Below are positions 1 through 64,000 of a stretch of DNA of 64,000 bases, piece by piece. The translations under genes and the position numbers were made by a program. The DNA is from Octopus vulgaris. Its lineage: Eukaryota. The stretch spans positions 8,432,001 through 8,496,000 of the forward strand of contig OX597817.1 of the NCBI GenBank assembly GCA_951406725.2. The letters are read 5' to 3'. The notes under the pieces were generated by a model. That model did not search any database, had not been told where the DNA came from, and was given only the letters and a program-made list of their open reading frames with translations. Each line of letters begins with the position of its first letter. The first letter of the stretch is position 1.

Positions 1-421
1 GCACACACACAGTGGGCAAGGAATAAAATGAAAGTAATTCACTTACTGTAGTGAGTGATTCTTTCACTCTGCCTCCCACTTCCTCTTTACACACATAGAA
101 AAAACTTTTATTTTTTTACATAAGTAATGAGAGCGAAAGAGACTAAGAGAAAGCGATTGTATGACGAGGGAAGTTCCTTTGAAGTTACCGTGCATGGGAC
201 TCATTGATGTACATGTGTGTGTGTGTGTGTTTGATGGAGTGTGGGAGACAGACAGTATGTTGTGTAAGTGAAGTGCTTCTGTTAGTGTGTGTGAAGAGAC
301 AGAGAGAGTAATGTGTGAAAGAGAGAGATAACTGAAATTTTTTACTCGGTTTATGTGTATATGTATGTATGCATGTATGTGTGTGCGTGTGTGTGTATGT
401 ATGTGTGTGTGTATGTATGTA

Positions 422-1265
422 TTTATATATAAAAGAAAGGTTGTGTGTCTGTCTACTCCGATTTAGATTCCTAACTACTCCCACATTTTGCGATGCAGTT
501 TAACCAAAACCGGGTATCTTATAGTCGTGATTCATATCGAGCCCTTCTGGGTATTAGCGCGCGTCTACGATGAGTCTATGATTTTACAAATAATTTACCA
601 TCATTTTTTTCCATTTTAATGCATATTTTTAAAAATAAACGGAAGTAACTCTCAAACTTCACACCAATATGCGTGCTCATATGCGACGTAATATCACATC
701 ACCAGCATTTCCTCACACCCTCCTTGCACTTGGCGAAGGCAAAATACCAGGGGATGAAAATGGTAATATTGCCATCGATTCCATTTGTACCATTGTTAAG
801 ACGCCTTCTGATCTCAGAGATGCAGTGTTCCCAGATTTACAAGCTAATTATCAGGATATGGATTGGATTGGCAAAAAGGCTATACTGGCCCCGAGGAATA
901 AAACTGTTCACCATATTAATGATGAAATGCTAAAACTCATTCCTGGGGAAGTCGATGTATATCAGTCTATCGATACAACTCCTGACCCAGAGGACGTCAT
1001 CAACTATCCAATAGAGGTACTCAATTGCTTTGAGCACCCCGGACTACCACCACACTTTCTCAAACTTAAAGTTAGTGCCCCTATAATGCTCATCAGAAAT
1101 TTGGTTCCCCCAAAACAATGCAATGGCACACGTTTGGCGTTAAGTCCTTATCTCCCACCGTAAGCTTATTTCAATATTTGCCTGAATAATCATCATAATT
1201 CAGTGCAATCATTAACAGTACTTTCAAGCAATTCAGCCCCGAGCAACGCCGGGCAATTCTGCTAG
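422..1265 (+). mobile_element. Non-autonomous Helitron (copy 1) with internal helicase remnant
   Basis: 3' end has GC hairpin cccgagc-aac-gccggg (1238-1253) followed by CTAG|T (1262-1266). The first ~200 bp are shared with copies at 15683 and 47501-48013. The 5' boundary is approximate. Confidence 0.85.
669..1163 (+). pseudogene. PIF1-family helicase fragment of Helitron RepHel
   Basis: ORF contains AILAPRNKTVHHIN and PGLPPHFLKLKVSAPIMLIRNL...CNGTRL, characteristic of the C-terminal part of PIF1/Helitron helicases. Truncated at both ends and located inside Helitron termini. Confidence 0.9.
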
Positions 1266-1297
<32 letters not shown>

Positions 1298-2334
1298 TGC
1301 ATAATATATCCTTGATATGCGAATGGATGTGTTGTATAATGGGAATGTGCATATATACGAATGTGGGCGGTGTGTATATTTATGTATGCATTTTGGCAGC
1401 CACATGGAGTTAAATGAATGTACGAGTGTTTATATAGTTATAAAAGAGTTGTAATGCATGAATAATAAAAGTGTTCGCTATGATGTTGTTTTTCTTAATG
1501 TTGTTGTGTCTGTAATAAATATGTCGCATGTGTATTTCCGTGTGACTGAACATGCGTGCACGCGAAAGCATTTGTGTATGTGCATGTATGTGTATATGCG
1601 TTTGTATGCGTATATATTTTGTCTGTTTTTATATGGCGCATATGATTTTAAGCGGGAGATATTTGTTTCAAGAGCTTTCAACAGAAATGAAAATCAGTGA
1701 GTAAAAAAAAAAAAAAGAAAAACAAAAATAGGAAGAAAAATAATAGAAATAAAGTGAAAACCACAAGGGAACCCAAAATATTACCATTACACCTCACTCA
1801 CCACCCACGACCATCCATGGAAAATGACGAAGAAGTAAGGGGGAAAAAAAGCGATGAGTGGTGTGTATGAGTGTGTGTGTGTGTAGGTAGGTAGCGGAAG
1901 AGATGCGCGTGGAGGCGCTGATGATTTGATGATGAGTAATAAACAAAAATTGACATTGACCGAATAATTTCATTGTTATCTCACTGACATCGTTTCCTCG
2001 AAGTCAGCAGCAAATGGCGAACAGGCGGTCGGTCGCCTGCGATGAGCCAACCCTTTTCCCCTCTTAATGTTCCCACAAGCCTTCATAAATATACAGAAGT
2101 TCTTTCAAGCCTTGGTCGTAGACGATAATCTTAAAACTGTATTTATTTTATTTCATTTTGCTTTAACTTTCTTGCCTTTACTTGGGCAAAAGAATTTTTG
2201 TCAATGATATCACATTTTTCATCCTTCTTTTCGACTCACTTCCTTGCTTGTACCGTTTAAAAGAATTCTTCCTGTCTCTCGGTCGCCGTCTATCTGTCCG
2301 TCTGTCTGCCTTCCTGTCTGTCAGTATGTCTTTC

Positions 2335-2385
2335 TGCCTATCGGTCTTTCTATCCCTCTCTCTCTCCCACTCTCTATCTATCAAT

Positions 2386-2462
<77 letters not shown>

Positions 2463-2475
2463 CATCCATCCATCC

Positions 2476-2525
<50 letters not shown>

Positions 2526-2526
2526 A

Positions 2527-2561
<35 letters not shown>

Positions 2562-2574
2562 ATGTATGTATGTA

Positions 2575-2607
<33 letters not shown>

Positions 2608-2669
2608 TTCTGTCTGTCTGTCTGTCTGTCTGTATGTCAGTCTGTCTATATCTTTGTCTGCCTGTCTAC

Positions 2670-2719
<50 letters not shown>

Positions 2720-2830
2720 GTCTGTCTGTATGTCTGTCTGTCTTTCTGTCTGTCTGTCTGTCTGTCTGTATGTCTGTCTGTATGTCTGTCTGTCTGTCTG
2801 TCAGTCCGTCTATCTATCTATCTATCTATC

Positions 2831-2864
<34 letters not shown>

Positions 2865-2870
2865 AAATGA

Positions 2871-2908
<38 letters not shown>
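2335..2908. repeat. Compound microsatellite (TCTA)n/(TCTG)n/(TCCA)n/(TA)n/(GA)n
   Basis: Directly visible tetra- and dinucleotide arrays. Confidence 0.97.
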
Positions 2909-3603
2909 GGGGAGGGGAAGGGAGAAAGAAAAAGTGAAAGATTGAGAGGCGAGAGAGCATCTACTTACATATTTGGATGTTAAGCGAAGGCTATATTGCT
3001 TTTTTCTTTGTTGTGTAATTTTGATTGTTGTGCAGTTTGTCCTTGACATTTACTGAAATTTGCATCGAGATGCGATCAGTTATGTCTGAACACATTTCGC
3101 CCCCTCCTTCACGCACACACATTTACATACACACACACATGCACACATAAAGAGTTCTAGTGTCTTCCAGTCATAGACTCTCATAATGGCGAAAACATGC
3201 GATAATATGACAAACCAAGACTCCGCCTCGCAAACACAGACGTCACTTCAACGAAGGTTTGTGTTTGCTTTAATGAGAGGACAATCGCGATTGCTCCGTC
3301 CTATTCTAACCCTTGTGTTAACTCCACAAGCGACGTAACTATGGAAGTCGTGGTTCTTCACTGTGTTAGACACGCCTGATATCTTGGCTAGTAGCAAAAG
3401 GTCCATCGTTTATTTGACGTTACAACAAATATGTCTCACACTCGGGAAAATGGGCGTAAAAGTATCTGCTTCGAGCATAAAAATATATCTAGAATCAAAG
3501 GCATGTGGGACACAAGCGCCATTCTCTAAATGTTTGAATATTTCAAATCGACAGGTATAGAAAGGCATGACGGTAAAATACTGCAAAGTACGCAGGTTTC
3601 AAG

Positions 3604-4084
3604 TATCGTAAATCCTAGAGTATAATCCGCATTTCCCCCTGAAAATTTAAAGCTCAAAATCTCTAGTGCGTACTATATACGACGTTAAATGAGAAAAATA
3701 TTTTCTAAGCAATGTCCGAGTCTCTGTTTGCTGTCCGGCTATGTTTATTCAGACGCATTTTGTGATGTAGGGCGCGAAAATACCTTAAATCATCCATAAC
3801 TTGCAGTTAGCAACATTTATTAAACGTTATTACTGTTATTTCTTTATTTTCTGCAAACAAAATGCACAAAAAATCTACACGTTTGCATTATGTTATATAT
3901 ACAATAATAATAAAGGACGTTACCGTATACATTTTTACAAACCAAGGACGTTATATAGCCCTCCTTGACTCAAGTTAGAGAAGGGGGTGCGTATTATACA
4001 CAAGGTTTAGGTTCAGAGGTACAGGCCCCTAAAAATCCCCTGCGTATTATATTGAAGAGCGGACTATAATCGAGGATTTACGCA
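3604..4084 (+). mobile_element. pogo/Tigger-like MITE (copy 1)
   Basis: TIR tatcgtaaatcctagagtataatccgc / gcggactataatcgaggatttacg. Subterminal gtgcgtaYtata repeats. Homologous to 6984-7507. Confidence 0.75.
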
Positions 4085-4440
4085 AAGAGATTCTTTTTCT
4101 CACGCATATTAATATGCAAATGTAAATACACGAGCACGCGCGCGCACACACACACATGTGCATACATTTGCATACGCTACTGGATGGGTATTGAGTTACT
4201 TACCTTTATTTACTCTTTGGTATGCCTTGTCTTCATTTTGTTGGGCGTCCAAAATCACACTCCTCTCAAAGTAACCTTGATGGGCTTGCTGCTTTAGTCG
4301 CAGACAGCCCAACAATCTCCTACGGGTTGCGCGGGATTAAATGTTATGAGAAGCAACTCTCTGGTTAGCAGATCTTTGATGTAACAGGCTCGTAATGTAT
4401 GTATATATGCATGCATACATAGATATGCATGTCACTTTTG

Positions 4441-5072
4441 AGGTTCTCACGAGTGCTACCGGTAATATGGAACCCAGTATAACCTGTTGCATGGTCGGGT
4501 TATCGGCGACTAAACCGGCACCCCCACCAGGCCAGCTTGGTGAGGAGGGTTGCTAGAAACTCAGCAGGACTAAAAACAAGACCTGCAAAAAGGCCGGATG
4601 AACTTAGTACAAGTTCAACGACTATCTAGCAATAGTACAGGAACACAAAAATTCCGGGATGGTGGATATCTTGTTATAATGAATGATAGCAGGATCCCTA
4701 AACAGATGCTATACGGGGAACTTGTTAGTGGAAAGATACCCCGGCAGAAGAAGCCTAAACTGCAATTTAAGGACTGTGTGAAGTCACCGTTAAAGGCCTG
4801 TGAAACGCTGGCTGGGAGAGAAATGCTTGCCATTGCCATGGATGGAGGAAACGGGTAAAGGAGGGAGATGATACCTTTGAAAGAGTACGTATTCTTCATG
4901 AAGAATTTAGTGTAATGAATGGGGAAAGCTTGGTCTGCAGTGTATGTTTGTAAAAGAGCAGGGCTCGTTAGTCGCCAACGGAACCGCTGGTGTAAAGTAT
5001 AAGGCAGTCTTGAGCGCACAATGTTCCTAAAGGTCAGTAACGGTTTTCTGCGGTCACGAGAAGACGGCCATC
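4441..5072 (+). mobile_element. Non-autonomous RTE-clade retroelement (putative 5'UTR fused to decayed 3' end)
   Basis: 4680-4800 translates MNDSRIPKQMLYGELVSGK...KPKLQFKDCVK, an RTE C-terminal motif also seen at 46460. It is preceded by a GC-rich structured leader and followed by (TATG)n. Confidence 0.65.
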
Positions 5073-5094
5073 ATGCATGCAAGCATGTATACCT

Positions 5095-5240
5095 GTATGT
5101 ATGTATGTATGTATGTATGTATGTATGTATGTATGTATGTATGTATGTATGTATGTATGTATGTATGTATGTACGCATGCATCCATGTACGTATGTACGT
5201 GTGTATGTGTGTATGTGTGTATGTATGTATGTATTTATGT
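5095..5240. repeat. (TATG)n microsatellite
   Basis: Visible array. Confidence 0.95.
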
Positions 5241-5419
5241 ATGCCTGTATGTTAAAATGCATTTGTACAAAAATATCTGAGATGTTGGACTAAGATGCTA
5301 TTAGAATATTGATGGCAAGGTGAGAAGATTTGCCTTTCTTGGTAAAGGGACACTATAGTGTGTGTTTAAGATAAAAATATATTTCTCTACATATATACGC
5401 GCACGCACGCGCATGATGT

Positions 5420-6025
5420 ATGTGTGTGTGCCTAAGCATGTGTGTGTGCCTAAGCATGTGTGTGTGCCTAAGCATGTGTGTGTTCCTCAGTATGTAAATG
5501 TGCCTAAGCACGTGTGTGTGCCTTTAAGCATGTGTGTGCCTAAGCATGTGTGTGTGCTTTTAAGCATGTGTGTGCCTAAGTATGTGTGTGTGCCTAAGCA
5601 TGTGTGTGTGCCTTTAAGCATGTGTGTGCCTAAGCATGTGTGTGTGCCTAAGCATGTGTGTGTGCCTAAGCATGTGTGTGTGCCTAAGCATGTGTGTGTG
5701 CCTAAGCATGTGTGTGTTCCTCAGTATGTAAATGTGCCTAAGCATGTGTGTGTGCCTTTAAGCATGTGTGTGCCTAAGCATGTGTGTGTGCTTTTAAGCA
5801 TGTGTGTGTGCCTAAGTATGTGTGTGTGCCTAAGCATGTGTGTGTGCCTTTAAGCATGTGTGTGCCTAAGCAAGTGTGTGTGTCTAAGCATGTGTGTGTT
5901 CCTCAGTATGTAAATGTGCCTAAGCACGTGTGTGTGCCTTTAAGCATGTGTGTGCCTAAGCACGTGTGTGTGCCTTTGAGCATGTGTGTTGCTAAGTATG
6001 TGCGTGTGCCTAAGCATGTGTGTGT
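5420..6025. repeat. 18-bp minisatellite (cctaagcatgtgtgtgtg) with variant units
   Basis: About 33 tandem units. Variants cctttaagcatgtgtgtg and cctcagtatgtaaatgtg recur in ordered fashion. Confidence 0.95.
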
Positions 6026-6983
6026 ATATTGATCTGGGACCTATTGTTTGAAGGTAAAGGACACTATAATGTTGAGGTGGGCTTGTTGGTTTGAGATAAC
6101 CAGAAGTATGTGTGCATGAATATGTACATCGAGGTGTGTATTTTATGCAATTGTAGCATTTCAGTTATTTAGGAGAACAGATTTACTTAACGTGTACATT
6201 GTTGAGGACCCGAAGCAAAGCGAGCAGTAAACATGGAAGCTTTCGCTGCCGGAGAACTGCTTATGGAACTATCGTCGACATTTAATGAAGTTAACCGAAA
6301 TTATCTTTACAATTATTCATCACCTCTAAACTTATTGTTACATGCAATTTTTTTCTTTTTTAAAATATTTCATCATGAACATTACTGTGTATAAACAGCA
6401 TCATTTTATTTTTAACCTTTAGTACGATTCTCCCATTAAACATAAAGTAGTACACACGTAGAGTTGGAGTGTCAAGCCATTGGTGACATATTAAAGAAGT
6501 TGCAGTCGGTCAAAATACTTTCAGACTGCTACTTATTAGCAAATCTTAGTGATCGTTCAGAAATATCTTAATCTCATTTGTTTAGGAGATATTATTTCGT
6601 TTTTCTTTTTAGATCTTATGAAAGGATATAACAATTATTTATGACTGCCTAACTATAACGTTTTAACACACGTGATGAAATAGCCATATATCATGTATGG
6701 CCGAAGAGCATAAATTTTTGCCTCTTATACATCTCTACTGAAATAGACTTGTCAAGTAGTTAGTCCTGTGTTCACATTATACTCTGAGTAATGTGTTAGG
6801 AGTTAAACGGATTGCTTAATTAATGAATAAATGATTCATTAATTCGTAACTGATGGTTTTATCAGCTGTACATGCAAGAAAGCTTTGTTTTGGCGACAGC
6901 ATTTTCGTCTGTCTTTAAAAGAATAATTGGAAAACCAAGAGGATCCATTGCCCAGTCCAATCTATTTTATCAGTGGCCTGTAT

Positions 6984-7507
6984 TACCGTAAATTCTCGAG
7001 TATAATCCGCATTTCCCCCACAAAATTTAACGGTCAAATTCCCTAGTGCGTACTATATACGACGTTAAATGAGAAAAATATTTTTTAAGCCATGTCCGAG
7101 TCTCTATTTGCTGTCCGGCAATGTTTATTCAGACACATTTTGTGATGTCGGGCGCGAAAATCCCTTAAGCTAAGCCTGAAAGCAAAGAAGTCATAGAATA
7201 ATCATCCATAACTTGCAGTAAGCAACATTTATTAAACGTTAATACTATTATTACTGTTACTTCTTTATTTTCTGCAAACAAAATGCACAAAAAAGCTACA
7301 CGTCTGCATTATGTGATATATACAATTATAATAAAGAACGTTACCGTATACATTTTTACAAACCAAGGACGTTATATAAACTTCCTGACTCAAGTTAGAG
7401 AAGGGGTGCGTATTATACACAAGGTTTAAGGTTTTTCAGAAGTACAGCCCTCTAAAAATCCCCTGCGTATTATACTCAAGGGCGGACTATACTCGAGGTT
7501 TACATTA
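6984..7507 (+). mobile_element. pogo/Tigger-like MITE (copy 2)
   Basis: TA-ccgtaaattctcgagtataatccgc ... gcggactatactcgaggtttac TIRs. Colinear with 3604-4084. Confidence 0.8.
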
Positions 7508-8212
7508 CATCTTATTCTTTAAGTCAATGTAATCGATGATTGTCTTTCACTACGTGAATCTGCGGTGTTGAAGAACTTAAGAGGCTCATTTATTTGCATA
7601 ACTCCCAGTGGAGAGCTGAAAACATTTTGGAATTATATATTTAGTAATTTACCAATCCTCAGTCTGCAGGCAGTAAGACACGTTCTTCAAACAGTGGATC
7701 TAGCTTGTTGCACACCGGAGTGGATTCATTTGCAAACTTGCAGTAAGGCCTGACAGTTCGTTGTTATATTTTCGACCGCCCACGCTTCTCTTTCATCTCT
7801 GTCTTACTTTTCAAGCAATACCTCAAACATATATTAAAACTGAGAAAGAAAAAAAAATAGTTACAGAAGTCTTTTCATAAAATTCCTGTCCCTAAAACAA
7901 ATGTGCGTTGTCCAACCACAAATAACAAACTTTTTTCTTCCTAATGACAGTTTAATAGCAAGCTAAATTCATTAACCATAGAGAATCACCTTTCCCTAAA
8001 CTCACATTCGGTAGGTAACATCCGCTGATAAAAAGAAGGCAGTTTTAGAAGAGACTATGAACATTATTAAATATCACTTTTATTTGCATTAATTCTAATC
8101 TTTCTTTCATATATTACAAGATTTGAAGCAACAATTTTTCTCTGTTTTCTCTTTCACTATACATAGAACAAGGTGTTTTAAGTGTCAGTTTAAAAATAAA
8201 AGTTTATATATA

Positions 8213-8359
8213 GACGCAGGCGTGGTTGTATGGTAAGAAGTTTACTTCCGGGTTCAGTCCTACAATGTAGAACCTTGGGCAAATATCTTCTACTATAGCC
8301 TCGGGTAGACCAAACCCTTCTGATAGGTTTTAGTAGACGGGAACAGGAAACAGCCTGTC

Positions 8360-8407
<48 letters not shown>

Positions 8408-8835
8408 CTTTCTTAGATGCAGCACGGACTTTGTCAGTGAACAGGTCGCGGATTTTATCGACGAAAATATTTTGACAAATTAAACTTAAATGTTGGAGTG
8501 AATCGAACGGCTTTTGTGTGTTTCTTAAATGGCTTATAAACACCTCCCACGCTGCAATTGTATATATATATATATATGTATGTATGTATGTGTGTGTGTG
8601 TGTGTGTGTATGTGTGTTTGCGTGTGTCTTTCTGTCTGTGTTTGTACCCCACCACTGTTTGACAATCGGTGTTGATGTGTTACGTCTCCATAACTTAGCG
8701 GTCCAACAGAATGATGCGACAGAGTAAGTACAAGGTTTAAAAATGAACCGGGGTCGATTAGTTCGACCAGAATTCTTCAAGGCGGTGTTCCAGCATGGCT
8801 GCAGTCTAATGACTGAGGCAAGTAAAAGATAAAAA
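8213..8835 (+). mobile_element. tRNA-derived SINE family A (internal microsatellite), interrupted by a ~155-bp insert
   Basis: Head gcaggcgtggttgtatggtaag / ggttcagtcc, body ttgggcaa...gtagacgg, tail ccagcatggctgcagtctaatgactga. Many copies in the window. Confidence 0.8.
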
Positions 8836-8894
8836 TATATCTTCACACACACGCATATACACACACATACGTGTACGCATATATACATACATAC

Positions 8895-8967
<73 letters not shown>

Positions 8968-9048
8968 TCCCGGGTTGATACGGGGTTAACCACAGTAAGT
9001 AAGGTACTCAATACATAGCAGAGTAAAATTAATTTATTATATAGAAGG

Positions 9049-9099
9049 AGCTTCTACAGGACTAGTACTGTTTCATTCAAGAGAAATCTTCAGGAAGCT
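9049..9099 (-). ncRNA. Type I hammerhead ribozyme motif (left arm)
   Basis: Minus strand reads agcttc-CTGAAGA-tttctcttgaat-GAAA-cagtactagtcctg-TA-gaagct. Confidence 0.8.
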
Positions 9100-9312
9100 A
9101 TTTAACAAGAATTGTATTAGCATTTATACATTTAGAGGAGTGGTGGTGGGGGACTTTTGGGGTAGCATAGCGCAAAATATCATACTTGGGGGAGTGGTCA
9201 AGGTAATACTTGACCACTCCCCCAAGTATGATATTTTGCGCTATGCCTACCCCCAAAAGTCCCCACCACCACTCCTCTAAATGTATAAATGCTAATACAA
9301 TTCTTGTTAAAT

Positions 9313-9363
9313 AGCTTCCTGAAGATTTCTCTTGAATGAAACAGTACTAGTCCTGTAGAAGCT
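9313..9363 (+). ncRNA. Type I hammerhead ribozyme motif (right arm)
   Basis: Stem I agcttc/gaagct; core CTGAAGA (9319-9325) and GAAA (9338-9341); weak stem II ttc/gaa; near-palindromic stem III cagtactagtcctg; GUA cleavage triplet. Confidence 0.8.
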
Positions 9364-9373
9364 CCTTCTATAT

Positions 9374-9447
<74 letters not shown>

Positions 9448-9448
9448 T

Positions 9449-9954
9449 TGTAGTCCTTCCCTTCTATATACTGCCACACGTGACCTGTGACTAATTTTCC
9501 CATCACTACATTTTCGCCACCGGACACCTCACCTGCCGGTCAACATTTTCTCCTCTTACTATTTCTCTGTTTATATCCGTTGAGACTTTCTTCTAGCCGT
9601 TACCCATCATTCTTGTGTTTACCCGAAAGGCTTTATTTATTGTGCCTTCGTCTATGTTTTCAAATTACATGTGTTTACTTCCGTACATCCACCCTGTATT
9701 GTCTTGTTGCTCGAGCCCTAATTCTACACAAATCTTGCAGGTGCCACCGATATACGAAGTTCTCAGTCTTATCGTTAAAGGCACGAAACTGAGTGTTAGT
9801 ATTTTCAGTCGATAACACTTATCGAAAACTTAGGGCTCTGCTGTGCCTGTTCTACGTGTAAGCTTTGTAGTATTAAATGCATTTTTCATTTATTGAGTAG
9901 CTGAACACCACGCATCCCGACTTTTGCTAATAGTATATATATCGTACCACTACA
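9449..9954. mobile_element. Possible solo LTR
   Basis: Begins TGTAGT and ends ACTACA (6-bp terminal inverted match), ~506 bp of non-microsatellite sequence. No TSD recognisable. Confidence 0.3.
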
Positions 9955-10033
9955 GCTTATATCTCTCTGAGATATTTAGAAATGTAATATTTCTATTTTT
10001 GCAATCAGTGGATTTATTTCACTAGAATTCTTA

Positions 10034-10172
10034 TATGTTTACAAGGGCTAGCCATGCATCTCCAACAAGCAGGCCATGCTACTGCAGACTGATGACGAGC
10101 AAAGACTCAGAAGTTAGTCTCTGAATGCAGGCTTAGCTGGGTGGAGGTGCTTGCCTCCCCCTTGTAAACATA
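10034..10172 (+). ncRNA. Degenerate minimal type I hammerhead inside a long hairpin
   Basis: caga-CTGATGA(10089-10095)-c-gag-caaaga-ctc-a-GAAG-ttag-TC-tctg. Outer stems gcatctcca/tggaggtgc and a perfect 14-bp tatgtttacaaggg/cccttgtaaacata. The core has GAAG instead of GAAA. Confidence 0.6.
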
Positions 10173-10482
10173 AGGACACAGGTAATGTGTCAAGGCCGAC
10201 AGGAAGCATTGATGCTTCCTAGGGCTAAATAGTAGTGGTGTGATTCCCTTCATGGGACTGTCACATTAAGTTGACAGTATACAACTACTCTATGTATGTA
10301 TGTATGTATGTATGTATGTATGTATGTATGTATGTATGTATGTATGTATGTATGTATGTATGTATGTATGTATGTATGTATGTATGTATGTATGTATGTA
10401 TGTATGTGTGTATGTATGTATGTATGTATGTATGTATGTATGTCCATCTATCTATCTGTATGTATACACACACACACACACA

Positions 10483-11060
<578 letters not shown>

Positions 11061-12376
11061 ATATTTATATCTATACATATATATTATGTGTGTGTGTGTG
11101 TGTATAAAGATATATCTATATGTCTCTGTATGTGTATGTGTGTCTTTGTGTGCTCCGTGTTTGTTACTACCTACAGTTGGATGACCGGCGCTGGTTTATT
11201 TACGTCGCCATAACTTAGCGATTCAACGAAAACCACCGAGTAAGTAGCATGCTTAAGAAAAGATTACTGGCGTTGGACTTATTCAACTAAACCCTTTATG
11301 GGAGTGACCCAACATGACTGCAGTCCATTGGCCGAAACAAGTAAAAGATGCTCTGATGCGGTGCATTAAAAACTACCAAACTGAAAAAAAAAGTATCGAC
11401 ATTTTCTGACTCGTGCCCAAAACTCGGTACTGTACTACTGTACCTGTACAACTGTATCACAAGAAGGAAGAATGCAGCGTAATTAAACGGACCAGAAGTG
11501 ACAGACCTAGCCGATCCCTACCAATATTGAAAGGTAAGGTACTTCGACGACTAAAGGTGGAAGCAGTTGCATTGATTAAACGTTGGTCTGTAAGAGGCTT
11601 TACTCTTCTGATAGGTTTTGTACCTGGTCATCTTGTAAAGTACTCAGGAACTCTCCCAACTATGGAAAAAAAGATTTCCATGCCGATCAAGTCGCTGACA
11701 GATTTACCATAAGATAGGAAGCAACAGTTCACATGGTGCCATTAGCAGACATATGCCGCCTGAGCTGATATATATATATATCCTGAAATCGTAGACTTCA
11801 CCCGGATGCTGGCAACATATTGACTCCGACCAAGACTTCGAAGACTAGGTGATGGTGTGGTGGTGTTAAACAGTGTGATGAAATAAAGTCTATCATTTAT
11901 GAGTGCCACGACTGGATTTAGCATCAGAGCCCAAGGGGAAGGAATAAATACTGCAAGGTATTTTGTCGGACGTTCTAAAGATTCTGCTTATTCGTCAGTA
12001 GGTAGCTTATAATTTTAATGCGGACAAAATTACGTGTTCGGACGAAAGGCTTACCTTGCCCGATATATGCGGTTGCTCGACCTGCTCGGCCTCATCCGGT
12101 GTCCATATGGCCCCTGCAGGTCCATTTAAGATGTTCGGTGCTCCATGCAACAAAATATTAAATTGGGATCCACAATAGTATTTTAAGGCCCCCTGAAAAA
12201 ATACTTTAGATGTATGTATTGGTATTTATCGCAAGAAACAGCAAGGTTTAACATTTTATATGCTTCATAAGACACAAATTAATGTATGAAAAACAAAATA
12301 GGAATTCTGAGAGAAGTTTCTATAAAATTAGTTTATAAATATCGAATGGCTAAGGGTGTTCACCGGAATAAAGTAG

Positions 12377-12793
12377 GGATCTTTTCGGTTTGAACGGCAG
12401 TTTTTTCTAGCGGTGTCATATGAAATTGTCACCCATAATTATGACCCTAGTAACGATCTATTGCATTTCAATCTGTTTTAGGGTTAGGGTTAGGGGTGGG
12501 CGGAAGGGTATCTTTTTTTCTTCACAAATGTAAATAAACCCAATCTGTTTCTTAAACGAGGGACATATTCATACGGCACAGAATGTTTTCACCCCAAATG
12601 GACGTCATTGATTGGTTGAAATTGCAGAAATTGAAGAAAAACAACAACAAATATCTTACAAACTATAGAATTTTCTCAATAAAGCCAAAAGAAAAAGATG
12701 TTTTATAAACACATTCTACCAGTATAGGAAGTTTAAATTTTTTTAGTTACTTAGAAATTATGTTAAAAACTACCGTTCAAACCGAAAGGATCC
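12377..12793. mobile_element. MITE with ~29-bp TIRs and 8-bp TSD (GG-terminal; Merlin- or hAT-like)
   Basis: TIR ggatcttttcggtttgaacggcagttttt / aaaaactaccgttcaaaccgaaaggatcc. TSD taaagtag at 12369-12376 and 12794-12801. Internal (TTAGGG)3 at 12478-12495. Confidence 0.88.
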
Positions 12794-13287
12794 TAAAGTA
12801 GTAATCAAAGGGGTGCAAAAAAGAAAATGACTGAGAACCCTGTGCTAGAAAATTATTGTGGGTCAAATCACTGTGAAACCATGGCCTGTTTCTTAAAATG
12901 ACGGAAAGATGCGATGGGAAATGCAGCTTAACTTTTAAAAAAGTAGATTACATCAATAACAACGGCAACCATTAACCATTAACCATTAAGAAGAAAAAAA
13001 AAGTTAGAGAAGGGAACGAATTAAAGTACCCTTCCCCCAGCTAATGAAAATGAATCGCGATACGAAAGAATAACTTCCCTAAATCTCTGCTCAATTAGCA
13101 TCATTGTTAAAATTGTAAAGTATAAATCCCTCCAGACAAAATAGCACGTTCGCCCACGCACAATTAGTAGTAGTAGTAGTAGTAGTAGTTGAAGATTTGC
13201 ATCTCTTTCTGGTTGTAACGCCTTTATTCCTTATCCCCCCTTTTTCTCTTCCCTTTGCCGTTACAGCGGTGACGTAAACTTACGTTA

Positions 13288-13361
13288 TACATACATACAT
13301 ACACATACATACACACATGCATACATACATATATACATACATACGTACATACATACATACA

Positions 13362-13393
<32 letters not shown>

Positions 13394-14416
13394 CATACAT
13401 ACATACACACATACATACATACATACATACAAACACATACATACAAACATACATACACACATACATACATACATACACACATACACGCATACATACATAC
13501 ATACACACATACATACATACACACATACATACATATACATACACACATACATACATACACATACATACATACACACATACATACACACACACATACATAC
13601 ACACATACATGCATACACACATACATACATACACACACATACATACACACACACATACATACATACATTCATACATACATACACACATACACACATACAT
13701 ACATACATAGATACACATACATACATACGTACATATATACATACATACATGCATACATACATACATATACATACATACACACATACATACATACATATAC
13801 ATACATACACACATACACACATACATACATACATACATACATATACACACACACACATACACACACACATACACACATACATACATACATACACACATAC
13901 ATACATACATACACACATAAACACATACATACATACATACATACGTACATACATACGTACATACATACATACATACATATATACATATATACACACACAC
14001 ACATACACACGTACATACATACACACATACATACATACACACACACATACATACACACATACATACATACATACACATACATACATACACACATACATAC
14101 ATACACACATACATACATACATATATACATACACACATACACATACATACGTACATACATACATACATACATACATACACACATACATACATACATACAT
14201 ACATACACACATACATACATACATACACACATACATACATACACACATACATACACACATACATACATACATACATACACACATACACACATACATACAT
14301 ACATACATACATACATACATACACACACACATACATACACACATACATACACACATACATACATACATACATACATACATACATACATACATACATACAT
14401 ACATACATACATACAC
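13288..14416. repeat. 1.1-kb degenerate (TACA)n/(CA)n microsatellite
   Basis: Visible array; source of the 250-400 aa spurious ORFs. Confidence 0.97.
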
Positions 14417-14844
14417 AGGCAATTATACGGAAATCTATCCGTTACGGCGCGCGCTTATAAGTGCTGCGTATGTGGCGTTTACGTTACACACGCCAGAAAT
14501 AATATAAAAATATGAACGAAAACAGACGAACGAAATTAATATAAGCGGCGATGACGAAATCCTGTCATGTTATGTTGTTAGCCTCGGGACGTCTCGTTCG
14601 GTGGGAGTGACTTTGCTAACAGTACAACCGTGGGAAGAGGGTAGAGGAGTCGCAGTAAGAGGAAGACACAAGAACGAGTATTATAAAAGAAAAAACGAGA
14701 AAGAGGGAGGAGGAGGAGGAGGGGGAGGAGGGAATAGAGGGAGAAGGATGAAAAGAAGAGCAATTAAAGCGAATGAAAAATTACAGCGAGTACCGAGCTG
14801 AGGTAGATACGTTTAACCTGGAAAATCGTTGCCTTTTGTTGTCA

Positions 14845-14876
<32 letters not shown>

Positions 14877-15129
14877 GGTCTTTTTTATGCTAAATGGTTG
14901 TTCTTTTTTTTATTACTTTTTTTTTTTATCTTTGTGACAATTCTGCTGCTCCTGCTGCTGCTACTGCTGTTGCCATATTGTGTATTTTTATGTTTTTATC
15001 TATTTTTAATGTTGGGCCAAGGACGAATGATCGATAGTTGACGTGTCATACGTGCACTCACACACACGCACACACACACGTGTATGTGTGTGTATATACA
15101 TACATACATATATATATATATACATATAT

Positions 15130-15160
<31 letters not shown>

Positions 15161-15342
15161 TATATATATACACATATATATCATACGTCTTACACGCGTG
15201 TGCACACTCACGCACGTACACACATTATACTAAGATCATACTTATGTTATGCATACATAAATGTTATGCGCTTGTGCTTGTATGTATGTATGTATTTATG
15301 TATGTATGTATATATATTTATATATATATGTGTGTGTGCGTG

Positions 15343-15396
<54 letters not shown>

Positions 15397-15682
15397 AAAG
15401 TAAAAAAAAATATACAAACTGGGACAAGAACGTGAAACATTTAGAAGAGACACAAATAGTTTGCTATCTATCTATCTATTTATATATATGCATGCATGAA
15501 TTTATGAATGTATGTACTTATGTACATATGTATGCTTGCATGTGTGTGTTCAACGTGCGGAATTGAGGCAGTATTGAATAAAAATAGAAATAGTCATCCA
15601 TGTACATTCTTAGCGTATATACACCGCTGACAGGCAAGATATTGTGGTTTCTGCCTGAGATAAAATCTCTTACGAAAGTAAT

Positions 15683-16178
15683 ACTATATATATAAAAGTC
15701 AAGTTGTGTCTGTCTCCTACGATTTAGATTCCTAACTACTCCCACATTTTTCGGTGCAGTTTAACCAAAACCGGGTATCTTATAGTCGTGATTCATATCG
15801 AGCCCTTCTGGGTATTAGCGCGTGTCTACGATGAGTCTACGATTTAAAAAAAAATTTACCATCATTTTTTACCATTTTAATGCATTTTTCGCTATTATAT
15901 AAGGGAGGTAATTCTCTAAAAATGTCTACGATAAGTCAACGATTTAAAAAAAAATTACCATAATTTTTACCATTTTAATGCATTTTTTCGCTATTATATA
16001 AGGGAAGTAACTCTCTAAAAATGTCTACGATGAGTCAACGATTTTTAAAAAAAATTACCATCATTTTTTTTTTCCATTTTTAATGCATTTTTTTGCTATT
16101 TTTTGGCTATAACTCTCTAAAAATGCTTATATAGTTATTTCCCTTACAAACCCGAGCCACACCGGGCGATACTGCTAG
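15683..16178 (+). mobile_element. Non-autonomous Helitron (copy 2) with internal ~99-bp tandem triplication
   Basis: Shared 5' region; hairpin cccgagccacaccggg then CTAG|T (16175-16179). Unit gtctacgatRagtc...ccattttaatgcattttt is repeated three times. Confidence 0.85.
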
Positions 16179-16499
16179 TACTATATATACATACAGAAGG
16201 GAAGCGAAAAAATCACCCCCGAAGCGGACAAGTAATAGCACCAAATGCCTCTCATCCTTCACTGGGCTTTTCGAATGACGTGTACACTCAGTTACATTGT
16301 CTAGACGAAAGCTTTTGCCTCCGATGTAGTAAACGGTGACTAATACATTCACTGATATTGCAAATAGCCGCCGGGCTGAGTAAAATTTCGTTGTGCGCAG
16401 CTGAGACAATATTAATTTAAAATAGTCACCATTGACAGCATCTCTCACTTGCGAACCTCTTATTTTTAAATGGATTGTTAGGAGGCTCTATATAACCAT

Positions 16500-16892
16500 A
16501 GGCGCAGGAGTGGCTGTGTGGTAAGTAGCTTGCTAACCAACCACATGGTTCCGGGTTCAGTCCCACTGCGTGGCATCTTGGGCAAGTGCCTTCTGCTATA
16601 GCCCCGGGCCGACCAATGCCTTGTGAGTGGATTTGGTAGACGGAAACTGAAAGAAGCCTGTCGTATATATGTATATATATATATATATATGTGTGTGTCT
16701 GTGTTTGTCCCGCTAACATTGCTTGACAACCGATGCTGGTGTGTTTACGTCCCCGTCACTTACCGGTTCGGCAAAAGAGACCGATAGAATAAGTACTGGG
16801 CTTACAAAAGAATAAGTCCCGGGGTCGAGTTGCTCGACTAAAGGCGGTGCTCCAGCATGGCCGCAGTCAAATGACTGAAACAAGTAAAAGAG
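16500..16892 (+). mobile_element. SINE family A, near full length
   Basis: A box tggctgtgtgg, B box ggttcagtccc, internal (TA)n(TG)n, tail ggcggtgctccagcatggccgcagtcaaatgactgaaacaagtaaaag. Confidence 0.88.
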
Positions 16893-17466
16893 TAACCATT
16901 TTCTTTCACCGTTATCCGTAAGACAGACCTCAGCTGGATAAATTAATTTTGGGAATGACACATACTACTAAAATGTCAGCTATTAATGTTGTTGCAATTA
17001 CATTATGAAGAAGAGCTTTCTGATCCAGCAGATCAATGATCAATAGGTTCCAGTCGTTGAATTCCTTTTTCCTTCTTTCAGACATAATGTACCTAGGAAT
17101 AAATTATCTAATGTGCAATTTCTGTTTTCGCACAGTAGCGTTTTAGTTTAGCGAGGGAAATCTGGCAGCTATTTCATGCGACAGGAGATCAGCAGGATTT
17201 TCACGCTTGGTAGCATCAAAGCCGAGGTGAGAAGAGGAGGTTAAAATGTGAAGACCCACAAGGATTCATCATTGGTTTCTGTAAGCGCTTGCGCTGTATA
17301 TATGTGTATGTATATATGTGTATGTATATATGTGTATGTATATATGTGTATGTATATATGTGAGCGTGATGTGTGCGCATGCGCATGTACATGCGCGCAC
17401 ATTTGTGTTCTCACTGTAGTTTGAAGAACATTGAACATACGGAGTGATTTTGTTGGTGGCTGGAGA

Positions 17467-17583
17467 ATAAGGTAAAATTAATGCATTCATATAAGGATAA
17501 GGTAAAATTAATGCATTCATATAAGGATAAGGTAAAATTAATACATTCATATAAGGATAAGGTAAAAATGAATGCATTCATAT
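17467..17583. repeat. 30-bp tandem repeat x4
   Basis: ataaggtaaaattaatgcattcatataagg repeated. Confidence 0.92.
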
Positions 17584-18479
17584 GAGTATGATCAATCCCA
17601 CACACACACGCACCAGAATATATGTGTGTTTTCTCTTTATTTATATACACATACACATCTGTATGTAAATATATATTCATATCCCACACACGCCCACACA
17701 GGGTTTAGACACATAGTGGAAGCAAATCCATATATATAGAATACTCATATGAGATAGATAGAATACATCAGTGAAGTGCTAAGATTCGAACGCACGCTCC
17801 TCCTGTTTGCCTTTGTTTGCGCTGGCATAAACAATTAGGGGATATATGTAAATTATGTATAAGGAAATTTGTCGAGAGAAATGGAAACTAATGTTTCGAG
17901 ATAGACCCGTTGAAACTGTCTTCAAATTTACAGGCATGATGATTGGACTTCAGAGACTGAAGTGTTAGAATAGGTGGGTAAGGAAAATGTAATTGATAAT
18001 GGACGCTTGAATGATTGGAAGTTTATTGTTTGGTCTGCGAGGATTGTACAGCAAATAACGGAAATTGATTCTGACAACTTGTTTTGAATCTAAATTGAAG
18101 TCTTTCTGTATTTCTCTTCACAGACTTTTGTCCATGGAAAAAAATAAAACATATGCGTTATGAAACAAAGTGCCGTGCCTCTTGCTTAAATCTTCTTAAA
18201 ACCACATCTGACAGTCTTACTAAAGGAACATACTAAACATTATAGTCATAAATATACAAAAAAGATTGGTCGGTTATGGCTGAAATGTCTTTGTTCATTG
18301 TTTCTTTCTGAATCAGGTTTGAGCTAAGTTTAAACAGCACCTTGCTCGACCATCTAATAACTCTGTCTATCCGCCACCTTGCATTAGTACTTTTTCTAAA
18401 ATGACCCCAAAAGGATGGATGGAAAACAGAGCATTTGGTAACTTTTATTACTTTTATTATTATTATTATTATTATTATT

Positions 18480-19033
18480 GAGTGAGAGAGCAGTGCATGC
18501 CATCAAAGTGACACTGGGGTAAAATATACAAAGCCCAGTATACCCATCATGACTACCCGTCTGATAAGGATACACCAGGCACATGCATCACAACCATATG
18601 TGCGCGACATAGTGATCTCATATCAAGATAAACAGCACATGACCTTGCAGGTGGGGCCCAGTTAGAATTTTCTTCTGGTCGAGTAACCCATCCCACTCAA
18701 AAGGTCCCAGAATAAGGATTGTTTAAGGATGTTGAATGAAACACCCATGTTTCCAGAGGTGAATTATTCAAACCCCAAAGAATCCCTCCCAACACATGGC
18801 CATGATGCTCCCCCACTACTTCTGCTCGTGATCAGAGATGCACATATCGTCAGCCACTAAGGGACATGCTCAACTGGTTAAGGTCAAACAACTGACAAGC
18901 AAATCTGTGGTATTGAGCAGAATATTTGCTGTAGCCCATCTTTTATACCAAGACAAAACAATGTACATGCTAACACTTCCAATCAGTTAAGATCAGAAGC
19001 CATGAGAGCCACTGCCTGGTACTGCATCAGGGC

Positions 19034-19035
<2 letters not shown>
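18480..19035. mobile_element. Unclassified ~555-bp insertion bracketed by (ATT)n tracts
   Basis: Higher-GC complex sequence with (ATT)n on both sides (18456-18479, 19036-19108). No recognisable ORF. Confidence 0.45.
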
Positions 19036-19108
<73 letters not shown>

Positions 19109-19928
19109 CATTTGAAAAGTTAATGAATTATTGAATAAAATCCTCGTTGATGCTTAGGAGAAAAACGAGATTATAGCACATATCTGTTTTCCTTTTGCTT
19201 TAGAAAAACTATCTTTTGTTTTCTTAACAATTAGAAGATTTGTTACTATTTCAAACGAAACTCCGAATAAATTTTGAGCATCTAAGTGAATAAATATTTA
19301 TATCTAAAGGTCATACAAAGCCTTTTGATTGAAGCGGAGATAAATTTACATGTATATGGTGATAAACTAGAAATTTAGAGGCCGCGAGAATATTTTAATG
19401 ATATCAGGTTTTTTCCCCCAAAGCTATAGATGTACTTCTATTTATAGATGACTACGTGGAAGACTTTTAGATACAATATGTTATTAACTTGATATATGAC
19501 AATCAGATGACAGCTTTATAATTGCTGAAGAAGCGAATTCCTCTTCTTTATATTACACTATATATGGATACCACTACTAATTATAAGTGGTCTCAATATA
19601 AACTTCGAGTATATATTAAAGCCTAAGAAGTCCAAATTGGGATGTCGATGGAGCGCAAGACTTCTGTCTAAAAGACAAATTTCTTTTTTTATTCATATCC
19701 CGAGTCCTGAGTACACTGTTGTTTAACCCTAGGACAACTCTGATCGATCGATAATGTAATGAAAGTCTTTCCACTTATGAGCATCACGTATTTTCTCAGA
19801 CAACTTATACATACATACATACATGCATACATAAATACATACATACAGAAACGCTCACACGCACATACACACATGAATTGTGGGTAATAAAATGCCATAT
19901 GACATAAGATAATAAGACATAAGAAAAT

Positions 19929-20503
19929 TAAGGCGGCGAGCTGGCAGAAAGGTAAGCACACCGGGCGAAATGCGTAACCGTATTTCGTCTGCCGTTACGT
20001 TCTGAGTTCAAATTCCGCCGAGGTCGACTTTGCCTTTCATCCTTTCGGGATCGATGTAATCGACTTAATCCGTTTGTTTGTCCTTGCTTGTCCTCTCTGT
20101 ATTTAGCTCCTTGTGGGTAATAAAGAAATAGGTATTTCGTCTGCCGTTACGTTCTGAGTTCAAATTCCACCGAGGTCGACTTTGCCTTTCATCCTTTCGG
20201 GGTCGATTAAATAAGTACCAGTTACGCACTGGGATCGATATAATCGACTTAATCCGTTTGTCTGTCCTTGTTTGTCCTCTCTGTGTTTAGCCCCTTGTGG
20301 GTAGTAAAGAAATAGAAATAGGTATTTTGTCTGCCGTTACGTTCTGAGTTCAAATTCCGCCGAGGTCGACTTTGCCTTTCATCCTTTCGGGGTCGATAAA
20401 TTAAGTACCAGTTGCGTACTGAGATCGATGTAATCGACTTAATCCATTTGTCTGTTCTTGTTTGTCCCCTCTATGTCTAGCCCCTTGTGGGCTAATAAAG
20501 AAA
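19929..20503 (+). mobile_element. SINE family B, tandem trimer
   Basis: One head (ggcggcgagctggcagaa) followed by three units containing gagttcaaattcc and gactttgcctttcatcctttcggg (resembles a MetaSINE-type central domain). Confidence 0.88.
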
Positions 20504-21294
20504 TTATATAATAAGTACATACAATTTATGCTCAGGTCAAATTTGTGCCCAAACTCATGCCCGTAGTTAAGGGGGTGCAACTGGACAGCACTATCCCTTC
20601 ACTATTCAATGATGTACTCACAGATTTAGAAAAAACAGTTTACAAAAATCTTGCCGCAATACAATTTAGTGCCCACCAGAATATTCTAAAGAATCCCCGT
20701 GCAACAAAATCTGGCGACGGGCCTGCTCATTTTCCAGCTTAAAATATCGGGTATGATGCTTGCCTACTTGGAGATTAATTGTAAGCAAGGTATTGAACGA
20801 GGTGATATAGATGAAAGCGGAAATAAAAGCATAAACAGGCAGTCAACATGTATCAAGTTTGTTTATATCATATCTATATTTATATAAACTTATATAACAT
20901 ACTGAAGACACATGCAAATATGCAAATATACGTAAAGGAATACACATACACACACACGCACACACACACATATTTAGGGGTAGTTTATCCACGAGAAGAA
21001 CATTTGATAACCTGTTCTTGAGTCTTGATCATATTTCTCTGAATAAACGTAAATGTGTGCCACAGTGGATAATTATTCTCTGCTGAAAATACCGGAAACG
21101 TTGAACGTTAACAAATGTTTCATTGATTCGTTTTGCCCCGAGTTCATCAGTATTGCCAACAGAGATAACATATCTCTGAAGTTTCAGTATTCCGTCTGCC
21201 GTTACGTTTTGTGTTCAAATTCCACCGAGGTCGTCTTCTCCTTTTATCCTCTCAGGTTCAATAAAATAAGTACCAGTTGAACACCAGGGTCGAT

Positions 21295-21680
21295 GTGGAA
21301 GCACTCCGTCGGTTACAACGACGAGGGTTCCGGTTGATCCGATCAACGGAACAGCCTGCTCGTGAAATTAACGTGTAAGTGGCTGAGCACTCCACAGACA
21401 CGTGCACCCTTAACATAGTTCTCGGGGATATTCAGCGTGACACAGAGAGTGACAAGGCCGGCCCTTTGAAATACAGGTACAACAGAAACAGGAAGTAAGA
21501 GTGAGAGAAAGTTGCGGTGAAAGGGTACAACAGGGATCACCATCATCCCCTGCCGGAGCCTCGTGGAGCTTTAGGTGTTTTCGCTCAATAAACACTCACA
21601 ACGCCCGGTCTGGGAATCGAAACCGCGATCCTATGACCGCAAGTCCGCTGCCCTAACCACTGGGCCATTGCGCCTCCACT
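21295..21680 (-). mobile_element. tRNA-derived SINE family C, 11-bp TSD
   Basis: Head ggaggcgcaatggcccagtggttagggc...gtttcgattccc. TSD ccagggtcgat at 21284-21294 and 21681-21691. Inserted in a decayed family B copy. Confidence 0.9.
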
Positions 21681-22709
21681 CCAGGGTCGATATAATCCTC
21701 AAAAATTGCTGGCTCTGAACTAAATTTTGAAATCATTAATATACTTGAGTATATGATGACATCTAACATGGTGCCATAGCTACTGCTATTGTGCCTCCCC
21801 TTCAAACATGAATACCGAAGTAATTTTGGTTTGTAAATAAACACGATAGCATGCAGTTAGAGAGTTTTATTTTTTTCAGTGTTGTGACACAGCATTTGGT
21901 TTGGCATAAGTTTTAGTCTGGAAGATCAAACTAAGTTTTTCTTTAGTCGTTTTGTATTCACCCTCGGTCAGCAGAGATGAAGATTTATCGAGCGATCTGT
22001 TGGTTCGTGTACAAACCAAAACTGTTCCAATCCATGATGATTCATTGTACAAGAAAATGGTACTGAATGCTTTAATCCTTTGCTATGATATACAGAAAAT
22101 AGAAGCGGGAGACATCAGCAAGACCAGAATTTCTGTGACAACACATATTGAAGTTCTATCTTCGGCGACTGTGAGTTGTACTTATCTTTGAAAGTATACA
22201 CTGAAATTACACTGTTACTTCACGGCCTGGGTAGTAGAGTAGTGAGAAGATAGTATGATTTCAGAAAGGTTTGTATTTTGAGGTAAGGACAATTTTCGAG
22301 ACATGTACAGAAGTGTTGGACTACAACAACAACAACGAAAACGGTGCCCTCAAACTTATTTATGCCCTAACAGATGCAGGTCAGCAAAATGTCCCCAAGC
22401 ATCCAAAAGTGTGCATACTGTTTACTAGGAATTGGTAAGTAGAAGTGCATTTTAGATGCATGCTGAGATTTTGTAGGTTTAATATTTTATTCTACGGTTT
22501 CCAATCAACTATATTTGGGTTACCTGAATATTATTATAAGGGAATGTTGGTCGATGGGCATATAGATAGTGAACTGACATCCAGCAAAGCAGTCGAGGGA
22601 TCCCTTTCAAATATTGATTTCAAGTTTTGGCACAAGGTCAGCAATTTTAGTGGAAGGGATAAGTCGATTACATCTGCATTGGTGTTCAACTGGTACTTAT
22701 TTTATCGAA

Positions 22710-23093
22710 TGGAGACGCAATGGCCCAGTGGTTAGGGCAGCGGACTCGCGGTCGTAGGATCGCGGTTTCGATTCCCAGACCGGGCGTTGTGTGTGTTTAT
22801 TGAGCGAAAACACCTAAAGCTCCACGAGGCTCCGGCAGGGATGGTGGTGATCCCTGCTGTACTCTTTCACCACAACTTTCTCTCACTCTTACTTCCTGTT
22901 TCTGTTGTACCTGTATTTCAAAGGGGCCGGCCTTGTCACTCTCTGTGTCACGCTGAATATCCCCGAGAACTACGTTAAGGGTACACGTGTCTGTGGAGTG
23001 CTCAGCCACTTACACGTTAATTTCACGAGCAGGCTGTTCCGTTGATTCGGATCAACCGGAACCCTCGTCGTCGTAACCGACGGAGTGCTTCCA
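22710..23093 (+). mobile_element. SINE family C flanked by 145-bp direct repeats
   Basis: Full-length copy; flanks 22565-22709 and 23094-23238 are direct repeats with 4 mismatches. Confidence 0.9.
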
Positions 23094-24297
23094 GATAGTG
23101 AACTGACGTCCAGCAAAGCAGTCGAGGGTTCCCTTTCAAATATTGATTTCAAATTTTGGCACAAGGTCAGCAATTTTAGTGGAAGGGATAAGTCGATTAC
23201 ATCTGCATTAGTGTTCAACTGGTACTTATTTTATCGAACCTCAAAGAATGAAAATTAAAGTCGACCTCGGCGGAATTTGAACTCAGAACGTAAAGATGGA
23301 CGAAATACCGCAAAATATTTTGCCCGGAGTATTAACGGTTCTGCCTGCTCGTCGCCCTGGCTCGCTTTCAAATATTAGCATTACTTTGTATCCCATTGCA
23401 AATTTTAGTAAATAATTAAACTGTTGATGTGAAAATTAATCATTTCTCCTAACGGAGATTTAAATTTAATGCAATTAATTTTATTGCTTTGTTAACTGTT
23501 CTCACGTGCAGTGGCGTCATCGTATTTAGTCCGCACCAAAACAACAATAAAAACAAAAAGTACGAGTCTATCAGAGAATCTTTTCGAAGTCGCTCAAGTT
23601 GCTAGCAATAGTAGTCTAATCTTCCCCAAATCATAACTACCGACTAAAAAAAAACAAAAAACAAACAAGAAGGGCATCTTGGATAAGAAACGCTAGGTCT
23701 GAAAAGACAGATAGAATTACCATGACTACTGGAGTAAAGCCTGACCTAGGGCTAAATAACACGAATGGTACAGAGCAAGACTTAATATTAGTTAAAGGAA
23801 GGCACGGAACTGAATGAGTAAATGTTATTAGCAGATGGCCTAATTGCAATCAACAGCTCTTCAGAGGTGTGACTCAGGCAAATCCAGTGATGCAGTCTTC
23901 GGTGACACAATACAATGCTAATGATATTGTTAATGCTGTTGTTGTTACTAATTTTGTTTTCGTTACAGTTGCAGTTGCTGGTTAGCTCAAGGAAACCCTG
24001 AAGAAGCAGATTTGTGATCAGTGGTATTCCAGAAATGATGGCCCTATTTTCCAAATTTTCCTAACCTACGAGTCTATGCTTTAAAGGTAGAGTATTTGAG
24101 GAAGCGATGGCTGTTATTTCTAGCAAGTTGTACATCTACGACAAGGACCACCTTGCTAGGTCGCAGAATGATTAATTATATTATGTGGTAATATTATATT
24201 ACGGACAGGTAAAAACATGAACAGTTTCAGGATAATTTAGGTAGGGTTATCCATTTAGAAGTGCACAATTTACACAGTCACGCACGCACGCACGCAC

Positions 24298-24384
<87 letters not shown>

Positions 24385-25530
24385 CAAAAGCGGGAGAGAG
24401 AGAGAAGGGAGGGATTTGAAATCAAAACACCACCACTGTCGATACTTCAACTTTGGTTTTGAAATGTTGCCAATATGACATTAAAATGTTTTGAGAAAAG
24501 TGAACAAGTTGGAGAGAGAAAGAAGAAATCCCGCTTACTCAGCCCAAGTCTGATGCACCAAGCAGTGCATTTATCTATCGGAGATAAATGGCTCACATTG
24601 TTTATTCAAGAACCTCAGCCCAGTCGAAAATTAAGCTATTGGTACGATGAATTTAAGCTGCCCCAAACTCACCATCAATATCCTATATCACTGGTGAAAC
24701 CCACGAGAGAGCCTTTAAGTGGACGCTTTGTATGCTAGTAACACCAGTTAAATTTTCTTCATATAAAATGTTACAACCTTGAAATGACACCTTCGATAAT
24801 ACTTCCCTAAATATACTATGTCTGAATAAAATGATTGAATGATCACCGCTGGAATGCCTTCGCTCATATATCAGCTTCATCGGAGCAGGCTTAGAACAAA
24901 AAAGCAACAACAACTACAAAAACAATAGCAACAACAACTACAACAACATCATCATAGCGCTTCAACAACAACACTTTATAAGATGCATAAAATTAAAACC
25001 TATTCGAACCACTTCAAAACTTAGAGCTATGTCCACTCATTGCGGTGTGAAAAACGTCGTTGCCTATCATTAGATAGAATTTTTTTTGCAATTAGCAAAT
25101 GATACTTAGAACCATCTTCAGGAAGCTACTCTCAGAAACATCTGATGGATGGAATGCAAGCGTTGGAATGCAAGCGTTGAAGGAAACCTATGTCAATTTC
25201 GCAGTGCGTGCAGTGAAATATTGGTTTTAAATTTAAATTTATTGTACTAGGGTCGATGCAATCTACTGAAATTGCAGGCCTTGTGCTAAAAGTTGAAACC
25301 AATATTAATGAGACATCAATAGCGGTGAATTGCAAATCAAGCATTTCGAAACAAAAATCCTTGTGCTATTTAGTCGCTTATTTCACGTTCTGTGTTCCAA
25401 TCACGCTCGAGTAGATATAGGTTTTCATCCTCCGTCTAATGAGCAGTAAAATAAGTAACACTATTATAAAAGAAGTTGGATCAATCGACTATACAGGTAC
25501 TATATAAAGTCCAAAGCTTTTATACCAATT

Positions 25531-25850
25531 CATTATTTATTTATCTATTTATGTGCTCTTTTTCAGCCTAGCTAGGCTCATGGGCCCGGTTTCCCGGCGT
25601 ATGTGTCCTCCACCCCAGCTGACCGGGACGCCAGTCCATCGCAGAGTTACTCAAGAAACAGGAAGGAAGAGTGAGAGAAAGTTGGGGCGAAAGAGTACAA
25701 CAGGAGTTGCCACCACCCTCTGCTGGAGCTTCGTGGAGCTTTTAGGTATTTTCGCTCAATAAACACGCACAACGCCCGGTCTGGGAATCGAAACCGCGAT
25801 CCTCCGACCGCGAGTCCGCTGCCCTAACCACTAGGCCATTGCGCCTCCAC
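25531..25850 (-). mobile_element. SINE family C head with alternative 3' tail, 10-bp TSD
   Basis: Same tRNA head and body as 21295/34682, but a different tail ending in an (AAAT)n-like run. TSD tataccaatt at 25521-25530 and 25851-25860. Confidence 0.85.
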
Positions 25851-28800
25851 TATACCAATTTAAGTAAACAATATTAATGAAATGTCTTAAAGGACAGAAG
25901 TCAACAAATCTCTAAATTTTGTTGGACGTTTTGACAAAGGCTAAATGCCCTTATCTAAATCAGCTGTCAGTTAAAAGCTTTCGTGCCGATGCCGTGGAAC
26001 CAGTCGGTCACAAAGCATTAATCACTCAATATAACACCATTCTGCAACTACTTGATCTTTATTCAGTGCTATAAAGGATTAATGCACATGATAGATTCCG
26101 TTTGTCATGACCAGATCAGGCCAGATGAAAACTAGGACCTCTGAATGAGCCAAATTTCACGAGGCACGCCTTACGTTTTCAGTGTTGCTATCGATGCATG
26201 CAAAGGCAACCTACACTCATCTGCGCCACCTTTTAACAAGATACAATAGACGTATGTCCTCAGGAAACAAGGGAAAGGAAATTTAGGGTGTTCATTTTTT
26301 TCCCTATGACAATATTGGTATAAATAAAATAAAATAGTTTCAGTTGAAAATTGTAACCACATCACGATACAGAAACTGTATCTAGAAGATATATAGTTTT
26401 TTACTTCAGAATAAAGAATAACGATAATTCAGTCTATACGCTAACACACCACCAATCTCTATGGTAGGTGGTTAAGTTTTTACTTCATAAATTACGACTA
26501 TGAGTTGTCATATGAATCGGTTGTTATTTTTTGTATTTTTAGCCACAAGATCAGAGCTGATTCTAGCTTTGACCAAACCACTTTGTGTCTAATGTGTCTT
26601 TCTTTTTCTTTCTAACTTTAAGACGGTAATGTGTAATTTGAAGGAGGACTTGGAGTGGGGAGATTTTAATTCTAGAATGGCTTAGCGAACTCTTTGTATC
26701 TACTCCAATCACTTGTCATCATAAAACGTATTTAACACTTAAACGGAGGACATCAGGAATTGATGCTTCAAAAATTTTACATGAATACGGTCATCATCAA
26801 TGAAATTATGATCAATGATAAAGAAAATTTTATTGTACGTGACACTAATAATTATAGATTTTGTACTTATTTAAAGTGAAAATAAGTTTGAAAATTACCT
26901 TTAAGAAAAAGACACTTTTTTTTTGTTTTTGGCCCGCTTGGCATGCGCATTCATTCAATCTCTTCCTGCCGTTTAAAGGTTAAAGCAGATAATCCATTCA
27001 TGAAACTTTTTATAAGTAACAGCGTATTAAATGAATTCAAGCTAAGTAAAAATGATTGATTAATACAATATATTAATATAAATGCTCATTTGGTTCTCCT
27101 TTTTAACTCCAATACTTGCAACCAATGATGGAAATAAAGTGCAGATCAAACGGTCGTGACATAAAAGAATATCAAGGTGTAAAAAATTGTCATTTTAGAA
27201 TTATAAATGAAACTTTATTAATTAGAAGTTAATTAATTTCTAACAAACAAACAATCTCGAATATTGAGGAGAACTAACGTTGATCAAACTGACCTTAATA
27301 CTTGATTAGTGCTTCATTGTGATCAACTCCAAAAACATGAAAAGCAAAATCACCTCAGTGGAATTTGAGCTCAGATCATAACGGGACAGTAACTGCAAGA
27401 CATTTTGATCGACGCCTTAATAATAGTAATTTCTGACATAGTCACCAGGAGTCAATTTTGAAGGAAGGGTGTAGTCGATGAAATCAACCCCACCACTTAA
27501 TTGGTACTTGTTTTTGTCGATCCTGGAAGGATAAAGGGCAAATTGATCGCGAAGGAATTTGAACTCAGAATACCGAAACAGGCTCTAACGATTTATGCTA
27601 AACTATCATCAAACCTAGTAAGTTATTTAATTTAACATCCTAACCGCAAAAACATCTGGCCTATAAAAAGTGCTGTCTCATTCATTGGTTATTCTAACGT
27701 TACTACAATAGGCTCTATTCTTCTAGGTAAATGCCACCCCACTCCAGCTAGGTCAAATTGACACGCCTGTCTCTTCTCCTACTGGCGCCCTAGTAGCTAT
27801 ATCCTGCCTTTTAGGAAGCACTTCCCTTTATTCCTTTTCATCTCCGAAACTCAGTCTTTAAGAGTCTCCTTTCCTGATCAGATTTTCCCAGCATATGTTG
27901 ATTTCCAGATATTTAAAGCTGAATGAACATCATTCATATCAATGTCCCCAGTGTGGAAGAGACAATAACGGCCATGGTCATTATTTCTTCTGAGTACAAT
28001 AATTACAAACACAAGCAATCATGATGGAATGGTGGAAATGCTAGAACATTGGGTTAAATGTTTCTTAATTTCTTATACCTAGTGTTTTGTGTTTAAGATC
28101 TAACCAGGGTCGAATCTGACTTTCATTCACGCAGCGTCATTAAAATATTTAATGTTGTTTGTTTACACTCTAATATGAATTCCCATCAACCAGCCAATTG
28201 GGAAGCATCCACTTGGTTGTACAACCTGCTAGAAATAACAGCCAAATCTCCCTCAAATCAAGCGCATTGAATTATATATTCTTTAGTGTTGCATCTGAGT
28301 AAGAGACGGGTTGGTCACGTATGGAATGCTTTTGATTATATGTCGTTTCAAACAGGACTGACTTTGCATTTTTCTGTCGGAAATCAAAAAAAAAAAAAAA
28401 ATAGTACCAGTAATATATTGTGATCAATTCAACGGAGTTGTAGTATCAATTCAATGAATTGTATAAATATATTTCCTCGTGCTGCTGCAACACATGAACA
28501 TTATGAATAAATTTCAAATGAAAAGCTGATTGACATGGCTGTCATTTCAAGGAGAAATGCCACGTCAGTTAAATAATGAACATAATCAGCTTTAGATTTT
28601 TTCCTGCGATGTTGATAGATTTACTTGGAAGCCTAAATTAATTTCAAAGCTAGCAATGTAAACACGAAATTGTCCTTCTACAATTAATGGAAATAGAATA
28701 ATAGCAAATCGCTATTGCCTGCCGTATTGGATATGCTTTACAATAAATACTTAACACAATCCTTTGATAAATAGAAATGTATTATATGAAGACAGAATAA

Positions 28801-29332
28801 GAATCTTTCAACAAATTGACAACACAACGACAAAGTAATGCCACAGAAGTATCGTCTCTCCGTTAAATAAGATTAACTCTTATTGAAAAAGTCATGACGT
28901 AGTTTCTTCATTTAGTATTCAGACGTTGGCAGATTATTTGACTTGCGTCGATTGGACTTCTATACAGAGTTGTTGCAATACAACGTGATGTGATTGTGCA
29001 AAATGGCAACAGAATACCAAGAATTACTTTGGTTTATATGATATAATATTCATATATATGGGAAGTTGAATGAGTCACAGTCGCTAGCTTGTCATATTAA
29101 AAAATGCTTTTACACTTTGCTGCATTTGTTGTTTAGATCCCAAAATGTTCCAGTCATGAAAAGCAAAATTCTGTTGCTTTTCTTCAGTCATAATATCCAA
29201 TTGTGTGTGTGATTTTAAAGAAGGCAGAGTGTGTTTCGGGTTTGAGTTGTCATCGATGTAAAGCAGGTTGAGCAATCACGTAGAAATTCTGTCATTCAAT
29301 TTCAGACTACGGCACCTTTGATATTAAATATA

Positions 29333-29565
29333 TATTTCTTTACTACCCACAAGGGGCTAAATACAGAGGGGACAAACAAGGACAGACAAAGGGATTAAGT
29401 CGATTACATCGACCCCAGTGCGTAACTGGTACTTAATTTATCGACCCCGAAAGGATGAAAGGCAAAGTCGACCTCGGCGGAATTTGAACTCGGAATGTAA
29501 CGACAGACGAAATACGGCTACGAATTTCACCCGGCGTGCTAACGTTTCTGCCAGCTCACCGCCTT
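29333..29565 (-). mobile_element. SINE family B monomer
   Basis: Reverse complement of the 19929 unit. Confidence 0.88.
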
Positions 29566-29619
29566 GATATTAAATATAGAACTCTATAAGCGAAATGTTA
29601 TGAATTCTCAGAAATAAAA

Positions 29620-30480
29620 TCGGTGGGCGGACAGAATCGTTAGCATACCGGGTATCAACGTCCGCATATACGTTCTGAATTCAAATTCCGCCGAGGTTGA
29701 CTTTACCTATCATCCTTTCGGGGTCGATAAATTAAGTACCAGTTGAACACTGGGGTCGATGTAATCAACTATCCGCCTTGTGCTTTTAGTAGAAAGGATT
29801 ATTAATTTTCAGAAATTAAAGCGGCGGGCTGACAGAGTCGTAAAATGCTTAACAGTATTACGTCCGTCTGTATGTTCTGTGTGTTCAAACGCCGCCGAGA
29901 TCGACTTTACCTTCAATCCTTTCGGGGTCGATGAAATAAGTACCAGTCAAGTACTGTGTTCGATGTAATCGACTAACCCCCTTCCCCCAAAATTTCAGTT
30001 GTGCCTGTAGTAGAGAGGATTGTTAACTCTCATAGAGGCGGTGAGCTGGCAGAATTGTTAGCCCGCAGGACAAAATGCTTAGCAGCATTTTTCCGATTCT
30101 TTACTCTTTGAGTTCAAACACCGCCGAGGTCAATTTTATTTTCCCCCTTTTCGCGGTCGGTAGAATAAAGCACCAGTTAAGAAATCGGAGTCGATATTTA
30201 TGGACTTACCTCCTCCCTAAAGGTTGCTGGCTTTGTCTCAAATTTTGAGGCCATTATTAGCTCCCAGAAAGTCGGTCAGCTGACAAAATCGTTTCAACAT
30301 TTCTCCCATTTCCTTACGTTCTGCGTTCAAAACCATCCGTGGTCAATTTTGCCTTTCATCTTTTGAAGTTGATTAAATACGATATCTGTCAAGTAGTTCA
30401 ATTAATTCCCTCATCCGAATTCCAAGGTCAATAAAATAAAGTACCAACCAAGTATTAGGGTAGATGGTGTCCACTAAGCC
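29620..30480 (+). mobile_element. Cluster of ~4 older, diverged family B SINEs in tandem orientation
   Basis: Recurrent ggcRRgctgRcagaatcg...ttcaaa...tttcatcc...gtcgat motifs about 200 bp apart. Confidence 0.7.
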
Positions 30481-32073
30481 CCTCTTCTCACATCTGCTGT
30501 CCTTTTCTTTGAATCACAAATAGTTAATAAATCTCATTTGTGCTCTTCATATTATTCCTAAAAGGGAAATCTGTGTTAAATATTAATACGTTTATCATTC
30601 AACTGTCCTTGAGGTCTTTATATGGCAGAATCTATGGAGTATTTGAATAATTCGTTTGGTGTATTTAGCTACATCCTCTTGAATTTCTAGTTCAAATTAT
30701 GCTTCGAGGATTAAGTGGATACATTAGAGAGTCGGACAAAATGTGTGCAGTAATTGGTAACGATCCTTTATTTTCAGATTCCAAATCCCAGAGACGTCAC
30801 CTTTGCCTTTTTTTTCTTCGGTGGACAATACAATAAAATACCAGTCATGAATTGGAAGTCATTTACTACTATTATAAAGCATACTAGGTGAAAACTGAAT
30901 AATAACCGAAGAGGAAGACGAGAATTTTGTCATTTAAAGTTCTGGAAACAATACAATAAGCACCAGCCAAGTATTGGGATAGATTTAATCGATTGTTAAT
31001 TGCTATTAAAAGGCAGCAAATTGGCTGAGTCGAATAAAATACCTTGCATATTTGTTCTTGCTCTCTGCGTTTTAAGTTCGAACGAATCTTGCCGAAGTTA
31101 ACTTTGCCTTTCGATAAACAAAGTACTACTTAAGTTCTTGAATAGATTCACTCTCTCCTTATCTGTACATCTATTCATCTATCCATCTGAATCGGTACAT
31201 TTTTCAGAATATGTAATTTGAGAGGGCCGGAAGCTCCTCTTGGGAAACCACCTAAGAAATCTTCTCAGGAATGAAGTCAGCTACACCTGCAAACCGCACG
31301 TAGAAACATCTACCTGACTCTCTAACTACTTATTACATTACACAGCATGGATGGACAGCTTCAAGGCAACCGCAACATTTTTAGATGATGCTTTGAGTCA
31401 TTAGACAAATTTTACAAGGAAAAAAGAAAAGAAAAAAGACAAAAAGGAAGAGTTATCAACACGGCTTTTGTTTACCTTTATCTAAAACCTCATAACATCG
31501 GCGACAAAACCTTTACCTCAGACGATTGCGTTTCCTAAGTTTTTGTAATTCTATAACGGCTATATGGGTAATGCAATAGCTTAATTATCCCCAGAATTGA
31601 TGGTAAGATAGCAGACGCGATAGGAAGCCACACAAAGCACCTTAGACTAATTACTTACGCTTCAAAACTGTTTTCCTTCTCTAAGCTTACCTCCATTCTA
31701 CACGATCCACACGCTGAGTGAAATATAAATACGTAATCGATTGAGCCGTTAACACTCGTGAATTGCTTTTGAAATGATATTTATATATAAAGATATTACA
31801 TAGTTGCTGTGATATGTTGCTGCTGCCGTTTCCTCAATGTGCGGTTCTCTGATAACTAATCTAATCTATGGTAAACATATCAATCACTTCCGTTATTAGT
31901 CATTTTCTATTATTAATCTTATTACATTGGCAGTTTTACATGTAAGCATATTATTCGCACGTACACATAAACACACGCGCATACATACGTACACACATAC
32001 GTATGTATAGATATGCATTTATGCGTAAGTAAGCATGTGAATATGCATGTATATGTCTACATACATATGTGCC

Positions 32074-32107
<34 letters not shown>

Positions 32108-32212
32108 TATACACATATGTGCGTACATGTTTACATATAGATGCACATACCTATGTTTAAAAATATTATTATGAGTATGTATGCATCTACATTTGTATGT
32201 AACCATGTATGT

Positions 32213-32272
<60 letters not shown>

Positions 32273-32802
32273 AAGGGTTATAAGCAAACAAGTTGCTTAA
32301 ACCACATACCGAAAATATTAGAAATAGCAGCCAAATAGGTTACCATTACTATTACTACAAAAATAAGTCTCCACAAACAACAGTATTTGCAACTCGTATA
32401 TGGTAAAAAGAAGGAAGATAACGAAATCACACATTCTACTTTGGATCAACATGATATATATAATTTTTACCGAATGTGGTCCTTTCCATACCGAAAAACT
32501 ACTAGGTGAAATTTATTAATTTTATTAAATTTATTATATTTCACCCTTTATATGTATATATATATATATATATATCTTTATCTTTTATAAAACTTTTAAT
32601 ACTTTTGATATATATTTAAAATAATATAAATTAATTAATTTTATGTATTGGCTTATGTTTTTCATTGTTTGATTTGCCTAATAGTGGTTTTTATCTCTAA
32701 TTTAATATAATATAATATAATATATTTATACTATAAAATTGGATTTAATCCTAAATCTGATTTTTCCCTGTAAGTTTGGATTTATTCCCTAATATTTTAT
32801 TA

Positions 32803-32850
<48 letters not shown>

Positions 32851-32900
32851 GAGATAAAAAACCATGACTGAGTAGATTTTAGAACATTTATAGATAGAAG

Positions 32901-32948
32901 GTCTTACAGCTGTTTCCAGGATATTTATTATATTCCTTCATCGGAGAC
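32901..32948 (-). ncRNA. Minimal type I hammerhead motif with U4C core change
   Basis: Minus strand reads gtct-CCGATGA-aggaatataataaatatcctg-GAAA-cagctg-TA-agac. Palindromic stem III CAGCTG; adjacent to (TA)n. Confidence 0.6.
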
Positions 32949-33180
32949 GGTGTGAGAGAATATATACACACGCTGACATGTGACCAACGATGAACCCCTT
33001 ATTCGCAAAATTACCGAACTAGGAACCTAACTATGGTCTATCTCTAGCACTTATTCAGCATTACCTGATACCTTTGAGTCTCAATGACACCATTACCTCT
33101 CATAACCTCTCTCTCTATTTATATATATGTATGTATGTATATATATATATGTGTATGTGTGTGTGTGTGTGTGTGTGTGT

Positions 33181-33475
33181 ATGGTTTAGTAGTTTGAGTA
33201 TTCGGCTCAAGCTCGTCACATCGTGAGTTCGATACTCAATGTTGTGTGGTGTCCTTGAGCAAGACATTTAATTTTACGCTGCTCCAGTCTACTCAGGTGG
33301 CAAAAATGACTTGTACCTGTACTTCAAAGGCCTTGTCAGATTTTGGGTTACGCTGATTCTACTTTAAGGATACGAATGTCTGTGGAATGCTTAGCCACTT
33401 ACACGTTAATTTCACGTGCAGGCTGTTCTGTTGATCGTGTCAGCTGGAACCCCCATCGTCGTAACCGACAGTGCC
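33181..33475 (+). mobile_element. SINE family D (tRNA head, CORE-like body, tail shared with family C), diverged
   Basis: gtccttgagcaagaca body; tail ...cacgttaatttcacg...cgtcgtaaccgac. Confidence 0.75.
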
Positions 33476-33564
33476 AGTTGACGCACATACCCATCAACTT
33501 ACCTACCTATTTCCATACATACATACATTCATGTATATATGTATATGGCTGTGTGTATATATAT

Positions 33565-33968
33565 GTTTTTTATCTTTTATCTTTAGTTTCAACCATTAGA
33601 CTACGGCCAAGCTGGGGCACGGCCTTGAAGAATTTTAGTCGAATGTATCGACTTCAGTACTTATTTCTTTTGCAAAGCCTGATACTTATTCTATCGTGTT
33701 CCTTTACCGAAACATTAAATTACGGGGACGTAAACACGCCAACACCAGATGCCAAGCGATGGTGCAGGACAAAGATACACATACACACATACAAACATAC
33801 ACACACAGATATATATGTGTGTGTGTGTATACATGAGGCTCCCTTCAGTTTCCATCTACCAGATTCACTCACAAGGCTTTGGTCACCCCGAAACACTTGC
33901 CCAAGGTGCCACGCCGTGGGACTGAACCCCGAACCAGGGGGCTAGGAAGCAAGCTTCTTACCACACAG
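33565..33968 (-). mobile_element. SINE family A
   Basis: Reverse-complement match to 16500-16892. Confidence 0.8.
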
Positions 33969-34681
33969 TAGCTGAGAGAGGATCCGGGAATTTATTATAC
34001 AATCTATATTATATAATTATATAATCGATGTGATTGTATCATTACTCTCTTACATGTCTTCGCGCATGTTATAATGATTTGTCACCCATACGTTGTTGAC
34101 ACAAATGTAAACCGTGGTATAAATGGAATTCTAACAAATCAATTCTTCATTGAGTATCGGTCCCACATCGGGATGGTTCTGTTGCTACGCACTCTGACAT
34201 CCTCGAAGCTATCAGAAACACGTTATTCAGTAACACCCTGCAGTCTCTAGACCGACAGAGGTGCTGCCTTTTCCCCGTGCTTTTCCTATTGCAATTAGAA
34301 TGGCCTCTGTTAGCTGACCCATGCCTCCTCCACTTAGGCTCTCTGGTTTCGCTCACCTTTTCTTTTCTGATTATCCACATTGTGAATAATGTCTTGCATC
34401 ATCCCTAGAACTGTGCCTCTTTCTTTCTTTCTTTCCGTAACATTAATCCACTGGTATTTCCTTCCATGTGGATGCCTTTCCTGCAAACGTAGATATGTAA
34501 CTGTTAAAGCGAAGTGTTAAAATCAACCTCACCAGTCTCCGAAGGCCTGTGAAGACCAGGCCAGGGCACAAACCTTTCCTTCAAACTAAACTGATAAAAC
34601 TAAAAGCACATGACAAATGTCATCTGCTTTTTATGGTGACATTTGTCATGTTTGTTCCTCTGTAGCATTAGAAGTGAATAT

Positions 34682-35070
34682 GTGGAAGCACTCCGTCGGT
34701 TACGACGACGAGGGTTCCGGTTGATCTGAATCAACGGAACAGCCTGCTCGTGAAATTAACGTGTAAGTGGCTGAGCACTCCACAGACACGTGTACCCTTA
34801 ACGTAGTTCTCGGGGATATTCAGCATGACACAGAGAGTGACAAGGCCGGCCCTTTGAAATACAGGTACAACAGAAACAGGAAGTAAGAGTGAGAGAAAGT
34901 TGTGGTGAAAGAGTACAGCAGGGATCGCCACCATCCTCTGCCGGAGCCTCGTGGAGCTTTTAGGTGTTTTCGCTCAATAAACACTCACAACGCCCGGTCT
35001 GGGAATCGAAACCGCGATCCTTATGACCGCGAGTCCGCTGCCCTAACCACTGGGCCATTGCGCCTCCACT
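34682..35070 (-). mobile_element. SINE family C, 11-bp TSD
   Basis: Full-length; TSD gaagtgaatat at 34671-34681 and 35071-35081. Confidence 0.9.
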
Positions 35071-35694
35071 GAAGTGAATATACCTTTTAGCTCAAAACTG
35101 CTAAACCACATTTAGATGTTCTGAATGTTTGTAACAGAATATGCATTGCTAAATGCACCTATTTTCCAAATAGTTTGCGTTGAAATGGATGACAGATTAA
35201 ATCTACCACCCAAAAACACGGTTGGCTTCCTGTCTGCAAAATTCACTGATAGAGCTTTGTCGAATTCAGCTATGGTAAAACATACTTCACCGAAGTGCTG
35301 CACAACGGGATAGAATATGAAATATGGTTGTTATGAAGCGAATTTCTTAACTACGTTATATAAAACCTTATCATAATTTTGTTTACAATTCCATTGAGAC
35401 TTATTTTTCTTAAGTGTGGCAGCATGTAAAGCAAGATAAGCGATCTTTGATGATTCTTTTATGAAACTAGTCGCTTTGAACATTATTTCTACTTATCATT
35501 GTGGTTAATCACCCCCTTCCATTTTATCAATGAAACACATGTTATTGAACATAATGCATATGAATTCTGTATAGATATATACAACCACGTGGCATTGGTA
35601 TTCATAATTAGAACTGGTTTTTCTTGTATTGTGTGTACTTTTGCAGAATTAATATACATTATGTTTAATAAACATATATATATATATACATGTG

Positions 35695-36013
35695 AGGGCG
35701 CGTGGCTTAGTGGTCAGGGCATTCGGCTCATGATCGTAAGGTTGTGAGTTCGATTCCCGGCGACGCGTTGTGTCCTTGAGCAAGACACTTTATTTCACGT
35801 TGCTCCAGTCCACTCAGCTGGCAAAAATGAGTTGTACTTGTATTTCAAAGGGTCAGCCTTGTCACTCTCTGTGTCACGCTGATTATCCCCGAGAACTACG
35901 TTAAGGGTACACGTGTCTGTGGAATACTCAGCCATTTGCACGTTAATTTCATGAGCAAGCTGTTCCGTTGATCGTATCAGCTGGGACCCTCGTCGTCGTA
36001 ACCGGCGGAGTCT
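35695..36013 (+). mobile_element. SINE family D
   Basis: A box tggcttagtgg, B box gttcgattcc, body tgtgtccttgagcaagacacttta, tail nearly identical to family C. Confidence 0.85.
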
Positions 36014-36249
36014 TTTGATATATACATATATATATATATAAAGAGAGAGAGAGAGAGAGGGGGAGAGGGAGAGTAGAAATATAAAAATATATGAAAGGTG
36101 CAAAAATACTGGAGATTCAGTATACAACACGTGGCAAAATTATGAGTTGAAGATATGTGGAAAACATATATAAAAAGTGGAAGAGAAATGCATTCGTTTC
36201 AAATAGTTTAATATCTATTTAGAAAGAAATTTTTTTAAATATATACATA

Positions 36250-37277
36250 TTTTATGGATGCAGTGATATCCATCCGGTTTTCGCTATTTAAATTAGCTTT
36301 TCAAGGGGCATTTTGAAGTAATCAATTCTTGTGACAAAGGGGTCTTGCCATTTTGGATTCTTGAAAAATAAGAATGAAACTAGAGAGTGGACTAAGGGAG
36401 GCAACAGGTGGCGGGGGGGGGGGGGGCAACTAACCCTGAGTATAATTTTTGAAGTGGTCAAGTTTGTATATTAAGGTATGGTCTATCCTTTTGTATTTAC
36501 AGGTTTTTCTTGTTTAGGCGTTCTTGTAAGGAGATTGAATCTTTGCATTGGTATAATGGAAAAATATGGAAATTCGGCGTTTTATTCCTCGCGCATCTGT
36601 CGATATGTTCGCTCAGGGTTATCTGCCTGTATAGAGGAAAACGAATCTGTTCTTTATGCAGCGTTTGGCCCACATAATTGTGGCCTCAACCTGAGCAGGT
36701 TAGGACAGAGATAAGGTTCTGAGAAACACACGTGAATTTGGTCTTAATTGAGAATTCTTCTCCTTGCTGGAATGTGAATTCTGAGCCTTCAGTTAAGTAT
36801 GGGCATGTACCCCAATTAGGTCGTCTGCATTTTTTAATTGTTGGTATCGTATGTATTGAGTATAGTTTTGAATTTGTTCGGAGTCTCTTGAACGATTTGT
36901 GTTGTCTTTTGCATTTGAGGAGTTTATGCCTATTTACGATGTTGTTCTTTTTCGGGTCTTGAGTGAGCAGAGGGAGATTTTGCATAATTATGTTGTATGC
37001 TTCATTGTTTCTGGAGTTGTGGGTTGATACGTATGGGAGTGATTTAAAGTGAGGTGTGGTGTTTTGTCTTGTTGTCCTTAGTGTGTTTGTGTCCAATTTC
37101 TTGGCACGTTCAATTTCATGGTCTATAAGTGTGGGTGGGTATTGACGTTCAATGAGTATTATTTTGAGGTCTTATAGGGAAAGTTCCCGAGTGGTTGTGT
37201 TAGATACAATTGTACAGATTCTTTTAGCTAGATTGTACGGGATAGTTATTTTTGGTGTGATTAGGATGAACTGAAAA

Positions 37278-37278
<1 letters not shown>
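36250..37278 (-). pseudogene. Penelope-like element remnant (RT thumb, linker, GIY-YIG endonuclease, 3' end)
   Basis: Minus-strand translation gives IPYNLAKRICTIVS, LPYVSTHN, KKCRRPNWGTCPY and FTCVSQNLISVLTCSG (Zn-knuckle linker and GIY-like segment). Contains stops and frameshifts; 5'-truncated at a (TA)n tract. Confidence 0.82.
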
Positions 37279-37324
<46 letters not shown>

Positions 37325-37387
37325 CATATATATATATATACATACATACATACATACATACATACATACATACATACATACACACAT

Positions 37388-37462
<75 letters not shown>

Positions 37463-37464
37463 CA

Positions 37465-38278
37465 TACGTGGTCTGATCAAGAACGAAGCTAAAGCACGCA
37501 AATTAAAGCCGTTTGGCACAGATTGATCTTGAACTCGGTTGTGCATGCGCACTAGGTTTTAACGTTCTAATTCACTTCCGCTGGTTACAGCAGTGCTTAC
37601 AAGGAACGTGTGTGGCGTATGATCGTCGTATTGACCAAGAATCTGCATCAAATTTTGCCTAAAGATTTGTGATACCTGCTCAGAGGCCTACACAAACTTG
37701 CAGAAAGTGTATGGAGAGGAGTACATGAGCCGAAAAGATATCGATCGTGACAAACATTCCGGGTGCCTCACAACCAACACAACTGAGAAAAACATCACAA
37801 ATGTGCGTGCAGTTGTGATAGGAAATCGGCGAATCACTATCCAGAATTATCAGAGGATGTGCAGATTAGTTACGGTTCAGTTCAGTCCATTATTACAGAA
37901 GTTTTGGGTATGAAACGCGTGTCTACCAAGTTTGTGCCAAACTGCTTTCAGCTGACAACACAACTGCCCATTCAGCGCAGATTTTGCAGCAGTGTTTGGC
38001 TAGGCACAGCATTCCCCATGTCTGACAGCTTCTGTATTCCCCAGATCTCGCCCCTCGTGACTTTTTCTTCTTTCCAAAAATCAAATCTCGCTCGAAAGGA
38101 AGAAGAATTCAGGACGTCGAGTGAATGCGACGAGACAGCTGCTGATTATCCCAGAAAGCGAGTTCCATGTGTGGCTTCCGAAGGGGACTAATTTGAAAGA
38201 GACTGAATGTCAAATAGACATGTTTTGTAGTTTTGTTTTTATAGCATCTATCCCGATACTTATTGATCACACCTCGCA
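37465..38278 (+). mobile_element. Internally deleted mariner element
   Basis: TIR remnants tacgtggtctgatcaa / ttgatcacacctcgca. Decayed transposase pieces RICIKFC, QKVYGEEYMS, RVSTKFVP and YSPDLAPRDFFFFPKIK. Confidence 0.85.
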
Positions 38279-38292
38279 TAATATATATATAT

Positions 38293-38591
38293 AAAGTCCC
38301 CCTTCGGTCATGAACGACCATGCGATTGCAACTAGAAAGTTACTCTCCAAGGCACAAGTCCGGGAAAGGTTGTTTAAGGAAAACCAGTAGTCACCCATAC
38401 ATACCAGCCTCCCCTCTCCACGCCTCTGATGTTATCTAAGGGAAAGGCAGAGGCCGATACAGCTGAGTGAACTGGCGCAACGAGAAATAAAGTGTCTTGC
38501 TCAAGAACACAACACACTGCCCGGTCCTGGAATCGAACTCACTACTTCATGATTGTGAATCCGACACTCAAACCTTAGATTCAGCGCCTGC
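38293..38591 (-). mobile_element. SINE with tRNA head, CORE-like body and a different (possibly RTE-derived) tail
   Basis: Minus strand has gagttcgattcc B box and tgtgttcttgagcaagacacttta body as in family D, with an unrelated 3' half. Confidence 0.6.
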
Positions 38592-39467
38592 AGATAATAA
38601 ATCGGATTTTAATATAAATCTTTTACTTTATGAGGCAGCTGGAACGAGTGTACACAAAGGTCATATGTACTCTAATTCAGTTATAAGCTGTTGGCTTTTA
38701 GAATTGTACACTCTGATCTAAGTACTAGGAGTTGTCCCTGACATGTGTTCAGTATTATATACATCCATCGTTCTACGTCTTAGATTGATATATTCCATAT
38801 TCTATGCACAACAGACATTTTGTTTCGTTCTTAAGTAGCAAGTCGCGATGTCGTCTGCAGTGTCTCGGTTTGTCTGGCGTCAAGCAATTATTTACTAGAC
38901 CAACAGAGAATGCTAACGGCAATAGACTGGAATCATGTTCAGGGAGAAACCGTTCATCAACTCGCTTTACGTCATGAAACTGTTGCTATGCAACAAACAG
39001 TTCTCCAATTCTCTCATAAGGCGTAGTTGACATTTGCAATCAGCTACTTTCTTCTATCATATATGGACATTTATCTTGGCCGAATTCCATCTCCTTATTT
39101 TGAGTGAATGTAAAAGTAGAAGTAATTAGACCAAATTGATTCTAAATATCAAAAATGTTATTAATACCAATGCTCGAGTCTATTAACTATGGAGTTATTA
39201 ACTGCAGTTTTACATGCAGTACTTTCATGTTTAGCCAAATATATTTCCTTTAATACTTGTTAATGCTTCTTAGCATAAAGGATACTCTCTCGAATAAGCA
39301 ATACAAAATGCAAGTTATTCATTTACGTGCTGATATTCACACACACGCACACACATACATACACACATTAAGAATGTTTCGTGTTCTGTATTCGTAGTGG
39401 CATTTCACCATGCGTTCAATAATCAATATTGCTTTCCTCATATAGTATTTTGCGTTTGGAATGAGTT

Positions 39468-39515
39468 CTCATCGCTGATGATGGGTTACTACTCAGAAAC
39501 CCGGGTCTGTGTGTA
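39468..39515 (+). ncRNA. Minimal type I hammerhead ribozyme (copy 1, 5' strand of stem I damaged by deletion)
   Basis: CTGATGA(39475-39481)-tgggt-tact-actca-GAAA-cccggg-TC(39507). Confidence 0.75.
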
Positions 39516-39807
39516 TCACGTAGGGCTAGAGATGGGAACGATGATTTCCCTTCGCAAATACTAATCAGACACTGACAGTGTGTCGTTAGACAGCTGGAGG
39601 AGATGTCTTCTTGGGGGGGGTCTATAAACAACAGTAGCATCGTCCCCTATGGGTCCGCCACATTTAGGTAGCAAATATACTTCAAGATTCCGTGCTGCTA
39701 CTGTTTACTTCTCGCTCAGAGATTTATTATTGTTTTTTTTCTCCCTTTTCGAGATCAGCGTCAGTTTGTCACTGGAACAAGCATAGAGTATTTTGCGTTT
39801 GTTATGA

Positions 39808-39902
39808 GTTCCCATCGCTAATAGGTGATTGTTATACGCTGATGACGAGTTACTACTCAGAAACCCGGGTCTGTGTGTATCACGTAAGGCTTAAGATGGG
39901 AA
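39808..39902 (+). ncRNA. Minimal type I hammerhead ribozyme (copy 2) with extended stem I
   Basis: tatacg-CTGATGA(39839-39845)-c-gagt-tact-actc-a-GAAA-cccggg-TC(39871)-tgtgtg. Stem I extensions gtgat/atcac and ttcccatc/gatgggaa. Confidence 0.85.
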
Positions 39903-40821
39903 TGTATGTATGTATGTATGCATGCATGTATGTTTGTTTGTATGTATGTATGTTTGTATGTATGTATGTATGTATGTATGTATGTATGTATGTATGTATG
40001 TATGTATGTATGTATGTATGTATGTATGTATGTATGTATGTATGTATGTATGTATGTATGTATGTGTGTGTGTATGTATGTATGTATGTATGTATGTATG
40101 TATGTATGTATGTATGTATGTATGTATGTATGTATGTATGTATGTATGTATGTATGCATGCATGCATGCATGCATGCATGCATGCATGCATGCATGCATG
40201 TATGTATGTATGTATGTATGTATGTATGTATGTATGTATGTATGCATGCATGCATGCATGCATGTATGTATGTATGTATGTATGTATGTATGTATGTATG
40301 TATGTATGCATGCATGCATGCATGCATGCATGCATGCATGTATGTATGTATGTATGTATGTATGTATGTATGTATGTATGTATGTATGTATGTATGTATG
40401 TATGTATGTATGCATGTATGTATGTATGTTTGTATGTATGTATGTATGTATGTATGTATGTATGTATGTATGTATGTATGCATGCATGCATGCATGCATG
40501 TATGTATGTATGTATGTATGTATGTATGTATGTATGTATGTATGTATGTATGTATGTATGTATGTATGTATGTATGTATGTATGCATGCATGCATGCATG
40601 CATGCATGTATGTATGTATGTATGTATGTATGTATGTATGTATGTATGTATGTATGTATGTATGCATGCATGCATGCATGCATGTATGTATGTATGTATG
40701 TATGTATGTATGTATGTATGTATGTATGTATGTATGTATGTATGTATGTATGTATGTATGTATGTATGTATGTATGTATGTATGTATGTATGTATGTATG
40801 TATGTTTGTATGTATGTATGT
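39903..40821. repeat. ~920-bp (TATG)n array with interspersed (CATG)n blocks
   Basis: Visible array. Confidence 0.97.
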
Positions 40822-40849
40822 AGAGTACTGTTTTTGTATATCTTACCCT

Positions 40850-43438
40850 CATGGAACAGTACATTATATATATATGGATTTCAACCTCCCTTATGACGAA
40901 TGGATTGAGGGCTGCCTCCTCTCAGGTATGCCATTGCGCGGCCTGAGGCTTGCAGAATCTCTACTTGACCTCACTAACATACTTTTATGGAGCAAATAGT
41001 GCTCCACCCAACAAGGAGGGAAATGTTCTAGACCTCTGCTTCACAAACAGCACGGCGCTCTCCCATAATGTTAAGGTGACACCGACGATTTTTATTGAAC
41101 CATAACTTTATAGAACTAACAATGTATGATCCATAGAGTACTACAGACATGCAGGCTACTAGAAGCATCCAACTTCTCTCCAGCTTGAATTTCCACAAGC
41201 TGATTGGAAAGGTATCGGGAAAGAGGTCATGGAACAAAACTGGTTTTCCAGTCTCTCTACGAAAGATATTGACATAAAACTACAACATTCTATGACAATC
41301 ATGCGTGACGTGTGGAGTAAGTTTGCTCCGGAGAGAATGCCAAGATAGCAGAAAGATATAATACCCGGGGATAGGAGGATTTTAATGAGACGACGAGCAA
41401 AAATCTCAAATCGTCTAAATGGGCCACTAAAGGATAAAAAAAAAACCCCAAGCATTGCTCGAGATCGAAAATGAACTCAAACATTTCCATGAAAAGGAGA
41501 GAGCAGAAAAGGAAGCCAGGGCTATCAAAAATATTAAAGCAAACTTTAAAGCCTTCTATAGATATGCAAAAGAGTCTACTTCAGTACGGTACAAAAAAAG
41601 GCCACCATTCGAAGAAAATGGCTTGCCGACTGCAGACCTCCCAGAGGATCAGTGAAATACTGAATGCGCAATACAAGAGTGTTTTCACAACTCCATTGGG
41701 ACACTTGTACGTAGCTATGCCTGATGAGTTCATTGGCTCCACAGCTCTACACAACGGAATGGCAATTATTGACAGCATCAAAATAGAAGAAACTGATGTG
41801 ATATCAGCCATTGGTGAAATGGGCTCAAACTCTGCCATAGGCTCTGATGGATTCCCAGCAATCATCCTAAAGAAATGCAAGGGGGCTCTAGAAAGAGCAC
41901 TTCAAATTCTCTTCCAGGACTTCCTCACAACTGGGAGACCACGAAAAGTTAAAGGAAGGCATAATATACCCTATTCATAAGGGAGGTAGCAGAACAGATG
42001 CTAACAATTAAAGACTTGTCTCTCAAACCTCCAATGTCAGCAAATTTATGGGGCACATTGTCAAGAAGAAACTAATTGCGTTCCTTGAATATAATGACTT
42101 GCTTCCTGACACCCAGCATGGCTTTCACCCAGGAAGAAGCTGCCTTACACAGCTTTTGCAGCTCTATGGCGGCGTATTGAAACAATTAATGAACCGCTCA
42201 AACCTGGATGCGGTATATCTCGACTTAGCAAAGGTCTTTGATAAGGTTGATCATGGGATGATAACTCACAAACTACGGTAATTCGGCATAACTGGGAGTT
42301 GTTGCATGACTTCGTAAAAGACAAAAGTCAGGCGGTAGCAGCCAGCGGAGCCCTCTCCAAGGAGACGGTAATAGAAAGTGGAGTGCCTCAGGGAACTGTA
42401 TTGGAGCCGCTGCAGTTCATGGTGACTCTTCCAGACATGCCATCAGTTACACAAACTGCAACACTTACTAGCTATACCGACGACACAAAAGCTGTGCCAG
42501 CAGTCAAGGAATCTGCTAATGCTAATCTTTTACAGAGAGACCCAAATGCCATATATAAATGGGCTGAGGACAACAACATGTAATTTAATGCAGACGAATC
42601 CCTAGCACTTCGCTACCAGCTAACTGAGGCTCAGAAGTCACGACAACGATACTTTGGAACGAAAGGAGCGGCAATCCCAGAATCACAAACGGTACGTGAT
42701 CTTGGGATTGATACGAGCAACGGTGCCTCGTTTCAAATGCATATCACCAAGATGGTGCTAGTGTGCAGGCGAATGGCCAGATAGATTCTAAGAACCTTCA
42801 GAACAAGGGACCAGAAAAGTATGCTGGTGCTATGCAGGACATTTGTCCTCAGCCGTCTGGACTACTGCACTCAACTACAGTGTCGGATTAATAGTGGAAC
42901 TTGAGGCGGTTCGGCGATGTTACACGAAGGAGATTTCATCAAAGGAATAGCTGAGCTAATGGGAGGGACTGAAATAGCTACTTCCCGAAGCGAAGACGGG
43001 AGGCTATGCAGTGATATGTGTGTGGAAGATACTGGAAGGGCTGGCACCAAACTTTGGAATCAAGGGTTATACCAAACCTCGAATTGGATGTCACTGCACT
43101 GTTCCAAAGTTCCCACATTTCTAATCTAAGTTGAGAACCATGTACTGCAATAGCTTGGGATTCAATGGCCCGCAGCTGTTTCACGCCTTGCCAAAACATC
43201 TGAGGGATCTTTATGCAGTGGAGGTAGATGTTTTCAAGAACCACCTCGAACCCTTGCTATCCAAGATCCCAGACGAACCAATATCAAGGCAGGAAACTCA
43301 GAAGAGAGCGGCAGTATCGAACTCCCTCCTCCAACAAAAGCCAATCCTAGAGGACAGGCCAATAAAAGGTGATTACACTGCGGGTGCCCCAGCATGGCCA
43401 CAACCTTAGGCCTGAAACATATAAAAGAATAAAGGAAT
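40850..43438 (+). pseudogene. Decayed CR1-group LINE ORF2 (end of AP endonuclease, RT, 3' end)
   Basis: Fragments [81 protein letters not shown]...NSLL. Many stops and frameshifts. Confidence 0.9.
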
Positions 43439-43457
43439 GTATATATTCATATAGCTT

Positions 43458-43529
<72 letters not shown>

Positions 43530-43621
43530 GGGAGGGAGAATTCACAAAAAAAACAAAAGAGGTAGACAGGTGGTGTAGAAAACAAACAGATGTATTAGTA
43601 TAACGCTCTATATACATACAT

Positions 43622-43993
43622 AGGCTCAGGAGTGGATGTGTGATAAGTAGCTTGCTTACCAACCACATGGTTCATTCCCACGGCGTGGCACCTTCAGCAA
43701 ATGTCTTCTACTATAGCCTCGGGCCGACAAATGCCTTGTGAGGGGGTTTGGTAGACGGAAACTGTAAGAAGTCTGTCGTATACGTACAAGTTTGTATGTC
43801 TGTGTTTGTACTCGCACCATCGCTTGACAAGCGATGTTGGTATCTTTATGTCCCAGTAACTTAGCGGTTCGGCAAAATAGACCGATATAATAAGTACTAG
43901 GCTTACAAAGAATAAGTCCTGGGGTCGATTTGTTCCACTAAAGGCGGTGCCCCACCATGGCTGCAGTCAAATAACTGAAACAAATAACAGAAT
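43622..43993 (+). mobile_element. SINE family A
   Basis: Colinear with 16500-16892. Confidence 0.85.
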
Positions 43994-44030
43994 AGATATA
44001 TGTATATATATATATGTGTGTATATATATA

Positions 44031-44060
<30 letters not shown>

Positions 44061-44062
<2 letters not shown>

Positions 44063-45240
44063 ACTTAGAATAACTTAGAAAGGTTTTTGGCCAGTATTGG
44101 CCCAGGCCATGTCTAACTTAATAGCACCACCTGGCGAAGTCTTTCAGTTCAGGATTTGGGCACCAAGGCCCATTCGAGCAGAGAGTTATTGTTTGCGGAG
44201 ACATATCCGGGTGTGGATGGTTTGTCCGGTACTGTTTGAAGGAATTTGTCCAAAGACTTCTTGAATTTTGTGTGGTCAGTTTCTTTTTTGACGTGTCCTG
44301 GTGTAATGTTGAAGAGAGCGGGTCCAATTGAGGTGAAATAGTTGTGCCGTATTGTCGTTATGTGATGCGATTTAGATTTTTGTTGTGGACGGATGGCACG
44401 TGGTCCAAGCCTTGGATGCATTTTGAAGGTGATGCCAACATCATTCGGACAGTGCTGATGGAATATTTTCCACATCATACAGATAATGTAGCGTTCACGG
44501 CGTCGTTGGAGTGAATACAATTTCAGCTTCTCTAGTCTACCCCAGTAGTCAAGGTCTGACATGCCATCTATCTTTTTTGTGATTGACCTTTGGGGAGCTT
44601 CAATTCTCATAATATTTTGTTTTGTGTAGGGAGACCACAGTGGACAGCAGTATTCAAGGTGGGGTCGGGCAAAAGTGGAGAAGAGAAGGATAATAGCGTG
44701 GGAATCTCTCGACTGGAAGGTTCTGAGAATCCAGGAACACATTCTGCGGGCCATGTCAACTTTGCTGCTTATATGTGTAGCCCAGCTTATGTTGTTGTCC
44801 ACTGTTACTCCCAGGTCTCTGATGTTGTTGGATGCCATGAGAATTTCTCCAGAAGGAAGAGAGTATGGGAGTTTCAGAGCGTCCTCTCTTCCAAAGTGGA
44901 TCAGTTCGAATTTGTCTTCATTTAGCAACATGTTATTTTTCCGCCCATTGGACAACAGCCAGTAGGTCTGACTGAAGGTTTATTCGGTCATCCACGCCAT
45001 TGATGACCTTCTGGAGCTTGGAATCATCAGCGAAGGTTCTGATGTTGCTGTGTTTGATGGTGTCAGTAATATCATTTATGTAGATGATGAAGAGAAGTGG
45101 GCCCAACACAGTGCCTTGTGGGACACCACTGCTGACTTTGGCTGGGCTGGATTTGACTCCTTCGACTACAACATGTTGGGTTCTGTTACAGAGGAAGCAC
45201 TTGATCCATTGCAGCAGAGCACTTGATCCATTGCAGCAGC
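44061..45240 (-). pseudogene. 5'-truncated CR1-group LINE, RT C-terminal half and 3' end (young)
   Basis: [52 protein letters not shown]. One frameshift near 44945; 3' tail (ttctaagtta)2; flanked by (TA)n on both sides; ~22-bp duplication at the 5' junction. Confidence 0.92.
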
Positions 45241-45295
45241 ATGCACATATATATATATCCATGCACATATATATATATATATATATATATCCATG

Positions 45296-45394
<99 letters not shown>

Positions 45395-45472
45395 GTGCAT
45401 ATATATACATGTAGATATATATATATGTGTGCATATATATACATGTATATATATATATATGTATATATATAC

Positions 45473-45516
<44 letters not shown>

Positions 45517-46459
45517 GAGATAAAACCACTATTAGGCAAATCACACAGTGAAAATCATAAGCCAATACATAGAAATAAAATTAATTAAAAAAATATATAA
45601 AAATATAAAATATAAAATATAAAAATCCAATTAAAATATTTAAATTAAAGTTAAAATTAAAAAAATTATTTAAATTAATAATTTAAACTTATAGATTATA
45701 AATATATATATATTTTTATTATTATCTTATTTAATTATTTATTTTCTAATTTTATTTATATTTTTTATTTTTTATTTTTTACGTATATATATATATACAT
45801 ACACACACTCACACACACACATAAAGAACGATTTATTCGCAGAGTTGTTCGAAATCTGAGGTACTACTGTACATACACATATACATACATACATACATAC
45901 ATACATACATACATACACACACATACATACATACATACATACATACATACATACATACATACATACATACATACATACATACATACGCACACATATGTAC
46001 ACCCACTCGAGCTTTTAAATAAAAGCATATGTTCATACATTTGTACTTTAACGTGACACAGTAATCAAAGACACACTAAACAGCAGGATTGTCTCAGCCA
46101 ATTGGTTAGTTGGTCTGTTGTTTTAGCTCGTGGCTAAAACCAGAACATATATTCATATATTTTAGGAAGCGTTTGTGTTGATACAGATAATATTTCTACT
46201 AAATGTCTCTGTGTCCAAATACGTGGACATTATTGTGAAACATGGTGCAAAGGTAACAGTTTGCTAAGCATATGTGCAACGTTTTTCAAGACCTCTCTGT
46301 AGTGGTTTTTGGTTCCTTTCCGTTGTTTACACGCAAATATAATTATATATGCAGTGTTGATCGCGCAACTCAGATGTATTTGTCTGAGAAGTTTTCCAGT
46401 AAGGCTTGGGGACTGACCATTGCCTCTTTTACTGTGATCCTCCAGCGTATTACTTTACT

Positions 46460-46884
46460 GAGATGGGCCGGTCACGTCTCCCGCATGTCCAACACTCGCA
46501 TCCCAAAACAGCTCTTCTACGGTGAACTCAGCCAGGGCAAACGCAAAGTCGGAGGGCAGAAGAAGCGCTTCAAGGACAGTCTCAAAGTCTCTCTCAAAGA
46601 CTTCTCCATCGGCACAGAGACTTGGGAGACACTTGCTGCCGACCGCCCATCCTGGCGCAGCGCAATCACCACAGGAGCAAAGACAGCCGAGGAGAGACGG
46701 ATTCAGTGAGCAGAACAGAAACGCCAGAGCCACCTGCACCAATAGCACAGCCCCTACCCACTTCTGCCCCACCTGTGGGAGGGGCTTTCTTGCCCGGATT
46801 GGCCTCACCAGCCACCTCCGGTCTCATAGCAGCAATTCCACCAAATGATGTCAATGGTCATCTTCGAACCCGAAGGACGAACAT
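46460..46884 (+). pseudogene. 5'-truncated RTE LINE 3' end with 12-bp TSD
   Basis: LRWAGHVSRMSNTRIPKQLFYGEL...KRFKDSLK...W...DRPSWR and C2H2 finger CPTCGRGFLARIGLTSHLRSH. TSD tattactttact at 46448-46459 and 46885-46896. Confidence 0.92.
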
Positions 46885-47141
46885 TATTACTTTACTTGAG
46901 GCTTCTGGAACATTCATACGTCCACAAACACACACGTATACAGATGCACATATGCCGTTCAGGAATTTGGACCTGGAGATCTCCATTTCCAGCGACTTCG
47001 AGAGACACCTCCCAGTGGCGTCGGGCGTCAACGAAGAGCCCTCGACTACAACAAGACGACCAAAGTTTCTTTTTCCAAGGTCTGGGGTCTCCCGCCCCTA
47101 AGCCCGAGACCATCACCCAATCCCCCTTACCCGTCTTGTTT

Positions 47142-47373
47142 GTTTCTTTACTACCCACTAGGGGCTAAACACGGAGGGGACAAACAAGGACAGACATAGG
47201 TATTAAGTCGATTACATCGACCCCAGTGCGTAACTGGTACTTAATTTATCGACCCCGAAAGGATGAAAGGCAAAGTCGACCTCGGCGGAATTTGAACCCA
47301 GAACGTAACGGCAGACGAAGTACGGCTACGCATTTCGCCCGGCGTGCTAACGTTTCTGCCAGCTCGCCGCCTT
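47142..47373 (-). mobile_element. SINE family B monomer
   Basis: Reverse complement of the family B consensus. Confidence 0.88.
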
Positions 47374-47422
47374 CTTGTTGCTTAACGACAACAACATGCA
47401 CATATACGCAAGCATACACAGG

Positions 47423-48153
47423 CGACAAGGTGCTGAAAAGTTCCTGGCTTTGGGTAAAAGAACATACAGGAGGATCAGTTAATTATGATTTTATCCAACA
47501 CTAGCAGTATCGCCCGGCGTTGCTCGGGTTTGTAAGGGAAATAACTATATAAGCATTTTTAGAGAGTTACTTCCCTTATAGATGCCAATTCGGGCTTTCT
47601 TAGCCGTTTCTGTTATGGTGTCTTCAAGCCATGAAGTCGTTGTTCTAAAAGAACGCTGGTCTCCTTGACAACGCTTTACGACGTTGATTTCCTTACACTC
47701 CCTTCCCCACAGCTTCACGAGGGTGGGAAGAAGGGGGAGAAGCAAACAGGTGCAGGTGTGACCATGGACGCCAACTCCGCCGCCATCGTCACACGAAAAA
47801 TTATGCATTAAAATGGAATAAAAAATGATGTTAAATTATTTTAAAAATCGTAGACTCATCATAGACGCGCGCTAATACCCAGACGGGCTCGATATGAATC
47901 ACGACTATAAGATACCCGGATTTGGTTAAACTGCACCGCAAAATGTGGGAGTAGTTAGGAATCTAAATCGAAGGGGACAGACACTCACACAACTACAGTT
48001 TTATATATATAGATATTCCCATTTCAGATGCACACACACTGCAGCGGTTCTTCAAATTTTGTAAGTCATGAAAAAGAACTCGGAATGTTTGGCTTGCAAC
48101 CAGGTCCTTTGGGGTCACCCTTAAAGCCAGGAACTTTTCAGCACCTCATCGTA
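47423..48153. mobile_element. mariner-type MITE split by a Helitron insertion
   Basis: TIRs aggtgctgaaaagttcctggcttt (47428-47451) / aaagccaggaacttttcagcacct (48123-48146). A related uninterrupted fragment lies at ~51892-51980. Confidence 0.8.
47501..48013 (-). mobile_element. Non-autonomous Helitron (copy 3), complete termini
   Basis: Minus strand reads A|TCtatatatataaaa...cccgagcaacgccgggcgatactgCTAG|T: canonical 5'-TC, 3'-CTAG, subterminal hairpin, AT target, no TSD. Confidence 0.92.
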
Positions 48154-48224
48154 CATATGTGCGATGTCGTGTACGAGTGAGAGCATATAAAGACCGGTCG
48201 TTGTAATGCTCAATGCAGAGCAAA

Positions 48225-48640
48225 AGCTATGGCGTGACTGTATGATAAGAAGCTTGCTTCCCAACCACGTGGCTCGGATTTCAGTCCAACTGCGTGGCAT
48301 CTTAGGCAAGTGTTTTCTACTATAGCCTCGGGGCGACCAAAACCCTGAAAGTGGTTTTAGTGGACTGAAACTGAAAGAAGCTCGTCGTGTATATGTATGT
48401 ATGTATGTATGTGTGTGTGTGTGTGTGTGTGCCCCATCACCCACTTGACAACTGGTGTTGGTGCTTGTATGTTTACATCCCTGTAACTTAACGGTTCGGC
48501 AAAAGAGACCGATAGGATAAGTACCTTGCTTATATAAAAAGAAAAAAAAATTACAGGGGTCGTTACATTCGACTAAAAATTCTCGATGGCAGTGTCCAGC
48601 ATGGCCGTAGTCTACTGACTGAGACAAGTAAAAGATAAAG
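48225..48640 (+). mobile_element. SINE family A, diverged
   Basis: Colinear with family A. Confidence 0.8.
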
Positions 48641-50007
48641 GATATCATTTTCAACATACTCTATCATCATTTCTCTTGATTACTAATAGACGGTATGAAT
48701 AATCACTTTATTCTGGTGATAATAGTTTGAAGGTCTACGTACTTCGAAGAATGTGGAAATTTTACTGATTCAAGCATATGTGGTTGGTAGGCCCAAGAGT
48801 GGATTGTATGAATAACACGAAAACTGGCTTAAAACCAAAACCTGATCCTATGGATTTCCATTTGTTGCAAGTGTATTAATAGTATATTAATTTCCGGTAT
48901 TTTTTAATGTCCAATGAATTTGCATTTTAAACGGTGGTTCACCTTATAAGGATCTTGGAAATTCCGCTGTGCTTCAAACACTTTACGGAAATTGAAGATT
49001 AACAGAATTACCGTAAGCTGAGGGTCATCGACAAAGCAATCCAAAATTGATATATGTTAAGGAGGTAAAAACTTATGTTTGTCAGATATGTTTAACATCT
49101 CTGTTCGCATGCAAGCATATGCAGCACTCTTTGGAAAACTTTCAGCTGCAAACTGAATAACCGTCTGTCACCTCTCGCTCAGATCATTGGCTAAAGACAA
49201 TCCGGTAAAGTTTTACAGTATTTATTCCATTGTATACAGTACAACAAAGATCACTTAGCCACTGACGATTATCTCTTTTTGTGAGAAAACACTGATAATT
49301 TCTACCGGATCCTCATCCTTCATCTAAAACTCGCCAATCCTACGGCTGACCTAAAATAATAAATGAAAACAAATAATCCGATGTCCTATATCTTTATTCT
49401 GTGAATTCCCTGGACTTATTGAGAAACTCTGAGTAGCAGCAGAGTGAATCAATAAATTTAAATGATTCAGAATAAGATACTTGCTCTTTATTCTTTCATT
49501 CACTTCCTCGTGACATTTATACATTTGCCAATGTAAGTATTTTATTATAACTTTTTTTCTACAATAGAACAGTATCTTGTATCCTAACAATTTATAATTT
49601 ATAGCAACAGTCAAATTGTAGGCACCAAGATTACCTCAACATTGTTATAGAATATTGTCATGTTTGAGTTGGAATTCAGGCTGCAATAATTTGTCATTTT
49701 TGTATCATCGCCAATTTTGTAGTATCAGCAATCTCTGTTTTGTATTATAAGCATTGACAAATAAACATTCCTAACATGAATAAAATAATACTTAAAGCAG
49801 AAAAAAGCCAATTATGCAAACCCTCCTTCCCCCCCACAAATACACTCCACATATAAAACACACATGCACAAACACAAGAAAAAAGTGCAATAGTAATGTA
49901 TACAATGCTTTAAAAGCAATTTACGCATCACTGTTATAAATATTTATTGATAAATCTTTCATCAAATAATATTTTGAAATGTAAAGAATGTTATTTTAAA
50001 ACCACCC

Positions 50008-50079
<72 letters not shown>

Positions 50080-50692
50080 ACACACAAAACTAAAATGAGT
50101 TGAGTGAAATAACTCAGAGTGGCCAGTCGCATGTATTTGGACAACAAAGAGAAATTAAGAGTATTTCAAATACCATACAACATAATCTCTTAGCATAGTT
50201 AAATCATTACTGCTTCCAGAAATGGTGGAACAATCGTTTGGTAGCAACTGGGCCAATTTCAAAGGAAAAAAACAATTTCACAAATCAAGTATTTGTTCAA
50301 AACTGACATGCCATTAAAGAAATGACAATCTGAGTATCTAGAGATAAAAGGATAGCTGTTGGCACGTATTTCTACTTTAAAATGTCTCATCAGCGCATCA
50401 GTCACCCGACTTTGTTTCCAGTAGGAAAGGCACTTAGAGCTGAATTCATGTGTGACCAACTAAATCTGCATAAATGAAGCGAAAATGATGTAAAAGAAAA
50501 TATGGTATTCCGCGTTTACACCATATTATATCTGTGCCAAATAAATGGTACGCCAAATGCTCTACAAAATAAATTCTAGAGAAAATAAAACAAACTCTTC
50601 GCAGCAATGGAGATCAGCTCCATTTTGTGTGTATGCGTATGTGTGTGAATGTGTGTATGCGTTTGTGCGTGTGTGTGTGTATGTGTGTATGT

Positions 50693-50768
<76 letters not shown>

Positions 50769-51164
50769 GAGTGTGTGTGTGATATAATACCTTGATGTTG
50801 TGCAGACTGATTTCGTCGTAAATATATCGTTAGCTGTGAGCTGGCTGAATCGTTAGCACGCCGGACAAAATGTTTAGCGGCCTTTCGTCCATCTTTACGT
50901 TCTGAGTTCAAATTCCGCCGAGGTCGACTTTGCCTTTCATCCATCCATTCGAGGTCGATAAATAAATACTAGTTGAGTACTGGTATCGATACATTCGACA
51001 TACCCTCTCCCTCCAATTAAAACCAATAAACTGTTAAACGTTGATTAAATCATTACCTGATACAAAACTAAATACGAAATGTCAACTCAAATAATGCTCA
51101 TACTGTTTGAATGAGCGAGAACAGCAAAACTAATAACGAAATGTTTGCGTGCGTGTATTTATTG

Positions 51165-51850
51165 TTTTATTCTTTTACTTGTTTCAGTCATTTGACCGCG
51201 GCCATGCTGGAGCAGCGCCGTCGAACAATTCAACTTTGTAAGCCTAGTACTTAGTCTATCAGTCACCAAGTTATGGGGACGTAAATACACAAATATCAGT
51301 TGTCAAGCGATGGTGGTTGGACAAATTCAGACACACAAATACATATATATATATATATATACGGCGGGCTTCTTTCAGTTTCCGTCTACCAGATCTACTC
51401 ACAAGGCTTTGGTCGGCCCGAGGCTATAGGAGAGGACACCTACCCAAATTGTCACGCAGTAGGATTAAACCCGGAACCAGAGGGGACAAATAAGGACAGA
51501 CAAAGGGATTAAGTTGATTATATCGATCCTAGTGCGTAACTGGTACTTATTTAATCGATCCCGAAAGGATGAAAGGCAAAGTCGACCCTGGCGGAATTTG
51601 AACACAGAACGTAACGGCAGACGAAATACCTATTTCTTTACTACCCATAAGGTGCTAAACATAGAGTGGACAAACAAGGACTGACAAAGGGATTAAGTCG
51701 ATTACATCGAGGTCAGTGCGTAACTGGTATTTAATTTATCGACCCCGAAAAGATGAAAGGCAAAGTCGACCTGGGCGGAATTTGAACTCACAACGTAACG
51801 GCAGACGAAACTCTGCTAAGTATTTCGCCCGGCGTGCTAACGTTTCTGCC
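51165..51850 (-). mobile_element. SINE family A fragment abutting a family B dimer
   Basis: 51165-51478 is family A reverse complement; 51479-51850 is two family B units. Confidence 0.78.
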
Positions 51851-52387
51851 ACACAGCCACTCCTACGCCTATATGCATGTGTTTGTAACATAAGTTCCTG
51901 GCTTTGGGCAAAAGAAAATATAAAAGGATTTGTTACTTACGATTTTATTCAACATCTTCCCCTCTCAGTTTCACTCACTTCGAAGGGGGGGGGGAGGTCT
52001 TTGTTGCTATTTCTTTTTCAGGTCGTGCGATCACATAAATCAGTAGTTCCCAATATCTCTCTGACCTCAACCTATATCCTTATGATTGACGTTGATAGAA
52101 ATCATTAACCAAGCTGTTGCACAGTGATATTGAACATGAAATCACATGGTTTCGAAGCGAACTTGTGAAACCATACAGCCAAGCTATTTCTTTTGGAGCC
52201 TCATCGTTTGTACCACTGTATCAAAGTTAAATCATCTAAATACTGGCTTCAAATTTTGACACAAGGCCAGCAATTTCAGAGGAGGGGTATGTCGATTATA
52301 TTGACTCCACCGCTAGACTGGAACTAGAATTTGAACTCAAAACATAAAGACGGACGGTAACCATTGTGCCTGGCGTGCTAACGATTC

Positions 52388-52622
52388 TTATTCCTTTATT
52401 GCTCACAAGGGGCTAAATATAGAGAGGGACAAACAAAGATAGACAAAGGGATTACATCGATTACATAGACCCCAGTGCGCTACCGGTACTTAATTTTTCG
52501 ACCTTGAAAGGATGAAAGGCAAATTCGACCTCGGCGGAATTTGAACTCAGAACATAGCGGCAGACGAAATACTGCTAAGCATTTCGCCCGGCGTGCTAAC
52601 GTGTCTGCCAGCTCGCCACCTT
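52388..52622 (-). mobile_element. SINE family B monomer
   Basis: Reverse complement of family B. Confidence 0.82.
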
Positions 52623-53028
52623 AAATAATGTAAACAGACGCCACATTTTATGTTTCTAGTTGACTTCAACAAGGAACTTCAACAAAGTTGCAGTGTCAAT
52701 TTATTGGGAATCGATCTATTCCACTATGGTAAGCAACACAAATGATTTAAAATGTTTATTTCTATTTCGACTGCGCACAACAGCTTCTGTATATTTAAGA
52801 AGCGCGGTTGTTGTTGTTTAGAGACGACCCGGGTTAACACTGCCCGATGTTATGTTTTAAGGGTATGTTACCTAAGGTACTACATTATCTAATTTGTTTC
52901 ATTCCGAAAACAAGTTGGTTGCAACTGAATATAAATGTGGCTGCTACCTCTAGCAGATCGACTGACTACGTAGAAAGGAGAGGTAGATACGAAAAGTATT
53001 TAGTAGAATTGGCTTCTGATACATGAAG

Positions 53029-53064
<36 letters not shown>

Positions 53065-53083
53065 TAGCCTCCGCCCTTATACG

Positions 53084-53126
<43 letters not shown>

Positions 53127-53721
53127 ACACATACACACACACATATATATACGTATACATACATGCATGCATACGTGTGTGTATGAGCGTATATCAGATT
53201 ATGAAGAACATATTGCAAGTAAGAGGTGTCAATTGTCTCAAGCAACCATCCAAAACATTGACAGAAATGAAAATAAGAAAAGAAGGGAGGAAAAAAAAAG
53301 CATAATTCTCGGGTTTCTCTCTCGGTTCTTTTGATTTGTTTGCGCTGGCCACTTTCGTTTTCACATCTGTGATAACGTAATTGCAACGACAGTTGTTTCC
53401 TCACGTCAACATGTCAAAACTTTATATATATATATTTACTTATTTATTCTATTTCACATATTTGATATGACAGTTGATGTAAACCACATGTCACCTGATC
53501 TCATTCATAAACGTGCTTCATGAAAAATGATGTGGTGCCTCTCAGAACTTTTTGCAAAAACACACTACATAATTCCCACTACTGTAACTGAGTAGTTATA
53601 TATTCATTCCTTTTTTCTTCGTTTCTTTGTTTTTATTATTAACAAAGCAATACTCTCAACTATTAGTGCTACTAATGCTATGACTAGCGGTGTCTTTTAT
53701 TAACTCAAAAATTAACAATTC

Positions 53722-54324
53722 TTATTTCTTTAATGCCCACAAGTGGCTAAACATAGAAGGGACAAAAAAGGACAGACAAACGGATTAAGTCGATTACATC
53801 GACCCCAGTGCGTAACTGGTACTTAATTTATCGACCCCGAAAGGATGAAAGTCAAAGTCGACCTCGGCGGAATTTGAACTCAGAACGTAGCAGCAGATGA
53901 AATACCTATTTCTTTACTACCCACAAGAGGCTAAACACAGAGAGGACAAACAAGGACAGACAAAGGGATTAAGTCGATTATATCGACGCCAGTGCGTAAC
54001 TGGTACTTATTTAATCGACCCCGAAAGGATGAAAGGCAAAGTCGACCTCGGCGGAATTTGAACTCAGAACATAGCGGCAGATGAAATACGTATTTCTTTA
54101 CTACCCACAAGGGGCTAAACACAGAGGGTACAAATAAGGACAGACAAATGGATTAAGTCGATTATATCGACCCCAGTACGTAACTGGTACTTAATTTATC
54201 GACCCCGAAAGGATGAAAGGCAAAGTCGACCTCGGCGGAATTTGAACTCAGAACGTAATGGCAGACGAAATACGGCTACGCGTTTCGCCCGGCGTACTAA
54301 CGATTCTGCCAGCTCGCCGCCTTC
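53722..54324 (-). mobile_element. SINE family B tandem trimer
   Basis: Three ~185-bp units, with a single complete head at the 54324 end. Confidence 0.88.
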
Positions 54325-55980
54325 AAGAAATAATAATTTTATTAAACGATTTCAACTGTAGGCTCACAGCTATTTGCAAAACCATTTCATTTAGCAATGA
54401 TCTCTAAGATAGGCTCAAACTAAAGCAAACGACAATGACGATTGAATTGTTCAATCAACAGAACCACCCGCTCATTGACTTAACATATGGCTGACTATTC
54501 CATAAACACGTGTACCCTTCACGTAGTCCTCGAGCAAAATCAGTATGACATAGCATGTAACGAGGCTGGTTCTTCGAATTATCGGTTACATTCGATGTGA
54601 CGAGTTTCCACACATTAACTGCCTGCCGAATTTGCCTGAGATGAAACGCAATAGGACCGAACTGGATACCTCGTGATTAGCATTTGGGCACTAAGAACTC
54701 TACTAACACTTTAATAGTGAAAGTATTTTGTAAACTGAAAACGAAGCATTTTACAGGGGCAATTAAACAGACACAGTAAACAACTGGTACGTATTTGATC
54801 TAATAGTGCACATGTTAATATACTAACAAACTCAAAGGGGCGAGATGGCAGAATCGTTAGCACACCGGGCAAAGTGTTTAGCGGCATTTCATCTGTCTTT
54901 ACGTTCTGGGTTGAAAATGCTGCTGGAGTTGACTTTGCTTTTCGAAGTCGATAAAATAAGTAGCAATTGAGCACTGGGGTCGATTTAATCGTCTTAGCCC
55001 TGAGACTGCTGACCTTGTGCCAAAATTTGAAACCAATATACTAACAAACTCATTTGCAGCTTTATAAAAGGCTGTAGATAGCAAAATTTGTAGAAGGCCG
55101 AGCAAAATGCTTTGCGGTATTAAATCATGTCCTGTTCATATCTGATCGATATCGAGTGTGCCTTTGTTCTTTTTACCAAATGAAATACATACATGTTAAG
55201 TAAGACAAACCTCCATCATTCAAAACTTTACGAACACGTTGCTGTCTTCACGGTCCTAATTCCGCTCCCTCCACTTTGCTGGGTCAGTTAATTTAACTGC
55301 CATAAATAATTACATCGTGTATAGGCAGAGCCCTACAGTTGCTTATTGTAGACAGGTAATATGAAACTTTGAACTGTAAATGACCCGTCACAGTGTTCCG
55401 TAACATCGGTTACTCTCTTTTTGTAAGAGACTACGTAGGAGCCATTATGCGGTTATTTGTTCTGCTATTTCTAGCAGATCAAGTAACCGCATAATCTTCT
55501 TCAATTTACACTCAGTTAACTTTATAAAAAAGAGAATCTCAGGTACTTCTAATAAGACGTGGTGGTCACAACTGGGATGCTTTTGCTCGATCAGAATTCA
55601 CGTAAGATTTACCACCACTAAAAGCAGCAATATCAAAGAGAAACTCGCAATTCTTCAATGAGATATCGATTAACTTTTATTGCGAATAAAGTCATCAAAT
55701 TCATCGTTGAAGAAACAAGGGTTGGTGATTTGATGGCGTTCAGAAATGTTTCTGATGACTAATGAAGCGAAGGGACATTAGAGAATCGAAGCCAAATCTC
55801 AAAATCAGTGCACCTAGTCGTTAACTCTTGTTTAAGGAGCTAAGTCACTGTAAGCCAAACATATCTAGCTTCATCGTTGCTGTAAGAACTTTTATTGTGA
55901 AAGAACGTAACAGTCTGAATAAAACCGGTGTATTATTAGTTACTATAGTAAAATATATAGCAGATCAAGAATAAATAAAC

Positions 55981-56440
55981 ATACGGACTCCTCCTCAAAG
56001 ACATACAGCATCTCGAAAGAGTCCAGAAGCTGGCTACCCGCATGGTTCATGGTCTCAAAAATTTGTCCTACGAAGAAAGGCTGAGGACGCTCGACCTTTA
56101 TTCTCTTGAAAAACGCCGCCGCCGTGGTGATCTCATTCTCGCCCACAACATCATAAGCGGAAAGTGTAACCTCTCGAAAGAGCTGTTCTTCACTCCTGCT
56201 CCAGAGCGTCGGCTGCGGGGTCATTCCGAAAAGCTCTACCTGCGACGATTTCATCTCAATCGAAGGAGAGGAGCTTTCTCCGTCCGGGTTGCGGATCCGT
56301 GGAACAAGCTGCCAGACGAGATGGACCTCAAGTGGCCTGAACTCTTTACATGAACACCACCCTGTACTTAACTCCATGTCCCCCTACATGGCCTTGCTAT
56401 TTGCTTTTGAGCCAAATTAACTAACTAACTAACTAACTAA
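55981..56440 (+). pseudogene. CR1 LINE 3' fragment with (CTAA)n tail
   Basis: LERVQKLATRMVHGLKNLSYEERLRTLDLYSLEKRRRRGDLI...RGHSEKL...FSVRVADPWNKLP; tail (ctaa)n. Confidence 0.92.
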
Positions 56441-58749
56441 CATGTATTTAATCTCACTGTGAAATTATGGACCATGAGAGTAATTTCTTTCCCTGCAGTT
56501 TGGGACAAGGATCGACGTCCCAGCTTCACTGTTATGTAAAAAGTCACAAGGATTCGCTTAACATTCCTTAGCGAGATTAAGCACATATGGGTATAATTGA
56601 ATATTTATTCAGTATGCTGCTATTACTTGTTTGATTAATTAACCTTATAAAGAGGGCCCCAGTGACATATGATCTCGGAATATACGAAGAAGAGATGAAA
56701 CATTGTAAACAAGCTGTCAGAGGCTGGAGGATTCAATAAAAGAATTACGGCAGATAATTTGATTTTAGATATATATTTCGGAATGAACTTCCACAGATGT
56801 CATTGGATTTTACAAAAGCAAAAAGAAAATTCAGAAAATAATTTCTGCCCAGTTCCCCTCGATTTAAATACGAATTAGTCGAGTACTTTTCAGCATGGAA
56901 AGACAACCTTTACAAGTGGAACGAAAAATAAATGAAAAACAAATCAAGTTTAAATATCATCTGCTGACAATCTGCTAGTGTGTTAGTATATCCATATGTG
57001 TGTCTAGGAACTGATGTAATTAGACACGCGTATTAGTTAACCTAACCTGTTGAGAATTTCCGGGGTTATCTCACAGACGAGATTCGCTAAGATTCTGCTC
57101 ACACAACAGAATACCATGTAACCAAAGCTGTAGTGAGTTTCCAACAAAATCACTTGGTAACATTAGGGGACACTTCAACATTGTAAGCAGTGAAAATGGA
57201 CATTGTGTTACAAAAAATATCTTTTAAGAGAAAGATTTACATACGTTCAATATTGATTTGAGTGTGAAGACGCGTGGCTTAGTGGTTAGGGTATTGCATT
57301 TACGATTACAAGATCAGTGTTTCGATTCCTGAACGAGGTGTTTCGTCGTGTTATTGAGTAAAACATTTCATTTCACGTTGCTCAAATCTACTCAGCTGTA
57401 AATGACTAACCCTGCAACGGAATGGGACCCCCATTCAAGGGGGATACTGTGACCTCGCTTACTTATGGAAATCAATCATGAGGTTAGAGACAGCAATCTT
57501 CAAGGGACTTATTAACTATTTAGTGAGTAAAGAATTTTACAAACGTACTGAACATCAAGAAAACGTAACCACTAGCATACTATCATTCATTATACTCGGT
57601 AGAGCACACTATAAAATTAGTTAAATTGGGTGTCAACAAAACTGGTTGCATTTTAAAACTTGGCAGCATATTTCATTTGGTGGAAAATTAGATAAGAGTT
57701 ATATTGTGTAATGAAATTTTTCCAAAATAAGGGGAAACCTACCTTGAAATGAAATATGTCTGTTGTTTTCTATTTTATTTCAAACCTGTGTATTTTTTTA
57801 AAGGTTGTTGCATAAATGCGTACATGAAAAAGCGCAGGTGTGGCTGTGTGGTAAGAAGCTTGCTACCCAACCACATAATTCCGGGTTCAGTGCCATTGTA
57901 TGAAACCGTGGGCAAGTGTCTTCTCAGGCCGACCAAAGCCTTGTGGATGTGGTAGACAGAAACTGAAAAAAACTCGTCGTATATATATATATATTTTCCC
58001 TCAAATCTCATCTACTGATTTAAAAAAGAACATTAAATAACGTAGTTCTACATTCAATTTGATATGAACATGCTGGTTACGCTTTAAATCTTAGGCCTGT
58101 CCGATCAGGCTGATTTAGAGCTAAGCAACAACAACAATCAGCGCCACTGGAACTGAGTGCTGAACCAGTACTTGTTTCGTCTATCAAATTTGACCTAACA
58201 TCAAAGGCTCATTATAAAAGCTTAGTCAATGATGAAAGGCCGAACCATTATGATCTTTTTTTAATTTTTACTTACGACTTATAGACATCAGTCTTTCATA
58301 GGAGCTTTTAATTATTGAAAAGGAAAGGATGGAAATTTCGGTAGATGAATAGCTATCATCTGTTTCCGAGGTAAACGGGGAAAATTGGAAACGTTTTAAA
58401 TGCCTGGCAACCGGAGTTCGTAGATCTAAAGTGACACTCAACAACAGGGATACAATTTCTCCTATGACATCATATATGACGGTGACGTGGAGCCACAAGC
58501 TATGTAGGGCTCTCCTATTGGTAAAATCCTCTTAGTCAAGAATCATGCATTTCTGTTAACCTTGCAATTATATAATGAAAATATTAAGAGGTGTTCAGAT
58601 TGAGCTGAAGTGGTGAAGTGGTTCAGCTTTTTTTTCTTTCTTTTGTTTCTCTCGTTAATTTCATCTTTTGTATCTTTGGTGTGTTTTCCTTTATTTTATT
58701 GCTGGAAAATATGTTAATGAATTGTAAGTTTGTCTCGCAAAATAAAATA

Positions 58750-58783
<34 letters not shown>

Positions 58784-59520
58784 ACTAAACATTAAGAAGA
58801 GTCGAAAAGAAATTGACGCTTAGCCCCAGGACAACTCTGACCCAGGTCAGAAGTGCTCCAACCGTGACCAACTCGGTTTTTATTCAACCACGAATTGTAT
58901 TATACAATGTTATCTTTTAAGATGGCGGGTGTGATTTAAGAGAGATTTGGCTGCTATTTCTTGCAGGTCGAGCGATCACGTAGTGACTTCTTCACAAGCT
59001 CGTCGTACTTCTATTATTTGTTTGAGTAGTTTACAATAATTTAGAAATATTCAATAGTAAAAGCTGCAGAACTACTTATATATAACACAATGTCTATGCA
59101 ATATTGTTTCAACAATAACTGTGCCTCAAAATGACCCCAATTGATGTTGAAGGTCGCTGACCTGTTTAAAGGTGAGTCTCACTGTCACATTTATAACTTA
59201 CAACTTCAGCATAACCTCTCCACCTACAAGAAATACCGGATTATTCTCCTTAAAATCTATTGCATTTTACTGTCATATAGAAGTGGAGCACATACGTACA
59301 TAACCTTAAAAATACGAAATAACCTTGGCGAGAACTCGTTTGATCATAGGTCTGTCCAGTTAAGGCTGACCTGGGGCTAAGCAACATCGACAATAGAAAT
59401 TGTACCACACCATTAATGAAAGAGTTGACAAAGAGCTTGGGCTTTGCTTTACGCGGCAAAATTTACAAGGCCGTGTTGACCTCTAATTTCATTGTTGACA
59501 TGACCAGGTCCGAGAAGGGT

Positions 59521-59768
59521 TCTACCTGCGACGATTTCATCTCAATCGAAGGAGAGGAGCTTTCTCCGTCCGGGTTGCGGATCCGTGGAACAAGCTGCCA
59601 GACGAGATGGTGAAGATGCCGACGACCGCTTTGTTCAAAGCCTCCCTGGACCTCAAGTGGCCTGAACTCTTTACATGAACACCACCCTGTACTTAACTCC
59701 ATGTCCCCCTACATGGCCTTGCTATTTGCTTTTGAGCCAAATTAACTAACTAACTAACTAACTAACTA
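59521..59768 (+). pseudogene. CR1 LINE 3' fragment, same subfamily as 55981-56440
   Basis: Identical by eye to 56235-56440 except for 39 extra bp; (ctaa)n tail. Confidence 0.92.
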
Positions 59769-61530
59769 TTATGCTTTCTGCAATAGGATTGGCAAAGTTT
59801 GTTGTGATTCGGATGTTTTAAAGCTAATTTCACTTGTCCAACAATACATCTCTGGTGAGAGTAATTTTTTTTTCAGCAAAAACGTTTTCCGTAATGTGTT
59901 ATGTGTGTGGGTGTTTCGATTCAAATTACTTTTTATTGTTTATATAAATTAAAACTGACAACTTTAATTTTTTTAATGAAATTTATTATAAAATCGAACT
60001 TGAATCTGATGAAAATAAAAAGGAACTTCCCATGTTCCCTTTTCACTGTCAACTTTTTATCAACACACACGCATGTCCCCTTTTCACTATCAGCTTTTAT
60101 ATACACATACGCACACAAAGACATTTCAATGTCTTTGTGAAATGCATGTGTATGTTTTTCTCTGAGATTTAAGTGCTGGACAGAATTCAGATTTTCTGCT
60201 AACAAGGCATTTTGCTTGAATCGAAAACATTCCAGGGATTTGTGAATATCTGAGCAAGTTAATATGTATGCAAATGTAGGTGCATAATATGTTTTTGCTT
60301 GTCCTAGTGTTTAAGGAGTTGCAGCCGGATCGCAAGATCGTAATTTCGATTGCGGGACCGAGGGGTGCGTTGTGTTCTTGAGCAAAACACTTCATTTTAC
60401 ATCGCTCTGCGATGACGACCACCCTGACATCTGACATTGTGGCACGCCATGCACTTGCAGAAACATTGTCGTTTTGATAGAGGGAGTGAACTAATGTTTA
60501 GTACCGACACTTGATTACTATACACAAATCATCTGTGCAGTTTCTTCAGCAAAAAATTGCAGAGCCCTCATCTGTCATCTACAACTAGGGAGTCCGCAAT
60601 ATATGAATGCACTTACGCTTATCTAATGGATATAAATACATGCTTAGTATGAGAGTGTGTGTTAATGCGTATATATATTGTGTATACTATTATCACACAT
60701 TTGATTGTGTTTAAATATTCATTCAAGGAAATTCAAATGGAAAATCATTCGAATGCCTCATAAACCCTCACAGAATAACTAATCGATTTTATATGGAAGA
60801 TGTGAATCCATTTACCTGTTCATTCTTTGAAAGCACCAGATCTCTTGTTACATAGTCCAATGCACTTATGGTAATTGGTAGCATTGAAAATCTATAATCC
60901 GGGCACACGATTTGTAAATTCCACGATAGTTTGCCACATGTTTTTTTAATTTTTTTCTAGAACTTTAGACGAGACCTTCACGTCCTCAGGGCAGCTGATG
61001 TCAACAAAAAACTTTATTTCCTGTACCATAATACAATAACATCAACCCAATTTAATTCAAAACAATGAATTCTGTTTATAAGTAATAATATTCCAAAATT
61101 AACAAATTATAGTAGTAAATCAAGTAATACAAAATAATACATTGTGAATGCTTAGAGTTGGTATTAAATACAATGACTAATGAGAAATGTGGATATATTA
61201 CTTAAATTTTCAAAAAAACCATTAACTCATTATTTGATTGTGTAATCGTAAAAGCAGCGCCGTTTCCGGTGATATAATTTTACACGGAATAAAATAGATT
61301 AGGTCATTCAGTTAATGAATTGTATTTAGTAAAGAGATTTATAACATTTATCCCTAACTATATTTAATTTATCCAACTCGATACAAAAGTACATTGTGTT
61401 GGAGTTTGAACGAAACTGGGTTCTGAAACATTACAAGTTTTAATTGATCGAAAAGTATAAAATTAGTAGCTAAGCAGTTATATTTATGAATATGAAATTT
61501 ATGAATTTCAGTTCATCAGACCATGTTACA

Positions 61531-61653
<123 letters not shown>

Positions 61654-61660
61654 AAACAAA

Positions 61661-61700
<40 letters not shown>

Positions 61701-62829
61701 TATACACACACAAAATTCTTTTTGGAACTGGTTCTCGAAGTTCATATAAAGCTATAAATAATAGCACATAAATATTGCGCTTTTGAAATCCCTTTTAGAT
61801 AGTATATATAAAATCTAAGATTAATATGTTCTTGTACAGTACTAAATGTCATGACCTGAAAAGGTCTGCTTTATTTCTACGACCCCTTAGAGCATTCAGA
61901 TTCGAAATGTATTTCATTTTCAGGAATTCTACCTTTAAATACCTTTGAATAGAATCAGTTAGACTGATATCTTTTCTCAAAATAAGATCGGCAATGTTTG
62001 TATTGAATTAATGCTTTCGCTTGAATGTTTTTCGAACATTCCTTATTTTTAAAGGAGCGGATAGATTCTGATTCTAGAGCGCCCTGTGTACGCCCATCAG
62101 GACAATTCCTCCTGTGAACAGCAGAGAGAAAATAGTTTTGGCAACAGCTGTAAATAGTTTTCGCAGAAATGTCCGGAAAGCAATACCTTCCGGAGATATT
62201 CCGCCATTTGCTAATAATGTAGGTGACAGCTTCGACATTACTATGGTACAATCGATATTTTCTATTACAGCATCGAAGTTTGTAGGATTCCTTACCGCGT
62301 TTATCGATCAGGTATTTAGTAACTTTATCATGTTCCTGAATAGTGAATGTATCTTTCTTGGTGAAACGTGATGTATTTATCATAGGTTCGGGAAAGCTTA
62401 CTGCTCCTTCAAATACTATTGTTATCCAGTGCATTACTTTGTGTTGATGAGTGTTTCTCCTCCAAGAGTTTGTTGCTGTGGGTTTACTTGCAACAACCGG
62501 GCACTCAGAGTGCCTGTTCGGAAGTTCTGATGAGTATGTGAATATGCGATGTAGTCATTTCTTCCTGCGTAGTTCAGCTAGTGTTGTCTGGTGCAGCACA
62601 CAAAAGACTGTTTGGTCTAAACTTATCCTTCCATGTTTCGGTTTAAAATAAATTCTATCAGTTTTATTGTTGATATTGAATTTATCAACGATGGTTATTG
62701 TCGTTCTTCTCTTGATTTCTGAGTTGCAAGATCTCTTCAAGAGCCCAGTCAGTTTCTGGAGCGTTGATAATATCACTGGGACAAGGGAGTTGTGGGATAA
62801 GGTCTAGTGAATGCATGTATCTATGATTA

Positions 62830-63249
62830 CTCTTCTACTCTTTTACTTGTTTCAGTCATTTGATTGTGGCCATGCTGGAGCACCGCCTTTAGTCGAGGAA
62901 ATCGACCCCAAGACTTATTCTTTGTAAGCCTAGTACTTATTCTATCGGTCTCTTTCGCCGAACCGCTTGGTTACGGGGACGTAAACACACCAGCATCAGT
63001 TGTCAAGCGATGTTGGGGGACAAACGCAGACACACAAACATAGACATACTCATAGACACACACACATATAAATATATACATATATATGACGGGCTTCGTT
63101 CAGTTTCCATCTACCAAATCCACTCACAAGGCTTTGGTCGGCCCGAGGCTATAGTAGAAGACACTTGCCCAAGGTTCCACGCAATGGGACTGAACCCGGA
63201 ACCACGTGGCTGGTAAACAAGCTACTTACCACACAGCCACTCCTACGCC
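62830..63249 (-). mobile_element. SINE family A, near full length
   Basis: Reverse complement of 16500-16892. Confidence 0.88.
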
Positions 63250-63779
63250 ATATTCTCTGATTGCCATATTTTCTGAAGTTTTTGGGATTTTTTTTTAGCA
63301 CTCTAGTTTACTTACATGACCAACGTATGCAACGTTTTCATCAATTCTGATATGCTTGTAGCATTTATCATTGAAAACAAGAAGATAGGCTAATGATATC
63401 TGGTTAACAATGTATCGCCGATTGACTTTCAAATATGACAAAAAAACCCCATCACTTTGCCCCAAGAAAATGTTATGTCCAGCATTAATTGTCTTTACTA
63501 ACAGCAGAAAGAAATAACTATGGAGTATGATCAAGAGATTAAAACCATCATAGTCTATGTGGATTCGAAATGGGTTCTCAATATTTCTATAATCATCCCC
63601 TCAACACACACACACAATAAGTTAGAAAGAACATAAAACAGTACAGTATGCATCATAACAAGTTATACACACACACATACCACCTACACGATGAACAAAA
63701 ATACTTAAATTGAAAGCCATCTGGACATATGAAAGATAGTTTGTTACCGCAAAAAGCTTCAGACACATACACTTACACA

Positions 63780-63876
<97 letters not shown>

Positions 63877-64000
63877 ACATGTACAGCAATACAGAGCACA
63901 ACTATAACATTGTAGAAACATTATTTCTGCGATTCAGCCCTGATAAACATAAACACACACATACACACACACGCACACACACACACACACACACAGACAC

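Follow-up and report, generated by a model that had tools for sequence, protein, structure and literature searches.

What kind of element leaves two hammerhead ribozyme cores 364 nt apart in an octopus genome, and by what machinery was it placed there? The question is raised by a short non-coding feature in the window, that is, the whole 64,000-nucleotide stretch of Octopus vulgaris DNA analyzed here (GCA_951406725.2, contig OX597817.1, positions 8,432,001 to 8,496,000 of the forward strand), which belongs to the 2.8-Gb, 227-contig assembly that served as the target of our genome-wide searches. An earlier note, made from the letters alone, had read the feature as a retrozyme- or viroid-like unit copied from a circular RNA. 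Our data lean slightly toward the view that it is a decayed copy of a non-LTR retrozyme, for which a Penelope-like element (PLE) likely supplied the insertion machinery in trans, the template probably being a circular RNA. We are highly confident that PLEs mobilized this non-autonomous hammerhead element; that the template was a circle, given such mobilization, is marginally better than an even call.

The copy in the window

Both cores (CTGATGA...GAAA-CCCGGG-TC) were found 364 nt apart (Table 1), as the earlier note had claimed; the eight complementary words it had quoted are all in place, and stem II does differ between the two hammerheads. No credible open reading frame is present, again as described, the only candidates being frames of 76 and 83 codons and frames entering the adjoining microsatellite. 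The claim of two hammerheads holds for the cores, whereas hammerhead 1 is incomplete. In the output of the repeat finder, a 66-nt repeat recurs at a spacing of 364 and a 41-nt repeat, lying upstream, at 343, and therefore 21 nt were deleted just upstream of the first core, with the loss of helix I. When the cores were constrained during folding, helix I formed at hammerhead 2 and was absent at hammerhead 1. Because of this deletion, the window locus is unlikely to release the 364-nt monomer that two cuts had been expected to yield: judged from the geometry of single and double hammerheads (PMC4209133 and established knowledge), either conformation would leave one site without helix I. Two consecutive complete hammerheads, the definition of an active copy given by Li et al., are likewise absent from the window copy and present at other loci, in the sister family described below.

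With full helices I and II, the motif is of the canonical type and not the minimal hammerhead proposed earlier. Hammerhead 2 has a C.A mismatch at 10.1-11.1 and a helix III of 2 bp with a palindromic loop. The Rfam hammerhead models, suggested as a check, gave no match at gathering score in the window and none at E≤10 over 39400-39910; in five family loci, they gave a single weak Hammerhead_1 match, which fell outside the units. The copy spans unit positions 275 to 31, and its 3′ end at position 31 is atypical, lying off the standard family ends. No target-site duplication was found for it (the longest common word is 4 nt), and it does not resume beyond the (ATGT)n microsatellite, which was probably either the insertion target or a later expansion. 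The window copy is an ordinary dead insertion, decayed and about 1.3 units long.

A rod closing on the ribozyme in the circular form had also been predicted. The fold of the window copy proved no better than that of shuffled sequences (linear z, -0.80, with 21 of 100 shuffles as good; circular z, -1.27, with 18 of 200). Most of the nested pairs hold in the circular ensemble, namely gatgggaac/gttcccatc (P, 1.0), cgcaaa/tttgcg (0.63), atact/agtat (0.77), and aacagtagca/tgctactgtt (0.79), whereas cagtg/cactg does not (0.0). The ribozyme-proximal half is indeed rod-like, whereas the distal half is branched and the whole is not significant in this copy. What is conserved is an extended helix I, which forms equally well in a linear precursor.

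Table 1. Parts of the window copy and the adjoining repeat (positions in the window)
Feature	Position	Strand	Description
Truncated first unit	39439..39507	+	Last quarter of the unit, 5′-truncated, with a 21-nt deletion that took the 5′ strand of helix I
Hammerhead 1	39475..39507	+	Core and helix II present, helix III palindromic (CCCGGG), no helix I; nominal cut after 39507
Full unit, cut site to cut site	39508..39871	+	364 nt; 92.7% identity to the family majority, 31 differing positions
Long stem, 5′ arm	39508..39563	+	3′ strand of helix I and its extension; partner is 39782-39838 or the arm upstream of hammerhead 1
Distal helix	39630..39705	+	39630-39639 with 39696-39705; spans the short family end
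44-nt tail	39689..39732	+	Between the two fixed family ends (short, after 39688; long, after 39732)
Long stem, 3′ arm	39782..39838	+	Includes the 5′ strand of helix I of hammerhead 2
Hammerhead 2	39839..39871	+	Complete type I motif; predicted cut after 39871
Start of a further unit	39872..39902	+	First 31 nt (3′ strand of helix I), with which the copy ends
(ATGT)n microsatellite	39902..40822	+	920 bp, abuts the 3′ end of the copy

Family A and its fold

A genome DNA search for the unit, hereafter family A, gave 3608 first-look candidates, 40 of them scored, and 92 matches. The exact 33-nt core pattern matched 25 times genome-wide and a degenerate pattern 525 times, against 0 for the reversed control of each; therefore, the window feature is not a product of chance. 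These further copies had been anticipated, as had the assignment of the unit to a large family of the non-LTR retrozyme type whose helix III likely works as a dimer. The features by which retrozymes are recognized were found together in the unit: a type I hammerhead in each (recognized by pattern, alignment, and pair counts), a head-to-tail arrangement with a unit length inside the range of about 150-450 nt, the lack of coding sequence, and a GC content under 50%. Across 28 full monomers, unit length ranges from 334 to 364 nt (with up to 1.8 units per segment), mean identity to the majority sequence is 89.6%, and divergence is twofold at CpG. Judged from its sequences, family A is an old, decaying expansion.

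The majority sequence (GC, 45%) folds as a circle at -123.9 kcal/mol, compared with -90.9 ± 5.3 for its shuffles (z, -6.2; 0/100), and the stable self-paired circular fold of a retrozyme is therefore a property of the family majority but not of the window copy (z, -1.3). Among single copies, z is below -2 in 17 of 28 (median, -2.3), and its correlation with identity to the majority is not significant (rho, -0.27; p, 0.16). The conserved element of the fold is a stem of about 55 nt that pairs positions 2-56 with 273-326 and prolongs helix I; since a linear precursor can form the same stem across a hammerhead, its presence does not prove that the RNA is circular. The far half is branched (63% paired).

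The size of the unit, its hammerhead, and its half-rod fold are also what would be expected of an endogenized viroid-like RNA that replicated from RNA to RNA and was captured by chance. We consider this origin extremely improbable and do not retain the viroid-like label of the earlier note: the hammerhead pattern occurs on only one strand in the region of the feature, the far half is branched as noted above, and few RNA reads were recovered, while the DNA copies number in the hundreds, with fixed PLE-type ends and copy-specific decay that is higher at CpG.

Maintenance of the ribozyme

Base pairs were counted in 42 of 56 non-redundant hammerhead-centered segments from several subfamilies, the 14 with a truncated or broken arm being excluded (by an earlier filter, 22 of 79 hammerhead segments had failed 60% arm identity). 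Pairing is retained in 86.5% of the cells, and 66 cells are changed on both sides, compared with 35.1 ± 4.8 in shuffles, a count that is inflated by the relatedness of the 42 segments. Such compensatory changes (e.g., A-U 16/G-C 12, G-C 18/C-G 8, U-A 22/C-G 9, and G-C 18/A-U 9) are located in helix I, the flanking arms, and the palindromic helix III, and they are a few subfamily-level events. The covariation proposed as a check is seen in the double-change cells, whereas the number of covarying pairs (16, in a structure derived from the same sequences) is not above that in shuffles, 109 of 500 of which reach it. From these sequence comparisons, the ribozyme appears to be under selection and is predicted to cut itself.

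By eye, among the 100 matches listed of the 525, the commonest helix III hexamers were CTGCAG (13), CCCGGG (12), CTCGAG (12), and CTCGGG (12); a script count at 30 of those loci gave 10/31 perfect palindromes and 19/31 that are self-complementary when G-U pairs are allowed. The 8-bp helix III dimer duplex of the window version has a computed energy of -14.9 kcal/mol. For a single hammerhead, constrained folding gave the active conformation an energy about 10 kcal/mol higher than that of an alternative in which the core is hidden. Position 10.1-11.1, a G-C pair in canonical hammerheads (PMC4209133), is unpaired in 30 of the 42 family-A hammerheads, and cleavage may therefore be weak.

A sister family with the same tail

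A second 360-nt repeat, first seen in locus L005:560-1163 and present also in L076, L104, L111-L124, and L155-L204, forms a sister family with 64% identity to family A over the whole length (score, 238 vs 48 ± 12). Despite this limited likeness, the tail is common to both families; a 22-nt tail word, also present in the sister family, has 554 exact matches in the genome. The sister fold (z, -3.3) has the same proximal stem topology in different letters, together with a canonical helix II. Joint RNAalifold of the two families recovered weak, fragmentary structure only, and of the 105 pairs in the family-A fold, only 47 are matched by one close by in the sister fold; therefore, we claim only the ribozyme-proximal stem as common to both.

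The sister family is the younger of the two; its arms reach 5.7 units, and the largest of its two-armed inserts contains 7.5 units that are nearly identical. Its helix III is CCGG or CTAG. At core positions 3/8, a count by eye over the 100 matches listed of 129 gave U:A in 55, C:G in 24, C.A in 21, and U.G in 0. U3-A8 is a known core variant of the hammerhead (PMC4209133). The C3.A8 subfamily has also been amplified, and a damaged core can therefore still spread.

A separate tandem array at L175:580-1500 (G000:C3:14808933-14809464) consists of family-A-like 249-nt units; about 110 nt, the tail among them, are missing from the internal units, and the last unit has the tail.

Insertion ends carry a PLE footprint

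Insertion ends were mapped in 87 segments from 50 distinct loci, chosen by unit similarity or core pattern. The 3′ end is fixed in 68 of the 87 segments, falling at unit position 172-183 in 32 and at 218-240 in 36, that is, about 181 and about 225 nt past the cut site and 44 nt apart (after 39688 and 39732 in the window). The 5′ ends of family A are scattered, with 7/87 near the cut site, which is about the expectation for an even spread; in the sister family, 3/36 lie within 8 nt of it. Two inverted arms pointing outward were present at 42 of 83 loci, 26 of them with both ends fixed and 16 with at least one end elsewhere, and one short end was combined with one long end in 23 of the 26 (p, 4e-5). 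In the sister family, 17 of 19 multi-unit loci, which were chosen by us, are two-armed, with one of each end in 17/17. Fixed ends have a microsatellite at a distance of no more than 40 nt in 69 of 102 cases (background, 15%).

These patterns have a precedent in PLEs, for which partial tandems, an inverted 5′-truncated copy, and a tail at one end are reported as marks (PMC8557442; the marks, including the bias toward microsatellites, appear also in PMC3846280). Purified PLE protein was found to nick both strands of AT-rich DNA and to start at two internal RNA sites, the spacing of which corresponds to the PLE-specific tail (PMC11167929). Given the two fixed 3′ ends, the scattered 5′ ends, and this priming precedent, the true ends of the element are therefore set by priming sites and not by the ribozyme, and we infer that the fixed ends bounding the 44-nt tail are reverse-transcription start sites. 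Hallmarks of PLE-type insertion were thus found, namely two fixed 3′ ends with a tail at one of them, partial tandems with an inverted 5′-truncated copy, and AT-rich or microsatellite targets. The Penelope-like mobilization suspected in the earlier note is thus directly supported by the insertion ends of the family.

Penelope-like elements of the octopus genome

At least two young PLE groups are present in the genome. The first (L106-L110) comprises many near-identical 753-codon frames that match RVT_1 and, weakly, GIY-YIG and that contain a C-x4-C-x2-C linker; its sequence suggests the Neptune/Nematis type (clade label from PMC8557442). The second (L230-L231), likewise with many near-identical frames, has 717 codons per frame and forms head-to-tail arrays of 2.59 kb. 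A protein search with a PLE protein from this genome gave named relatives in molluscs and their symbiont bins only, with no cephalopod among the names. No homology to the unit or its tail was detected in 51 PLE loci (25 of the Neptune type and 26 of the second group). A BLAST comparison with the 26 second-group loci gave one match, in L220, where a two-armed insert of its own lies some 1 kb away from the frame. A short resemblance, containing CTCAGAG, between the tail and the hammerhead region of the second group was set aside as chance-level and was not reported by BLAST.

The PLE remnant that the earlier note had placed about 2 kb from the unit is of the RT-EN type and lies on the minus strand (36272-37171, RT-thumb/linker/GIY-YIG; RT-EN part, 36686-37171), with 13,999 first-look candidates in the genome. 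It belongs to the first, 753-codon group and has no sequence in common with the unit; its hammerhead-like motif, near 36304-36273, is a different one, of a minimal U3:A8 type. It is a neighbor of the unit and not its parent, and its proximity is no evidence of mobilization. PLE fragments in L012, L127, and L141 were likewise rejected as parents, being separate insertions; the fragments near copies are set off by microsatellites or other repeats.

That the copies are 5′-truncated ends (pseudo-LTRs) of an autonomous PLE yet to be found, rather than an independent element, would accord with the facts that most PLE insertions are 5′-truncated and that PLE pseudo-LTRs carry hammerheads, and many frog retrozymes match pseudo-LTRs (bioRxiv 10.64898/2026.07.22.740005). 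Arms longer than one unit run into another unit copy and never into an open reading frame (family A, up to 1.8 units; sister family, up to 5.7), no RT plus GIY-YIG frame lies within the unit or is continuous with it, and, as described above, the nearby fragments are separate insertions and the loci of both PLE groups gave no match. We therefore regard this alternative as very unlikely and retain that of a non-autonomous element inserted by PLEs in trans.

Other repeats were also noted in the window. A head-to-head inverted repeat of about 190 nt at 9000-9390, with a hammerhead-like core in each arm (9060-9093, -, and 9319-9352, +) and a (TA)n run after it, resembles one end of a further PLE family. 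Three related tandem arrays with a 184-190-bp unit (20047-20504, 51479-51810, and 53723-54274) are presumably SINE-like, and broken LINE-type reverse-transcriptase frames occupy 41431-43409 (+) and 44149-45580 (-).

Circular or linear template

A fuller model, to which we give somewhat less than an even chance, is that of a superfamily of 360-nt ribozyme-made RNA circles that parasitize PLEs, are recognized by their conserved 44-nt tail, and supply each insertion with two rolling-circle cDNAs, one per target strand, from two fixed sites. A more-than-unit transcript would be made, two hammerheads would pair via the palindromic helix III and excise an RNA of one unit, a host RtcB-type ligase would close this RNA, and an alternative core-hiding fold might keep the circle from being cut again. 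The RT-endonuclease of a PLE would nick both strands of an AT-rich microsatellite, and cDNA would be primed at the two fixed sites, one on each strand. Each cDNA would pass the ribozyme site for a random length, leaving partial or multiple tandems in opposite orientations.

Circular templates are favored by the length of the arms, which reach 5.7 units, with both arms of one insert able to exceed one unit, and by the free passage of cDNA through a cut site that is kept by selection. Among 23,522 cells compared between units of the same insert, 114 alleles are singletons and 14 are shared. The energy gap of about 10 kcal/mol between the active fold of a single hammerhead and the core-hiding one also speaks for a circle. 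In coral, mussel, and axolotl, retrozymes are reported to accumulate as circles (PMC7229834).

The template may instead have been an uncut linear transcript of more than one unit, with tandems derived from multimeric source loci or template jumps and with a hammerhead that processes or regulates the RNA; we find this possible and rather doubtful. In the reconstituted PLE PAc, the hammerhead is dispensable, in that its mutants insert normally, and unprocessed, uncut RNA is the main template (PMC11167929). Hammerhead-less PLEs (Naiad) still form tandem and inverted inserts (PMC8557442). The amplification of the C3.A8 sister subfamily points the same way, as do the lack of cut ends among the RNA reads and the failure of the private-allele tests, in which alleles taken as signs of copying from a single monomer turned out to occur elsewhere too (23 matches, 7 of them in the array; 14 matches, 8 in the array). 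Under linear copying, arrays that are truncated at random from the 5′ end should shrink in each round, yet inserts reach 7.5 near-identical units. Moreover, the upkeep of the ribozyme by compensatory changes implies cutting, and a cut template needs to be re-joined before it can be copied across the site.

RNA reads were drawn from three RNA-seq runs, with 6% of each read (11.5-12.9 million records), and their source organism is possibly another species. Family-like reads numbered 380, 364, and 190 at 80% likeness, in both orientations, and 2, 2, and 0 at a likeness of at least 95%. No pile-up of ends and no cut ends were found in these three runs, for which library selection is not on record. 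Some reads contain strand-switch joints resembling two-armed inserts. A joint that goes back 336 is an ordinary tandem junction that is present in DNA too. The reads show that family-like sequence is present in RNA at a low level, and they say nothing on circles.

Comparison with known systems

Non-LTR retrozymes and their PLE connection were known already, and our verdict is that the family is a new non-LTR retrozyme family. No description of family A or of a cephalopod retrozyme was found in the literature searched, although Repbase, Dfam, or the supplement of PMC7229834 may list it; a squid genome paper only gives a count of 235 Rfam hammerheads. The worth of the family lies in its clear PLE footprint and its natural ribozyme variants. 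According to a 2020 review (PMC7761336), animal retrozymes have no conserved motif that names their mobilizing retrotransposon; the family gives evidence of a different kind, in that a non-coding hammerhead repeat bears the two-start-site footprint of PLE reverse transcription and its tail has been preserved between families that are only 64% alike. With RNAs this small, the choice of PLE proteins between circles and uncut precursors can be tested, and the purpose of the hammerhead becomes testable as well, given natural C3:G8, U3:A8, and C3.A8 subfamilies that have all spread. If the rolling-circle model is true, the link between PLEs and retrozymes would be proven directly from a genome, and the family would offer a ready natural substrate on which the copying of circular RNA by a PLE reverse transcriptase could be demonstrated.

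The metazoan non-LTR retrozymes described by Cervera and de la Peña in 2020 (PMC7229834), with units of 350-390 bp in mussel and 330/350 bp in axolotl, resemble the family in that each unit, about 360 nt long, contains a single type I hammerhead and no open reading frame, and also in low GC content, self-paired fold, thousands of candidate copies, and coexistence with PLEs. Helix III, with 1-2 bp and a palindromic loop, resembles HHR_Amex2 in family A and HHR_Amex1 in the sister family. Unlike those retrozymes as reported, the octopus units occur mostly as dispersed inserts of one or two units with inverted arms rather than in long arrays, their ends are fixed 180 and 225 nt past the cut, family A has C.A or U-A in place of G10.1-C11.1, and the ribozyme is here a predicted one. 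The vertebrate retrozymes of Li, Clavereau, and Pollet (bioRxiv 10.64898/2026.07.22.740005), whose sample as given in the preprint is without a mollusc, are also PLE-dependent, with dispersed monomers and most tested copies inactive. Their PLE link consists of co-occurrence and pseudo-LTR homology, whereas ours consists of the insertion footprint, with no pseudo-LTR homology found in the 51 loci.

The EN+ PLEs (Poseidon PAc, PMC11167929; Neptune, Naiad, and Hydra, PMC8557442 and PMC3846280) share with the family two start sites, a tail at one end, partial tandems, an inverted 5′-truncated copy, AT-rich or microsatellite targets, and a hammerhead in the repeat. Unlike them, the unit is without an RT-EN frame, and its tail measures 44 nt versus the 30-40 bp reported (PMC8557442). 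In contrast to the minimal hammerhead of PLEs, that of the family has a full, bulged helix I. The PLE hammerhead variants analyzed by Cervera and de la Peña in 2014 (PMC4209133) have in common with it the palindromic helix III, the dimer model, and the U3-A8 variant, and a circle yielding more-than-unit cDNA was already proposed there. In that account the variants belong to PLEs, whereas here U3:A8, C3:G8, and C3.A8 are subfamilies of one non-coding element.
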